Below are positions 1 to 64,000 of a stretch of DNA of 64,000 bases, piece by piece (positions within the stretch are counted from its first letter, which is position 1; every line of letters starts with the position of its first letter). Position numbers and translations under genes: made by a program. The DNA is from Okamejei kenojei (lineage: Eukaryota): contig CM069131.1 in the NCBI GenBank assembly GCA_035221665.1, positions 106,826,001-106,890,000 of the forward strand. The letters are read 5' to 3'. The notes below the pieces were generated by a model that worked only from the letters and a program-made list of their open reading frames with translations, did no database searches and was not told where the DNA came from.

Positions 1-410
1 AGGGAGAGGTTAAGCAGGCTGGGACTATTCCCTGGAGTGCAGGAGGATGATGGATGATCTTATAGAGGTGTAGAAAATCATGACAGGAATAGATCAGGTA
101 GTTGCACAGAGTCTCTTACCCAGAGTAAGTGAATCGAGGACCAGATTTAGGTTTAAGGTGAAGGGGAAAATATTTAATAGGTATCTGAGGGGTACAATTT
201 TCAAACAACGGGTGGTGGGTGTATGGAACAAGCTGCCAAATGAGGTAGTTGAGGTAAGGACTATCCCAACGTTTAAGAAGCAGTTAGACAGGTACATAGG
301 ATATGGGCCAAATGCAGGCAGGTGGGACAAGTGTAACTGGGACATGTTGACCAGTGTGGGCAAGTTGGGCCAAAGGGTCTGTTTCCACACTGTATCACTC
401 TATGACTCTA
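1..410 (+). mobile_element. CR1-type LINE 3' fragment
   Basis: Encodes the CR1 ORF2 C-terminus (ESRTR..FKVKGK..FKQRVVGVWNKLP..VV) followed by a typical 3' tail ending in ctctatgactct. Confidence 0.85.
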
Positions 411-1957
411 AAATAGGTGTTTCATATATATGGAATAAAATTGAATATTTTGTTTTATCTCAAGAGTATGCTTTATTAAATTTCTCTTCATTTTGTGTTA
501 TCAGCAAAATAGATAAATTTGCAACATAATTGCTTGTCTTATTTAATGAAAGTAATATTTACTGGCCCAGACATTTAATTATTTGGGAAATGCTGCACGT
601 TTTTCCAGTTGTCAAATTTCTGCCATGTTGCACTAAATGGAATTGGATAACTTGATTTGTTTTGGTGATTCCTCAAGGGAGGAATCATGGTCAAGAAACA
701 GAGACATTTCTGGTCAGCTTTAAACAGTCGAACAATCTGTCACATCTGTTTAACAGCTCACCTGACTCTTAGCACCCCTATCAATATATCACTTCCAGCT
801 TAGATTATTCATTACGGTTTTGGTGTTGGATTAAATACTATAAACCCACCCAAGCAATACAGTCTCTCATAGTATGTGAGTCTATTACAGCAAGGTTTCA
901 ATATAAAGTTTAAATAAAATACCATGGTGATCAGACACATTTCAATTAATAGCTTTAATTATGTAATATTCATGTAGAATTTACAAAATATATTTTCAAA
1001 CCACGTTAATCTATCGTTGTCTGACATGACATGTTGCTCTCAATTTCCAGAATGTGCCAACATATCTGTCTCCAAGATTAGGGACCCTTGAATTAAAATA
1101 GAGCAGACATTCATGATTCGTCTATTTGTAACCAGGCATGTTATAGTGAGTGAAGCTGTGCAAGGTCCTCGATCACAAAGTTTTTAAGGAACATATATTT
1201 CAAAGTACAGGGAACTATCCGTCAGAGATAAAAAGATAATGGAGCTACCACCCTTATCAATGTTTAATTGGAGCCCTGAGTGGCGAGTTTAAATTTATGA
1301 TGCATTTTTTTCCAGTATGTTCTTGGTGAAATCAGAATCATGATATAGGGACCATGGCTATGATAGAACTGCCAGGTACATGATTTAATTTGAAATGTAT
1401 GTGAGCGCTCCTTGCAGGTAAAGTTATCATTCATGAAAACTTGTTTAGATCAACTATACTATTCATGAAAAGCAGTTTGATCTATAATGTCCCCCCCTTT
1501 AGCAGTAAAGGGATATAACATGGATATGATTTATGTTTCAAAAGGACAGAACAGGTACAATAAAAAGGCAACAATTATATTTGAACAGTACCACCTGCAG
1601 AATCTAAACATAACTAAAACTCTGATCTTGTTATCTTCCAGTTTGGCGGTCATTCTATTTACGCAAAAAGGGTTTGAGACAGCGCTATGATTTTTCGCCA
1701 GTTCACTCACCGTTCTCCAATGCTGTGATTGCACCAAGTTTCGTTCCAATCAGTTGAATGTCGTAAAAGATAGCGAGGTTTAAAAATCTTAAAAATAGCA
1801 CGTGCGCAGATCAATCTCTTCTCCTGCCTTCCAGCGCCGCGCGGATTAGTCTCTTCCCCTGCCACTCCCCGGGTCGGTCCACCCCTTCCTACGCCATCGC
1901 GTCTTTAGAAGAGTTGCGGATGGCTGGCGGAGGTTTCCAACCGGACTTAGGGAGTGA

Positions 1958-2028
1958 CCCCAAGCAGCAGCCAGCCCCAAGCAGCAGCCCAGCCCCAAGC
2001 AGCAGCCCAGCCCCAAGCAGCAGCCCAG
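1958..2028. repeat. 18-bp tandem repeat (CCCCAAGCAGCAGCCCAG), about 3.5 copies
   Basis: Directly visible; explains the QPQAAA and GCCLGL pseudo-ORFs. Confidence 0.9.
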
Positions 2029-2227
2029 CGTCAAAGACCTGACCCAGCCCAGCCCAGAGTGGGAGACACAGCCGTGTCCAGGGTCGGAGACCCAGCCCAG
2101 CCCAGAGGCGGAGATATCGCCAATGTCGCCAAAGCGGAAAGCAGAAACTCTGATCCTGGTGGAAGAGAACGATAAGCAACCAGCACCCGCTGTGAGTCCC
2201 CATTGCACCACCAATTCCAGCCACTAC

Positions 2228-2665
2228 CCCCTAGCTGGCTCCTCCCACTCCCCGCCCCCCATGATGCCCACCTCTCTTCCCCATCTTTTCTCCGAGCTCA
2301 CTACCCCCCCGCCCACACAACCCCACGCTCCCCCACACATCTACCCCCCCACACACACACCCCGCACACCACGACCACAACACACCCCGCCACCCACAAC
2401 CCCCCCCCCCCACAACCGCACCTCTCACACAAACCATCCTCCCACAACCCCCCCACAAAGTCCCCCTGCCCCCACAACGCCCCCCACTGCCCCCACACAC
2501 ACCCACCCACATACATCCCCCCACACACACTTATCCCCTCCCACCCTCACACATCCCCTTCCCACACACACACTCTCCCCCACACACCCCCCTCCCACAT
2601 CCCTCCTTCCCCTCCCACACCTCTCCCGCCCACGTACACACCTCCCCCCACCACACATCCTCCCA
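2228..2665. repeat. C/A-rich low-complexity tract (G-rich on minus strand)
   Basis: Runs of CCC and CACA over about 440 bp. Confidence 0.9.
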
Positions 2666-2667
2666 GG

Positions 2668-3607
2668 ATTTAGATGAGGGAATTAAACGTGAAATCTCCA
2701 AGTTTGTGAATGACACAGCTGGGTGGCAGTGTGAGCTGCGAGGAGGATGCTATGAGGCTGCATGGTGACTTGGATAGGTTGGGTGAGTTGGCAGATGCAG
2801 TATAATGTGGATAAATGTGAGATTGATGGGAAGAACAGGAAGGCAGATTATTGTCTGAATGGTGTCAGATTAGGAAAAGTGGAGTTGCAACGAAACCAGG
2901 GTGTGCTTGTACATCAGTCACTGAAAGTAACCATGCAGGTACAACAGGCAGTGAAGAAGGCTAATGGCATGTTGGCCTTCCTTGCGAGAGGATTTGAGTT
3001 TAGAAGCAAGGAGGCCCTACTGCAATTGTACAGTGCCCTGGTGAATATTGTGTGCAATTTTGGTCTCCTAATTTGAGGAAGGACACTATTGCTATTGAGG
3101 GAGTGCAGCGTACGATCACCAGATTAATTCCCGGGATGGCGGAACTGACATAAGATGAAAGAATGGGTCGAATGGGCTTGTATTCCCTGGAATTTAGAAG
3201 GATGAGAGGATCTTATAGAAACATATAAAATTCTTAAAGGATTGGATAGACTAGATGCAGGAAAAATGTTCCCGATGTTGGGGGAGTCCAGAAATGGGCC
3301 ACAGTTTAAGATTAAGGGGTTGGCCATTTAGGACTGAGATAAGGAAAAACTTCTTTACCCAGAGAGTTGTGAATCTGTGGAATTGTCTGCCACAGGCGGC
3401 AGTGGAGGCCAATTCACTGGATGTTTTCAAGAGAGAATTAGATTTAGCTCTTAGGGCTAAAGGAATCAAGGGAAATGGGGAAAAAGCAAGAATGGGGTAC
3501 TGATTTTAGATGATCAGCCATGATTATATTGAATGGTGGTGCTGGAGCGAAGGGCAGAATGGCGTACTCCTGCACCTATTTTCCTTAGAAAAATTCTATT
3601 TTTCTAT
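2668..3607 (+). mobile_element. 5'-truncated CR1 LINE (degenerate RT and 3' tail)
   Basis: WQMQYNVDKCE, QVQQAVKKANGML and FFTQRVVNLWN motifs; 3' UTR ending cctgcacctattttc. Confidence 0.9.
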
Positions 3608-4127
3608 CCGTGTCCTCCAGAGTCTGAAGAAGGGTCTCAATTCAAAATGTCGCCTATCCATGTTCTTCACAGATGGTGGTTGACCTGCTGAGTTACTCCA
3701 GCGCTTTGTGTCCTTTCTTGCTCTGGTATAATCTAGAATATTTAGACTTTGATGATCCTTAATGATTAACACCATGAAAACTAAGATTGGGCAATTTAGC
3801 AGAGGTTAAGGCAAGGAAGATGCCTGGTCATCAAACTTCTGAAATTCATTTAGGAGAGGAAGAACTATAGCAAGTGTCTATCACACCAATAATTCTGGTG
3901 GAGAGCTGCTTACTGACTGTCACCAAGGCCATTGCGCAGCTAACGGAGGAATAGTAATTTCTAATTTGACCATAATTCCTTTGGTCAATGTGTAGAGTTG
4001 GTGGAGATGGAGACAGCACCATGTGTGAAATCTGTGACCTTGTGTGGGGAAATACACCAGCAACCTTGCATCACTTTGTACAGAGTGCGGTGAACCAATT
4101 CCAAATGCAAAAATCTTGCAGAATTAC

Positions 4128-4282
4128 CTTCTAAAAGTGGTGGCTCATCATCAGTTCCTCCATATATGGTGGATATTGGGCCGAATGGAGTGTAGATCTC
4201 AGATGGTTGTAAGAAATGTCCTGCATAGAGTTCTGAAGTCTGTGTCAATGCTGAGGGAACAAATACTTTGGGCTCAAACTCA
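4128..4282 (-). CDS. YIPF7: YIPF7 (YIP1-family Golgi/ER protein), second coding exon
   Basis: Acceptor tcttacag, donor gtaatt; 155 nt; translates EFEPKVFVPSALTQTSELYAGHFLQPSEIYTPFGPISTIYGGTDDEPPLLE (YIPF5/7 hallmark DEPPLLE); phase 2 in and phase 1 out fits the upstream exon. YIPF7 preferred over YIPF5 because GNPDA2 is the neighbour. Confidence 0.85.
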
Positions 4283-4759
4283 CTGTAAGACAAACATAAG
4301 AGAGAAGCAGTCTATATTATAACACAACTTCAAACACTTGAAATAATTTATGTGGAAGGTAAATAGTTTTAAAAGGAAATAACAAATTAAGATGCAACCA
4401 ATTGGTGAATTTCCAGGATGATGCTTTGGAAAACTGGATAGAAACTATAAGCCTGCAATGTGAGAAAGTAACTTTCTGTGGGAGCGTGACTGACATTGTG
4501 GTATACTGTAAAGGTTTGATGGGTTGTAAAGGTCTCTTTATCCTGCTAAATAAAATATGAAAAAGCCAAAAATGCTGGAAGCACTTAGCACAACATTGAG
4601 GATCAGTAGAGAGAGGACAACAACTCAACAGCAGTGAAATAAGCTCCTGCTGTCACATTGGACTAACTACGATTATTAATTGGGCCATTCATAAACTTTC
4701 CGTGGGGCTGTATACTTTGAGACAATGAGGACAAATAGTATGGGCTGATCAACATGGTG

Positions 4760-5202
4760 TGAGCTATAGGGAGAGTTTGAGTAGGCTGGGTCTCTATTCC
4801 ATGGAGCGCAGGAGGATGAGGGGTGATCTTATAGAGGTGTACAAAATCATGAGAGGAATAGATCGGGTAGATGCAGAGTCTCTTGCTCAGAGTAGGGGAA
4901 TCAAGGACCAGAGGACATAGGTTCAAGGTGAAGGGGAAAAGATTTATTAGGAATCCGAGGGGTAACTTTTTCACACAAAGGGTGGTGGGTGTATGGAACA
5001 AGCTGGCAGAGGAGGTAGTTAAGGCTGGGACTATCCCATCAGTTAAGAAACAGTTAGAAAGGTACGTGGATAGGACAGGTTTGGATGGATATGGACCAAG
5101 CGCAGGCAAGTGGGATTAGTGCAGCTGAGACATTGTTGTGCGGTGTGGGCAAGTTGGCCGAAGGGCCTGTTTCCACATTGTATTACTCTATACTATGACT
5201 CT
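4760..5202 (+). mobile_element. CR1-type LINE 3' fragment (same subfamily as 1-410)
   Basis: GESRTRGHRFKVKGK..FFTQRVVGVWNKL motif and matching 3' tail. Confidence 0.85.
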
Positions 5203-5273
5203 AACACATTGTAATGATTGGGAGCAGGAACAGGCTATTCAACCCTTCTAGCTTGCTTTGTCATTCAATATGA

Positions 5274-7038
5274 TTATTTTCCCGAGGGCGGTGGTCGAGG
5301 CTCCCTCACAGCAAGCAGGTGTTGTCGACTTCTCCGGTATACCGCTCCCTCACAGTCAACCAGATACGACCGTGGCTCGTCAGTCGGGTTGATAACAGTC
5401 CCCAGACGGGAATGTCCAGTTGAACTTCGTAGGCGGACGACCTGACCCGGAAGTAGAGGCTTGAGTGGTCTGCTGGAACTGTCATATGACCGTTTCTGGA
5501 TATCGTGCTTCTCTTGTAGACGTTTCTGGATAGTGGCGGGCTTCAGCACCTGAGGAACCAGTTGCTGTTGTGCGATGGGTACCGGAGGCCTCGTCAATCT
5601 CGACTTCAGTTGCTGTGTTGGCGATCCCAAGGTTCCGTCCCTGGCAACATTTCTGAGATTCAGGAGATCGAGATAAACATCTGACTTTGAAATCTGTGCT
5701 CGCTCCAGCAAGTGTTTGGCGCTTCTGACAGCGTGTTCAGCGAGTCCAATACTCTGTGGATACTTGGAACTGCTCCTGACGTGCTGGAAGTTCCATTGGT
5801 CTGCGAAAAGCTTGAACATGTGGCTGGTGAACTGCCAACCATTGTCGGTTCTCAGGCTGACGGGAGCGCCAAAGGTAGAGAAGTGTCTTTTCAGCTTCTG
5901 GATGACCATCTCCAATGTGAGGGAGGTCAGTTTTCTAGTTCAAACCAATTAGAAAAGGAGTCGACTAGAACGAGGTTGTGCTTTCCGCACCATTCGAAAA
6001 TGTCTGCCACCAGCGACGTCCAGGGCAGAGCTGGTGGAGGTTGTTGCAGAAGGGGCTGCTGCTGCTGTTGCAAGGCTGTTGCAAGCGGGGCGGGAGGCAA
6101 TGCGGTCCCGAATGTAACTGGCCAATCCCGGCCAATAGAACAGACTACGAGCGATCCAAGATGAGCCTGAGATTGTGGTCGTGCTCTGTTGCATCTTTGC
6201 CATACACTAGGATATCGTCAACAATGATGGCACAAGGTAGGTCCTTGAATAATAGCTCCATAGTTCTTTGGAAGACTTCACTGGCAGAGTTGATTCCAAA
6301 TTGCATTCTCAGAAACTTGTATCTGCCAAATGGGGTGGCAAATGTGGTGAGGTTTGATGACTCCTCGTCCAGCGGTATCTGCCAGAAAGAGTTCTTTGCA
6401 TCGAGGACAGAGAATAGGGTGGCCGTTCCGACCTTTGCCGCAACATCCTCGACAGTCTTCATGTCAGGAACTGGGGCTGATCTCTGACAAAACGGTCCAC
6501 AAGCTGCAAATTTTCTGGACCCGCTGAGTGAATTCCCTGATCTTTTTGACAATAACCTGGGCAAGTTGCCCGTGACTTACAAGATTATTATTGACCCCGA
6601 GGTGACACCTGTCATCCGACCACCACACCGATTGTCATTTGCCATGACTGACAGGGTTCACTCTGCGCTGAAGGACATGGCCTCCACAGGCATAATTGAA
6701 GCAGTCAGTGACCCCACCGACTGGGTCTCAACCATGATTGCCACGGTCAAGAAGGGAAAAAATGAAATCCGCTTGTGTATCAACTCGAAAGAACTGAACA
6801 CTACCATTAAGCGCCCACACCATCCCACTTCTGACACCATGTACATGACTTCTAGACTCAGTATGTGATTCAAATACATCTTTAATCAGCACTGAAACTT
6901 AACAGCATAGAGGATGATTAGTTGTTAGTACATCCTGGCTGCTCCAACTGTCGGTGCTGGGAAATAGTGTTAGTATAAGTATTACAGTGGGGTGGAGTTA
7001 GAGATGCTGGCTGGTGTGTGATTGGTTAACATGCAACA
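5274..7038 (-). mobile_element. Rearranged Gypsy/Ty3 LTR retrotransposon remnant (LTR, PBS, inverted RT N-terminus, RT core, integrase)
   Basis: RT motifs VLDAKNSFWQIPL, TTFATPFGRYKF and IIVDDIL; integrase motifs FYWPG, LRTDNG and SSSKYPQSIGLAE; PBS TGGTGTCAGAAGTGGGAT at 6822-6839; TG..CA bounded LTR of about 199 bp at 6840-7038. Confidence 0.85.
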
Positions 7039-7114
7039 TCAATCTACACTAACCTTCTATAAATTGTAATGGTTTGGCAACAACTGCTTCTGTGGTAAAA
7101 AAAAATCCACAGCT

Positions 7115-7468
7115 TGAAGCCGCTGTTTGCAGTGCTTTTAACTGCGGGCGCAGCTGGGGACACCATCCAGAGCGGGATCCCTCGCCGGGGATCCCTGGAG
7201 AAGAGCTCCGACCGCCGGCCCACGGCCTACATCTTTTAAAGCCGCGGTCTGTGGTGCTTCTAACCGCGGGCGTGGCGGGGACCTACCATCCGTAGCGGGA
7301 TCCCTCGCCGGGGATCCCTGGAGAAGAGCTCCGACCGCCGGCCCGCAGCCTACAACAGCCTGAAGCCGTGGGCGCAGCAGGGACTTACCATCCGGAGCGG
7401 AATCCCTCACCAGATATCCCTGGAGGAGAGGTCTGACGGCCGGCCCAAGGCCTACGTCATCTTCAAGA
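7115..7468. repeat. GC-rich tandem repeat of about 120 bp (about 3 units) with internal GGGATCCC palindromes
   Basis: GCGGGATCCCTCGCCGGGGATCCCTGGAGAAGAGCTCCGACCGCCGGCCC occurs twice exactly and once diverged. Confidence 0.85.
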
Positions 7469-8279
7469 GATGAATGCTGTGGTGGATGTTTTGTGTTAAA
7501 TTTTTTTATTGTGTGTCCTTTTTTATTGTACCGCTGCTGGCAAGTTCATTTCACTGCACTTTATTGTGTATGTGATTAATCAATCTGACTATTGACTATT
7601 TGTATGTTCATTGTCTTCAGAAACTGTGTAAATTTCCCTCACGTGTTGGATAGTCTAGTGTATGGGGTGATCACTGGTTGGCGTGAACTTGGTGGGCCGA
7701 AGGGCCAATTTCCATGCTATGAATCTAAACTCTATAAAGTTCAAAGAGTCTACTCCGCATTCTCCGGCCTTCTCCCCATTACCTTTGACACCTCTACTAA
7801 TCAAGAGTCTTGTCACTCTGCGCCACTAAAATATCAATTGACTTGGCCTCCACAGCCGTCTGTGGCAATTAATTTCACAGATCCACCAGTCTCTGACTAA
7901 AGAAATTCCTCCATATCTCCTTTCTAAAGGTATGCCCTTTTATTCTGAGGCTGTTCCTTCTGGTCTTAGACTCTCCCACTAGTGGAAACGTCCTCTCCAC
8001 ATCCACTCTATCCAGGTGTTTCATTTTTCAGTAAGTTTCAATGAGGTTCCCCCCTCTTCCTTCTAAACTCCACTGAGTGCAGGCCCAGAGCCGCCATACG
8101 CTTATCATACATTCTACTGTATCTTTCAATCAATCAATCTACATCATCACAGAAAATACCAGTTAATGTCAAGTAAGATTTTCTTTCTACAAATCCATGT
8201 TGACTTTGATTGATCCCGTTTTCAAAACACTCTTCTATTATATATTTAATAGCAGACTCGTACATTCTGCAAACAATTG

Positions 8280-9130
8280 ACTTTGGATTGACGGTGCTGA
8301 AGTAGAGGTGGTTGAAAGCTTAAAATTCCTAGGAGTAAATATTACCAATAACTTCTCCTAGACCATTGATATTGAAGCAATGGCCAAGAAAGCACAACAT
8401 ACACTACTTCCTTAGAAGACTTATGAAGTTCAGAATGTCCCCAACAACTCTCACCAACCTCTACAGATGCAGCATGGAAAGCATCAGAATGCATCACAGC
8501 ATGGTTTGGAAATAGTGTTAACGAAGAAACTGCAGATGCTGGAGAATCAAGGGTTACACAAAAAGCTGGAGAAACTCAGCGGGTGCAGCAGCATCTAAGG
8601 AGCGAAGGAGATAGGCGACGTTTCGGGTCGAGACCCTTCTTCAGACTGGTCAGGGATCAGGGACTCCATACAAAACCGCAAGAAATTGTAGAGAATTGTA
8701 GAATCAGCCCAGACCATCACATGAACCAGCTTCCATTGACCATTTACACCTCATGCTGGCTCGGCAAGGTCACTAGCATTATCAAGGACGAGTCACACCC
8801 TGGCCACTCCCTCTTCTCCCCTCTCCCATCAGGCAGAAGTTATAGAAGTGTGAAAATGCACACCTCCAGATTTAGGGACAGTTTCTTCCCAGTTGTTATC
8901 AGGCCACTGAACCATCCTACCAACAAATAGACAGCAGTCCTGAACTACTATCTACCTCATTAGAGACCCTCGGACTATCTTTGATCAGACTTTACTGGCT
9001 TTATCTTGCACTAAATGCTATTCAACATTATTCCCTTTATCATGTATCTGTACACTGTGGGTAACTCGATTGTAATCGTGTATTGTCTTTCCTCTGACTG
9101 GTAAGCATGCAACAAAAGCTTTTCACAGTA
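8280..9130 (+). mobile_element. Rex-Babar/L2-like LINE 3' fragment interrupted by a Penelope-derived repeat (about 8517-8663)
   Basis: IIKDESHPGHSLFSPLPSGR..HTSRFRDSFFP C-terminal motif. Confidence 0.7.
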
Positions 9131-10499
9131 CCTAACCTAAACAAAACTAAACTCAATAAACTAAACTCAAACTCAGGACTAACCATTCTATGGTTCCCTG
9201 CTTTCTCTTTTAAAAATAATACTGGGGTTTATATTAGTTACTGTCCAGTCCATAAAAAAATAATCCAGTCCACAGAATCTTGGACAATGATCACCAATAC
9301 AAGATGCAAACTATTAGGTGCTGGGGATTTATTAACCTTTGGCCCCTTCCGTTTTCCTATTGATGCTGGCTTACTCCGCTGGATCTGAAGTTCCCTTACA
9401 TTTCTGGGAGTTTATTTGTGTCCTCATTTGTGAAGTTGGAAGCAAAGTACTTGTTCTATTCATCTGCCATTTATTTGTTGCCCATCATAAAATGCCCTGT
9501 TCCTGACTGTGACGGGGTTTCTGTATGTTTGCCTTCAATAACATTGTTGAGAGGAAGTTTTACAGTCAATGTTTATGTTCCCAGCAAGTTTATTCTTATT
9601 CAAGCTACTCTATTTTCCCCTTTTAATTAATCTTCACAAATTAACCCTTTTAATTAATCTTCAGACTAATGTACATGTCTTCTTCTTAGATCTAATTCTA
9701 TCCACAATTTCCTGTGGCAGCCATTGTTGGGCCTCTCTTGCTTTTTGTAATTTTGAACCGCTGATCTTAATTCCATCACAGGTACAATTAGTGCCATAAA
9801 AATACAGACTGCATCTCACTATATTGTGTTTAAGAAAGAACTGCAGATGCTGGTAAAATCGAAGGTAGACACAAAATGCTGGATAAATTCAGCGGGTGAG
9901 TATTGTGCATTGTGCATTGTTTTCTGCCACTTTTTAACCCTTTGCTCAATGTTCTGCTCTGTTCAATCTAATAGACAGCCGAACCCACAAAGTGGGAAGT
10001 CGCATAGATTTATTATTGTCTTATGTACTGAGGCACAGTGAAACGTTTTGTATTGCATTCTATCCTATCACATTAGAAAATACTATACATAAATACAATC
10101 AAGTCACACTGCAGTACATATCTTAAGCAAAGGGGAAATACAGAGTGCAGAATATAGTTCTCAGCCTTTTAACATAACGATTCCTGGCGGAAATAGCGAA
10201 AAGGTTGGTGTGGTGGTCAATGAGGGTGGCGACCGATGGACAAAGACGGACCATGTGGAGTGAGGACGCCGCTGCCAAGGGAAGGAATAATGGAGGACCT
10301 GGCGTGGGGGGACGCCATGAGTGATGGGGAGGGGGGAGAACAAACGCATACTCTGTAACTTTGTCAGCACCCTTCATGGGCGACTATTTGCATACCTTGG
10401 GTGTGCACCCAAAGAATTCCACTGTGATTTGTCACATGTGACAAAGTATTCATTCATTCATAAAGTAATCATTTTATAGACACAGTCCAATATCCATAG

Positions 10500-10957
10500 A
10501 ATGGACCGTCATATGTTGATAGAATGGAGCGGCTGGGCTTGTATACTCTCGAATTTAGAAGGATGAGAGGGAATCTTATTGAAACATATAAGATTATTAA
10601 AGGTTTGGACACGCTAAAGGCAGGAAACATGTTCCCGATGTTGGAGGAGCCCAGAACGAGGGGCCACAGTTTAAAAATAAGCAGTAAGCCATTTAGAACG
10701 GAGATGAGGGAAAAAAATTTCACACAGAGGGTTGTGAATCTGTGGAATTCTCTGCCTCAGAAGGCAGTGGAAGCCAAATCTCTGGAGGCTTTCAAGAGGG
10801 AGATGGATCTCTTAATGATAGAGAAGTGAAGGGATAGGGGGAGAAGGCAGGAACGTGGTACTGATTGTGGATAATCAGCCATGATCATAGTGAATGGCGG
10901 TGCTGGCTCGAAGGGCCGAATGGCCTTCTCTTGCACTTATTGTCTATTGTCTATTGT
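10500..10957 (+). mobile_element. CR1 LINE 3' fragment
   Basis: ERLGLYTLEFRRMRGNLIETYKIIKG motif; (ctattgt)n tail. Confidence 0.9.
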
Positions 10958-11497
10958 CAATATTTGCAATGAGGTGAATCGAACAGTATTTTATAGCTTA
11001 TGGGAGAACCATTCAGAAGCTTGATAACAGAGGGGAAGAAGCTGTTCTTGAGTCTGGTGGTGTGCTCTTTCATGCTATCTTCTGCCCAAGGGAACCAGGG
11101 AGAAGGAGGAATGATCGGAGGGGGGACATGAAAAGTCTTTGATTATGTTGATTATTTTCTAAGCAGTGTGAAATGTAGATAGGGTCAATGGTGGGGAGTC
11201 TGGTAAGTGGTATGGACTGGGCTATATCTACAACTCTTTGCAATTTCTTGCAGTCTTGGGAAGAGATGTTCCCAAACCAAGCTGTGATGCATCCTGACAA
11301 TATGCTTTCTATGGTGCATCTGTAGGTTTGTAAGAGTCATTGGAGACATGTCAAAATTCCGCAGTCTCTGAAGGAAGCAGAGGCGTTGATGTGCCTTCTG
11401 GGCTGTCACATCAATGTGGTTGGTCAACGACACATTAGAGATAATATTAATCTGAAGCAACTTGAAGCTCTCGACCATTTCCACTTCGGCATCATTA

Positions 11498-13290
11498 CAT
11501 AGAAACATAGAAACATAGAAACATAGAAAATAGGTGCAGGAGGAGGCCATTCGGCCCTTCAAGCCAGCACCACCATTCATTGTGATCATGGCTGATCGTC
11601 CGCTATCAATAACCCGTGCCTGCCTTCTCCCCATATCCCTTGACTCCATTAGCCCCTAGAGCTCTCTCTTAAATCCATCCAGTGATTTGACCTCCACTGC
11701 CTCTGTGGCAGGGAATTCCATATCCAAGGGATTTTCTCACCTCAGTCTTAAATGACCTCCCCGTTATTCTAAGACTGTGTCCCCTGGTTCTGGATTCACC
11801 CAACATAGGGAACATTTTTCCTGCATCTAGCTTGTCCAGTCCTTTTATAATGTTATATGTTTCTATAAGATCACCCCTCACCCTTCTAAACTCCAGTGAA
11901 TACAAGCCTAGTCTTTTCAACCTTTCCTTATATGACAGTCCTGCCATCCCAGGGATCAATCTCGTAAACCTACGCTGCACTGCCTCAATCACAAGGATGT
12001 CCTTTCTCAAATTAGGAGACCAAAACTGTACACAATACTCCAGATGTGGTCTCACCAGAGCCATATACAACTGCAGAAGAACGTCTTTACTCCTATACTG
12101 AAATCCTCTTGTTATGAAGGCCAACATTCCATTAGCTTTCTTCACTGCCTGCACGTGCCACATGCATGCCAACTTTCAGTGACCGGTGTACAAGGACACC
12201 CAGGTCTCGCTGTACCTCCCCCTTACCTAACCTAACCCCATTGAGATAATAATCTGCCCCCTTGTTTTTGCCGCCAAAATGGATAACCTCACATTTATCT
12301 ATATTATACTGCATCTGCCACGCATCTGCCCACTCACTCAACCTGTCCAGGTCCCCCTGCATCCTCCTAACATCCTCTTCACAGTTCACACTGCCACCCA
12401 GCTTTGTGTCATCTGCAAACTTGCTAGTGTTGCTCCTAATTTCCTCTTCCAAATCATTAATATATACGGTAAACAGATGCGGACCCAACACCGAGCCTTG
12501 CGGCACTCCACTCGCCACTGCCTGCCATTCTGAAAAGGACCCGTTCACTCCTACTCTTTGCTTCCGGTCTGCCAACCAATTTTCTATCCATGTCAACACC
12601 CTACCCCCAATACCATGTGCTCTAACTTTAGTCACCAGTCTCCCGTGCGGGACCTTATCAAAGGCTTTCTGAAAGTCTAGATACACTACATCCATTGGCT
12701 CCCCTTCATCCATTTTACTTGTCACATACTCAAAAAATTCCAGAGGATTAGTCAAGCATGATTTCCCTTTCATAAATCCATGTTGACTTGGACTAACACT
12801 TTTACTGCTATCCAAATGCCATAATATTACCTCTTTAATAATTGACTCCAGCATCTTTCCCACCACCGAAGTCAGGCTAACTGGTCTGTAATTCCCCGTT
12901 TTCTCTCTCGCTCCTTTCTTGAAAAGTGGGATAACATTAGCTATCCACCAATCCACAGGAACTGATCCTGAATTTATTGAACATTGGAAAATGATCACCA
13001 ATGCGTCCACTATTTCTAGAGCCCCCTCCCTGAAGACCCTGGGATGCAGACCATCAGGCCAGGGGATTTATCATCCTTCAGTCCCATTAGCCTACCCAAT
13101 ACTATTTCTCGCCTAATGAAAATTTCTTTCAGTTCCTCTACCCCCTTAGATCCTCTGTCCTCCAGTATATCTGGGAGATTGTTTGTGTCCTCCTTAGTGA
13201 ATACAGATCCGAAGTACCTATTCAACTCTTCTGCCATTTCCTTGTTGCCCATAATAATTTCACCCGTGTCTGCCTTCAAGGGACCCACAT
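11498..13290 (-). mobile_element. 5'-truncated CR1 LINE with a long RT reading frame, inserted in an older Rex-Babar-like LINE (about 11000-11497 and 13291-13560)
   Basis: 292-aa ORF 12132-13010 with NYRPVSLTS, YLDFQKAFDKVPH, GVPQGSVLGP and SKFADDTK; (CATAGAAA)n tail at 11498-11529. Confidence 0.93.
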
Positions 13291-14829
13291 TAACGCAGAT
13301 TGGGGCATGTAGTCCACCATATTTCCTGAAGTCAATAACTATAGCTCCTTCAGTTTGCTGACATTGAGGAATAAGGTTTTGTGCTGACATCATGCCACAC
13401 TAAGTTCTCTATCTCCTTCCTATACTCGATCTCATCAATGTTTGTGATGGGGCCCACTACAATGGATTCATCTGCAAATATGTAGATGGAGTTAGAGCCA
13501 AATTAGTGTATAGAGAATATAGTATGGTACTGAGAACGCATCATCACCAGTATTCAGAATTATTCGAGAGGAGGTGTTGTCACCTTTCCTCATTGATGGT
13601 GTATTATCGATACATAATCAACAAAGTATGGAGATTTCTTTCCGACTGATTCACAAATTGCATTTCACTTTTGCAATGTAGATGGATTAAACAACCTCAT
13701 AATATTGCAAAGCATTGATGAATTTAACAGATCTACCGTGAGAAATTAAGTTCTTCTCAGTGATGACGTGGCTGATTGCATTCTTTACACAAGAGCAAAT
13801 ATAACATGATTTAATTATTCCTGGGTGAAAAAAAAAACTGAAAATTCAGCTGGAATTTACTGTTCATGAATTATTCAAAGATTGATTTTGGAATGTTTCA
13901 AAGCAAACATTGGCACTAATTTTATTGGCTTAATAACCAAGAAATTATTAGGTGTCAGCTGCCTAGTCAATAGCTGTGTCACGTATATTACCATTCAGCA
14001 GTATTTCCCAAGTACAATTGGCATCCACAGAAAACCAGCATGGCAGTTTTTGTACTGCATTGCAGGTTTCTAATCACGGTGAGCAAAGTTCACCAATCCA
14101 TAAAAAATAAATCATCTCATAAAACTGTTAACCCCACCATTTTCAGTTTTATGAGATTATCTTAATGTTGCATTATAACTTGGGTTACACCATGTGGAGT
14201 GCTGCACACATTTGCAGAGGGAATAGAAAATAGAAGCCTGAATGTGAACTGACCCTTTGAAGGGTCTTGACCCAAAACGTCACTCATTCCTTCTCTCCAG
14301 AGATGCTGCCTGTCCCGCTAAGTTACTCAAGCTTTTCGTGTCTTCGGTTTAAACCAGCATCTGCAGTTCCATCTTACACAGGATATAGGTCAGCCACAGA
14401 AATAGATGGAGAAATGGCAGATGGAGTTTAATCTGAAGTGGGAGGTGTTGCACTTTGGCAGGTGAGGGGAAAACATACAATTAAAGGCAAGACTCTTAAA
14501 ATCTAAAAAGACAGAGTGTGGTAAGCGCCTGGAACATGCAGCCAGAATAGGTGATTGGCAGATAAGTTAGTGGCATTTAAGAGAATGTTGGAAAGGCATA
14601 TGGATATGCGGAGAATGTAGGGATATGCATTATGTGCAAGCAGATATGGGTTTAGCACAGACATGGGCCAAAGAGCCTGTTTCTGTGTTGTATTGATCTA
14701 TGTTCTAATTTCACCACAGTATCCCATACTCAGTTTGTGACCAAAAACAAACGTTGACACTTTTTTCCACTTAAATATGTGGGCAGACTAGAACAATGAA
14801 GTTACGTTAGTCTGTATAAATTAGCTTAC

Positions 14830-14942
14830 CCACTTGATGCAGGGTTACTGTTGCTTCCATAGTCATTGGACGTGTCCTCTTGGTCATTAATGTCATAATT
14901 TGATTGATAAAAGTCTGGATTAAATTGCTCAAAGGCTGACAT
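14830..14942 (-). CDS. YIPF7: YIPF7 first coding exon
   Basis: ttttttcag|A ATG; 113 coding nt; MSAFEQFNPDFYQSNYDINDQEDTSNDYGSNSNPASS(G); donor gtaagc; matches the YIPF5/7 N-terminus (DFYQSN.IDxQ). Confidence 0.85.
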
Positions 14943-15340
14943 TCTGAAAAAAATGAAGGAAAACAATGATAATATAATTAATCTCCCTTGGCAAAATCAA
15001 GAAACAACTGCAAATTCTCTTGATCAGATAAAATACAAAATTCTTGGTGGATGCAGCATCTTCAGTGCTTGATATGTAAAATGCTGTTACCACTTTCGAT
15101 ACATTCCTAAAACTTTTAAAGCCATCTTCCATCAGCATGACTTCATAGAATGTGAATTGAAACAACCTTATGCACTAAAAGTATTGGGTAGTAATTTACA
15201 GGACTAATGATCTACCCTTATCACCTTAATCTACACCCCATTAATATTCGATGTTTGGGGTTGGTGCATCTAATATCTGATAGACGCTAAAACAGGGTTG
15301 CACTAGTATGCTTGCCACCATTCTTATAGACAAGCTATTA

Positions 15341-15770
15341 GTAGGCCCCCCTCGGTCATGACTGATCATGGGTGATGCATTCTAGTTTGCAGGTGATGTG
15401 TGGTCGGATGCAAGCCTGGGCAATGTCATATGGAGGACAGGCTGTTGCCCATGCAGCACATCCCCCCTCTCCATGTCGCTGATCGATCCAAAGGAACAGC
15501 AGGGCCGTTACAGTTTGCCACCAGTGCCGTCGCAGGAGCTGCCAGAGCGAGGTTGTAGACAACGACAAACTACCTTAGGGGCTCCGATTTTCTTGAGTTT
15601 TACTCCAGGAGCCTTTTCCATGACTGGATATGGCCACAAGGCAGTGGAGGTTTTAAATCAGAGTTTTCCCTCTCCTAGATGGACTGCCTTCCCAGGCTGA
15701 TGAGCCCATCTGCCCGAGACTCATGGGGGTGGGAGCATCTACATTCCCGTGCAGGTCTATAGCATCTGCC
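15341..15770 (-). mobile_element. Short non-autonomous RTE-like retroelement (430 bp) with 10-bp TSD
   Basis: CAAGCTATTA at 15331-15340 and 15771-15780; interior resembles RTE 5' UTR plus 3' tail with no ORF. Confidence 0.6.
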
Positions 15771-16013
15771 CAAGCTATTAAGATAAGATTTAATCCTATT
15801 TCTGATAGAGATTGGGAAAATACGGCCCTAGGGTGTAGGAGGGCGAATTTGTTCAATTTCACTTCTATCACAAACTGTGATCAATGGTAAAAACAAAAAA
15901 GACACCATCTGTTGAAAGAGAAAATGAACATGTTAGCAATCTGTAATCCCCTCTTAGATAGAGAAATTGAATGTTGTTGATTGAGGCTTTCATGTGGTGG
16001 ACAAAATGGAAAT

Positions 16014-16282
16014 GGGCGGCACTGTTGTGTAGCTGGTCTAGCTGCTGCCTCACACCCGGTTCGATTCTAACCTTGAGTGCTGTCTGTGTGGAATTTGCAC
16101 ATTCTCCCTATGAGCAAGTGGGTTACCACTGCAAGTTCTCTCACATCCCAAAGATGTGTGGGTTTGCAGGTTAATTGGTCTCTGTAAATTGCTCCTATTG
16201 TGGATGCAAGAATAGGACAACATAAACTAATACGAACGGGTTAGTGTGGACTCAGCAGGCCGAAGTGCCTATTTCCATGTTG
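16014..16282 (+). mobile_element. tRNA-derived V-SINE (HE1-like)
   Basis: GGCGGCAC head, B-box-like GGTTCGATTC, GTGCTGTCTGTGTGGAATTTGCAC core, (ctaaa)n tail. Confidence 0.75.
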
Positions 16283-18219
16283 TAACTCTAATCTAAACTA
16301 AATAGGTTATTTGTATGTGTCCTTCAAGTTGCCCTTTCACATTCTAAATTCCTATGAATATAGCACTGCAGAATATAAGCAATGATTGTCCAACAAATCA
16401 TATCTGATTTCTTGGAAATGATTCATAATAATACTAAAAAAAAAAAATCGGGCCACAAACTTTCATAACCTTTAATTTTAGAACCTACTTGCTCAATGTC
16501 TTTAACATGGGTTTTTTTTTGCAAGAAATTATATTTTTCACTTTTCTTAAATTTATGAAACAAAAGTAAAACATTTGGAAATACGAGAGAAACACAGGCA
16601 ATGAATATTGCAGATGATCAGAATGTTGCCTAAGTCTGTTTCTTAATTCACTGATCATGACAAAATAAAATAAGTTACAGCACACATTCAGCCTGTCCAT
16701 TCCTTATGGGCTCTTTGGCAAGAGCAATCCAGCTAACGACACCCTCCTGCCCTCTCCCCATAGTCCTGAAACATCTTTCATTTTGATAATTATCAAACTC
16801 CCTTCTGAATACTGAATCCATTCAGTGTTCAGTAGATTCCAGCTGAACTGGTCATTGTGTAAGCAAAATTCTTTGTCACTTTTTTTTAACTTCCATTCTA
16901 TCTTTCCTAGTCATTGATACTTTGCCAATGGGGATCATTTTCCGTCAAATTATCTACCCTTCATAATTTCAACTGCCTCTATCAGATTGCCTCGCAACCT
17001 CTTATGTCCAATAACAAATCCATCTTTTCCAATTTAATTATGACCCCTCATCCCAGAAACATTTGGTAAATATTTTCTGTAATCATTATTGTGTGCTTGC
17101 CTTGTCCCATAGCCCTTACTACCTTAGTTAACAAAACTTTATCAATCTCTGATTTAAAATTCACAATTAACCAGATATCAAAGACTTGTACCACTATTTC
17201 TGTGTAGGAATTTCTGTGATAGGATTCACCCTAATCTTTAGACTATGCCCTAGTTCTACACTCTGCAAACCATGCCAATCATTTCCCATTATCTACCTTA
17301 TCGGTTCTTGTTAATATTGTGTACACTTTGATCAAATCAGCCTTTAACCTCCTAAACCCTTGTGAATACAACTTTAGTGTGTGTGATTGCTATGTGCTAT
17401 TTAACCTTTGAATTCCAACTATCATTCACTCCAAAGCTAATATATCCTAATTGCTCGCAGTACTGCACCTTATATCTTGCTTGGTTGTACACAATACCCT
17501 CTTGCATTGTAGCCCTGTAGATAAAGAGCAGGAGTCCACTGGCCTTTTTCAAGACGTTTTACATCTGACTATATTTCAAATGACCATGTGCATGCATCCA
17601 CATGCTTCTTTGATCCTGTTCTATTTGTGGACAAACTCAACCAAACAAATTCCAACAATATCCCAACAACAGATGTTCAGATGTTGAGAAGCTCACAAGT
17701 AATTAAGCTACTGACCTACATGGTAAAGCCATATGTCCAGCACTGCTGAGTGGCAAATATGGGCACATCTATCACTCTGCTCCACCTTATAAGGTGCAGA
17801 AGGAAGCCATTCAGCCTTTGGGGTCCATACTAGCCCCCAGAAGAACAATCGTATCCCCCTCTCATTCTCTATACCCCATAACATCTTCTCCCTCACATAT
17901 GGCCATCAATTACCCTTTGGGCCAGGATCAAATCCAGGTCTCTGGAGCTGTCGGGCAATTATTGCACCAATGTGCTGTGATGTGACATTTGTGTTGAGCA
18001 GCAACACCATAATCTGATTTTTGGCCCTTTAGGTTAAGTAGGAAAAGAAAAGCGAAGCAAGTTCATTGAATATATTTGTACTTGTTATTTTTGATTCAAA
18101 GCTTTCAATAATTTCTATGTGAATTTTTAATACAATTCAAATATTTTATTCTTTCCATTTTTTAACGTTTCAGGAATTTTTATTTTATAATCATTAAAAT
18201 GTTGACATTATTGCATTGC

Positions 18220-18452
18220 ATTACAGCACCAGAGATCCAGGTTTGATCCTGACGACGGGTGCTGTCTGTACGGAGTTTGTACGTTCTCCCCGTGACCTGC
18301 GTGGAACAGGGTTGCAGGTTAATTGGCTTGGTAAAAATTTGTAAATTATCCCTAGTGTGTAGGATAGTGTTAATGTGTTGGGATTGCTTGTCAAGCGTGG
18401 ACTTGGTGGGCCGAAGGGCCTGTTTCCGTGCAGTATCTCTAAACTAAACTAA
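18220..18452 (+). mobile_element. V-SINE (HE1-like), partial
   Basis: GGGTGCTGTCTGTACGGAGTTTGTACGTTCTCCCCGTGACC core and (ctaaa)n tail. Confidence 0.8.
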
Positions 18453-21400
18453 ACATTGAAAAACTGTTGCTAAGCATCGCAGACCTTCATCCAAGATGAA
18501 GCTCCATCCTTTGGCTGATGTCTGTCGATGTCCTCTGCAGACATTACCTCATTAGTATGGTGCCTGATGCATACTTGCTGCTGAGAGCCATTTCACACAC
18601 TGCTGGATGTCCTTTGGGGGACAGGCGATGGAGTCAGCTCACTCTGCATCAGCGAGTGGCAAGTCTGGGCAGCAGGCTGAATGCTGTTTGATTCATTCTG
18701 ATCATTTTCCAGATCCCCTTTCTAATATTTTATGAGTTGCAAATCGACAAACAGGAATGTTCAATCAAAATGAATTATTTCTAAGTCAAGGAAATGTCAG
18801 CAGTGTTTGAACATTAGGCCCCTGGAATATTGTTAGCTAACTTATTTACACTGCTGGAATAGAAGCTGTCTAGTTCTAGGGATCTGTCCCTTTTTTCCAA
18901 CAATAGTTTCTTCATCACTGTCACTGTGCTCACGTTAACCTAGGTGAGATGCTATTTGAAATAATTCTTGTTTTAAAACAAAGTTTATCTTTGTCAACAT
19001 CTGGCAATTTCAGTTCTGGGGAAACAGATTTACATAGAATAGTAACGCCTGTTTCTGCCAGCAAAACCAGCATTGACCATAAGCCAAATCAGTGCAACAA
19101 CACGACTTTGAAAGCCAGTAAACAAGTACTTAGAACAGAAGTATTCTATCACCAGACTTAAGACATGTGTCAACTGCTTCACAAATAATAAAAATCTTGA
19201 TGGCTAGACATCTCTTAAAAACTGCTCTCCAGCCACTAATGCATCTCCTTTGTTTCAGCTTTAAATCTTCACAAATACTGTGTTGTAGTAAAATTCAGAA
19301 ACAGGCATTTGACAACCAACTTGCTCTGTTTAAATAGGGACTGGTAGTGACGATGACATTTTCTATTAATAATAACCTTGCCTACTTTAGCTGTCAATGT
19401 TAGATTAGCAACTAAATAACACAACTATATTTCCAATGTTAGTTATGAAATTGTTAATTCTACAAACCTTAGGTAAAGCAAAAGGTTACACCAAATCTGG
19501 AATGAATCCTTTTCTTGACAGTATGAAGGAAGGTTAGTGAACCAACAGAGTTTAAACTCAGTGAATGATCGAGTGCAAAACAAGACATACAGGCTATATA
19601 TAATGTTCTAATTTTAGACTGTAGACAAATGGGCATCCAAATTTAACACACTATGTAACTTGTAATTTAGCGCCATTACTATATAAAATTTAAATAAAAC
19701 CATATAGATTTTTTTGTCTACATATGTTATGTCAGCCACTTGCTATTGTTTTTTGTATGACATTAGAGTTATCAAATGATCTTATTAAATGGAAGAGCTG
19801 TCTTAAATGACCATGCAGTTTGCTTCTGCTTAATTTGGGTGTAAATTGAAAAGAATGAGGCAATACAAGGAAAATATGAGACAAAAGAACGAAAGAAATG
19901 ACATCCAAAAAAAACAATGGATGTCTCAAGTTCCAAATACGTTGTTTTAATGAAATCGAGCAGGTGGATCATGTAGATTGACTACTTAAATAAAGGAATA
20001 AAAATTATTCACAATCCATATCAATGATTTGGATGAAGGGACCATGTATTATACATGAATAAGTTTGCAATTACCATTAACCCAAGTGGCAGTGTAGGTT
20101 GTAGGGAGTACACAGAAAGGTTTCAGGATACATGAGCTAATGTAAGTGAATGTCTGGAGACATATCAGAAGGAATATAATGGAGAAACGTCAGCAGAACA
20201 CAATGGAATATATTATTTAATGGTGTGATTAAAAGGTGTTAGTGATCAGCGGAACCAGGGGGTACAAATCACTGTAAATTAATGTTCAGAAACAGCAAGC
20301 AATTAGTAAAGCATATGGTATGTTGGCCTTTTTTGTAGGAGGATTTGATTACACGAGTAAAGATGTTGTACTGTAATTAATCAGGTATTTGGTGAGACTT
20401 GAATATTGTGTACATGTCTAGTCTCCATACTTATTATGATGAATAGAATGCAATAAAGGCTCATGACATTGATTTCAGATAATTGTGCATTTTCACCTTT
20501 TTCAAGTTTTTTGTTATTTTGCATTTCCACTGCTTTTCTCATTTGACCCCTCAAGGTACTATCTATCATAGATAGAATTTCACTATGTAATGTTTAATTG
20601 CATATGTGATAATAAATATCCATTGGACCATTGAACCTATCAAAACCTTGGGCAAAAGCAAAGTGCTGGAGAAACTTGACAGGCCAGGCAGCATCTATGG
20701 AGGGAAATGGATAGTTGATGATTCAGGTTTGGACCCATCTTCAATCTGAAATTTTGTCTGTCCATTTCCCTCCACAGATATTGCACAATCTGCTAAGTTC
20801 CTCCAGCATTTTGTTATTTGTACAAAGTTAAAGCATCTTCAGACTCTTTTGTCTAAAATAAATGTTGCCTACTGTTTCTTCCGGCAACCCCCGACCTCCT
20901 TTCTATTTATCGCCCGTTATTCCCAATTCTGACAAAAGGTAATTGACATGATATGGTAACTCTGTTCAACTCTGCAGATACTGCAAAACTTGGCAAGAAA
21001 ATTCAGCATTTTCTGTCTTTTTTCCAGATTGTCAACATCTGTTGCACTTTGCTTGTGCAGTTTCAGGGGGAAATCATATGGTTAAAATCCCCTAGATAAT
21101 TAAAATTTATCCTGGCAATCACTAAATTCAGTGAAGTGCAGATCCTTGCACAAAATCATATCCACTCCAAACAGATACCGGTCCAGCGTGTACTCGATGG
21201 AAATGTTCTTGTTCCAGAGTCTAAGCAGCAGGTGTTATGGCAAACACACCTGATTTCATTGGAAGCACAGCACATACACTGCCAAGTTCAGTAAATGTAC
21301 AGGACTCATGTAAGTGGAATACTCCAGCGTTTAGCTCTTGGCCCCCAATTCTTTAATATTTTTGCCTTGATCATGCAAGTCCTCCCAAGATTACTGCAGA

Positions 21401-21980
21401 GTTCCATTCAACAGATCTGCTTGTAATCTGAATAGTTTGTAAGTAGGTAATGTGTCTGCCCAGCACTATATATGCAACTAAAACCACCGGCCAAGCAAGT
21501 CAACATGTAATTCAAGAAACTGATCAAGAAGCAATGATATTGGCATGAACCGAGTTCCTACATGGCAGAGGATGCCTACAGTCCCACAGCAGCCGTCAAA
21601 TACATCCCAAAAGCTTGTTTGGCTGTACAGGCCATATATAATTCAGGTGTTCGTAACCTATGGAGAACCTGATGGTTCTCTGCTCCTAGATTATTGTAGA
21701 TCTCGAGATACAACAAATGATCTAAGCTTTCCAGAGCCTCATCACAAACCTTCATTCTCAAAGAGCTTTTAGCCTAAGGAAGAGTTGCGGTCCGAACTGT
21801 CATCTATTCATGTCCTCCGGAGATGCTGCCTGGCCCGCTGACACCAACATTTAGATTGAGGAGATGCAATATGTTGATAAATATTCTATTGAACCACAGG
21901 TGTACAGTAGAGAGCATGTTAACTGGTTGCATCATGGCCTGGTTCAACAACTTGAATGCCCAGGAATGAAGTAGATTATA

Positions 21981-23196
21981 GGGAGGTTGCACGGCAGTTG
22001 GGTCATGACCCATGACCCATACTGTTGCAACGCTACGCCAACTGGAGTATATGCGATGAACTGCAGGTAAGCACTGCCTATTGTTTCCAGCGTAGCGGGC
22101 CCGTTAATACCCCCAAAATGGTCAATTTTTGCGCTGTAAATAATTATGGAAATTGGGATAAGCGTGAGAGACATTTATCCTACTTCAGAATTCAAAAATG
22201 AGGAGAAGTGACAGTAGATAGAAGTGAGAGCGGAAGGGACAACAACAGCCAAAGTGCTTGGCGAACATTGGCCGTTTGCTCACTGCATTTCATCAACAGT
22301 AAGGCATTATTTGTGTTTTTTCTTGATTCCTTTGGCATCTAAAAAGTTTCAGAAGTGATAAATCTGGCTGTCAAATTTTAAAATCGCCCATGGTTCTCGT
22401 GGGTTTTTACATGCAAGAAGAAAACGCCACTGAAACAAAATTTATCATTAAAAAATCGCAAACTATACGTGGGTTTTGAATTACATTTTACTCAGATGCA
22501 AGCCAAGGAATCGCATAACTGCTCGCTGTTAATTGGACATAATCAACCTCAGCAAATTGACAATATCCTATTGAAAGGGAGTGGGTGTTTAAGCTGTCAG
22601 GACATTTTATTATTTGCCAAACTATACATCTCAATAGCATAATGATAGAAGACTTACTTTTCCACACACCACTCGTAAGTCTGTAGATTTTTTAAATGAT
22701 AAATTTAGCTTCAGAAGCATTTTCTTTTTGCATGTAAAAACCCACTTCAGAACCATGGATGATTTTAAAATTTTACAGCCAGATTTATCACTTCTGAGAT
22801 TTTTTAAGATTCCACAGGAATCAAGAAAAAACACAAATAATGCCTTGCTGTTGATGAAATGCAGTGAGCAAACCTGATAATTTCAAATATTTTCAATTTC
22901 GATACCTGCACGGCCAATGTTCGCCAAACACTTTAGCTGTTGTCACTTCAGCTCTCGCTTCTCTTTACCTTCATTTCGCTTCACTTTTAGAAATCTGAAG
23001 TTGGGTACATGTCTCTCACGCTTACCCCGACTTCCACAATTTTTTGCAGCGCAAACATTCACCATTTGGCGTTTTTTAACAGGTAGGAATGTACGTGTAT
23101 TAACAACATATACCGGAAGCTGCAATGTCCTCCAGATGGATTGAGCGGCTCCGTGCGTCAAGCCCTATGACCCGGTGACCTTACGTGCAACCCCCC
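21981..23196. mobile_element. Non-autonomous TIR DNA transposon with long internal inverted arms (copy 1)
   Basis: Ends GGGAGGTTGCACG and CGTGCAACCCCCC, each flanked by TATA; arms at about 22095-22470 and 22670-23080 are reverse complements; the host LINE sequence resumes across it. Confidence 0.75.
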
Positions 23197-24318
23197 TATA
23201 AAAAGAGGTGAACACTGACTAGTCCATTGCAGGTACTGACCTCCCCTTTCTTTTTCCTGCCCCCACCCCCACATCAGTCTTAAGGTTCTCGATCTGAAAT
23301 GTTGCTTATTTCCTTTGCTCCATAGATGCTGCCTCACCCGCTGAGTTTCTCCAGCATTTTTGTCTATCCCGAACATCGAAGGTATCTATAAAAGGCCATG
23401 TCTCATGCTGTCATTTCACTTCTGCCATCAGGAAGAATGTATAGGAAGGTTTCATGACAGTCGGGTCACGATCCATGACCCGTGCTGTTGCTCGCTATGC
23501 CAAGTGGAGTACACGCGATGAACTGCAGGTAAGCATTTACAGCGTAGCGGGCCCGTTAAAACCCGCCGAAATGATCCATTTTTGCGCTGTAAATAATTAT
23601 GGAAATCGGGATAAGCGTGAGATACATTTAGCTTACTTCAGAATTCCAAACGTGAGGAGAAATGACAGTAGATGGTACCTTCATTTCGCTTCACTTTTGG
23701 AATTCTGAAGTTGGGTACATGACTCTCACGCTTACCCCAACTTCAGAATTCCAAAAATTCAACATTTTGCCGTTTTTTAACAGGTAGGAAAGTACGAGTT
23801 TCTTGCATTAATAACATATCCCGGAAGTGATTTGAGTACAAGAGCAGGGAGGTTCTACTGCAGTTGTACAGGGTCTTGGTGAGGCCACACCTGGAGTATT
23901 GCATACAGTTTTGGTCTCCTAATCTGAGGAAAGACATTCTTGCCATAGAGGGAGTACAGAGAAGGTTCACCAGACTGATTCCTGGGATGGCAGGACTTCC
24001 ATGTGAAGAAAGACTGGATAGACTCGGCTTGTACTCGCTGGAATTTAGGAGATTGAGGAGGGATCTTATAGAGACTTACAAAATTCTTAAGGGGTTGGAC
24101 AGGCTAGATGCAGGAAGATTGTTCCCGATGTTGGGGAACTCCAGAACAAGGGGTCACAGTTTAAGGATAAGGGGGAAGTCTTTTAGGACCGAGATGAGAA
24201 GATCATTTTTCACACAGAGTGGTGAGTCTGTGGAATTCTCTGCCACAGAAGGTAGTTGAGGCCAGTTCATTGGCTATATTTAAGAGGGAGTCAGATGTGG
24301 CCCTTGTGGGATCAGGGG

Positions 24319-24936
24319 TGTGAGATATGCGATGTGCTCACAATCACTACTCAAAGACTAAATCGTGGAAGCAAGAGATTCTTTATTTTCGAGTCTGCAG
24401 AGTCGGGTGCCTCTCCAAGTTGAGACACACCAAAGTCAGAAGGGTAAACCCCCTTTATACACATAATTCTACATCCAACCTCCTCTCCTTTGACCCCCTC
24501 CAATCAGACACTGAGGTGCACAATCTGTAGGTACGTCCCCCCAGTACCTCCCACATCATACATCGCATGTCCAGACATGTGCATGGTAATGAGCAGTTTC
24601 TTGACCAGGGGTGTGTTGTAATATTCATTTATTTTATTAAGCATGCTCAGTTGTTCATGACCTACCCTAGTTTTACTCACCTCCAAGTGAACTCTCTCAG
24701 TTCTTCTATATCAGCACTAAAGCTAAGCTATAGTGACAAGGGTCCCATCTATCACTCCATTCTACTGATAGGGATCTATCTACATCACTCCCTTCTACCG
24801 CTATACAATGCTATTACTTCTTACTCAAGGATGGGTCTGGTAACTTTTATACACAGCTGTGTCAGAACCCTCTCCCTGGCCCCTATTGGTTTGAAGCCCC
24901 TTACAATAGTGGGGTTTAATCACTTTATCCCTCACA
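24319..24936 (-). repeat. ERV 3' LTR (618 bp)
   Basis: TGTGAG...CTCACA ends; adjacent PPT (minus-strand AAAAGAAAAAGGGAGGAT, 24937-24954); minus-strand TATAAA at about 24455 and AATAAA at 24382-24387. Confidence 0.95.
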
Positions 24937-24970
24937 ATCCTCCCTTTTTCTTTTGCTACGCATCTATTGA

Positions 24971-26779
24971 TTAAACCTCAATTTCAAGTTCCCTCAATTC
25001 GAATTGACGTAACATTGTCCTAATCTCCTTTTCCTGTAGATCATGGACCTTCCCTGGTCGCATTATCATTATTTTCTGTATTTCCCCTTTCTCTCCCATA
25101 GGCATGACTACAGCCTGCATCTGACTTATACTCCTTGTAATAAGTTCCCTAAAACAAGGGATGCAACAGGGGATAAAGATCAGTCCAGCCTCTGCACATA
25201 GAAACACGAGTCCCGCTGTTCTCCACCATGTTCCTCCGAGGATGGAATCCCACCATCGGGTTCCCATAATCGAATTCCACTTCTGTATTGGAACATGTGC
25301 CAACTTACGGATTCCTTCTGATATGTCCATCACTGCCTGTCCGTTGTCATCGATGTTTAGGCAGCAATTAGAGAGGTTGAATTTTCCGCATATCCCTCCT
25401 TCTTCTGCCAGGAGGTAATCTAGGGCCAACCGGTTCTGGTATATTGCTGCTCTCATCTGTGTCTGCTGCTTTGCCAGCATCTCCAGTGCCCCCGCAGTTT
25501 GGTTGGTAATTACCTCCAGTACTGCCTGAAGTCTTATGATCCAGTTTAACATGTATACCGGGGTTCGGTAGCCCCAGGATCCATCCTGTGCCCAAGTGGC
25601 TGGTCCATAGTATGAGATGATTCTTGCGGGTGGCCATTCATCATCTTCCCATTCTCCAATGTCTATTTTCCTCTTCTTCCGATATAGGTCGTCAAATACA
25701 GGTGTTCCTAGCGACCGCCCTTCTTCGGTATTTAACAGGAAAAATCCCGATTGTACCAGTCCAATAAAGCAAGTCCCGCTCCAATTTGTCGGTAACACCG
25801 AGTATGCCTTGTGTCCGCATATCCATAACAGTCCTTCAGGGGCCGGTCCACTAGAGGTAACCTTGTTCCATATGTCTAGCAACACCGGGATTCCTTGATA
25901 AGGGTTGTTTCCTGGTGCAGTTCCATAGTCCTGTCAATTCCATTCCATCGGTCTTCAACCAGATAGTGCAGTTTCGCCCGTCTTTCTTAGTTGGATACCA
26001 TTTAGGCTCCTCTGGCCACCACACTCGGGACTGATTTGGCCACTGGGTGACGATGCGCTGGCAGGGGCTGCTGCCTACTAGGACGGCATCCCTTGCCCAG
26101 GGCCTAGCGATACACTCAGTCCCAACCGGAGCGTCTGTCAGGACCCATGCCTGGGGATCTCGGTCTTGTCCAACTGTCAGGTTCCACTCCATCAGGTCCC
26201 ATACTTCAACAATGGATCCTCTCCACGGCCAACGTGAGCTCATCAGTGGTCCGCCACAGACCCAACAGTTCAGGATTCCAGCTATCCGGAGGGCCAAGTC
26301 CACAAACAGGTTTTTTTCCTCCTTCAGGGATCTCAATCTGCTTCTTTATTTCTTTGTACAGTGTCTGGTGCAATTGAGGCTGAGTAGGTGGGGGAGGGGA
26401 AGGCTTGGTGACCACTACTTTCGTTAACCTTGTTATTACTTCCTCCCTCATTTTGTCTAATGTCCATCTTAAGGCATGGAAAGGGAGACCTAACTGCCCT
26501 GTCCTAGTCATACAAACCCATCTCTCCCCTTTGGGCAGGTAACGTACCAAACCTCCCTACATATCCTCTATTCTCTACCCTATAATACTTCTTTACCCCG
26601 TTCTCACAAATAGTTCTAGTCCTCAGGTTATAGCAAGCATCATTCACATGGAAATAATAAGTAAATAATCTGGTTGTCCACCCTCCGTATCTGATAGGAT
26701 GATAACATTTATCACAGTTATTAATACTTTTTACCATAATTACATGCAGAGCAAACAATACCACAAATGCTCCTTACAT
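24971..26779 (-). pseudogene. env: ERV3/HERV-I-like envelope gene, disrupted (stop at codon 2 and three +1 frameshifts; C-terminal 304 codons open)
   Basis: Hydrophobic signal-like N-terminus, CWVC motif, RKKR furin site, WPPARIISYYGPATWAQDGSWGYRTP, ISD YQNRLALDYLLAEEGG, C-X7-CC and a TM helix. Confidence 0.9.
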
Positions 26780-26841
26780 ACTGCTAGTTATACATTTAAT
26801 TTTTTTTCTAAAAGTTAATGTTAGGGGCTTATTTCCTGGCT

Positions 26842-27215
26842 TCACCATCCATTGTTCCTCTTTATCAGGAGCGGGTGGATCAACGAGTCCGGATTGCGTG
26901 GATCCTCCTTTTTTTCTTTTGTTCGTACTGCTGTTTCGGTTGTCAGTAATACTAGGTACGGGCCGGTCCCCCTGGGCTGGAGTTTCTCCTCCTTCCAATT
27001 CTTGACCAGTACCCAGTCGCCGGCCTTTACAGCATGTATTGGAAAGTCGAGTGGTGGGCTTTGAGCCAATAGTCCTTTAGCTTTTAATTCTGTAAGGGAA
27101 CGAGATACTGCCAGTAAATATTTCCTTAAGAATCCATCACTGCCCTCTATGGTGGGTATTTCTTCTATCTTTCCCAAATAAGGTAACCCAAACACCATTT
27201 CTTAGGGGGACACTG
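26842..27215 (-). pseudogene. pol: ERV integrase C-terminal remnant
   Basis: VFGLPY..GDWVLVKNW..LQPR.TGPYLVLLTTETAV (GPY/F module). Confidence 0.85.
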
Positions 27216-28924
27216 CTAACTTTGCATGGGGTCTCCGTTGCTTTTCTCAAAGCCTTTCTGTTTCCCTACTGCTCCATACATGTGCCAGACTCCATGTACA
27301 TATGCTGCTCTTAAAGCCTAATTTCTACCAATTGAGCTAAGCAAGATTGCAGGCAAGCTTCCAATTTGATTACCTTAAAGTCTAATCCATCCTGATGCAT
27401 CACTTCAAACCCTGCATACTTGCTATTATGATCCCTTTAAACAAGAAACATCCACAAGCAAAACCTTTTTGTCCCCTTCATTCAAAGGCTCTGACTGTAA
27501 AACATTTCTCAGACTTGTGTGTCCTTCTTCCCTCATTATTTTTCTTAATGGCATCACAATTTTAACACACTTCCCAATCTAGTCTGAACTATATCCTGCC
27601 ATTCCCAATATCATCATCATCTGTTCTACTGTCTGAGGTTTGGGAACTTCAATTATCGCTTCAATTTGATCCTGCGCTGTAGCTTTTACTTCTTTAGATG
27701 TTACTCGTCCAAAATATTCTACCTGCTGCTGACAAAACAACAAACTTCTTCCATGATACTTTATGACCTCCTATACCATCTTTTCCAAGATAATTACAAT
27801 GTCTCTCACATTGCTTCTCACTTGTGGAACAAACCAACAAATCATCCACATACTATATCAACACCTTCCAAATCTGCCTACAACATCTGATTAAAATCAT
27901 GGGACTAGTATTTAAATATGTCATATTTCTTAGCCCTCTGCCACATCCTAGCCTAGGTGTATTTAATACCTCTTCTTAATGTTCTTACCATAGCTATGTT
28001 CACCATTATCTTAATATTATTATTATTTCCTGATTACCATACCTGTTCACATCCCCAAAACCTTATCCATTACCTATCTCCTTACTAGCCTTCCTTGACC
28101 TCTTCCTTGAGATCCACCCCTCCCTTGGGGACCCCAGTCCTGTCTGGGCTTATATCCAGATTTATTTCACTCCTGATAGGGCATTTTTTGAAACACTCTC
28201 CCAAATACATTTATTATTGGCATGGAATCTCTGGTCTCTGTTTGGCTCTGTCATAGGACTCACTGTGTGTCGGTGCATCACTTATTTCTGTCAGTTTAGT
28301 GGTTCCTATCACTTTCACCAACAGTGCCTTCAAATCTCCCATAGCCAATAATCGTCCTCCAAAGCCATAATCCATTTCCTGCCCCATCAGGAATATTGGG
28401 TAAGGTATTTCTTAGCCCTCTCAGTTTATGGGTGCCCCAAAGGATAATCTGTGTCTGGCCTGCTCTTATCTTTTTAAAGAGGTCTCATCAATTTATCCCT
28501 CTGCTTCCCACTTTAATCCTTTCTGATCTGCCTTCTTTCTCATTCTAAACTCAATTTCTTACTTCTTAGATAGTTTATCCTCCTTTGCAAATTTATTCAC
28601 CTTCCTTTTAAAATCTTCCACTGACTTCTCGATTCTCATATTTTACCACCACCCCTTCTACCTCGGGGGCAGTCATCACTTTCCCCCCTACCCCCGAGAT
28701 TCTGACTTGTTTTTCACCCAATCCAATTTCTTCTGGTACCTTAGTTCCACTTGATCTCTCCGCTCCCGAATTACCATAAATGCCATATCCTCTCCCTGGG
28801 GTCCTAATTTCAAGTTTACCAGAGGTTCCCGTGTGTATCCCATACACCCCAGGGAGCAGGACCCCCGACTTCCCTATTCTTCCTCCATGAGTGTGTACGA
28901 CTGCACCTCCCGTCGTAGCCTGGG

Positions 28925-30400
28925 TCATTCCCTCTTGAAATGACCCTCCTCGTTACAATAGTAACACCGGGATGGCCCCGTGTACCACCCTCCTGATCCT
29001 TGTTCCTTGTTTTCCCGGGGACCCCAACTTCGGTCCCTCCATTCACCTCTTCTTCGTCGTCTGTCTCTGCCTCTTCCCCTTCCCCGGTCTCCATGAGCAC
29101 CCGGCCTTCTATCACCTTCGTCTCCCTTCTTCTTTACCCCTTGGTGTACTGCCTGCAACATCATTTTTGCCTTTCCCTTCTGTTTTCCCACCTTTCCAAC
29201 TTATCTGTAGCATATAATTCATAATTAACACTTCCATCTTATCACACATTTATCTTGACAGTATCTTCCTTGGGCCACTTCCTCACCAATTTCCTTTCTT
29301 TCTCCTCATTTCTCAGAGTGCTTTCTTCAGATACAGGGAACTTTTTACTTAGCAATTCAACTGCAGTTATCTTACTTATTGTATTATCTTTCTTTGTGCA
29401 CTATATCAATTGGTTGCATCTTAAAAACAGGTAAAATACAACATATTAAAGCAAACCATACAACCTTCACTTTTTCTGTCGAACAGGGGCGATCAAAGGT
29501 GAATACCTCTTTAACTCATGTTTAACTCATTGTCTGCCAACTCCTTTTTTTTTTCTCCCCTGGGCCCCATTAATTTATTACCCTTCTCCAACCAGAATGT
29601 TTATCTAAACAAACCATAAGCTGCTTGTTGTTCAGCAATTAACTTATTTCTAATTTTGTTCAAACCATTCTCCCTACAATTCCCAAATTCCAATTCCTAG
29701 TTTAAATACATACGACTAACAATTTTCCAAATTAACTTTACTGAAAAGAAATCTATAGAAGCCAAGCAACCTACATTTTCCAACTTTCCCCTTTTAAGTT
29801 GCGATGATACAAAGCATTGTCCGTTACCTTACAGCTGTTCGTAACCTCCCCCATTGCTTACAATTTCTTAAAGGAACACACACACCTACCCTTACAGCAT
29901 GTGGCCTACAACAAATAAACTTATCACATATATAAACTTCCTCATTCATACAAAACTGGTTTTTACACACAAATCACATTAGTTCCATTCTTACTTCAAT
30001 GAAATTAAGCAATTTCATATTTTGCACTAACTCCTCATGTACCTGATCAATCTGTATATGAGTTTCTTCTATAGATTGTGTGAAACAACTCAATATTTCT
30101 TTCATGTGCTGATCATTCTTTTTTAACTTTTCGTACTCAAAACATTTGGCACTGTGATTTTCCTTAGATTTTTCTTAGATACTCTGAATATTCTGTACAG
30201 TCCAGTGCCACCAGACTGAACTCCCCCTTATTGGTTCCTTTGGTTAATCAAAATAACATAACTTAATCATAGTCTCCTTATCTTTACCCCCGGGGCTTCC
30301 TTCTCCCCAAGATTGCCACATTCGCCCCAATGGACTATCAGGCGGATTGTGCGGCTCTTCACCAGTGTGAGCCTTGTCCTGTTTCCCCCCGGACTCTTAC
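28925..30400 (-). pseudogene. gag: ERV gag remnants (MA start and NC zinc knuckle, decayed sequence between)
   Basis: IPPDSPLGRMWQSW near 30310-30350; CYYCNEEGHFKRE near 28928-28967. Confidence 0.7.
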
Positions 30401-30688
30401 TTTTCCCGTTCCGGTTATCTTTATCTTATCGGACTATTCCCGTCCAACAGACCCCCGGTCGCCCAGGCAATACTTAATAGTCAGTTTTCTTACCTGGGTC
30501 TTGTGCACAAGAATCGCTCGACCGTCCCTTGTTTATTTATCTGACACTCCCTCTTGCTTCCTGAGTCTTTTGCCCGAATTTCACTCGCTCAAACCGCTGA
30601 TGGCAAGCAAGGAGATCAGAGACTGCTGAAATTAGCAGGGTGCACCTTCCCTTCCTTCTTTTCCTCCACCAAGCAGCCGGGAGTGGCG

Positions 30689-30705
30689 ATCACAGACGAG
30701 CCCCA
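30689..30705 (-). promoter_or_regulatory. Primer-binding site, tRNA-Pro-like
   Basis: TGGGGCTCGTCTGTGAT just inside the 5' LTR versus canonical TGGGGGCTCGTCCGGGAT. Confidence 0.75.
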
Positions 30706-30709
30706 AGTT

Positions 30710-31333
30710 TGTGAGATATGCGATGTGCTCACAATCACTACTCAAAGACTAAATCGTGGAAGCAAGAGATTCTTTATTTTCGAGTCTGCAGAGTCGGGTG
30801 CCTCTCCAAGTTGAGACACACCAATGTCAGAAGGGTAAACCCCCTTTATACACACAATTCTACATCCAACCTCCTCTCCTTTGACCCCTCCAATCAGACA
30901 CTGAGGTGCACAATCTGTAGGTACGTCCCCCCCAGTACCTCCCACATCATACATTGCATGTCCAGACATGTGCATGGTAATGAGCAGTTTCTTGACCAGG
31001 GGTGTGTTGTAATATTCATTTATTTTATTAAGCATGCTCAGTTGTTCATGACCTACCCTAGTTTTACTCAACTTGAACTCTCTCAGTTCTCCTATATCAG
31101 CACTAAAGCTAAGCTATAGTGACAAGGGTCCCATCTATCACTCCATTCTACTGATAGGGATCTATCTACATCACTCCCTTCTACCGCAGTACAATGCTAT
31201 TACTTCTTACTCAAGGATGGGTCTGGTAACTTTTATACACAGCTGTGTCAGAACCCTCTCCCTGGCCTCTATTGGTTTGAATCCTCTTTAAAGCCCCTTA
31301 CAATAGTGGGGTTTAATCACTTTATACCTCATA
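30710..31333 (-). repeat. ERV 5' LTR (624 bp)
   Basis: Direct repeat of 24319-24936 with about ten substitutions and four indels counted by eye. Confidence 0.95.
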
Positions 31334-31904
31334 GGGGGTATGGAGAGAAGGCAGGTACAGGATACTGAGTTGGATGATCAGCCATGATCATGTTGAATGG
31401 CGGTGCAGGCTCGAAGGGCCGAATGGCCTACTCCTGCACCTATTTTCTATGATTACATGACGGATGTCCTCCAGATGGATTGAGCGGCTCCATGCGTCAA
31501 GCCCTATGACCCGGTGACCTTACGTGCAAACCCTCTATAAGAATCTGAAAACTGTAACAGAGGTTGAGGAACAGCTTCTTCCCAACAACCGTCGGACTAT
31601 TGAATACTACCATCTCGAACTAAACTCTGAAATGCCTGAGTTTCATTAGGGACTTTGTTTTTGTTTTGCACTATTTTGGATCTTCTTATTTATTGAACTT
31701 CCTTTTTTTGATGGTTCATTATATTATCTGTTGAGTGTTGTATTTGCAGCCTGTCATGTGCTGCTGTTGTTGCTGCTGCTGCTGGTAAGAATCTAATTGT
31801 TCAGTTTCGGGACATGTGACAATACAATGCTCCTAACCAAAGATAGCTCCTCTTGTATCTTTGCTCCTAACACAATGCTCAATGACCATCAGCAGCGAAG
31901 TCGA

Positions 31905-32415
31905 TTTCCGAAGAAGGGTTTCGGCCCGAAACCTTGCCCTATCTCCTTCGCTGCGTAGATGCTGCTGCACCCGCTGAGTTTTCTCCAGCGAGGGTTACAC
32001 AAAATGCTGGAGAAACTCAGCGGGTGCAGCAGCATCTAAGGAGCGAAGGAGATAGGCGACGTTTCGGGTCGAGACCCTTCTTCAGACTGGTCAGGGATCA
32101 GGGAAACGAGAGATGTAGACGGTGATGTGAGAGATAAAGAACAATGAATGAAAGATATGCAAAAAAGTATTGATGATAAAGGGAACAAGCCATTGTAAGC
32201 TGTTTGTGGTGTGAAAATGAGAAGCTAGTGCGACTAGGGTGGAGGAGGGAGATAGAGATAGAGGGAATGCCAGGGCCCCGAGGGCTGGGGGAGAGGTGGG
32301 AGGGGGAGGAGACAGCAAGGGGTTAACAGAATTGAGAAAATTCAATGTTCAAAATGAGTTTTCTCCAGCATTTTGAAAATGAGTTTTCTCCAGCATTTTG
32401 TGTAACCCTCGATTT
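31905..32415. mobile_element. Penelope-derived repeat cluster abutting the GNPDA2 promoter
   Basis: GCTGGAGAAACTCAGCGGG..GACGTTTCGGGTCGAGACCCTTCTTCAGAC units in both orientations; 31990-32103 nearly identical to 8550-8663. Confidence 0.65.
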
Positions 32416-32571
32416 CAAACCGCCCGCGCAGAGCGGCCGGAGGTGACGTCGCCCCGGACCCGCGCTGCTCGTGGGCAGGAGGTCACGTGACTCGCGGCGT
32501 CTCGTGATCCAGGTGCGGCGGCGGCGGCGGCGGGTGGACGGACGGACGGAGAGAGCGAGGGCGAGGGCCGG
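32416..32571 (+). promoter_or_regulatory. GNPDA2: CpG-island promoter and probable non-coding exon 1 of GNPDA2
   Basis: CpG-dense unique sequence; CRE-like TGACGTC at 32444-32450; GTCACGTGAC at 32482-32491; (GCG)n tract; donor CCGG|GTAAAG after 32571. Confidence 0.7.
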
Positions 32572-33849
32572 GTAAAGGTGCGTCACGGGGAGAGAGGAGA
32601 CACACACACACACTGACTGAGGGGGGAGACCCGGGTTAGAGAGAGAGGGAGGAGAAGCGGCGGCACCATCGCCACCATGTTGGTGGAGGGGAGGGGAGGC
32701 GAGAGAGGGTGAGGGAGAGGGAAGGTGTGGCGAGGAAAGGGGCTGCGGGCAGTAAAAGTGGGAGTCGGGGGGCTCCAGTGGCTGATCGGGGGTGGGGTAA
32801 GGACGGGATGGGAAGGGGGTGAGGGAAGGTGATGTTGGCAGCAGCTGGTGAATGAGACACGGGGGCCACGGGCTATTGTAATGGGGGGGGGGGGGGGGGC
32901 TGCTGTACTGGCCCAAGGTAGGGGAGTTGTCGAGGTCATTTCCACCCAGATTCGTCACCTTGCGTGGAACAAATTGCCGTACTGAGGAGCGATGAGGTAT
33001 TCCTGACCTTATTTATACGCCCCGCACTCACCGCATAGAAAGGAGCAAACCTGGGGCTGCCTTTTGCTGTGGTCTGCTGTAATTGTGGCACTTGCAAAGT
33101 GTCCGAGACCGGTAATGTGTGTTGTGAGCAGGTTGCAGAGAAGCTTCAGGGAGATGTAGAGGGGCATGTGAGGGCATGGCAGATGGAATACAATGGACAG
33201 GTTACTCTTGGCTAGGTTGTTCGAACCAGGGGCTTCAACATAAAGAGTTGGTCATCTAGGTCTGAGATCTGAGAAATCTCTTCACCTAGAGGGTAGGGAA
33301 TCTGAAAATTTCAGTATTGAAGAGGGATATAGAATCTTGATTACTGACCATGTTGAAAACACATTTTTTGGATATTATCTATCACATTGGATACCCACGG
33401 ACTATCTTTAATTGGATTCTACTGGACTATCTTATACTATACATTATTATGTAACTTTATCCTGTATCAGTACACTGGACAGCTCGATTGTAATCGTGTA
33501 TAGTCTTTCTGCTAACTGGATAGCATACAACAAAAAGCTTTTCATTATACTTCATTACATGTGACAATAAACAAAATTAAAGGCATGGATTTGGCACCAT
33601 AAAGTGGCACTGAACTTAAAATAAACATCCTATCCACCACATTCAAAGATTTGTGCTTAGATAGAAGAATAACCATGATTTTAATGAGGAGCAAAAGTGT
33701 TGTGGCCCTTGGAACGTGTTCTGAAGCTGTGGAACTTGAAAGTTTGGCCTAAAAAATCCCTACGGGTTCTTGCACCTTGTAGCACGTGTAACAGTGTGAC
33801 TATAGGACAAGGGTGTAACTTTTACAAGATCTAACCATCGAGTGTGCAT

Positions 33850-34340
33850 GTTCAAGAGAGAGAGTTCAAGAGAGTTTTATTGTCATGTGTCCCTGATAGG
33901 ACAATGAAATTCTTGCTTTGCTTTAGCACACCAGAACATAGTAGGCACAAATACCGAACAGATCAGTGTGTCCATATACCATTGCATAAATATATACACA
34001 CATGAATAATTAAACTGATAAAGTGCAAATAAACAGATTATTGGCTATTAATGTTCAGAGTTTTGTCGGAGCCTGATGGCTGTGGGGAAGCAGCTGTTCC
34101 TGAACCTGGTTGTTGCAGTCTTCAGGCTCTTGTACCTTCTACCTGAAGGTAGTGGAGAGATGAGTGTGTGGCCAGGGTGGTGTGGGTCCTTGATGATGCT
34201 GCCAGCCTTTTTGAGGCAGCGACTGCGATAGATCTCCTCGGTGGAAGGGAGGTCAGAGCCGATGATGGACTGGGCAGTGTTTACCACTTTTTGTAGTCTT
34301 TTCTGCTCCATGGCGCTCAAGTTTCCGAACCAAGCCACGC
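33850..34340 (-). mobile_element. Rex-Babar/L2-like LINE 3' fragment
   Basis: IIKDPHHPGHTLISPLPSGRRYKSLKTATTRFRNS. Confidence 0.75.
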
Positions 34341-34933
34341 TTTGTATATTCAAGGGAAAGATGCTGGGAAAAGACTTTTACCTGTGGCTAGTTTTCAGAA
34401 AACAATTTACTGTTCAATCACTTTTTGGAAATGTATCTGTTCAGTGATTTGGTTAACTTAACCCAAAATAACATGGGGATGTGGTTGTAATTTGTAATGT
34501 AATGGATTTGGTGCATTTAAAGAGTTTTGCCTGATATTTTACAGTAATTACATAGTGAAGGGTAGAGGAAGAAATGGAGTGTGGCAAAATTCTATTCCCA
34601 CTTCCTCTACATCAAAGCTCAATCAATTATTTTGATCTTCCTAAATGCTTTACTCCATTTTTAAATAATATATTCAAGTGATTAGTTATAGATGTCAAGA
34701 AGATGTCCCCAGATGGTGCAAGATACTCGAGAGCTTTGGGATACAAATAATCGAAATTCAGTTTCATAATTATTGCCACCAATAGGGATCAGCCCTAGTT
34801 TCTGCAAGACCCTTATGTAATATATAAACTTACTTCAATAAACTTCCACCTTTAATCACTTGTATGTAATATTCTACCAAATAGTTACACTGAAAAATAA
34901 TTTGGCCAGATTATATTGGTGTTAATGTGCTCT

Positions 34934-36374
34934 CATCAGCATCGTCATCATCGGCGGTCACTCGAAACGAGTATGACTGTCCTCTCCATAGGGTCGTCTA
35001 CTTGTGTGTCTGTAGAGGCTGATCCGCGATCCACACACCTTGGTGCAATGTGGGCAGTGGAGACTGGTGGTGGTTGGTAGTCGTCAAGCCCCCTTCTCTC
35101 TCTCCCCTTACGGTGCTGTCGCTTTGTCTCTGCGACACGGCGTAGTTCCATTTTGTGACGTCCAGCTCCTTCTTGCACGGATTTCCTGCTATTGAGGGAG
35201 TGCAGCGTAGGTTTACAAGGTTTAAGTCTCTGGCGTTGAAGACTCCTAGGAGAATAATCTTATCCTCCCTGGGGATTTTAGACAGTGTCTCATCCAAGCA
35301 GACGTAGAAGGTCTCTTTTACTTCCTCTTCAGAGTCTAAAGTAGGGGCATAAGCTCTCACAACTGTTGCCATCTGGTTGTAGGCAAGTACCAGACAGATG
35401 GTCATGAGATGCTCACTGATTCACATAGGAAGTTCAGAGAGGTGGCTGATGAGCTGGTTCCTGATGGCAAACCCAACACCATGGATCCTGGGTTCATTAG
35501 CAGCTTTTCCTTTCCAGAAGAAAGTGTAGCCACCCTTCTCCTCCTTCAGTTGTCCTTCGTCTGCCCGCCGGGTTTCAGAAAGGGAAGCTATGTCAATCCG
35601 GTTTCTTGTCAGTTCTCTTGCAATATCCTCTCCTCTCCGGTCTGTAACTGTTTTCACTATCCATCAATGTGCGCACATTTCATGGTCCAAAGTTCATTTC
35701 ATATTTCTGACCATGTGTGGTGATACCACTGGACGCAGTAATCCAGTCGGTAAGTTTGAGGCAGGCTATTTTTAGGGCACCTTTTCTAGCCCTTTTCCCA
35801 AGTGGGGTGAGCAGAGTGGATCCTAAAGAGGACTGCTCAGTTGTAGGTGCAGCTGCCAAAGGGCTCTTCTGCCTTGTTCCAAAAGTCCAGAGACTGAATC
35901 TAGCACCCACCGCCTGATGTGCCAGCTCATGACTAGGGGCTTCCAGATCTCACAATCTTACCTCCGTCCCCACTTGCTGATCGCCATAGGACTTTATCCA
36001 GGGTGTTAGGGTGAATTCCCTATATGGAGGACACATGTGCATGACTTTGTTTAACGTGGGGCGACTGGTGTACAGACAGCCACGGTTCTTGACAGATCTG
36101 GGTCAGGATCCAGTGGCATGGAGTCCAAGACGACCAGAGACCCTTTTCTGCTGCAGTCTTCATCTGCTTTCTCAGCCGTTGTGACGCTCCTCTGAAGTGT
36201 GCCATCACCCTCCACCTGTTTCGCCATTGAGGTCTTGGTTGGATTGCTCTTTGTCAAAGACCTCCCCCTTGACCTTACCGCCATGGGTGACCCAACAGGA
36301 GCATAGCTCCAGACGGCATCGCTCTCAGGACCACACAAGCTTTTCCACCACGACATGGTGACATCCACGGAGAC
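34934..36374 (-). mobile_element. Internally deleted RTE-clade LINE (5' UTR, AP-endonuclease start and 3' end)
   Basis: IARELTRNRIDIASLSETR, GYTFFWKG, HGVGFAI, AYAPT and IILLGVFNAR motifs; (GAT)n-like tail at about 34934-34951; possible TGCTCT TSD. Confidence 0.8.
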
Positions 36375-37169
36375 TGCTCTATTGTATGATGTACTTTGAC
36401 TTGAGTAAACTTTGAGTAAAATGTACTTTGAGTAAAGTTCAATTTTAAGAACCTAGTATCTTAGTCCCATTGATAAAGTACCATTCCTTGGAAGGGTCTC
36501 GACCTGAAACGTCGCCTATTCCTTCGCTCCAGATGCTGCCTCACCCGCAGAGTTCCTCCAGTATTTTTGTCTACCTTCGATTTTTCCAGCATCTGCAGTT
36601 CTTTCTTAAACATTCCATGTAATCAAATGTTTTCTAGTACTGTACTCCCATGTGGCTGAAGCAGCTTAACATCAAATGGAGGGCAGTTTCTACAAACTGG
36701 GCTAGTTAATGCAATAACTTTGTTGTAGTCTGACCTGCTTTTGAATCAAAAAACCTTGCCATTTCCGTTCATTAAATGAAGGATACCGATGCTGAGCCAG
36801 AACTATTCTAGCTTTTTGATCATCAGAATGCGTTTCACATTGGAGTGGTTTTTAACTGAACAGCGCATAAATTACAGAGGATGTGAAAATGTTCAAAACA
36901 CTCAGCAGGTCAGGCAGCATCTATGGAGAGTATTTCTCTCATCGCTGGTCAAATGCAATACAGTTTGAAATGTTGCTCTTCCAGTTTTTAGCTTGGGCAG
37001 ATTTCAAGGCCACTTGACTGGGCATGGAACTGAATATCTGACTATCGTCTCGTGATTGATTGTGTTTATGGACAATGAGAGGCATCGTGTCTTAGATGTA
37101 TCGCTAAGTTGCTTACCTTTGACAATTGTGTAATTTGTGGGCTTACACCGTTAAATTTAGGTGAAGGGA

Positions 37170-38207
37170 TTCAAATTTTCAGACGACACAAAGCTGGGTG
37201 GCAGTGTGAACTGTGAGGAGGATGCTGTGAGAATGCAGGGTGACTTGGACAGGTTGGGTGAGTGGGCAGATGCATGGCAGATGCAGTTTAATGTGGACAA
37301 ATGTGAGGTTATCCACTTTGGTAGCAGAAACAGGAAGGCAGATCTTTATCTAAATGGTGTCAAGTTGGGAAAAGGGGAAGTACAACGGGATCTGGGGGTC
37401 CTTGTTCATCAGTCAATGAAAGTAAGCATGCAGGTACAGCAGGCAGTAAAGAAAGCGAATGGCATGTTGGCCTTCATAACAAGAGAAGTTGAGTATAGAA
37501 ACATAGAAATTAGGTGCAGGAGCAGACCATTCGGCCCTTCGAGCCTGCACCGCCATTCAATATGATCATGGCTGATCATCCAACTCAGTAAAAGGAGCAA
37601 CTCAGTATAGGAGCAAAGAAGTTATTCTGCAGTTGTACAGGACCCTAGTGAGACCACACCTGGAGTATTGTGTGCAGCTTTGGTCCCCTAATTTGAGGAA
37701 GGACATTCTTGCTATTGAGGGAGCGAGCGTAGGTTTACAAGATTAATTCCCGGTATGGCGGGACTTTCATATGCTGAGAGAATAGAGCGGCTGGGCTTGT
37801 ACACTCTGGAATTTAGAAGGATGAGAGGGAATCTTATTGAAACATATAAGATTAGAAAGGGTTTGGATAAGCTAGAGGCAAGAAACATGTTCCGGATGTT
37901 GGGAGAGTCCAGAACCAGAGGCCACAATTTAAGAATAAGGGGTAAGCCATTTAGAACGGAGATGGGGAAACACTCGTTCACACAGAGAGTTGTGAGTCTG
38001 TGGAATTCTCTGCGTCAGAGGGCAGTGGAGGCCGGTTCTCTGGATACTTTCAAGAGAGAGCTAGATAGGGCTCTTAAAGATAGCGGAGTAAGGGGCTATG
38101 GGGAGAAGTCAGGAAGGAGTTACTGATTGGGGATGATCAGCCATGATCACATTGAATGGTGGTGCTGGCTCGAAGGGCTGAATGGCCTTCGCCTGCACCT
38201 ATTGTCT
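37170..38207 (+). mobile_element. 5'-truncated CR1 LINE containing a short antisense CR1 3'-tail insertion (about 37495-37590)
   Basis: KFSDDTKLGG..WQMQFNVDKCEV ORF, then an inverted tail sequence, then the CR1 resumes. Confidence 0.88.
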
Positions 38208-38618
38208 AAATTTGTACTTGGCTTGTCTAGATGAAAATAATGTAATTCCTAAGTAAAATTTTTGCATTTACACAACATTGAATGGTTAATTAAGAGTTAG
38301 AAGTTAGATGCAGAATGTTAATTATTAATAATGTTAAGTATTTTTATGTAAACGTGATTATTTTGTTCAGGAACCTGATATGCATCTGAAAGCCACAGGT
38401 AGAAAATATGTGTTTTCGCTATAGCTTAAAATTCTATTGCCAAAAGTAATTTTTCCCCTCATGCACTTTTTTCACCTCGGGTCATTAATGTGTAAATTGA
38501 TACTTGAAATGCAATCCTATCTGCTGAAAAGGTTAGTTTTCATATTGACCTAAGATTGAATTTATTTTGAGATTGAACTAAGATTGACAATCTTTCTCTG
38601 CAGTGATTTTTCATTACA

Positions 38619-38742
38619 ATGCGGTTGGTTATTCTTGACAACTATGACAAGGCCAGTGAATGGGCAGCAAGTTACATCTGCAATTCCATTGTTCAATTCA
38701 AGCCAGGGCCAGATCGATACTTTACGCTGGGTTTGCCCACAG
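38619..38742 (+). CDS. GNPDA2: GNPDA2 coding exon 1 (exon starts at 38604)
   Basis: MRLVILDNYDKASEWAASYICNSIVQFKPGPDRYFTLGLPT; GNPDA2-type N-terminus; acceptor ctctgcag, donor gtatgt; 124 nt. Confidence 0.95.
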
Positions 38743-39960
38743 GTATGTATTTCTTTTGCAACAACCTGAAATTATTTTATAGTTAACTGATAGTTTATGA
38801 TGAAATATTAAGACCCTAGTAGTATCTGTTTCCCTTTCTACAAATGCTACCTGATGTGCTGAGTGCTTCTGGCATTTTTTTAATAATTACATTCATCTTA
38901 TCTGTGTTCCTCTTCAACCATTTTGGCTCCTATCAGCTGCTGCCTCAAGATTTATCCACTGTCTCAAGACTTAATTTATCTGCATGTGCTAACTTGTAGT
39001 CACTCTTTGTTTCTCCTTTAGGTTGTTGATTAACAATGTGATGTGTATCTACTCTTGGGATTGCCTGCAAGGTCACAAATAGTCTGTTGCAGTTTCGGAT
39101 AGTTATTGACAGAGGGATGTTGCCAATAGGAAGGTTTTAGTCCTCCAAGCATGGAATTTAATGGGATAAATACCAACCAGAAGGATATGATTGGAAATTG
39201 ACTATGTTATGAGGACTAGGGAATTTTAATTAGGAATATTGCTTTTCTTGGAAAATGGGTGGTTGAATGGTGATTTACTAAGGTGCACAAAGGTGAGTTG
39301 ATGAATATGAAAGACCTATCTGACTTAATGAAATCAAAAACCAGGGAGCACACATTTGAGCTATTTTGCAGAGGAAGTAGGATTGACAAAATAGTTACAC
39401 AGGGTGTAAGAGCATTCAACTTGTAAAAATAGTACCACCACAAATTTTAATTGGGTTCAAGGTACTTGAAGTATTACAGTCTACAAAAAAGTGTTTTTCT
39501 CTTGATCATTCTTTTTGACCAGCATCGATGCATTGGGCCAAATGACTAACCCCAGTGTCATAAATTTCTGAAGTAGAATTCTATAATTTGCTAATAGTAC
39601 AGAAATTAATCATGAAATCGAGCAGCGGGCAATGCTGTTCGAATTTCAAAATATGTTTGAACGTTTATCTTCACTTTGATATTACACTTTGTTTCTAAGC
39701 TACTATCTACATTTATAATTGCAAGTGGTAATTAGTTGGCAGTGACACAAATAGACAACATGAACCAAGTGTCTGATATAGAACTTGTGTTTACCATTTA
39801 AGAAGGCAACAATGTTCATAGGAATTCAGCTTTTGATTATTCTTGCACCCTCCAGATAGAGATAAAAGCCAGCTGTGCGTGTTTGCCTAGTTTTCACTCG
39901 AATCGTGAATTAAATAGTTCTTTCTCTCCTAAGTTGCACTTAGAATTGAATGCACTTGCA

Positions 39961-40279
39961 GTTTATGTTTGTTTAGAGGTACAGCGCGGAAACAGGCCCT
40001 TTGGCCCACCAAGTCTACACTGACCAGCAATCCCCGCACATTAACACTATCCTACATACACTAGGGACAATTTACATTTATACCAAGCCAATTAACCTAC
40101 AAACCTGAACATCTTTGGCATATGGGAGGAAACCGAAGTTCTCGGAGAAAACCCACGTGGTCACGGGGAGAACGTACAAACTCCGTGCAGACAGCACCCG
40201 TAGTCGGATCAAACCCGGGTCTCTAGCACTGCAAGCGCTGTAAGGCTGCAACTCTACCGCTCGTTCGCCATGTGCTGCC
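39961..40279 (-). mobile_element. Full-length V-SINE (HE1-like)
   Basis: Reverse complement of the SINEs at 16014 and 18220, with tRNA-like head. Confidence 0.85.
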
Positions 40280-40410
40280 TGATATTTATATTCCCTATAT
40301 TCGCTAGTTAATTGTAAAGTTGCTATAATAAACCTTTTGGCTATTAGTAATGCATAACAAATGCTAACATGAAGTTTAAATGTAAATTAGACGTTTAATT
40401 ATACTTCCAG

Positions 40411-40512
40411 GGAGCACACCTTCTGGATGTTATAGAAAGCTGATTGAATATCATAAAAAAGGCCATCTCTCGTTTAAATATGTGAAGACATTTAACATGG
40501 ATGAATATGTTG
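40411..40512 (+). CDS. GNPDA2: GNPDA2 coding exon 2
   Basis: (G)[33 protein letters not shown]; ttccag and gtgagt; 102 nt; includes catalytic Asp72. Confidence 0.96.
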
Positions 40513-40779
40513 GTGAGTTGCTTAGATTTAAATTCAACAATGTGAAATGAGTTTGTCAGTATTTCAGCAGAATCAAATATTGAGTTTGAAACTGATTTTG
40601 CTAAAACAAATTTAGTCTTGTACGTAACATGTACACACAATCAAACCACAATTGAAAGATTGTACAGGAAAACATTAGTCTGAAATTCAATATTCAGTAA
40701 TTGTTCCAAATTTCATACTACACTGATCTTCAATGAATGCAGATGCATTATTGTCCACTCTCTCCACTATTGTCCATGG

Positions 40780-41820
40780 ACCCAAAACGGCAAGGATTAC
40801 TGGTCCTAATCGCTACAGGCCTGTCACACTGATGTCTATAGTCATGCAGACCCTTGAAAGATTTGTACTGGCCCAGTTGAAAAATACCACAAACCCCCTG
40901 CTGGACCCTCTGCAATTTGCATACCGGTCCAATAGATTGTCAACCTGGGCCTGCACTTCATCCTCGAGCACCTAGACCGCCAGGGGACCTATGCAAGGAT
41001 TTTGATTGTGGATTTCAGCTCTGCATTCAACACCATTGTGCCAGAGCTACTACACTCCAAACTCTCCCAGTTGACTGTGCCTGAACCCCTCTGCAGTGAA
41101 TCACCAACTTTCTGACAGACAGGAAGCAGCTTGTGAGGCTGGGAAAACACATCTTGGACCCGCAGACCCTCAGCATAGGAGCACTTCAAGGCTGCATACT
41201 CTCCCCTCTCCTTTACTCTCTCTACACCAACGACTGCACCTCCACAGACTCCTGTCAAGCTTCTCAAGTTTGCGGACGACACAACCCTGATTGGACTGAT
41301 CCAGGATGGGGAGGAATCTGTCTACAGACAGGAAGTGACACAGCTGGCCTTCATAACAACTTGGAGCTCAATGCTCTTAAGACAGTGGAATTTTATAGTA
41401 GACTAGAAGAGCTCCCCCCCCCCCCCCCACTCACCATCAGTAACACCACAGTCACATCTGTGGAGTCTTAAGTTCCTTGGAACCATCATCTCCAAGGATC
41501 TTAAATGGGGGGGCTACCACCGACTCCAGCTGAGGAAACACAATCTGCCACAGGCAATGATGGTCCAATTCTATATTGCCATCGTAGAGTCTGACCTCAC
41601 CTGCTCCATCATGGTCTGTTTTGGCTCAGCCACCAAGCACAACATCCGGAGGCTGCAGCATGTCGTTCGATCAGCTGAGAAGGTTGTTGGCTACAAGCTT
41701 CCCCTTCCATTGATGAACTGTACATTGCAAGGGCCAGGAAGCGAGCGGGTAAGATCATCCCTGACCCCTCTCACCCTGGCCACAAGCTCTTTGAAGCACT
41801 TCCCTCTGGATGGCGACTCC
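40780..41820 (+). mobile_element. Rex-Babar-like LINE RT fragment
   Basis: YRPVTL..PLQFAYR, DFSSAFNTI, QGCILSPLLYSLYTNDC and KFADDTT motifs, with frameshifts. Confidence 0.85.
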
Positions 41821-42599
41821 GATAGGAAAATAACTTAATATTCTGTATTTCAAATTTCCTGTATTTGGAAATACTATTTATACTGACACTTTTTGCTTCA
41901 GCATAAATTTTCAATCCTGGCATTTTTGGGTTAGTGGCTGAAGCCCTTGAACAGATAAAAGTAATATTTAATAGATGATGAAAAGCTTGAATAATGTAGC
42001 TGGCCTGGAATAAAGTGAGGATTGTTCTAGGGGTTGGGGGGAGGGAGTGGAATTGGACATGAATGTAAATAGTTACCTTTTCCTCCATTTGAAATTTGAC
42101 TTTTGTCTGAAATAGTCTATAGTCTATTGATCTTTGCCTCATCTCTTCTAGTGTTTGTAATCTCTCTCCTAGCAATGTTTATTGTTGGACAATGGCTTTG
42201 GTTTGAGACACATTCCGGTTAATGCTTTTGAACTTTTCAACTGAATGGGGCCAGTATGAGATTAAAATAAGGTTCAGATTAGATTAGTTTATGTTCATAT
42301 ATGCAGTGTGCAATGAAGCTCCAATTAAACAGGTTACATACAACAATGATGAACAGTAGCAAATACAAAGAGCGCAAAGTATCATCATGATGCTAGATTG
42401 TAGTGTAATCTAAAGTAGTGCAAGCGAATATAAAACTACAATATATGAATAATAGGGGGTGTGAATGAGGTGGTTGATTTAGGAGTTTAATAGCAGTGGG
42501 AAAGAAGCTATTCTTCAGTCTGACATCTGGGGTTTCTCAGAAGGTAAATGAAAAAGGGAATGGCTTGGGTGGTAGCAAGCATTCACAAGGTTCTGCGTT

Positions 42600-43690
42600 G
42601 CGGGCTGCTCTGTAGGTTAGATCTCATGGGATCCAAAGAGAGAGCTGAATGGATAGAAAATTGGTTGCATGGAAGGAAGTAGAGGGTGATGGTGGAAGTT
42701 TATGTCTTGAACTGGAGGCCTGTAGCTCGTGGTGTGTCTCAGGGTTAGGTGCTGGACTCGTTACTGTTTGTCATCTACATCAATGATTTGAATGAGAATA
42801 TATACGGCAAGGTTAGCAGTTTTGCAGATGATACCAAAGTAGGTGGTTTTGCAGAAAGCGAAGATGCTTGTGAAAAATTGCAGCAGAATCTTGATCGATT
42901 GGCCAGGTGGGCTGAGGAATGGTTGATGGAATTTAATACAGAGAAATGTGAGGTGTTGCATTTTGGGAAATCTAACATGGGCATGACCTACACAGTGAAT
43001 GGTAGGGCTCTGTGGAGTGTTGTAGAGCAGAGGGATGGTTCCTTGAAGATGGAGTTGCAGGTAGACAGGATGGTCAATAAGGCGTTTGGAACATTGGCCT
43101 TCATCAGGCAGAGTATTGAGTATAGAAGTTGGGAGGATATGTTGCAGTTGGTGAGGCCGCATTTAGAGTATTGTGTTCAGTTCTGTTATAGGAAAGATGT
43201 TGTCAAGCTGGAAAGGGTACAGTGAAGATTAACAAAGATGTTGCCAGGACAAGAGTGTCTGAGCTCTCGGGAGGGGTTGATCAGGCTATGACTATTCCTT
43301 GGAGTGCAAGAGGATGAGGGGTGAGCTTATTGAGATGTATAAAGTCATGAGAGGAATAGATCGGGTATATGCACAGTCTCTTGCCCAGAGTTGGTGAATC
43401 GGGGACATAGGTTTAAGGTGAAGGGAAAAAGATTTACTGGGAATCTGGGGGGTAACTTTTTCACACAATGGGTGGTGGGTGTATGGGACAAACTGCCCAG
43501 AGGAGGTAATTGAGGTAGGGATTATCCCAACATTTAAGAAACAGTTAAGACCGGTTCATGAGTAGGACAGGTTTGGAGGGATATGGAACAAACACAGGCA
43601 GGTGGGACTAGTGTGTCTGGGACATGTTGGCCGGTTTGGGCAAGTTGGGCCAAAGTGCCTATTTCCACACTATCACTCTATGACTCTATA
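42600..43690 (+). mobile_element. 5'-truncated CR1 LINE
   Basis: LFVIYINDL..FADDTK..WLMEFNTEKCEV..LVRPHLEYCVQF plus 3' tail. Confidence 0.88.
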
Positions 43691-44097
43691 GCAGACATCC
43701 TCCTTGATAATGTAACCCACCATGAAGGTGGACTAGATGCAAGGAATTGATAATGGGCAGGAGTGTTCACCACTCTGCAGGCTTAGGCAGTCAGGCAGGT
43801 CAGTATCTATCTTTGGTTTCTACCCCTGGCTCGGATGTATCCTATCAAAATATTTTCTATAGTGTATCTGTAGTTGTTTGACAAAATTCTTGTGCACATG
43901 CCAAATCTTCTCAAAAGCCTGAAATGTGCTTTCTTGATCACTCCCTCAATGTGAAGGACCAGAGTTGATCGCTGTTAATAACGATGCCAAGCAACACAGC
44001 TGTTAACCATCTTTACAGCAGACACAAACCTCATCACAACTCCATTGATGAGTACAGGGCTGCGTTTACTTCCAAACTTCCTTGGGTCAACAGCTAA

Positions 44098-44378
44098 AGG
44101 GCCTGTCCCACTGTATGAGGTAATTCAAGAGTTCTCCCGAGTTTCCCCTGATTCGAACTTGAAGAATTACGGTAATAGCCGCTCGTAGCTACTCGGGGCT
44201 CTCGTGGACATTTTTCAACATGTTGGAAAAAACTTCACGAGCTTACTGCGTTTCCCGAGTATCTGCCGTTACCATTACGAGCCGCTAAGAGACGTCCCGA
44301 GCTCTGACATGCCCGCTAAGTATATTCTACGTACTTACCACACTTTTTTTTTTAAAGTCGTATAGTGGGACAGGCCCT
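44098..44378. mobile_element. PIF/Harbinger-type MITE (281 bp)
   Basis: Perfect 15-bp TIR AGGGCCTGTCCCACT; TAA on both flanks. Confidence 0.85.
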
Positions 44379-45163
44379 TAATTCTTTTGTCTTGCCTTTG
44401 TGAAGGGCTAGGTTGTATTCTTGATACCATGACACAAGGTTCTCGATCTCTTTCCTGTACTGTTGTTGATCCAGCTTATAAGTAGTGTTATTGGTGAACT
44501 GAAAGATTGAGTAAGCTTGTACTTGGCCACACACATGGGTGTACGTTGTTGAGCATTGGGGTGAGCACACAACCCTGAGCAGTACCAGTGTTGAGGATTA
44601 GCATTGAGGAAGCTTTATTATAACTAATTCTAACCAACTGAGGTTTGCCAGTCAGGAAATCCAAAAGCCAGTTGCAGGTAAAGGCTCCAGTGTTTAAATA
44701 CCTCCTGTACATTAAAGCTTTAATTCAGTTTCATCAGTTCTGTTAGTTAAGGGAAAAAGGGAAATTATTTTGGGGATCATCTGTTTGAATTTCAATTTTA
44801 TAAAAATGGACCTACAAAGTAGTAGCTAGACAAAAATGCTGGAGAAACTCAGTGGGTGAGGCAGCACCTATGGAGCGAAGGAAATAGGCAACGTTTTAGG
44901 TCAAAACCTTACAAAGTAGTAGTTGGAGCATGAATTTCACTCGAACAAATACCATTGTTTCCAATATTGTCTATTTTAGCATCAGCTCTATACGGTATAT
45001 TCTGAAGTGTAGGACTGATGTATAGTAACAAATGGTGCTGAAGAAAGCTTTAGTGATTGAAAGCTTCTTTGTTATTTATTTACAACAGTTTACTTGCAAT
45101 CATTCAGAATTTAACATTGTGATTCTTTTTAGGTTTAAAATCTCATTTTATCTTGCTGTTTAG

Positions 45164-45346
45164 CACTTCCAAGAGATCATCCAGAAAGTTACCACTCGTA
45201 TATGTGGAATACCTTTTTTAAACACATTGATATAGATCCAAATAATACTCATATTCTTGACGGTAATGCACCAGATCTGCAGGCAGAGTGTGATGTATTT
45301 GAACAGAAGATTGCTGATGCTGGAGGGATTCAGCTCTTTGTCGGAG
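45164..45346 (+). CDS. GNPDA2: GNPDA2 coding exon 3
   Basis: LPRDHPESYHSYMWNTFFKHIDIDPNNTHILDGNAPDLQAECDVFEQKIADAGGIQLFVG; 183 nt; ag/gt boundaries. Confidence 0.96.
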
Positions 45347-46425
45347 GTACATTTTGTGTTTTAAAGTGTAATCATTCCATATGTATGCCACAAAATGTAC
45401 AAATTGAACTAAAAGCATAATACTGAGAAATAAGGTGCCCAATGCTATTAAATTGTACTCTAAGGCAGTCGAACCTTATGGACGCAAGAATGTCGATGTT
45501 TTATTCTATAACTTAACTAGTGCAATGCAATGTCCATTTCATTGTGCTGCAACATTGTACAAATGTTGTTCCGACGCCATTATGTAAAGTTTACCATTTT
45601 TTTGGGAAATTTGCAGTTGACTAAGTTGACCCTTTCTTTGTTATTTTTACACTTGAGTAGGAATTCAAATGTACTTTACTTGGGAAATGGCTCCACGATT
45701 TAATGATTATATACAAAACACCTCCTCTTTTGTGCCTCAATTGGTAAACCTACTAATTGGAAACTTGCTGGTAGACAAAAATGCTGGAGAAACTCAGCGG
45801 GTGAGGCAGCATCTATGGAGCGAAGGAATAGGCGATGTTATAGGTTGAGACCCTTCTTCAGAATTGGAAATTTGCTGATGATTTTCAAATTATCATCCAG
45901 TAACATTTAGATATGAGAGAAAACTGGTGTTATGTTTCAAATGATCAAATTCAAATATTTTCTATGGTAATGGTGAATTAATATTTTCAGTAATTTGTAA
46001 AATTAGTCAGCCCAGATTAAACACAGTTTTCCACTTTTTAGTTGGACATTCCTTTAGTTGCATATTTATTAATTAATGCCCATTTTAATTTTAGCGTCAG
46101 TTTACACATTATTAAAGTTTCATCTTGCAGGCAGAAATGTTGTTATCTAAAGTAGTACATTTTCACCAAATATTCGTGTGCCAGAATATACAACCCAAAT
46201 TGCCTCTCCACGTAGGGTATAAAGTTTAAAGGCATTTTTCCTTATATTTGTTATAGTTCTAAATGGTAATTAGCTAAAAGTCTACCTTTTGTTTAATTAT
46301 TAAGAATCTTATTAATGCATGGAAGGTTTATAGCTTTAATTTTGCCAAACATTTTAAAATACATGTTTATATTGTTTTGGTATTCAGGCTGTTGTTTGTA
46401 AAATATGTTTACATTTTCTTACTAG

Positions 46426-46610
46426 GCATTGGTCCTGATGGACATATTGCTTTCAATGAACCAGGATCCAGCCTAGTGTCAAGAACAAGGGTGAAAACAT
46501 TAGCAAAAGAGACCATTCTTGCTAATGCCCGATTTTTTGATGGCGATCTGAAAAAAGTGCCTAACATGGCATTAACTGTTGGTGTTGGAACAGTGATGGA
46601 TGCTAAGGAG
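46426..46610 (+). CDS. GNPDA2: GNPDA2 coding exon 4
   Basis: [40 protein letters not shown]; 185 nt; Asp141, His143 and Glu148 equivalents intact. Confidence 0.97.
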
Positions 46611-48270
46611 GTAATATTTACAAATCTGAAAACAATGCCGTTTGGAATTGCAGGACACTTGCTTCTTAATGTGTACTCATTATAGACCAAACATTTAATT
46701 GTTTAGTTTTAGTGGAGATATAATTGTTTGTCATATTCTGAGGAATAATACATGATATAAAAAGGCTAGAACATGAAATATTGTATTTAAAAAATATATA
46801 TATATTTGAAGTTTGTTATTCCCAGACTATTTTGTATGCAAAATCAAGAAAATGGATGATCTGGTAAGTGTCTGAGGTACTGCAAAGTTTACACTCAACT
46901 GAGTGGTTCATTCTGTTCCTTCCTGTTCATTTCCCTGAAGGCAGTTTCCCTGAAGGAATACTTTATTGTCACACGTGACAAGGCACAGTGAAATTCTTTG
47001 CCTGCATACCCATTGTATACGAATAGCCGTTTGTATCTGTGATACGTAATGTGTTTGGAATTTACTGTGCACTAGCAATACATCAATAAGGTCTGATTCA
47101 AAAACATCTTTGAGCGGTTTAGATGTGGAGTTCCTAGAATAGGATACTGTATATTTTATAAGCCAAGGTTTTTAATGTTTTGGGGATCCGCCTGTAGTCT
47201 GCTCGATTTGGTGAAAGAATATAATGCATTGATTATATTAATACAAGCTTCTAAATGGCTATGCTTATATTTTGGGGCAGTCCAATATAGGTACGATGCA
47301 AAAGTCATGAAATAAAATGCGAATAGATTTTCTGGGATATTATCACAAATACAAATTCTGAATTCTTGAAGAGAAACGGGAGCCTTTCAATGTTTCAGAC
47401 GTGATAGGGAGAAAAGAGGTAGAGGAGATGCGCTACTTATCAGGGAGACTGACACAGCGGTACTCAGAGGAAGTACTGGAGGGTTCGTCATCTGAGGCGT
47501 TATGGATAGAGCTTGAAAATAAGAAAAGTGCAAGCACTCTAATGAGATTGTACTGTAGGACCCCAATAGCAAGCACGAGTCAGAGGAACAGATATGTAGA
47601 CGGATTACTGAAGATACCAGAGCAACGGAGTTGTCTTAGTGGGTGACTTTAACTTTCCAATATTGACTGGGATTTAGTTTTTAGAGATGCAGCTTGGAAA
47701 CAGATTTGTGAGTTCACAATTGAAGTAGAGTTTGTACAAATGGATTGGTAAAAATAGAACTTTAAATGTGTGACAAGAAGCGTGGATGTATAATTAACAG
47801 AAATGAAGATAACATGGGCAGGATGGGCAAATTGGTCCAGTTTTTTTAGGATGCCCATTGTTTAGACCTGTTTCCTACTGAGGCTTGAACAATCTGCTGG
47901 TCAACTCAACCTAATATTTATTGGTGGGAAAAAATAGATTAAACTGGAGAATTGTTCCTAGTTAGTGCTTCTTGAAGGTCTGGATTGTGGAGGAAAGTAA
48001 TGTATGGACAGATGTGATCTGCATCCTATATTTTATAGTAACTAAAAGTTCTCCTTAAGCCACACTTCGATTCGTTCAACGGTATGAATAACCAATGTGG
48101 TTTAAGATATGCATATCCAGATATTTATTTGAAAATTAGAAACTAATTTGAACTAAGTTGAAAAATTCAGTCCATGTTTATTGTTCAAATGCTATATTTT
48201 GCTGATAATACCAGTTTCTTGATAAAGATGTATAAGATTAAACTAACAGTTTTGAAACTTATTTTTATAG

Positions 48271-48445
48271 GTAATGATTCTCATCACAGGAGCGCACAAA
48301 GCATTTGCATTGTACAAGGCAATAGAAGAGGGAGTCAATCATATGTGGACAGTTTCTGCATTCCAGCAACATCCACGTACAACCTTTGTTTGTGATGAAG
48401 ATGCTACTTTGGAGCTTAAAGTTAAAACGGTGAAATATTTCCAAG
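48271..48445 (+). CDS. GNPDA2: GNPDA2 coding exon 5
   Basis: [58 protein letters not shown]; 175 nt. Confidence 0.97.
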
Positions 48446-49195
48446 GTAGGTAAAAATGCTTAATTCGGGATAAAAAAATAACAGCTAGTTGTGATTGAGG
48501 CTGGGCCAGGGTTGCATTTTATTCTGGGCATTTTTGGTATTGAGTTTTATATATTAGTGTCTTGCGGATGAGTGCTGAAGAAGCGCATGAACTCCTTCAG
48601 GTGTGCTGTTGATTAAAAAATGAGCATAGACTTGACTGCTCAACTTATTCACTGCAATGATTATTCCAAGTAAACACAATTATTCTTTATGAAACTTGAT
48701 ATAAGCACCACTTTAATGTCTTTCAAATCTAGAAATATGTTGAACCTATTCATGTGACCGTTTTTTTGAACAGGGAATTCATTGTGGTGTTCCAATGAAA
48801 ACTTAAATGTATCATGTTTAAAATGGCCATTTAATTAAAATTGTTTTTTCTCTGTTCTAATATAAACCAAGCCTCAACATAGAATTGTTTTGCATATTGT
48901 TTGCGTGATTTTGTTGAATCGTGTAAGTATTGATCAAAACAGCTGTCATAATTTACCCCATTATTGGAGTGATTCTTCCACAATATGATTGCATCATGCT
49001 TTCACTAACGTAAAAGGTTTATTTGGTGCTGTGCCATGCAAATTGTTTGATTTGCTTTTTTTCCTGTCAATGGTAGTACTTTGTGTTGCTAGTTATTTTT
49101 ATAAGGTGACTTGTGCTTTAATAGAGGATTATGCATTTAATGTATCCTTGTGTGTTTTTAGAGTCCTGCCAACTAATGAAACATTTATTTCTTAG

Positions 49196-49260
49196 GTTTA
49201 ATGCATGTGCACAATAAACTTGTGGAACCATTGCACAGTATGAAAAGCTACAACGACTGA
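49196..49260 (+). CDS. GNPDA2: GNPDA2 last coding exon
   Basis: (G)LMHVHNKLVEPLHSMKSYND*; total CDS 834 nt = 277 aa; short GNPDA2-type C-terminus. Confidence 0.95.
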
Positions 49261-51456
49261 AGAAACTAAAATGAGAAAACTTCCCATCATGTTCAGCTGA
49301 CCAGAACTTGAAAAGGGCATTGCTAAATTGAGTTCTATGCAACTTTTTTATTGACACACTCATGTTAATTAAGCAAAATGATTCTGCTGAAGTAACTTTG
49401 AAATTCCTTTTGCATATTCAGTATTCCTTTTTCCTGACCTTTTTTTTTGTACTCTGAATCATTAACCATGAATATTTAGTTATTTATAACAAAGTCTTAC
49501 AAAGAATGTAGAAGGGGAAAAATAAATGGATCACGGGAAGCATCTGCAGGCAGTCTCCAGGTTCCGCGTGTTCCATTTTGCGGAGAGTTGGCAGCCTCAC
49601 CACACACTTTCATGCTAAGAATCAGCAAGAAGCTTCAATCTATTAAACCATCTGTGACACGCCACACATTTGGCATTAGGATATCTGTGCTTTGCTTCAT
49701 AAAGATTTCTAGCTTTAGCTTGAATCTCCATTGGGTTAATTCTTTGCATTTCATTTCCCATCCACAAGGTAAGTTTTCTATCTCAGATGCCACCTGATTG
49801 CTGCCTTGTAATTGCAGTTGATTTTAATGGTACCAGACCTTTCACGTGTTTCTTTATACATTGTCCTTCAAATTCATATTTACAGCTGGCATGAGATTAG
49901 AGTGTGTCTTTGGCCCCCTTCAAACTTAATTATTTTCATCTTCTGCTCTGAACCACTTTCCCCGTATAAGGAGATCCAGCACTTGCTATCACTTGCTTTC
50001 CAATCGTTTTGCAATGTTTTTGAGGGTGATTATACTAAACGTGTTGATGGATCTGCCAATTACCTAGAGTATATATGGTGGATGTTGCTTCCTGGCACAT
50101 GTTTTCAATTGCAATATTCATCTGCCTGCACTAGTTTGTATTTCTACAACTTTCCTATCTTGATTCTTTTAATGTTTGGGAAAATTTACGTCAGGTTTCT
50201 GTAAGTCAGGTAACCCAGGCAACCATTGTACTTGCGAAGATAATGGCCATTCCAAAACATAATTTAAATAAACATTCCAAATTGGTGGTGATCTCTCTTA
50301 CCTCAGCTTGTTTTCTCACATTCAGTAACTTGGGACACATACACATTGAAAGAACATTTTGCTGAAATATTTACTGGACGTTTTGTTTATTCCAGGTTCC
50401 TTGGCATCTTTAGACATATTCAGTTACTTGCATCTACTACATGAACTTTAGAAGTGATATTATCAAATTTATAACGCGTACCAATTGTTTTGTTTCACAA
50501 TCTAAGCAACCCAAGGAACAAATGCAGTTTGTTTTTTGTTACTGCCTCCTTCACCTATTACAATGTGGTACACTGTGCAATTGTTGGAGTATATTGAAAT
50601 TAATAATGACATGAAAAGTTACAAATTTAAATTTAGCTAAGTGACTCAACATCTATTTTACAAGCCAGATGTAGAAACTTCGAACTGCAGATGCTGGTTT
50701 ACAAAAAAAGACAGTGCAGGAGTAAATCATCGGATCAGGCAACGGCTCTGGAGAATATGGATAGGTGATGTTTTGGATCGGTTTGAAGAAGGGTCCCAAC
50801 CTGAAACATCCCTATCCATGTTCTCCGGCGAATCTGCCTGACCCCTTGAGTTACTCCAGCACTTTTTTTTAATTTTACAAGCCAACTGGAAACCATATAA
50901 TGGTTAATTTCTGTTATAGATTTCCTATTGCACTTTTATTGCTTTATATTATGTCACTGCTCCATTTGTCTTGACATTGTAATAACCAGTTGTTCGCTTT
51001 ACTTTGTATTTGTAGTGCTAGAGTGCAATTAATGAGACCATCTTATGTTATTGTAATAATCATGGGATTTAGTGGAAGAAAATTCATAAATGTGATGCCA
51101 TTGCCATTTTCTGAAATGTTTCCAGTCGATAGAAATAGAATCAGAGTTATTACTAGCTTAAATGTTTACCTGCTAAAGTATTATGTTAACATGTATGGAT
51201 CATTTCAGAAAACCTAATTTAGGATATTTTCGCACACATGAGCATTAAATTGAATTTGATAGATGCTTGATTCCCTAAAGATGCATAAATTGTACAGAAT
51301 ACAAATGTTTGCTACACTGCTTCGTGTTATTGTGGATCTGAATGTTAAACTTTTTGTATTAGCATCTTTCCTGAATGACAAACTTGTGCATTAATATGCA
51401 GCATCTTATCTTTATGCCTTAATCTAAATTACCTTAACTGATTTATGTATAGTCTC

Positions 51457-51462
51457 AATAAA
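51457..51462 (+). terminator. Candidate distal polyadenylation signal of GNPDA2 (proximal alternative at 49521-49526)
   Basis: AATAAA followed by GT/T-rich sequence at the end of an AT-rich, UTR-like stretch. Confidence 0.5.
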
Positions 51463-54419
51463 CGCCTTTTAATAACATTTGTATTGTTATTGTACAAATT
51501 TCAATTCTTGAGAGAGAGGAAGACTTGAGAAAGTGAATGGCATGTCACGAAGACAGTCTGCATTACAGTTGAAGTGCTAGATATTCTAAAAAATATGAAG
51601 TTGGAGTAACTCAGCCGGTCTGACAGCATCTCTGGAGAAAAGGAATAGGTGACGTTTTGTGTCGAGACCCTTCTTAAATACCCTGACTAATTAAGGGAAG
51701 TGTGCCTAATGTTGCCTTTGTTGTGTACCTGTGTCAGTACTTTTAGGGAACAAGGTGCCTGTATTCATAGATCTCCGTTGTACAGCCCTCTGACTCCTAC
51801 CAAGCCAATTTGTATCCAATTGGTGAGCTCATCCTGCATACCATGCAATCTAATGTTCTGGAGGGGTCTACCTTGTTAAAGGCCTTGCTGAAGGTGAGAT
51901 AGATAATATCTACCACCCTGCCCCGTCCAAAAGTGCAGCTAATTAAGTGATTGATCTTATTTCTTGGTATCCTGTTAACCTGTTTATTCTATTCAGAGGT
52001 TTATGGCTATTACTGCTTTATTTGCCTGGTTCTTTTTTTTGTGTACTGTCGAAAAACATCCTTCTGACCTTTGACAGATTTTGATACTTCCTAACACTAA
52101 ACAATTCATGCTTAACTGGACTGTCTGACTACGATGTACAGCAATAATAGATTTGTAATGTTAGATGTCATGTCATGTTAGATGTCATGTTTGATGTCAG
52201 TGACATTAATGTAAGGAGAAAAGACAAGATGAGAACGACTTTTTGATGTGTGTAGGAGAATAAATCTGATCAAAAAATATCTTTAGTCTAGTATGGAAGT
52301 AAATGTGGACCTGGTTCTGAGGAATAAAATAGAACAAATGGAGTGTAACAACAGAAATTGTTAGTTACAGTGACTTCAACATGATTCAGTTTGATAACGG
52401 CTGGTCTATCTATGAAAAGTAAATTGTTCCTTGCACAAGCGATGGCCTCACTAATTTGAAGGAAGGTTGGAGGGGTCCAAGATTGGTAGATTGAAAAACA
52501 AGGATGTAGGAGAATTGTATCTTTCATAACCTCAAATCATCCCATACATGGCTGGAATATATTCTAAAGTGCCATCTCTGTGGTGATATAGTAAAAGTCA
52601 AAGAGCAATGAGATGGGATTAGATCTTTAAAGTTGAGTGATTTCTGGTAGTATTTCTGGTTCTCATTCATTTAAAACATGGTCTCATTTATGTGACTAAA
52701 ATATAATTTTATTTTGGAGTCACGTGAGTGACTTCATGAAGACCCCGCCAGCACGCATGCGCAACATATCGTCGCTCGCATTTGCTGTCGACAAGCTGGG
52801 GGGGGGGGGGGGGGGTGGGGGAGTGCGCTCTCTCCACAGCTCCTTCAACAAGAACGCTGAAGGTAAGTATACTAACCTTAAGCTGGTTGGAGGTAGGAGG
52901 TGTGCTTCTACCTACAGAATATGGAAGGGGAAGCTTCACAAGAGCCGCAGGACGCCAACAGGCCAGCGGCCACTTTCTCCGGAGCTGCTTGAAACACCGA
53001 CAGCACCCGTACGGCCGGGAAAAGGTGCGGAAGTTGGGCGCGTCAGTGACACCAGCGTCCAACTTATCTCTGGAATGGATGTCCACACTGGAGCAGGGTA
53101 TGGCAGACCCTGACTTCGTGCTCCCATCCCCCAGGAAGAGGGGGAGCAAGCAGGTACGTGGCACAGTGCCTCGCATACCGGCGGCGGCATCACCCTGTGT
53201 TTTTCAGGTCCCATGGGGGCGGAGCCGGGGAAAGACGGCGCCGCAGACGAGCCCCGCAGCCGTGGCTGGCCTCGTAAAGCAGCCGGGGATATCTGCCGTA
53301 GTACAGGCCGGCAGAGCTACTGCTGCGTCGAGCAGCCCTGCAGGATCAGGAGCTGCCGACATAACACCGGGTCAGGCTGCGGTCGTGGACGCCGGTGGCA
53401 GCCATAAACGGTCGACCAGCTTAGCATTGGCAGCTGCCGACCTTGCGCCTCCGCAGAGACAAATGGTCAGAAGTGGAGGTAAGCCTACACGGACTTCGGG
53501 GAGCCAGGTACCGGCGGCCGGCGCCAACTCATCTCCACTGCCTTCCTACCAGGCTGGGGGACCGCCACAGTCCGCTTGAAGGCCGACTAGCGGTATGCAG
53601 GAGCAGCTGTCCACGACGACCTACCACCGGACCCTAGTCTGCACTTTATGGAGGTGTGGTCCGCTGGTCGAAGCCCCAGAGGAATTGCAGAGCCTGGGGA
53701 AGTCGGCTTGTCCGCCGCGTGTAGCGGGGACGGTTGCATGGCAAGGTTGGAGCTCTTGGTGGAGCAACTAGTCCAGCGGGATCTGGTCCGGGAGGAACGG
53801 GGGTCTCGGGCATCCACAAGCCACTACAGGAGACCGCCCAGCATCTCGTCTTCTTCAGCCAGCAGTGCCAAAAGTCAGCAGGACGTTGCCTTCGATGAAG
53901 AACCAGAGATGCCGGAGGCCGCAGACCCAGAGGAAGGTGCTGACCTGCTGGACGTAGTGGGGAAATTTGCCACAGCTACCCACACAGGGGAGCCGCTGCA
54001 CCCTAACCTGGCGGGAACCCATTAATTATCTGATCACACACCAGCTTCAGGGTCAGGTCATCAATGAAACCGTGAAGCTCTAAGATGCACGACGTACGCC
54101 TCCAGAGAATCCTCAAACTCCTGTCGACGGGCAATACGGCATATGCCAAGACCCTCGATGGGGGTAACGTGACCAGTGAGCAGCAGGATACCCTGGCACT
54201 TCTCTGCAATACAGTTTGAGATAAACTGTCTTCGTAAGAGCTCCATCCGGCCCACTCTCAACCCAAAATTTGCAGGGTTGTGCTGTACCTCCACCACTCC
54301 ACCACCTCATCAGCTGTTCGGGGAAGATCTGCCGAAACACCATATACCAAGACCCGCTGTTGACCATGGAGGTAAGGGGGTCTGGTTAGTCTAAGAAAGT
54401 AGCAATTATAACCTCACAA

Positions 54420-55350
54420 GTGGGACGGTTGCGGGCATTTCGGGGTGCATGTGATGCAATCACCACAGACACGTTTATTCTACAAAGTGTTCACGGTTAT
54501 GTCATAGAATGTATTAATGGGAAACATCCCCCTACACAGCATGAACCTCAGCGCACATTTGCGCTCTCTCAAAAAGAGATAAAGGGGGGACATGCAGAAA
54601 TTCTACGGCTAGCAGCCAAAGGGGTGATAGGGAAAATGACACACGAACCCCTTGAGTTTGTGTCCAACGTCTTTACAAAAACCACAAAGGATGTTGGATG
54701 TCTGATTATCAGAGACCTAACCCATTTGAACACTTTTGTACAATATACCCATTTCAAAATGGAAACCTTTGAAACAGCTAAGCAGCTGCTTTACCAGGGG
54801 TACTTTATGGCTTGCATCGATTTAAAAGATGCATACTATACAGTCCCCATCATAGAAACTCACAGGAAGTTCCTAAAATTTGTCTGGAGGGGACAGTTAT
54901 GGCAATACAAAGCCTTACCCAATGGTTTAACCACAACCCCAGACCTTTAAAATAGTCGAGGAAGGGCCGAGAGGGCCTGTCTCCGTGCTGTAATTGTTAT
55001 ATGGTTATAGTCAAACCAATATTGGCAATCCTCAGGCAACAGAATTATATCGTCATGGCATACTTGGACGATATACTTATAGTGGGACAGACCCTCCAAT
55101 TGGCAAAGCTGGCAGTCACAGCGACCAAATTTTTATTCGAGACATTAGGGTTTGTAACCCATCCAGACAAATCGAAACTAACCCCATCTCAAGTGATGGA
55201 CTATCTGGACTTCACCAAAACGAATGATGGTCACTATCCCGACCAACAAAGCGTCAGACATAAAAGAAGCATGCAACAGCCTTGCTTGTGCCAGGGTACT
55301 GACTATCAGACAGACGGCCAAGGTAATTGGGAAATTGGTAGCTACGTCCC
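54420..55350 (+). pseudogene. DIRS reverse transcriptase (frameshifted)
   Basis: HFKMET, CIDLKDAYYTVPI, WQYKALPNGL and AYLDDIL motifs. Confidence 0.9.
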
Positions 55351-56113
55351 CATTCAGTATTGATGTGGATAGAGAACCTGGCAAACGAGGAAGCGTAGGA
55401 GTAAACGGGTTCCCTTTTCACAATGGCAGGCAGAACTAGCGCAGGGCTCAGTGCTGGACCCAGCTTTTTTACCCATTCTCCAAGTTTGCATGACACTAAG
55501 CTTGTGACCAAGGTGACAAGGCTGGGTGACAATGTTTGTCAGATGCAGCCAAAGATATTATTTAAATGCGATCAGCAGACCTGGCACATGCAGGTGCAGC
55601 AGGCAGTGAAAAAAGCAACTGCAAAAGGATTTGAGTACAGGAGGCAGGAGGTTCTACTTCAGTTGTACAGACCGGATATTGCGTGCAGTTTTGGTCTCCA
55701 AATCTGAGGAAGACTGCCCATAGAGGGAGTGCAGAGCACCAGACTGATTCCTGTGAGGACTGGATAGAGTACTCTCTGGAATTTAGATTAAGGAATTAAG
55801 AAACTTACAAATTCTAAAGGGGGATAATGCAGGAAGATTGATGCTATCCTTTAAGACCGAGATGAGAAGTTTCTGAAACTCTCTGCCACAGAGGGTGGGT
55901 TGAGGCATTCATTGGCTATATTTAAGAGTGAGTGGATGTGGCCCTTGTTGGCTAAGGGATCAAGGGTATTAATTGTTAGATGAATGGCCATCGATGAATG
56001 GCACTCCTGCACCTAATTTGTTTCTACTATGTTTTTTCCACTGCCAATCCATTGCGCAAGAGCGGGGGGCTGTCTATTAAGGCTAAAAGCTAGCTACACC
56101 ACGTTAGCAAGTC

Positions 56114-56937
56114 ATGCTAGTGGCGCGCAGAACTGACACCACGTCCAGTTGTGGTGGCAGATGGGACCCTCACGAGTCTACCCTCCTCCAGACACAAGGG
56201 ATAAACTATCTGGAGATGTTAGAGGCTTTCCATGGACTGCGGGCATACTGCACAAACTTACAGCATTTACATGTCCGCCTCCAAATAGATAACACCACGG
56301 TGGTGGCTTATATAAATCATATGGGTGGTATCAGGTCATTATCTTGTGACGAATTGGCAAACACAATCTGCACTCGTGCATTGAGAGAAATATTTGGATA
56401 ACAGCGACCTATCTACCAGGGAAGCTCAACACAGTGGCGGACACCAGGGCACGAGTGTTCAATGATAACATCGAGTGGATGTTGAACCCCCAAATATTTG
56501 CTGAAATTATAGCTAACTTTGATGCACCAGATATAGACCTTTTTGCGTCCAGGTTGAACCATCAGATATCAACGTATGTGTCTTGGGAACCAGACCCTGG
56601 GGCAGTTGCTATGGATGCTTTTTTTCTCTATTGGGGGAAATGGTTTTGCTACGCTTCTCCCCCATTTTGCCTCATGAGTCGGGTATTGCAGAAAATTCAA
56701 CTGGATTCTGCTACAGGCATTATGATCATACCCGACTGGCCTACACAGCCATGGTACCCGGTGGTCCTCCAAATATTGAAACGTCCGTGGGTTCAAATTG
56801 ACAAAAACCCCAAATTTATTACCAACCCCATTACGGGGGAAAGTCACCCGTGCCATGGTCACTTAAACCTGTTGGCTTGCAGGTTCTCAAGAGGCCGCTT
56901 ATCAAGGCCGGCATATCAGCCATGGCCATGGACCTGA
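56114..56937 (+). pseudogene. DIRS RNase H plus Dam-like N6-adenine methyltransferase domain
   Basis: INYLEM..LQIDNTTVVAYINHMGG (RNase H); DIDLFAS.LN, DAF..W, YASPPF and IPDWPTQPWYP (MT). Confidence 0.85.
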
Positions 56938-57820
56938 TCTCAGCGTCGTGCAGAGCATCAACCAGGAGGCAGTACCTCACCCAGGTCAGGAAGTGGGAGG
57001 CCTTCTGCTCCCGTACCAATACGACCTACAACTCTGCCACGATCCCCGATGTCCTGGAATTCCTAGCGGGCCTCAGCTACAGTGCCATCAACAGCGCCAG
57101 GAGTTAGCGCCTGGACATAGGGGTGTGGGCTCACACCACCTGGTGTCCAAATTCATGAGGGGAGTGTTCAACACCGACCCTCCACGACCCCGATACAACA
57201 TCACATGGGACGTAGGGATAGTACTGACCCTACTGCGGAGCTGGTCCCCTATGATGGGGTTACCACTCGATAAGCTCACCCTCAAAGTGGGGATGCTGAT
57301 GGCCCTGACTACAGCTCAACGAGTCCAGGCCTTACAGAAGCTGCGGCTGGGTAGAATGGTCTCCACCCCTGCTAAGGTAACTTTCTTTGTAGAGGACCTG
57401 CTGAAGCAGCACAGACCTGGGTCTTTTGGGCTGCAGTTGGAATTCCGGGCGTACCCCACTGATGCCACCCTCTGCATAGCCACACATCTCCGCTACTACA
57501 TCAGAACAACACGAACCATCCGGAAGATGGAACAGGGGCTCCTCATCAGCCACAAGCAACCACATCACCGTGTGACTGTGCAGACCATCACCAGGTGGCT
57601 CAGGGCGGTGTTGGATGCAGCCGGAGTAGATACTAACATTTTAAAATCTCACTCTACCAGGGCTGCTTCCACATCAGCGGCGAGGGCCATGGAGGTGCCC
57701 ATGCACCACATCCTCGCCACTGCGGGCTGGGCCAGTGCAGCAACATTCCAGCGGTTCTACAATAAGCCGGTGGTCGCCCCCGCAACATTCGCGGAAGCCG
57801 TGCTGGGAGCCGCTCCGTGA
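56850..57820 (+). pseudogene. DIRS tyrosine recombinase (one frameshift or deletion near 57105; catalytic domain open)
   Basis: LTTAQRV (R), KSHSTRAASTS (H-x-x-R), AGW and FQRFY (catalytic Tyr). Confidence 0.9.
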
Positions 57821-59858
57821 ATGATTTGTCCCCGAATTAGGGGTCTTTTGCTTTGTTATTATTTGTGTTAATAAATGTGCATTATTTTTCAGACTGTTCA
57901 GTCTGGAATGCATTAACAACCTTCCTCCATCAGTATTGCGGCAGTGTGATAGCATGGACGTTGTGCAGGGCGTGAAATCACAGAGCTTTGAAATCTTCAC
58001 GAAGTCACTCACATGACTCCGAAATAAAATAGTAAGATTAAACGAGAACTTACCAAGTTTGACGGTTGATCTTTATTTTATGAGGAGTTGCGGTGAGGGA
58101 TTTCGTGCCCTCCGCTCCCAACCTCCGTTCCCAACCCTCTATCATAAGGTCAACTGGTATGTTCTACGTCATTAATCTTACTATCTCCAGTCATGGTGCT
58201 TTCTGTGATTCCACACCGCTGCTTTGAAGGATGTCACGCATGCGTGCTGGCGGGGTCTTCACGAAATCCCTCACCGCAACTCCTCATAAAATAAAGATCA
58301 ACCTTCGAACTTGGTAAGTTCTTGTTTAATCTTACTATTTTACACTGCTCTGGCCATTATCACAAGTGTTTGAGATTTACAATGCAAATCTTATTTTCAT
58401 AAATTTTAGGCGACTGATCCAGGAATATTTAAGTGGCTGGAAATAACTGAAATGTATGGTTATGATTTTTTTGTATGGAAAGTTGGAATTTGAAACATTT
58501 CCTCGCTAAAACAGGTGTTTACCATTTTTTTCACATTATATTCTTTGTGCTCTTTTATGTATGTTCCCAGGGTGGAAATGCTTTCTCTTTGCCTTTATAC
58601 ATCCAATTTGTATCATTCACCAACCATTCCTTGCATTTGTCATTTTTTATTGCACTTAGTGCCAAGTCCTGGTTGTAAGTTAGAGTTCATGATGTTTAAT
58701 GTGGATACAAAGATTATGGATGCAAAATATAATACAAAATCCATATAGCAAAACTTAGTATTTATGACATCAAAATCAATTTGTCTGTTTTTCAAAGCGC
58801 TGTAGGTATCCCACCAAGGAGCTAATTATATCAAGTTATCTGGGAAGCTTATGATTGCAGGTAAATTTCTTCAGTTTTACTTTAATGGTTTGACATTTTT
58901 TAGCTCTTTCTGTCTTACTGTTTTGTCTCTCTTCATCCAAGCTCATAGCTGGTCCTTCCAAGCTATTTATCTTCTTGACTGGATTAGTTGCAAATGCAAT
59001 TTTATTCCATTGTTTTAGCCCTGCTCCATTCCTATCTTTCTTCCTTAATTTCTCGGTCACTAACATGATCTCATCCTCACTGATTATCAACAAAAGTACA
59101 CCTCAACGCTGCTGGCTTAGCCACCTGCTCTTCTCCCTTTGCTCCCAGTGTGGCTAAACACAGCACCAGTATCATCTAGAAATTCGCTAATGACACCACT
59201 GTTGTTGGCTGAATCCCGGATCGTGATGAATGAGTGTACAGGAGAAGGATAACATCTGGTTGAATGGTGCCACAATATCTCTCAACATAAACAAAACCAA
59301 GGAACTTGTGTGTGGTTTAAACTGAAGATAGGCACAAAAAGCTGGAGTAACTCAGCGGGACAGGCAGCAGCTCTAGAGAGAAGGAATGGATGATGTTTTG
59401 GGTCGAGACCTGAAATGTCACCCATTCCTTCTCTCCAGAGATGCTGCCTGTCTCGTTGAGCTACTCCAGCTTTTTGTGCCAAGGAACTAATCGTTGACTG
59501 CAGAAAGGAGAAGTCAGGAGATCACATGCCAGTTTTCGTTGGCGGTGGAGATAGCAGCATCAAAATCCGGGAGGTTAATTTCTCGGGTGACCCCCCCTGG
59601 GCACAGCACATAGACATAATCACAAGAAGGCAGGGCCGGCCTTAAGCCGATTGGACTGATTTCTCCTAATTTGGCCACACGTAGTTATTTTCCGTATTTC
59701 ATACAGAAATACAAATTTGCTTTATTAAATAAAGATTTAAAAAAAAACATTTGCCATATGGATTTTTTAACAAAACGAACATGGATAACAACCGCTGCAC
59801 AGCCATCAGTCACAAACGATTTGTCTACTGTAGCACTTGTTAGCAGCCAGTAGTTATA

Positions 59859-60031
59859 CAATGTGTCATCAATGCATCGATCCACATTCCTCAGTAAATG
59901 TAATTGTGTTTTGAACAAGTATTAATGACGCTGCGTTCCTTTCAATACAATTCGCGCGGCGTCATTAATACTTGTTCAAAACACAATTACATTTACTGAG
60001 GAATGTAGATCGATGCATTGATGACACATTG
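59859..60031. repeat. Near-perfect inverted repeat (arms about 77 bp, loop about 19 nt)
   Basis: CAATGTGTCATCAATGCATCGATC...GACGCTGCG versus CGCGGCGTC...GATCGATGCATTGATGACACATTG. Confidence 0.92.
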
Positions 60032-60236
60032 AGAATTTTGTAAAACTCACTATCATGATTCAGGGCTTCTTCTTGGTGAGCTTCTTGATGTGCAGTAGGT
60101 TAGTCACTCAATTTTCCTACCGACCAACATTGTGTCTCTGTCTTTTGTTCTCTCTCTCCCTCCCTCTCGCTCTCCCACTCCCCATCTCGTCTCTCTTTAG
60201 CTCTCTCGGCATTTCCGGAATCATTGAAGTTTTGCG

Positions 60237-60410
60237 GTAGACAAAAATGCTGAAGAAACTCAGCGGGTGAGGCAGCATCTATGGAGCGAAGGAAATAGGC
60301 AACGTTTCGGGTCGAAACCCTTCTTCAGACCCGGCCCGAAACATTGGCTATTTCCTTCGCTCCATAGTTGCTGCCTCACCCGCTGTGTTTCTCCAGCATT
60401 TGTGTCTACC
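60237..60410. mobile_element. Palindromic Penelope-derived repeat
   Basis: GTAGACAAAAATGCTG..CTCAGCGGGTGAGGCAGC arm and its reverse complement around a CTGAAGA/GAAAC core. Confidence 0.7.
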
Positions 60411-62971
60411 TTTGATTTTCCAGAATCTACAGTTCCTTATTAGACGTTTTGTGCTGACGGCTGCATCTGCAGTTCGTTTCAGTTATGGGGAGGGGGAGGA
60501 GTCCTGGCCTGTGGCGGCTTCTGATAAGCGATATGTTCCTCCGCGGGTGCTGCCTTGCCAGCTGAGTTCCTCCCTCTGCCTACCTTCAACTCCCTGTCTG
60601 TGGTGGCTCAGCGGGACTGGCACGGGCTCTGCGGCTGCGTTTCTGGTCGAGACCCTTCTTCAGACAATCACAAGTACTCTCACCGACGAGAGTTCAGTTC
60701 AGTCTGAAGAAGGGTCTTCTCTCCAGAGTCGCATTGCTGCCTGTCCTGCTGAGTTACTCCAGCGTTTGTCTATCCTCAATTTCAGAGTTAAATAAAATTT
60801 CTCATAGGGGGCTTATAGCATCTACCCCCCCCCCCCCCCCTTTTTCTTCCTGCCCAACCTCAGCCTCACAGAACTTAGGGTATCCCTAGTTCCTAAAACC
60901 CATTTCCATCACTGATTGCAATATATATGTAACACCACATTGCAGGTTCTAGAGATTTTGATTATATTGAGTGGATGTTTCTAGATTAAGTTATGGGAAT
61001 TAAACATTAAATTTCTCCCATCTGGCATATAAATTCATGACAGGGAGATTTAAAAATCATGTTATATTGTGAATTCTTGTGTGAATGGGATTAGTTTGTT
61101 ATTTGGATAGGCTATTGTTAAAAATTATTATTTTCTTAAGAAATTGAATCTACAGGACATTCTTAATGGGAAAGTAGTGGGCAGAAAGGCATGTCAAGCG
61201 TGATTTGAAGAGCAAAAACTTGTAGTTTACAATGCCATAATTGAAAAGATGAGGAAAAACAAGGTGTACAGAGTTACTTATTGGTTACAATCTGAGGAGT
61301 ATGATGATGCTACTGATTATGATATGCCAATGTACCAGCGAGCAACTGATCTTCTCCATAAAGACCTGGTCTATGGCTAGAAATTGTAATTTATTTACCT
61401 ATCTGTAACAGACTTACAGCATATAATACAATCATATTAAAGTTCTGATCTTGAGAATATCACATTTTTGAATTTCCAAGGCAGTCTGGGTGTTTATTAC
61501 TATTTCTATCACAATGGTCAATTTTGTAATTAACTACAATGAGGTAATTAACTAATTATATGCTTTAATTTCAGGTCATCCAAGTAAGATGTTTTATATT
61601 TGTTTCAGAATGCTTCAATCTATAATAACTGAAAATGGGCTTTTGACTGTTCTCGATCACAGCTTTTGTGTTAAGTCAATGGAAAAGCAATTGGGAACAA
61701 GATGCTAATTTCCGAGTATGAAAATGGCCATAACCTTTTTAATACTGAAGATATGAAAGTGAATTGGGTGTCAAATTAAACTTCTTTTTATGCTTTATCT
61801 GATGGGATAGATTGCAGATGTGATTTTTTAAATCTCAACATTTTGTAACATTCCTAGAAAATGTACCTGCATCTTGGCGGCCGACGGCTAGGTTGTTAGC
61901 CAAGAAAGATAGTCTTCGTTATCCCTCAGCACAAAAACATCAAGAACGATGTTGCTGTACTGAGGGTTAGCCAAGTCGATCCTTCATTGCTAGCAGCTGA
62001 TGGGAAGCGGCTGTAAAGTGGGAAGCGGCTGTAAAAGGACAACGCGTGTGGGGGGAAAAGAGTTCCTTTCACAGCGTGTAGGTAGTCTGTCCAGGGGTAA
62101 AATGTTGCCGGGAGGGCAGGAGCGTTGAGAAGGAGGCGGTCGGGGATCATGCCAGCATCCAGCTCAAGAGCGGGTCAGCGGGCGATGGATAACAGGACAG
62201 CGGGCGGTGGAGCTTACTCCATATCTCAGCGCGAGAAACCTCAATTGATCCCTTGTTCGCGCTGACACAGGAGTAAGCTCCACCACCCGCTGTGATGTTA
62301 TCCATCACCCGCTGACCCACTCCGCTCTATGATCTTTGCTCTTGAGCTGGTCCCCTCACTGTTCAGACGGAGAGCACTGCCAGAGGTGAGCGGGCCGGCA
62401 GAAGGCGCTGAGTTGACAGTCGGTTCCGCTGTACGGCCATGGCGGCCACTCGTAGCCAGGCGAGCTACTTCCCTCACCGGCCAAAATGTGGTGGCTCCGC
62501 GCCCGGAGCGCTGCGACAGCGGTGAGTGGGTAACTGGCATGAACCCGACCTCCTCCTTCTCAACGCTCCTGTCCTCCCCGAAACTTTACCCCTGGCTAGA
62601 CTCCCCACACGCTGTGAAAGGAACTCTCCCCCCAATTGGTCCCTTGAACTAGTATAGTAATTCAATAAGATGACAACTGATTCATGTTGTCCTGGTGGGC
62701 TCCCGATTTTCCCACCATCTTCCCGCCTGCCGTCACCCTCCACCCCCCACCCATTCAGTAGTTCAGAATGAAGGTTTGGAAGCCTTGGGCAAATTGAATT
62801 GTTACTTTATTTTTATTTTTACGGAGAGAACAATCTGCGCATGCGCAGTTTATAATTTTTTTAGAGCCTACTGACTGTCATATTACTCACGACACATGAC
62901 TCATTTATAATTATTTATATTTCAATGAAAATTGTTCCCAATTGGGCCCCGCCCTCCTAAGGCAGGCCCTG

Positions 62972-63560
62972 CAAGAAGGTGCACCAGCATCTTGGAAGTT
63001 TTTAAAGAGATTCGGCATTTCACCAAGTACTCTGACAAAGTTCTACAAATATACTGTATCGTCACCGGTTGCATCATGGCCTGGAATGCAAGAGGCTGCA
63101 GAAAGTGGTGGACTCAGCCCAGGCCATCATGGGCAAAGCTCTTCCATCCATCAAAATCATCTACATGAGGGGGATGCCCCATCAAGATCCCCACCATTTG
63201 GGTTATACCTTCTTGCTACTAATGTCGAGCAATAGGTACAAAAGCCTGAAGTTCCACACCACCAGGTTCAAGAATAGTTACTTTCCTAGAACTATTAGGT
63301 TCTCAAACAGACCTGCACAGGCATAATCCTACATTGGCAATAAAACATTACAGACTGCCTCATGCATTACGGAGGACAAATTTATTGTTATTTCTGCAGA
63401 TTTTTTTCTTTTGCTACAGAACTTGTGTAATTTTTGAATAATTGATGTATAATTTGTTTTGTGTGTTATCGGAGTGTATATGCCTGCGATGATGCTGCAA
63501 ATAAGATTTTCATTGTATCTGTACCTCACCAATGTTGTGTGCATATAAAATAAACTTGAC
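62972..63560 (+). mobile_element. Rex-Babar/L2-like LINE 3' fragment (host of the hAT element; left part about 59130-59630)
   Basis: KRLQKVVDSAQ..DPHH.G..RYKSLKFHTTRFKNSYFP. Confidence 0.75.
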
Positions 63561-64000
63561 TAGACTTTGCTCTGCTCTTATCCTGACGTTCTTTCATTAT
63601 TTCCTGTTTCTACAGGTGCAGTAGTATCGTTCTTTCAAGTGTTCCCTTTGTTCTTCCTGAAATTGTGCCATTGCATTCAGACCGCTGTAATCTCTTTCAA
63701 TTCCTCGTGTTTCTTGCTTTGCACCTGAAACTTCAATGCTAGAAACCCACACCCATACGCCATTGTATTGCTCCCCTTTTAATTGATCTCATACGATTCT
63801 TTGCTGATCTAAATTGAGGAAAAAATGTCTTCCTTTTAAAGTTAAAGACCATCCACTTCTTCCTCCATTCTCACCTAAATACAAATGCTTTTTGCTGATG
63901 TGGACAAGGAATTTGCATTGCAACAATAAATATTTGCCAAATTGGATAAGATTGTCATCTTCTGTTCACCCGTTAAAGCATTGTTACAACCATCCAACCA

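Follow-up and report, generated by a model that had tools for sequence, protein, structure and literature searches.

A skate provirus with a full-length but broken env and an interior drawn largely from a second retroviral lineage

The window analysed here, 64,000 nucleotides of the Okamejei kenojei genome (contig CM069131.1, positions 106,826,001 to 106,890,000), contains on its minus strand a provirus with the marks of class I (ERV1) elements, namely paired LTRs, a short target site duplication (TSD), a primer binding site (PBS) and a polypurine tract (PPT). The 5' LTR (30710..31333) carries TATAAA at 30850 and AATAAA at 30778, and its outer end reads TA instead of TG; the 3' LTR occupies 24319..24936. 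Aligned over 630 columns, the two LTRs show 10 substitutions and 4 indels (of 1, 1, 5 and 11 nt), in agreement with the approximate counts given in an earlier inspection of this DNA (hereafter, the sequence-only reading), and the GGGG TSD, PBS and PPT described there were also located. The left 4-bp copy of the TSD (24315..24318) lies within a very high-copy host repeat, which we take to be the 3' end of a CR1-like LINE, and the right 4-bp copy occupies 31334..31337, neither having a strand. The G tract flanking the provirus comprises four G on the left and five on the right, and five G are found at this point in the host repeat without insertion (loose contig ends, runs X6 and X16). A degenerate PBS-like tract, presumably tRNA-Pro-like, directly follows the 5' LTR (30690..30709), and the PPT (24937..24956) precedes the 3' LTR.

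The LTR distance amounts to 1.65% (95% CI about 0.8-3.0%). At the shark mutation rate of 7e-10 per generation, whose confidence interval is tenfold wide (PMC10587355), a hand calculation gives an insertion age of the order of ten million generations. The recent integration previously proposed is therefore recent only in a relative sense. Assembly or reverse transcription errors may inflate the LTR distance and hence the age.

All features between the LTRs also lie on the minus strand, and several belong to a class I, gamma-like lineage (lineage A). In the leader, a predicted major splice donor, CAG/GTAAGA (30488..30496), ranks among the 2 best of 323 GT sites, with 1 mismatch to the consensus. 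The broken MA start of gag (30201..30400) weakly matches the bird gag P0134 (40% across 50 aa, E 0.049) and forms with the leader a CpG-rich block (CpG o/e 0.67). The end of gag and a truncated protease start (28626..29200, CpG o/e 0.62) include an NC knuckle (zf-CCHC in Pfam, E 1e-4), a stop codon inside the NC piece, and a protease start (28831-28626; 23/49 identical to the A-type P0122) that is frameshifted at the catalytic motif, at ~28772. The C-terminal tail of integrase (26800..27221), with a stop at ~27204 and a frameshift at ~26910, corresponds to an MLV-type integrase C-terminus (MLVIN_C in Pfam, E 1.7e-9). Within this tail lies a predicted env splice acceptor (27089), which ties second of 528 AG sites and precedes the start of env by about 310 nt. 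The NC piece, protease start and integrase tail together contain 4 lesions per about 1.0 kb. MA start, NC knuckle and integrase tail had been listed earlier as the survivors of gag-pol; each of them was found, but they are not the sole remnants.

The env gene (24971..26779) is gamma-type, ERV3-like and full length. It is colinear with residues 1-597 of the intact 597-aa relative P0154 in four HSPs (59-83% per HSP), and CxxC, furin site, ISD and CX7CC are visible, together with a TLV_coat match in Pfam. The whole-length colinearity previously noted is therefore confirmed, but the gene is not intact: its second codon is a stop, and the reading frame shifts three times, near 26530, 26315 and 25900. 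These lesions, 4 per 1.8 kb, are compatible with the LTR clock and with neutral decay, the three frameshifts comparing with 5.9 indels expected from the LTR distance (P 0.16). A scan of metagenome_contigs with the env ORF yielded no loci.

The remaining interior has a different character. The block at 29201..30200 is A-rich and CpG-poor (CpG o/e 0.29); it gave no informative Pfam match in three frames, and its Atlas matches were nameless and under 0.9. From its composition and a resemblance, it is likely the old leader and MA start of a second lineage (lineage B). A second, out-of-order gag remnant (27991..28625, CpG o/e 0.09) includes a capsid-like piece (28411-28217) positioned downstream of the lineage A protease start. 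This piece, likely also of lineage B, was assigned by Atlas to Gag_p30/p24 clusters (0.94, 214/256 features in common) and is treated as a lead, its recognition of 2257 falling just below the 2300 mark and Pfam being silent. Adjacent to it, a lineage B reverse transcriptase (RT) remnant (27495..27990) comprises motif B, palm and thumb (27973-27495), with YVDD at 27852; it is without fingers, is frameshifted and carries a premature stop at 27581-27579. An RNase H remnant (27222..27494), whose first catalytic position is altered, is fused directly to the RT thumb, with the connection domain (about 170 aa) deleted in between, so that the thumb-RNase H stretch matches residues 1-42 and then about 212-321 of P0171. 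These remnants and the protease start contradict the statement of the sequence-only reading that RT, RNase H and protease motifs are absent. Pfam by itself fails to detect most of the remnants (RVT_1 E 0.03-0.07), which accounts for their having been overlooked there.

Matches of the RT pieces to MLV/XMRV RT in PDB were weak (E 0.02-0.9). A word-based search for homologs of the RT/RNase H frame gave no match, and scanning viral_contigs with P0171 and P0121 yielded no loci. A phmmer search over representatives with the RT/RNase H frame returned 207 matches, of which the best 150 were examined. Pfam matches to a scorpion toxin, ANIS5 and LITAF were rejected as chance. Lineage B is likely epsilon-like. 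The nearest rows to the RT remnant are unnamed or batoid proteins, in a tree that includes no named epsilonretrovirus, and more distant B-set pols carry a long protease-RT spacer, which is an epsilon trait.

Sequence affinities show that the provirus combines lineages A and B. Identities of the RT thumb reach 28/42 with the stingray protein P0171 and 29/41 with the Mobula protein P0180, versus 16/51 with the skate protein P0121, and the RNase H end matches B better than A (19/29 versus 8/23). In contrast, the integrase tail is identical to the skate A pol P0121 at 83/100 positions, versus at best 34/103 among 16 B-set proteins. The AU test rejected placement of the RT piece within the A clade, both with 7 A rows (p 0.017) and with the 2 closest skate-type A rows only (p 0.0009); P0219, P0206 and P0289, labelled A, form a separate gamma-like group and were omitted from the clade tested. 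The underlying tree has 90 columns and leaves out P0171 and P0180, which span just half the piece, and the branch joining the RT piece to the B rows is supported at 81/85 only. Composition distinguishes the same blocks, with a CpG o/e of 0.55 (100/182) in the A blocks versus 0.18 (13/71) in the B and unassigned blocks (Fisher test of CpG versus GpC, p 5e-7; RT/RNase H block alone, p 0.005). Most of the interior is thus old material that was swapped in from a second retroviral lineage, rather than the element's own gag-pol decayed in place.

Nor is this interior unique to the locus. In three public runs from two organisms its coverage was roughly that of env, the hand-computed ratio of summed contig depth at 27305-28212 to that of env being 0.5x (X1), 1.4x (X6) and 0.66x (X16). 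Such values give no copy number, and within env itself depth differs between bins by as much as fivefold. B elements without A parts may account for some of the B depth. X16 is guessed to be an RNA run. Coverage was deep and rich in variants in three of the four runs examined, with 14-54 (X1) and 17-43 (X6) contigs per site at the 8 listed variant sites in 27327-27775, and it dipped at 30029-30255 inside an otherwise multi-copy block. The fourth run, X21 (raw reads from another organism), contained no provirus and is uninformative, 2 of 30 bins being covered, in the flank only. At the protease/foreign junction, a 322-nt X16 contig (depth 457) spans both sides, and none of the contigs listed clearly bridges the junction at 27215. 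A 770-nt X16 contig (depth 6, 87% alike) matches up to the point of the deletion and then continues with other sequence, as expected of an undeleted B element.

Individual lesions of the interior recur in other records. P0169 and P0319 terminate at the same premature stop (52/54 identical), and P0176 crosses the same thumb-to-RNase H deletion junction (31/32); these three could represent the orthologous locus in related species. This copy is the only one in which a single molecule was shown to carry both the B interior and env. Related A-type pol ORFs of 882 aa occur in at least six Leucoraja records. A cognate helper was not found, the best intact-looking pol matching the integrase tail at 84%.

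As the interior is multi-copy and its lesions are common to other records, the decay of gag-pol preceded the insertion, the loss of Gag-Pro-Pol coding being documented by the lesions of P0169, P0319 and P0176. Mobilisation with Gag-Pol supplied in trans is thus well supported, as the sequence-only reading had proposed. Its claim that gag-pol decayed before integration holds in that the region was ruined beforehand, but most of the interior is sequence of the second lineage. A centre derived from an older and different retroelement, as found here, is what characterises central-swap non-autonomous ERVs.

We consider it probable that the family is a non-coding, multi-copy mosaic with lineage A ends, a decayed lineage B middle and env as a passenger, and that this locus holds a dead member of it. 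Lineage A would have contributed leader, MA start, NC-protease start, integrase tail and env. The mosaic is likely a product of template switches between RNAs packaged together, at least four in number, near 30200, 29200, 28620 and 27215. Since subfamilies differ, the switches may have accumulated in steps. The family likely spread using the Gag-Pol of an intact helper, and the A-type cis signals beside both LTRs suggest that this helper belonged to lineage A. The env gene was likely carried along; we infer that it was spared because the last switch took place immediately upstream of it and there was as yet no advantage in losing it. This passenger model does not predict the keeping of 2.2 kb of acceptor and env, more than the mammalian cases keep.

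Selection on env is the principal alternative, although we regard it as rather unlikely. According to this proposal, a helper's Gag-Pol mobilises the mosaic, whose spliced env mRNA returns Env to the particles of an env-deficient helper, so that env is selected while the intronic interior rots. Such a bipartite germ-line ERV, to which we give the same rather low credence, would mirror the usual route of env loss and be in effect a segmented germ-line retrovirus. Whole env and the candidate donor and acceptor are kept, with all foreign sequence between these two sites. P0001, a further copy, has an open frame of 423 aa with an in-frame identity of about 95% to this env. Contigs of other copies vary in length at or near all three frameshift sites, so the family as a whole does not carry these breaks, and the number of lesions is consistent with env having been open when the element inserted. 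Moreover, env depth in X6 does not exceed interior depth, and therefore most X6 env copies could be mosaic. Nevertheless, the env of this copy is dead, and the acceptor score is not significant alone (116/2000 shuffles, p about 0.06). The non-functional A-derived NC, protease start and integrase tail are about as recognisable as env, so that recent origin explains the preservation. Third codon positions are not enriched among the env variant sites, which are few and mostly private changes (5/14, among the matches listed, 40 of 356 rows). Finally, the intact sister env P0154 implies that A-type viruses had their own env, and no env-less helper was identified.

A mosaic of the opposite polarity, in which an old non-autonomous B element with its own LTRs captured A blocks (leader, NC-protease, integrase tail with env) and was moved by a B-type helper, seems improbable. 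The LTR CpG o/e of 0.25 is as low as in the B blocks, but CpG poverty is frequent in LTRs generally. In X6, depth over the A-type NC-protease block falls to about one quarter of that on either side, so that many X6 copies would be without this block, as if it had been inserted into a continuous B gag. This polarity nonetheless requires extra switches at both LTR borders, because it is the CpG-rich leader and MA start that border the 5' LTR, and env with the PPT that borders the 3' LTR. It is very improbable that an old locus merely looks young through LTR gene conversion, its other copies stemming from host segmental duplication instead of retrotransposition. Under the slow shark clock the insertion may indeed be old in years, and no distinct flanks of other copies were seen in the run contigs; against this, the TSD is intact, the decay of env and the A blocks matches the LTR distance, and both LTRs and everything between them are deeply covered in two organisms. 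A single-lineage provirus decayed in place would account for the roughly gag-pro-pol-env gene order, but it is already largely refuted and scarcely credible in view of the discordant affinities, the AU test, the CpG blocks, the second capsid remnant and the common lesions. The helper-driven mosaic with a passenger env thus remains our preferred reading.

No description of a skate family of this kind, or of an Env-donor non-autonomous ERV, was found in the literature, which was available in part; the supplements of the anamniote survey cited below may list the lineage. Excerpts of the bovine study describe central swaps by an older retroelement in three mammalian families (PMC10924933). The D-type elements of bovine ERVK[2-1-LTR] are similar in being defective, about 7 kb long and replaced in the centre by a piece of an old retroelement, with flanks that retain portions of gag and env; they are trans-complemented by competent copies, which they can outnumber (PMC10924933, in part). 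However, these elements are beta-type, mammalian and, as far as the excerpts go, retain env in portions only (PMC10924933), whereas the element described here is class I, belongs to a cartilaginous fish and keeps the whole env and an integrase tail. At least four changes between A and B blocks along its length further set it apart from the bovine elements.

Chicken EAV-HP carries a pol deletion. It is likewise defective and believed to be helper-spread, and as the source of the ALV-J env it offers an earlier example of an env reservoir in the form of a defective ERV; it is alpha-related, and the portions consulted describe its env as donated by recombination, not as shown to be supplied in trans (PMC4607243). 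In recKoRV (KoRV x PhER), a gamma-type backbone likewise encloses a degraded, dissimilar resident retroelement, and the recombinants, with many independent breakpoints, proliferated after the swap (PMC6112702, in part). According to the same excerpts, recKoRV1 retains only the gag leader as far as position 1177 and the part of env that starts at 7619, and is under 50,000 years old (PMC6112702); its env is destroyed, whereas env is whole here and the mosaic family was detected in several organisms. Mouse ETn/MusD and the mysTR-related subfamilies of deer mouse also combine a non-homologous interior, trans mobilisation and a conserved region upstream of the 3' LTR, but in the parts of the reports available they are without env (PMC10924933, PMC10089650).

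In anamniotes, including cartilaginous fish, the available part of a survey reports epsilon- and gamma-related class I pols joined to gamma-type env by recombination (bioRxiv 10.1101/2021.11.23.469661). Those ERVs are chimeras of pol and env that were classified from more than 600 aa of Pol (same source, in part), whereas the B pol of the skate element is a gutted passenger. The difference from the known central swaps is that all of env and the candidate splice sites are kept, which raises the question of whether a non-autonomous ERV can be selected for env, splitting Gag-Pol and Env between elements. Because the family seems abundant, multi-species and endowed with a whole env, this can be addressed in public skate assemblies. 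The pattern of central-swap parasites known from cattle, koala and mice would extend to cartilaginous fish and to a hybrid of two distantly related class I lineages, which suggests that the central swap is a general fate of germ-line retroviruses.

The provirus (7,015 bp, minus strand of the window) was found to combine two retroviral lineages. The sequence-only reading had reported no RT, RNase H or protease motifs, but sequence comparison revealed remnants of all three in the interior, namely the protease start (28831-28626), RT motif B, YVDD and thumb (27973-27495), and RNase H pieces extending to 27222, all on the minus strand. The RT/RNase H block exhibits at least four frame changes in 770 nt, according to HSP frames, together with large deletions, and the connection domain, about 170 aa, is deleted between RT thumb and RNase H. 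The nearest named proteins to the provirus come from batoids and sharks, which makes a skate the likely host. The integrase (IN) tail and the protease start belong to lineage A, which is gamma-like and near bird ERV1 pols: the former is identical at 83 of 100 positions to skate pol P0121 and at 84% to a Leucoraja erinacea protein, and the latter at 23 of 49 to P0122, a relative of P0121. By contrast, the RT thumb matched lineage B pols from stingray (P0171, 28/42) and Mobula (P0180, 29/41), and the A-type P0121/P0122 at only 16/51; likewise, the RNase H end was identical to P0171 at 19/29 and to P0121 at only 8/23. A tree of 27 rows and 90 columns grouped the RT piece with B rows at modest support (81/85). 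Placement of the piece with A rows was rejected by AU tests, at p 0.017 for the seven core rows and at p 0.0009 for the two closest rows of skate type. On general traits, lineage B is tentatively taken as epsilon-like; the tree included no named epsilonretrovirus.

Composition agrees independently with the two-lineage split. CpG o/e was 0.55 in A blocks versus 0.18 where blocks are B or unassigned (p 5e-7), and in 200-nt windows it changes abruptly near 30200, 29150, 28600, and 27150. A further lead comes from 28411-28217, a capsid-like piece (Atlas 0.94) whose ten best named matches are all Gag; its position after the A protease start would be out of order for a single virus. On the element strand, the first LTR is followed by the leader and MA start of lineage A and by an old block that is unassigned; next come NC and the protease start of lineage A and a gag remnant that is likely B, then the RT palm and thumb and the RNase H of lineage B, and finally the IN tail and env of lineage A before the second LTR.

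The marks of integration are normal. Over 630 aligned columns, the two LTRs (24319-24936 and 30710-31333, minus strand) are separated by 10 substitutions and 4 indels (JC distance 1.65%), and a PBS-like tract, PPT, TATA signal, and poly(A) signal are in place. Inspection by eye showed that the LTR U3 (24740-24810 and 31126-31196) contains a short motif in imperfect duplicate, which may be an enhancer repeat. The target is a very high-copy host repeat, with a hand-calculated depth of about 80 to 500 times that of the interior in runs X1 and X16, and the target site duplication is 4 bp because the uninterrupted repeat carries five G and the provirus locus four plus five. The insertion lies in the 3′ end of one copy of a very high-copy CR1-like LINE. 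LINE ORF2 pieces, presumably CR1-like, occur at 12132-13067 (minus strand) and 23831-24318 (plus strand). Elsewhere in the window, remnants of Ty3/Gypsy-like RT and integrase were noted at 5274-6820, with RT-like matches on both strands, and fairly well-preserved RT, RNase H-like, and tyrosine-recombinase-like ORFs, read by eye, follow in a row at 54390-57820 (plus strand), likely a DIRS-type retrotransposon. The provirus had been called young, which holds only relative to its interior, as the LTR distance amounts to millions of generations at one shark mutation rate (PMC10587355).

The interior is not unique to this copy, being covered in other runs and sharing its lesions with other records. 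Of the 24 listed runs, 20 contained part of the stretch; at least four labelled organisms are represented, and the shares range from 0.36 to 0.60. The top share of 0.60 suggests other copies rather than the provirus locus itself. Contig depth was compared in four public runs: X1 and X16 (labelled organism A), X6 (organism B), and X21. All 30 bins were covered in X1, X16, and X6, and nothing was found over the provirus in X21, from an unrelated organism. B-block depth was 0.5, 0.66, and 1.4 times that of env in X1, X16, and X6, respectively (hand-calculated; summed depth is no copy number). Each listed interior variant is present in dozens of contigs, which are short and so show linkage only locally. 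The protease/foreign junction was bridged by one 322-nt contig at depth 457, and no clear bridge appeared among the listed contigs for the junction near 27215. In a rare 770-nt contig, 87% alike, the match ends at the thumb/RNase H deletion and the contig continues, as an undeleted B donor would. Subfamilies differ, with the A NC-protease block at a quarter of the depth in X6; a dip at 30029-30255 is common to X1, X6, and X16. Contigs of all three skate-like runs skip 71 nt at 30001-30072, a stretch that may thus belong specifically to the subfamily of this copy. Two protein records, P0169 and P0319, each with 52/54 positions the same as in the window, terminate at this copy's premature stop and share its aberrant stretch after YVDD, without its frameshift near 27745, and P0176 (31/32 identical) crosses the same thumb/RNase H deletion junction. 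These common lesions indicate that interior decay predates the insertion, unless the records represent the orthologous locus in another species.

For the env gene, the highest-ranking protein matches listed were rows from Chiloscyllium, Hemitrygon, and Narcine, at 57-67%. Its proposed colinearity was borne out, as an intact relative is matched along all of its 597 residues, but env is interrupted by a stop at codon 2 and changes frame three times. Because three frameshifts are compatible with the approximately 5.9 indels expected from the LTR rate (P 0.16), env was plausibly open when inserted and decayed neutrally afterwards. In Hemitrygon akajei, a cluster of a related ERV3-like env (P0005; 41 members, many open at 556 aa) points to a young expansion of an env-bearing ERV in stingray.

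We consider it probable that env is a passenger in the mosaic family, ahead of the rather unlikely reading that a non-autonomous family supplied Env from a selected gene. The foreign DNA lies wholly between two candidate splice sites, a good donor at 30494 and an acceptor at 27089, the latter predicted about 310 nt upstream of the env start, so that the env expression unit would be anatomically whole; however, the shuffle control of this acceptor reached just p 0.06. Selection on a donated Env would also fit another env copy (P0001), open for 423 aa, and frameshift sites that differ in other copies, but useless A blocks are preserved about as well as env, and third-position excess was absent (5 of 14 displayed env variant sites, a weak count with 40 of 356 rows shown). 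Moreover, the sister env P0154 is intact and an env-less helper was not seen, both of which speak against the donor reading.

The mosaic structure, shared lesions, multi-copy interior, and normal integration marks are established; the provirus belongs to a real, and likely abundant, non-autonomous mosaic ERV family. In its proposed origin, a B element that was old and had already decayed would have had its RNA co-packaged with A genomes, and the A middle would have been replaced by template switches in several steps. Having retained the cis signals adjoining both LTRs, the mosaic could then have been reverse-transcribed and integrated using the proteins of a helper. At least six Leucoraja records carry A-type pol ORFs of 882 aa; matching the IN tail at 81/97, they represent a sister family and not a proven parent.

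No account of the mosaic family appeared in the literature listings covered, although the supplements of one study (bioRxiv 2021.11.23.469661) may list the lineage; that study reports epsilon-related pol paired with gamma-type env in anamniotes. Exchange of the central segment for a piece of an old retroelement, the flanks staying in place, is known for bovine ERVK[2-1-LTR] C/D, MusD/ETn, and KoRV/recKoRV (PMC10924933), and, without env, for deer mouse mysTR derivatives (PMC10089650). recKoRV1 retains the env end only (PMC6112702), an env-recombination review cites recKoRV as env degradation (PMC10536682), and EAV-HP is a helper-dependent source of ALV-J env (PMC4607243). What sets the family described here apart from known central-swap ERVs is its host group, a donor from another lineage, the repeated switches, and an env unit retained whole.
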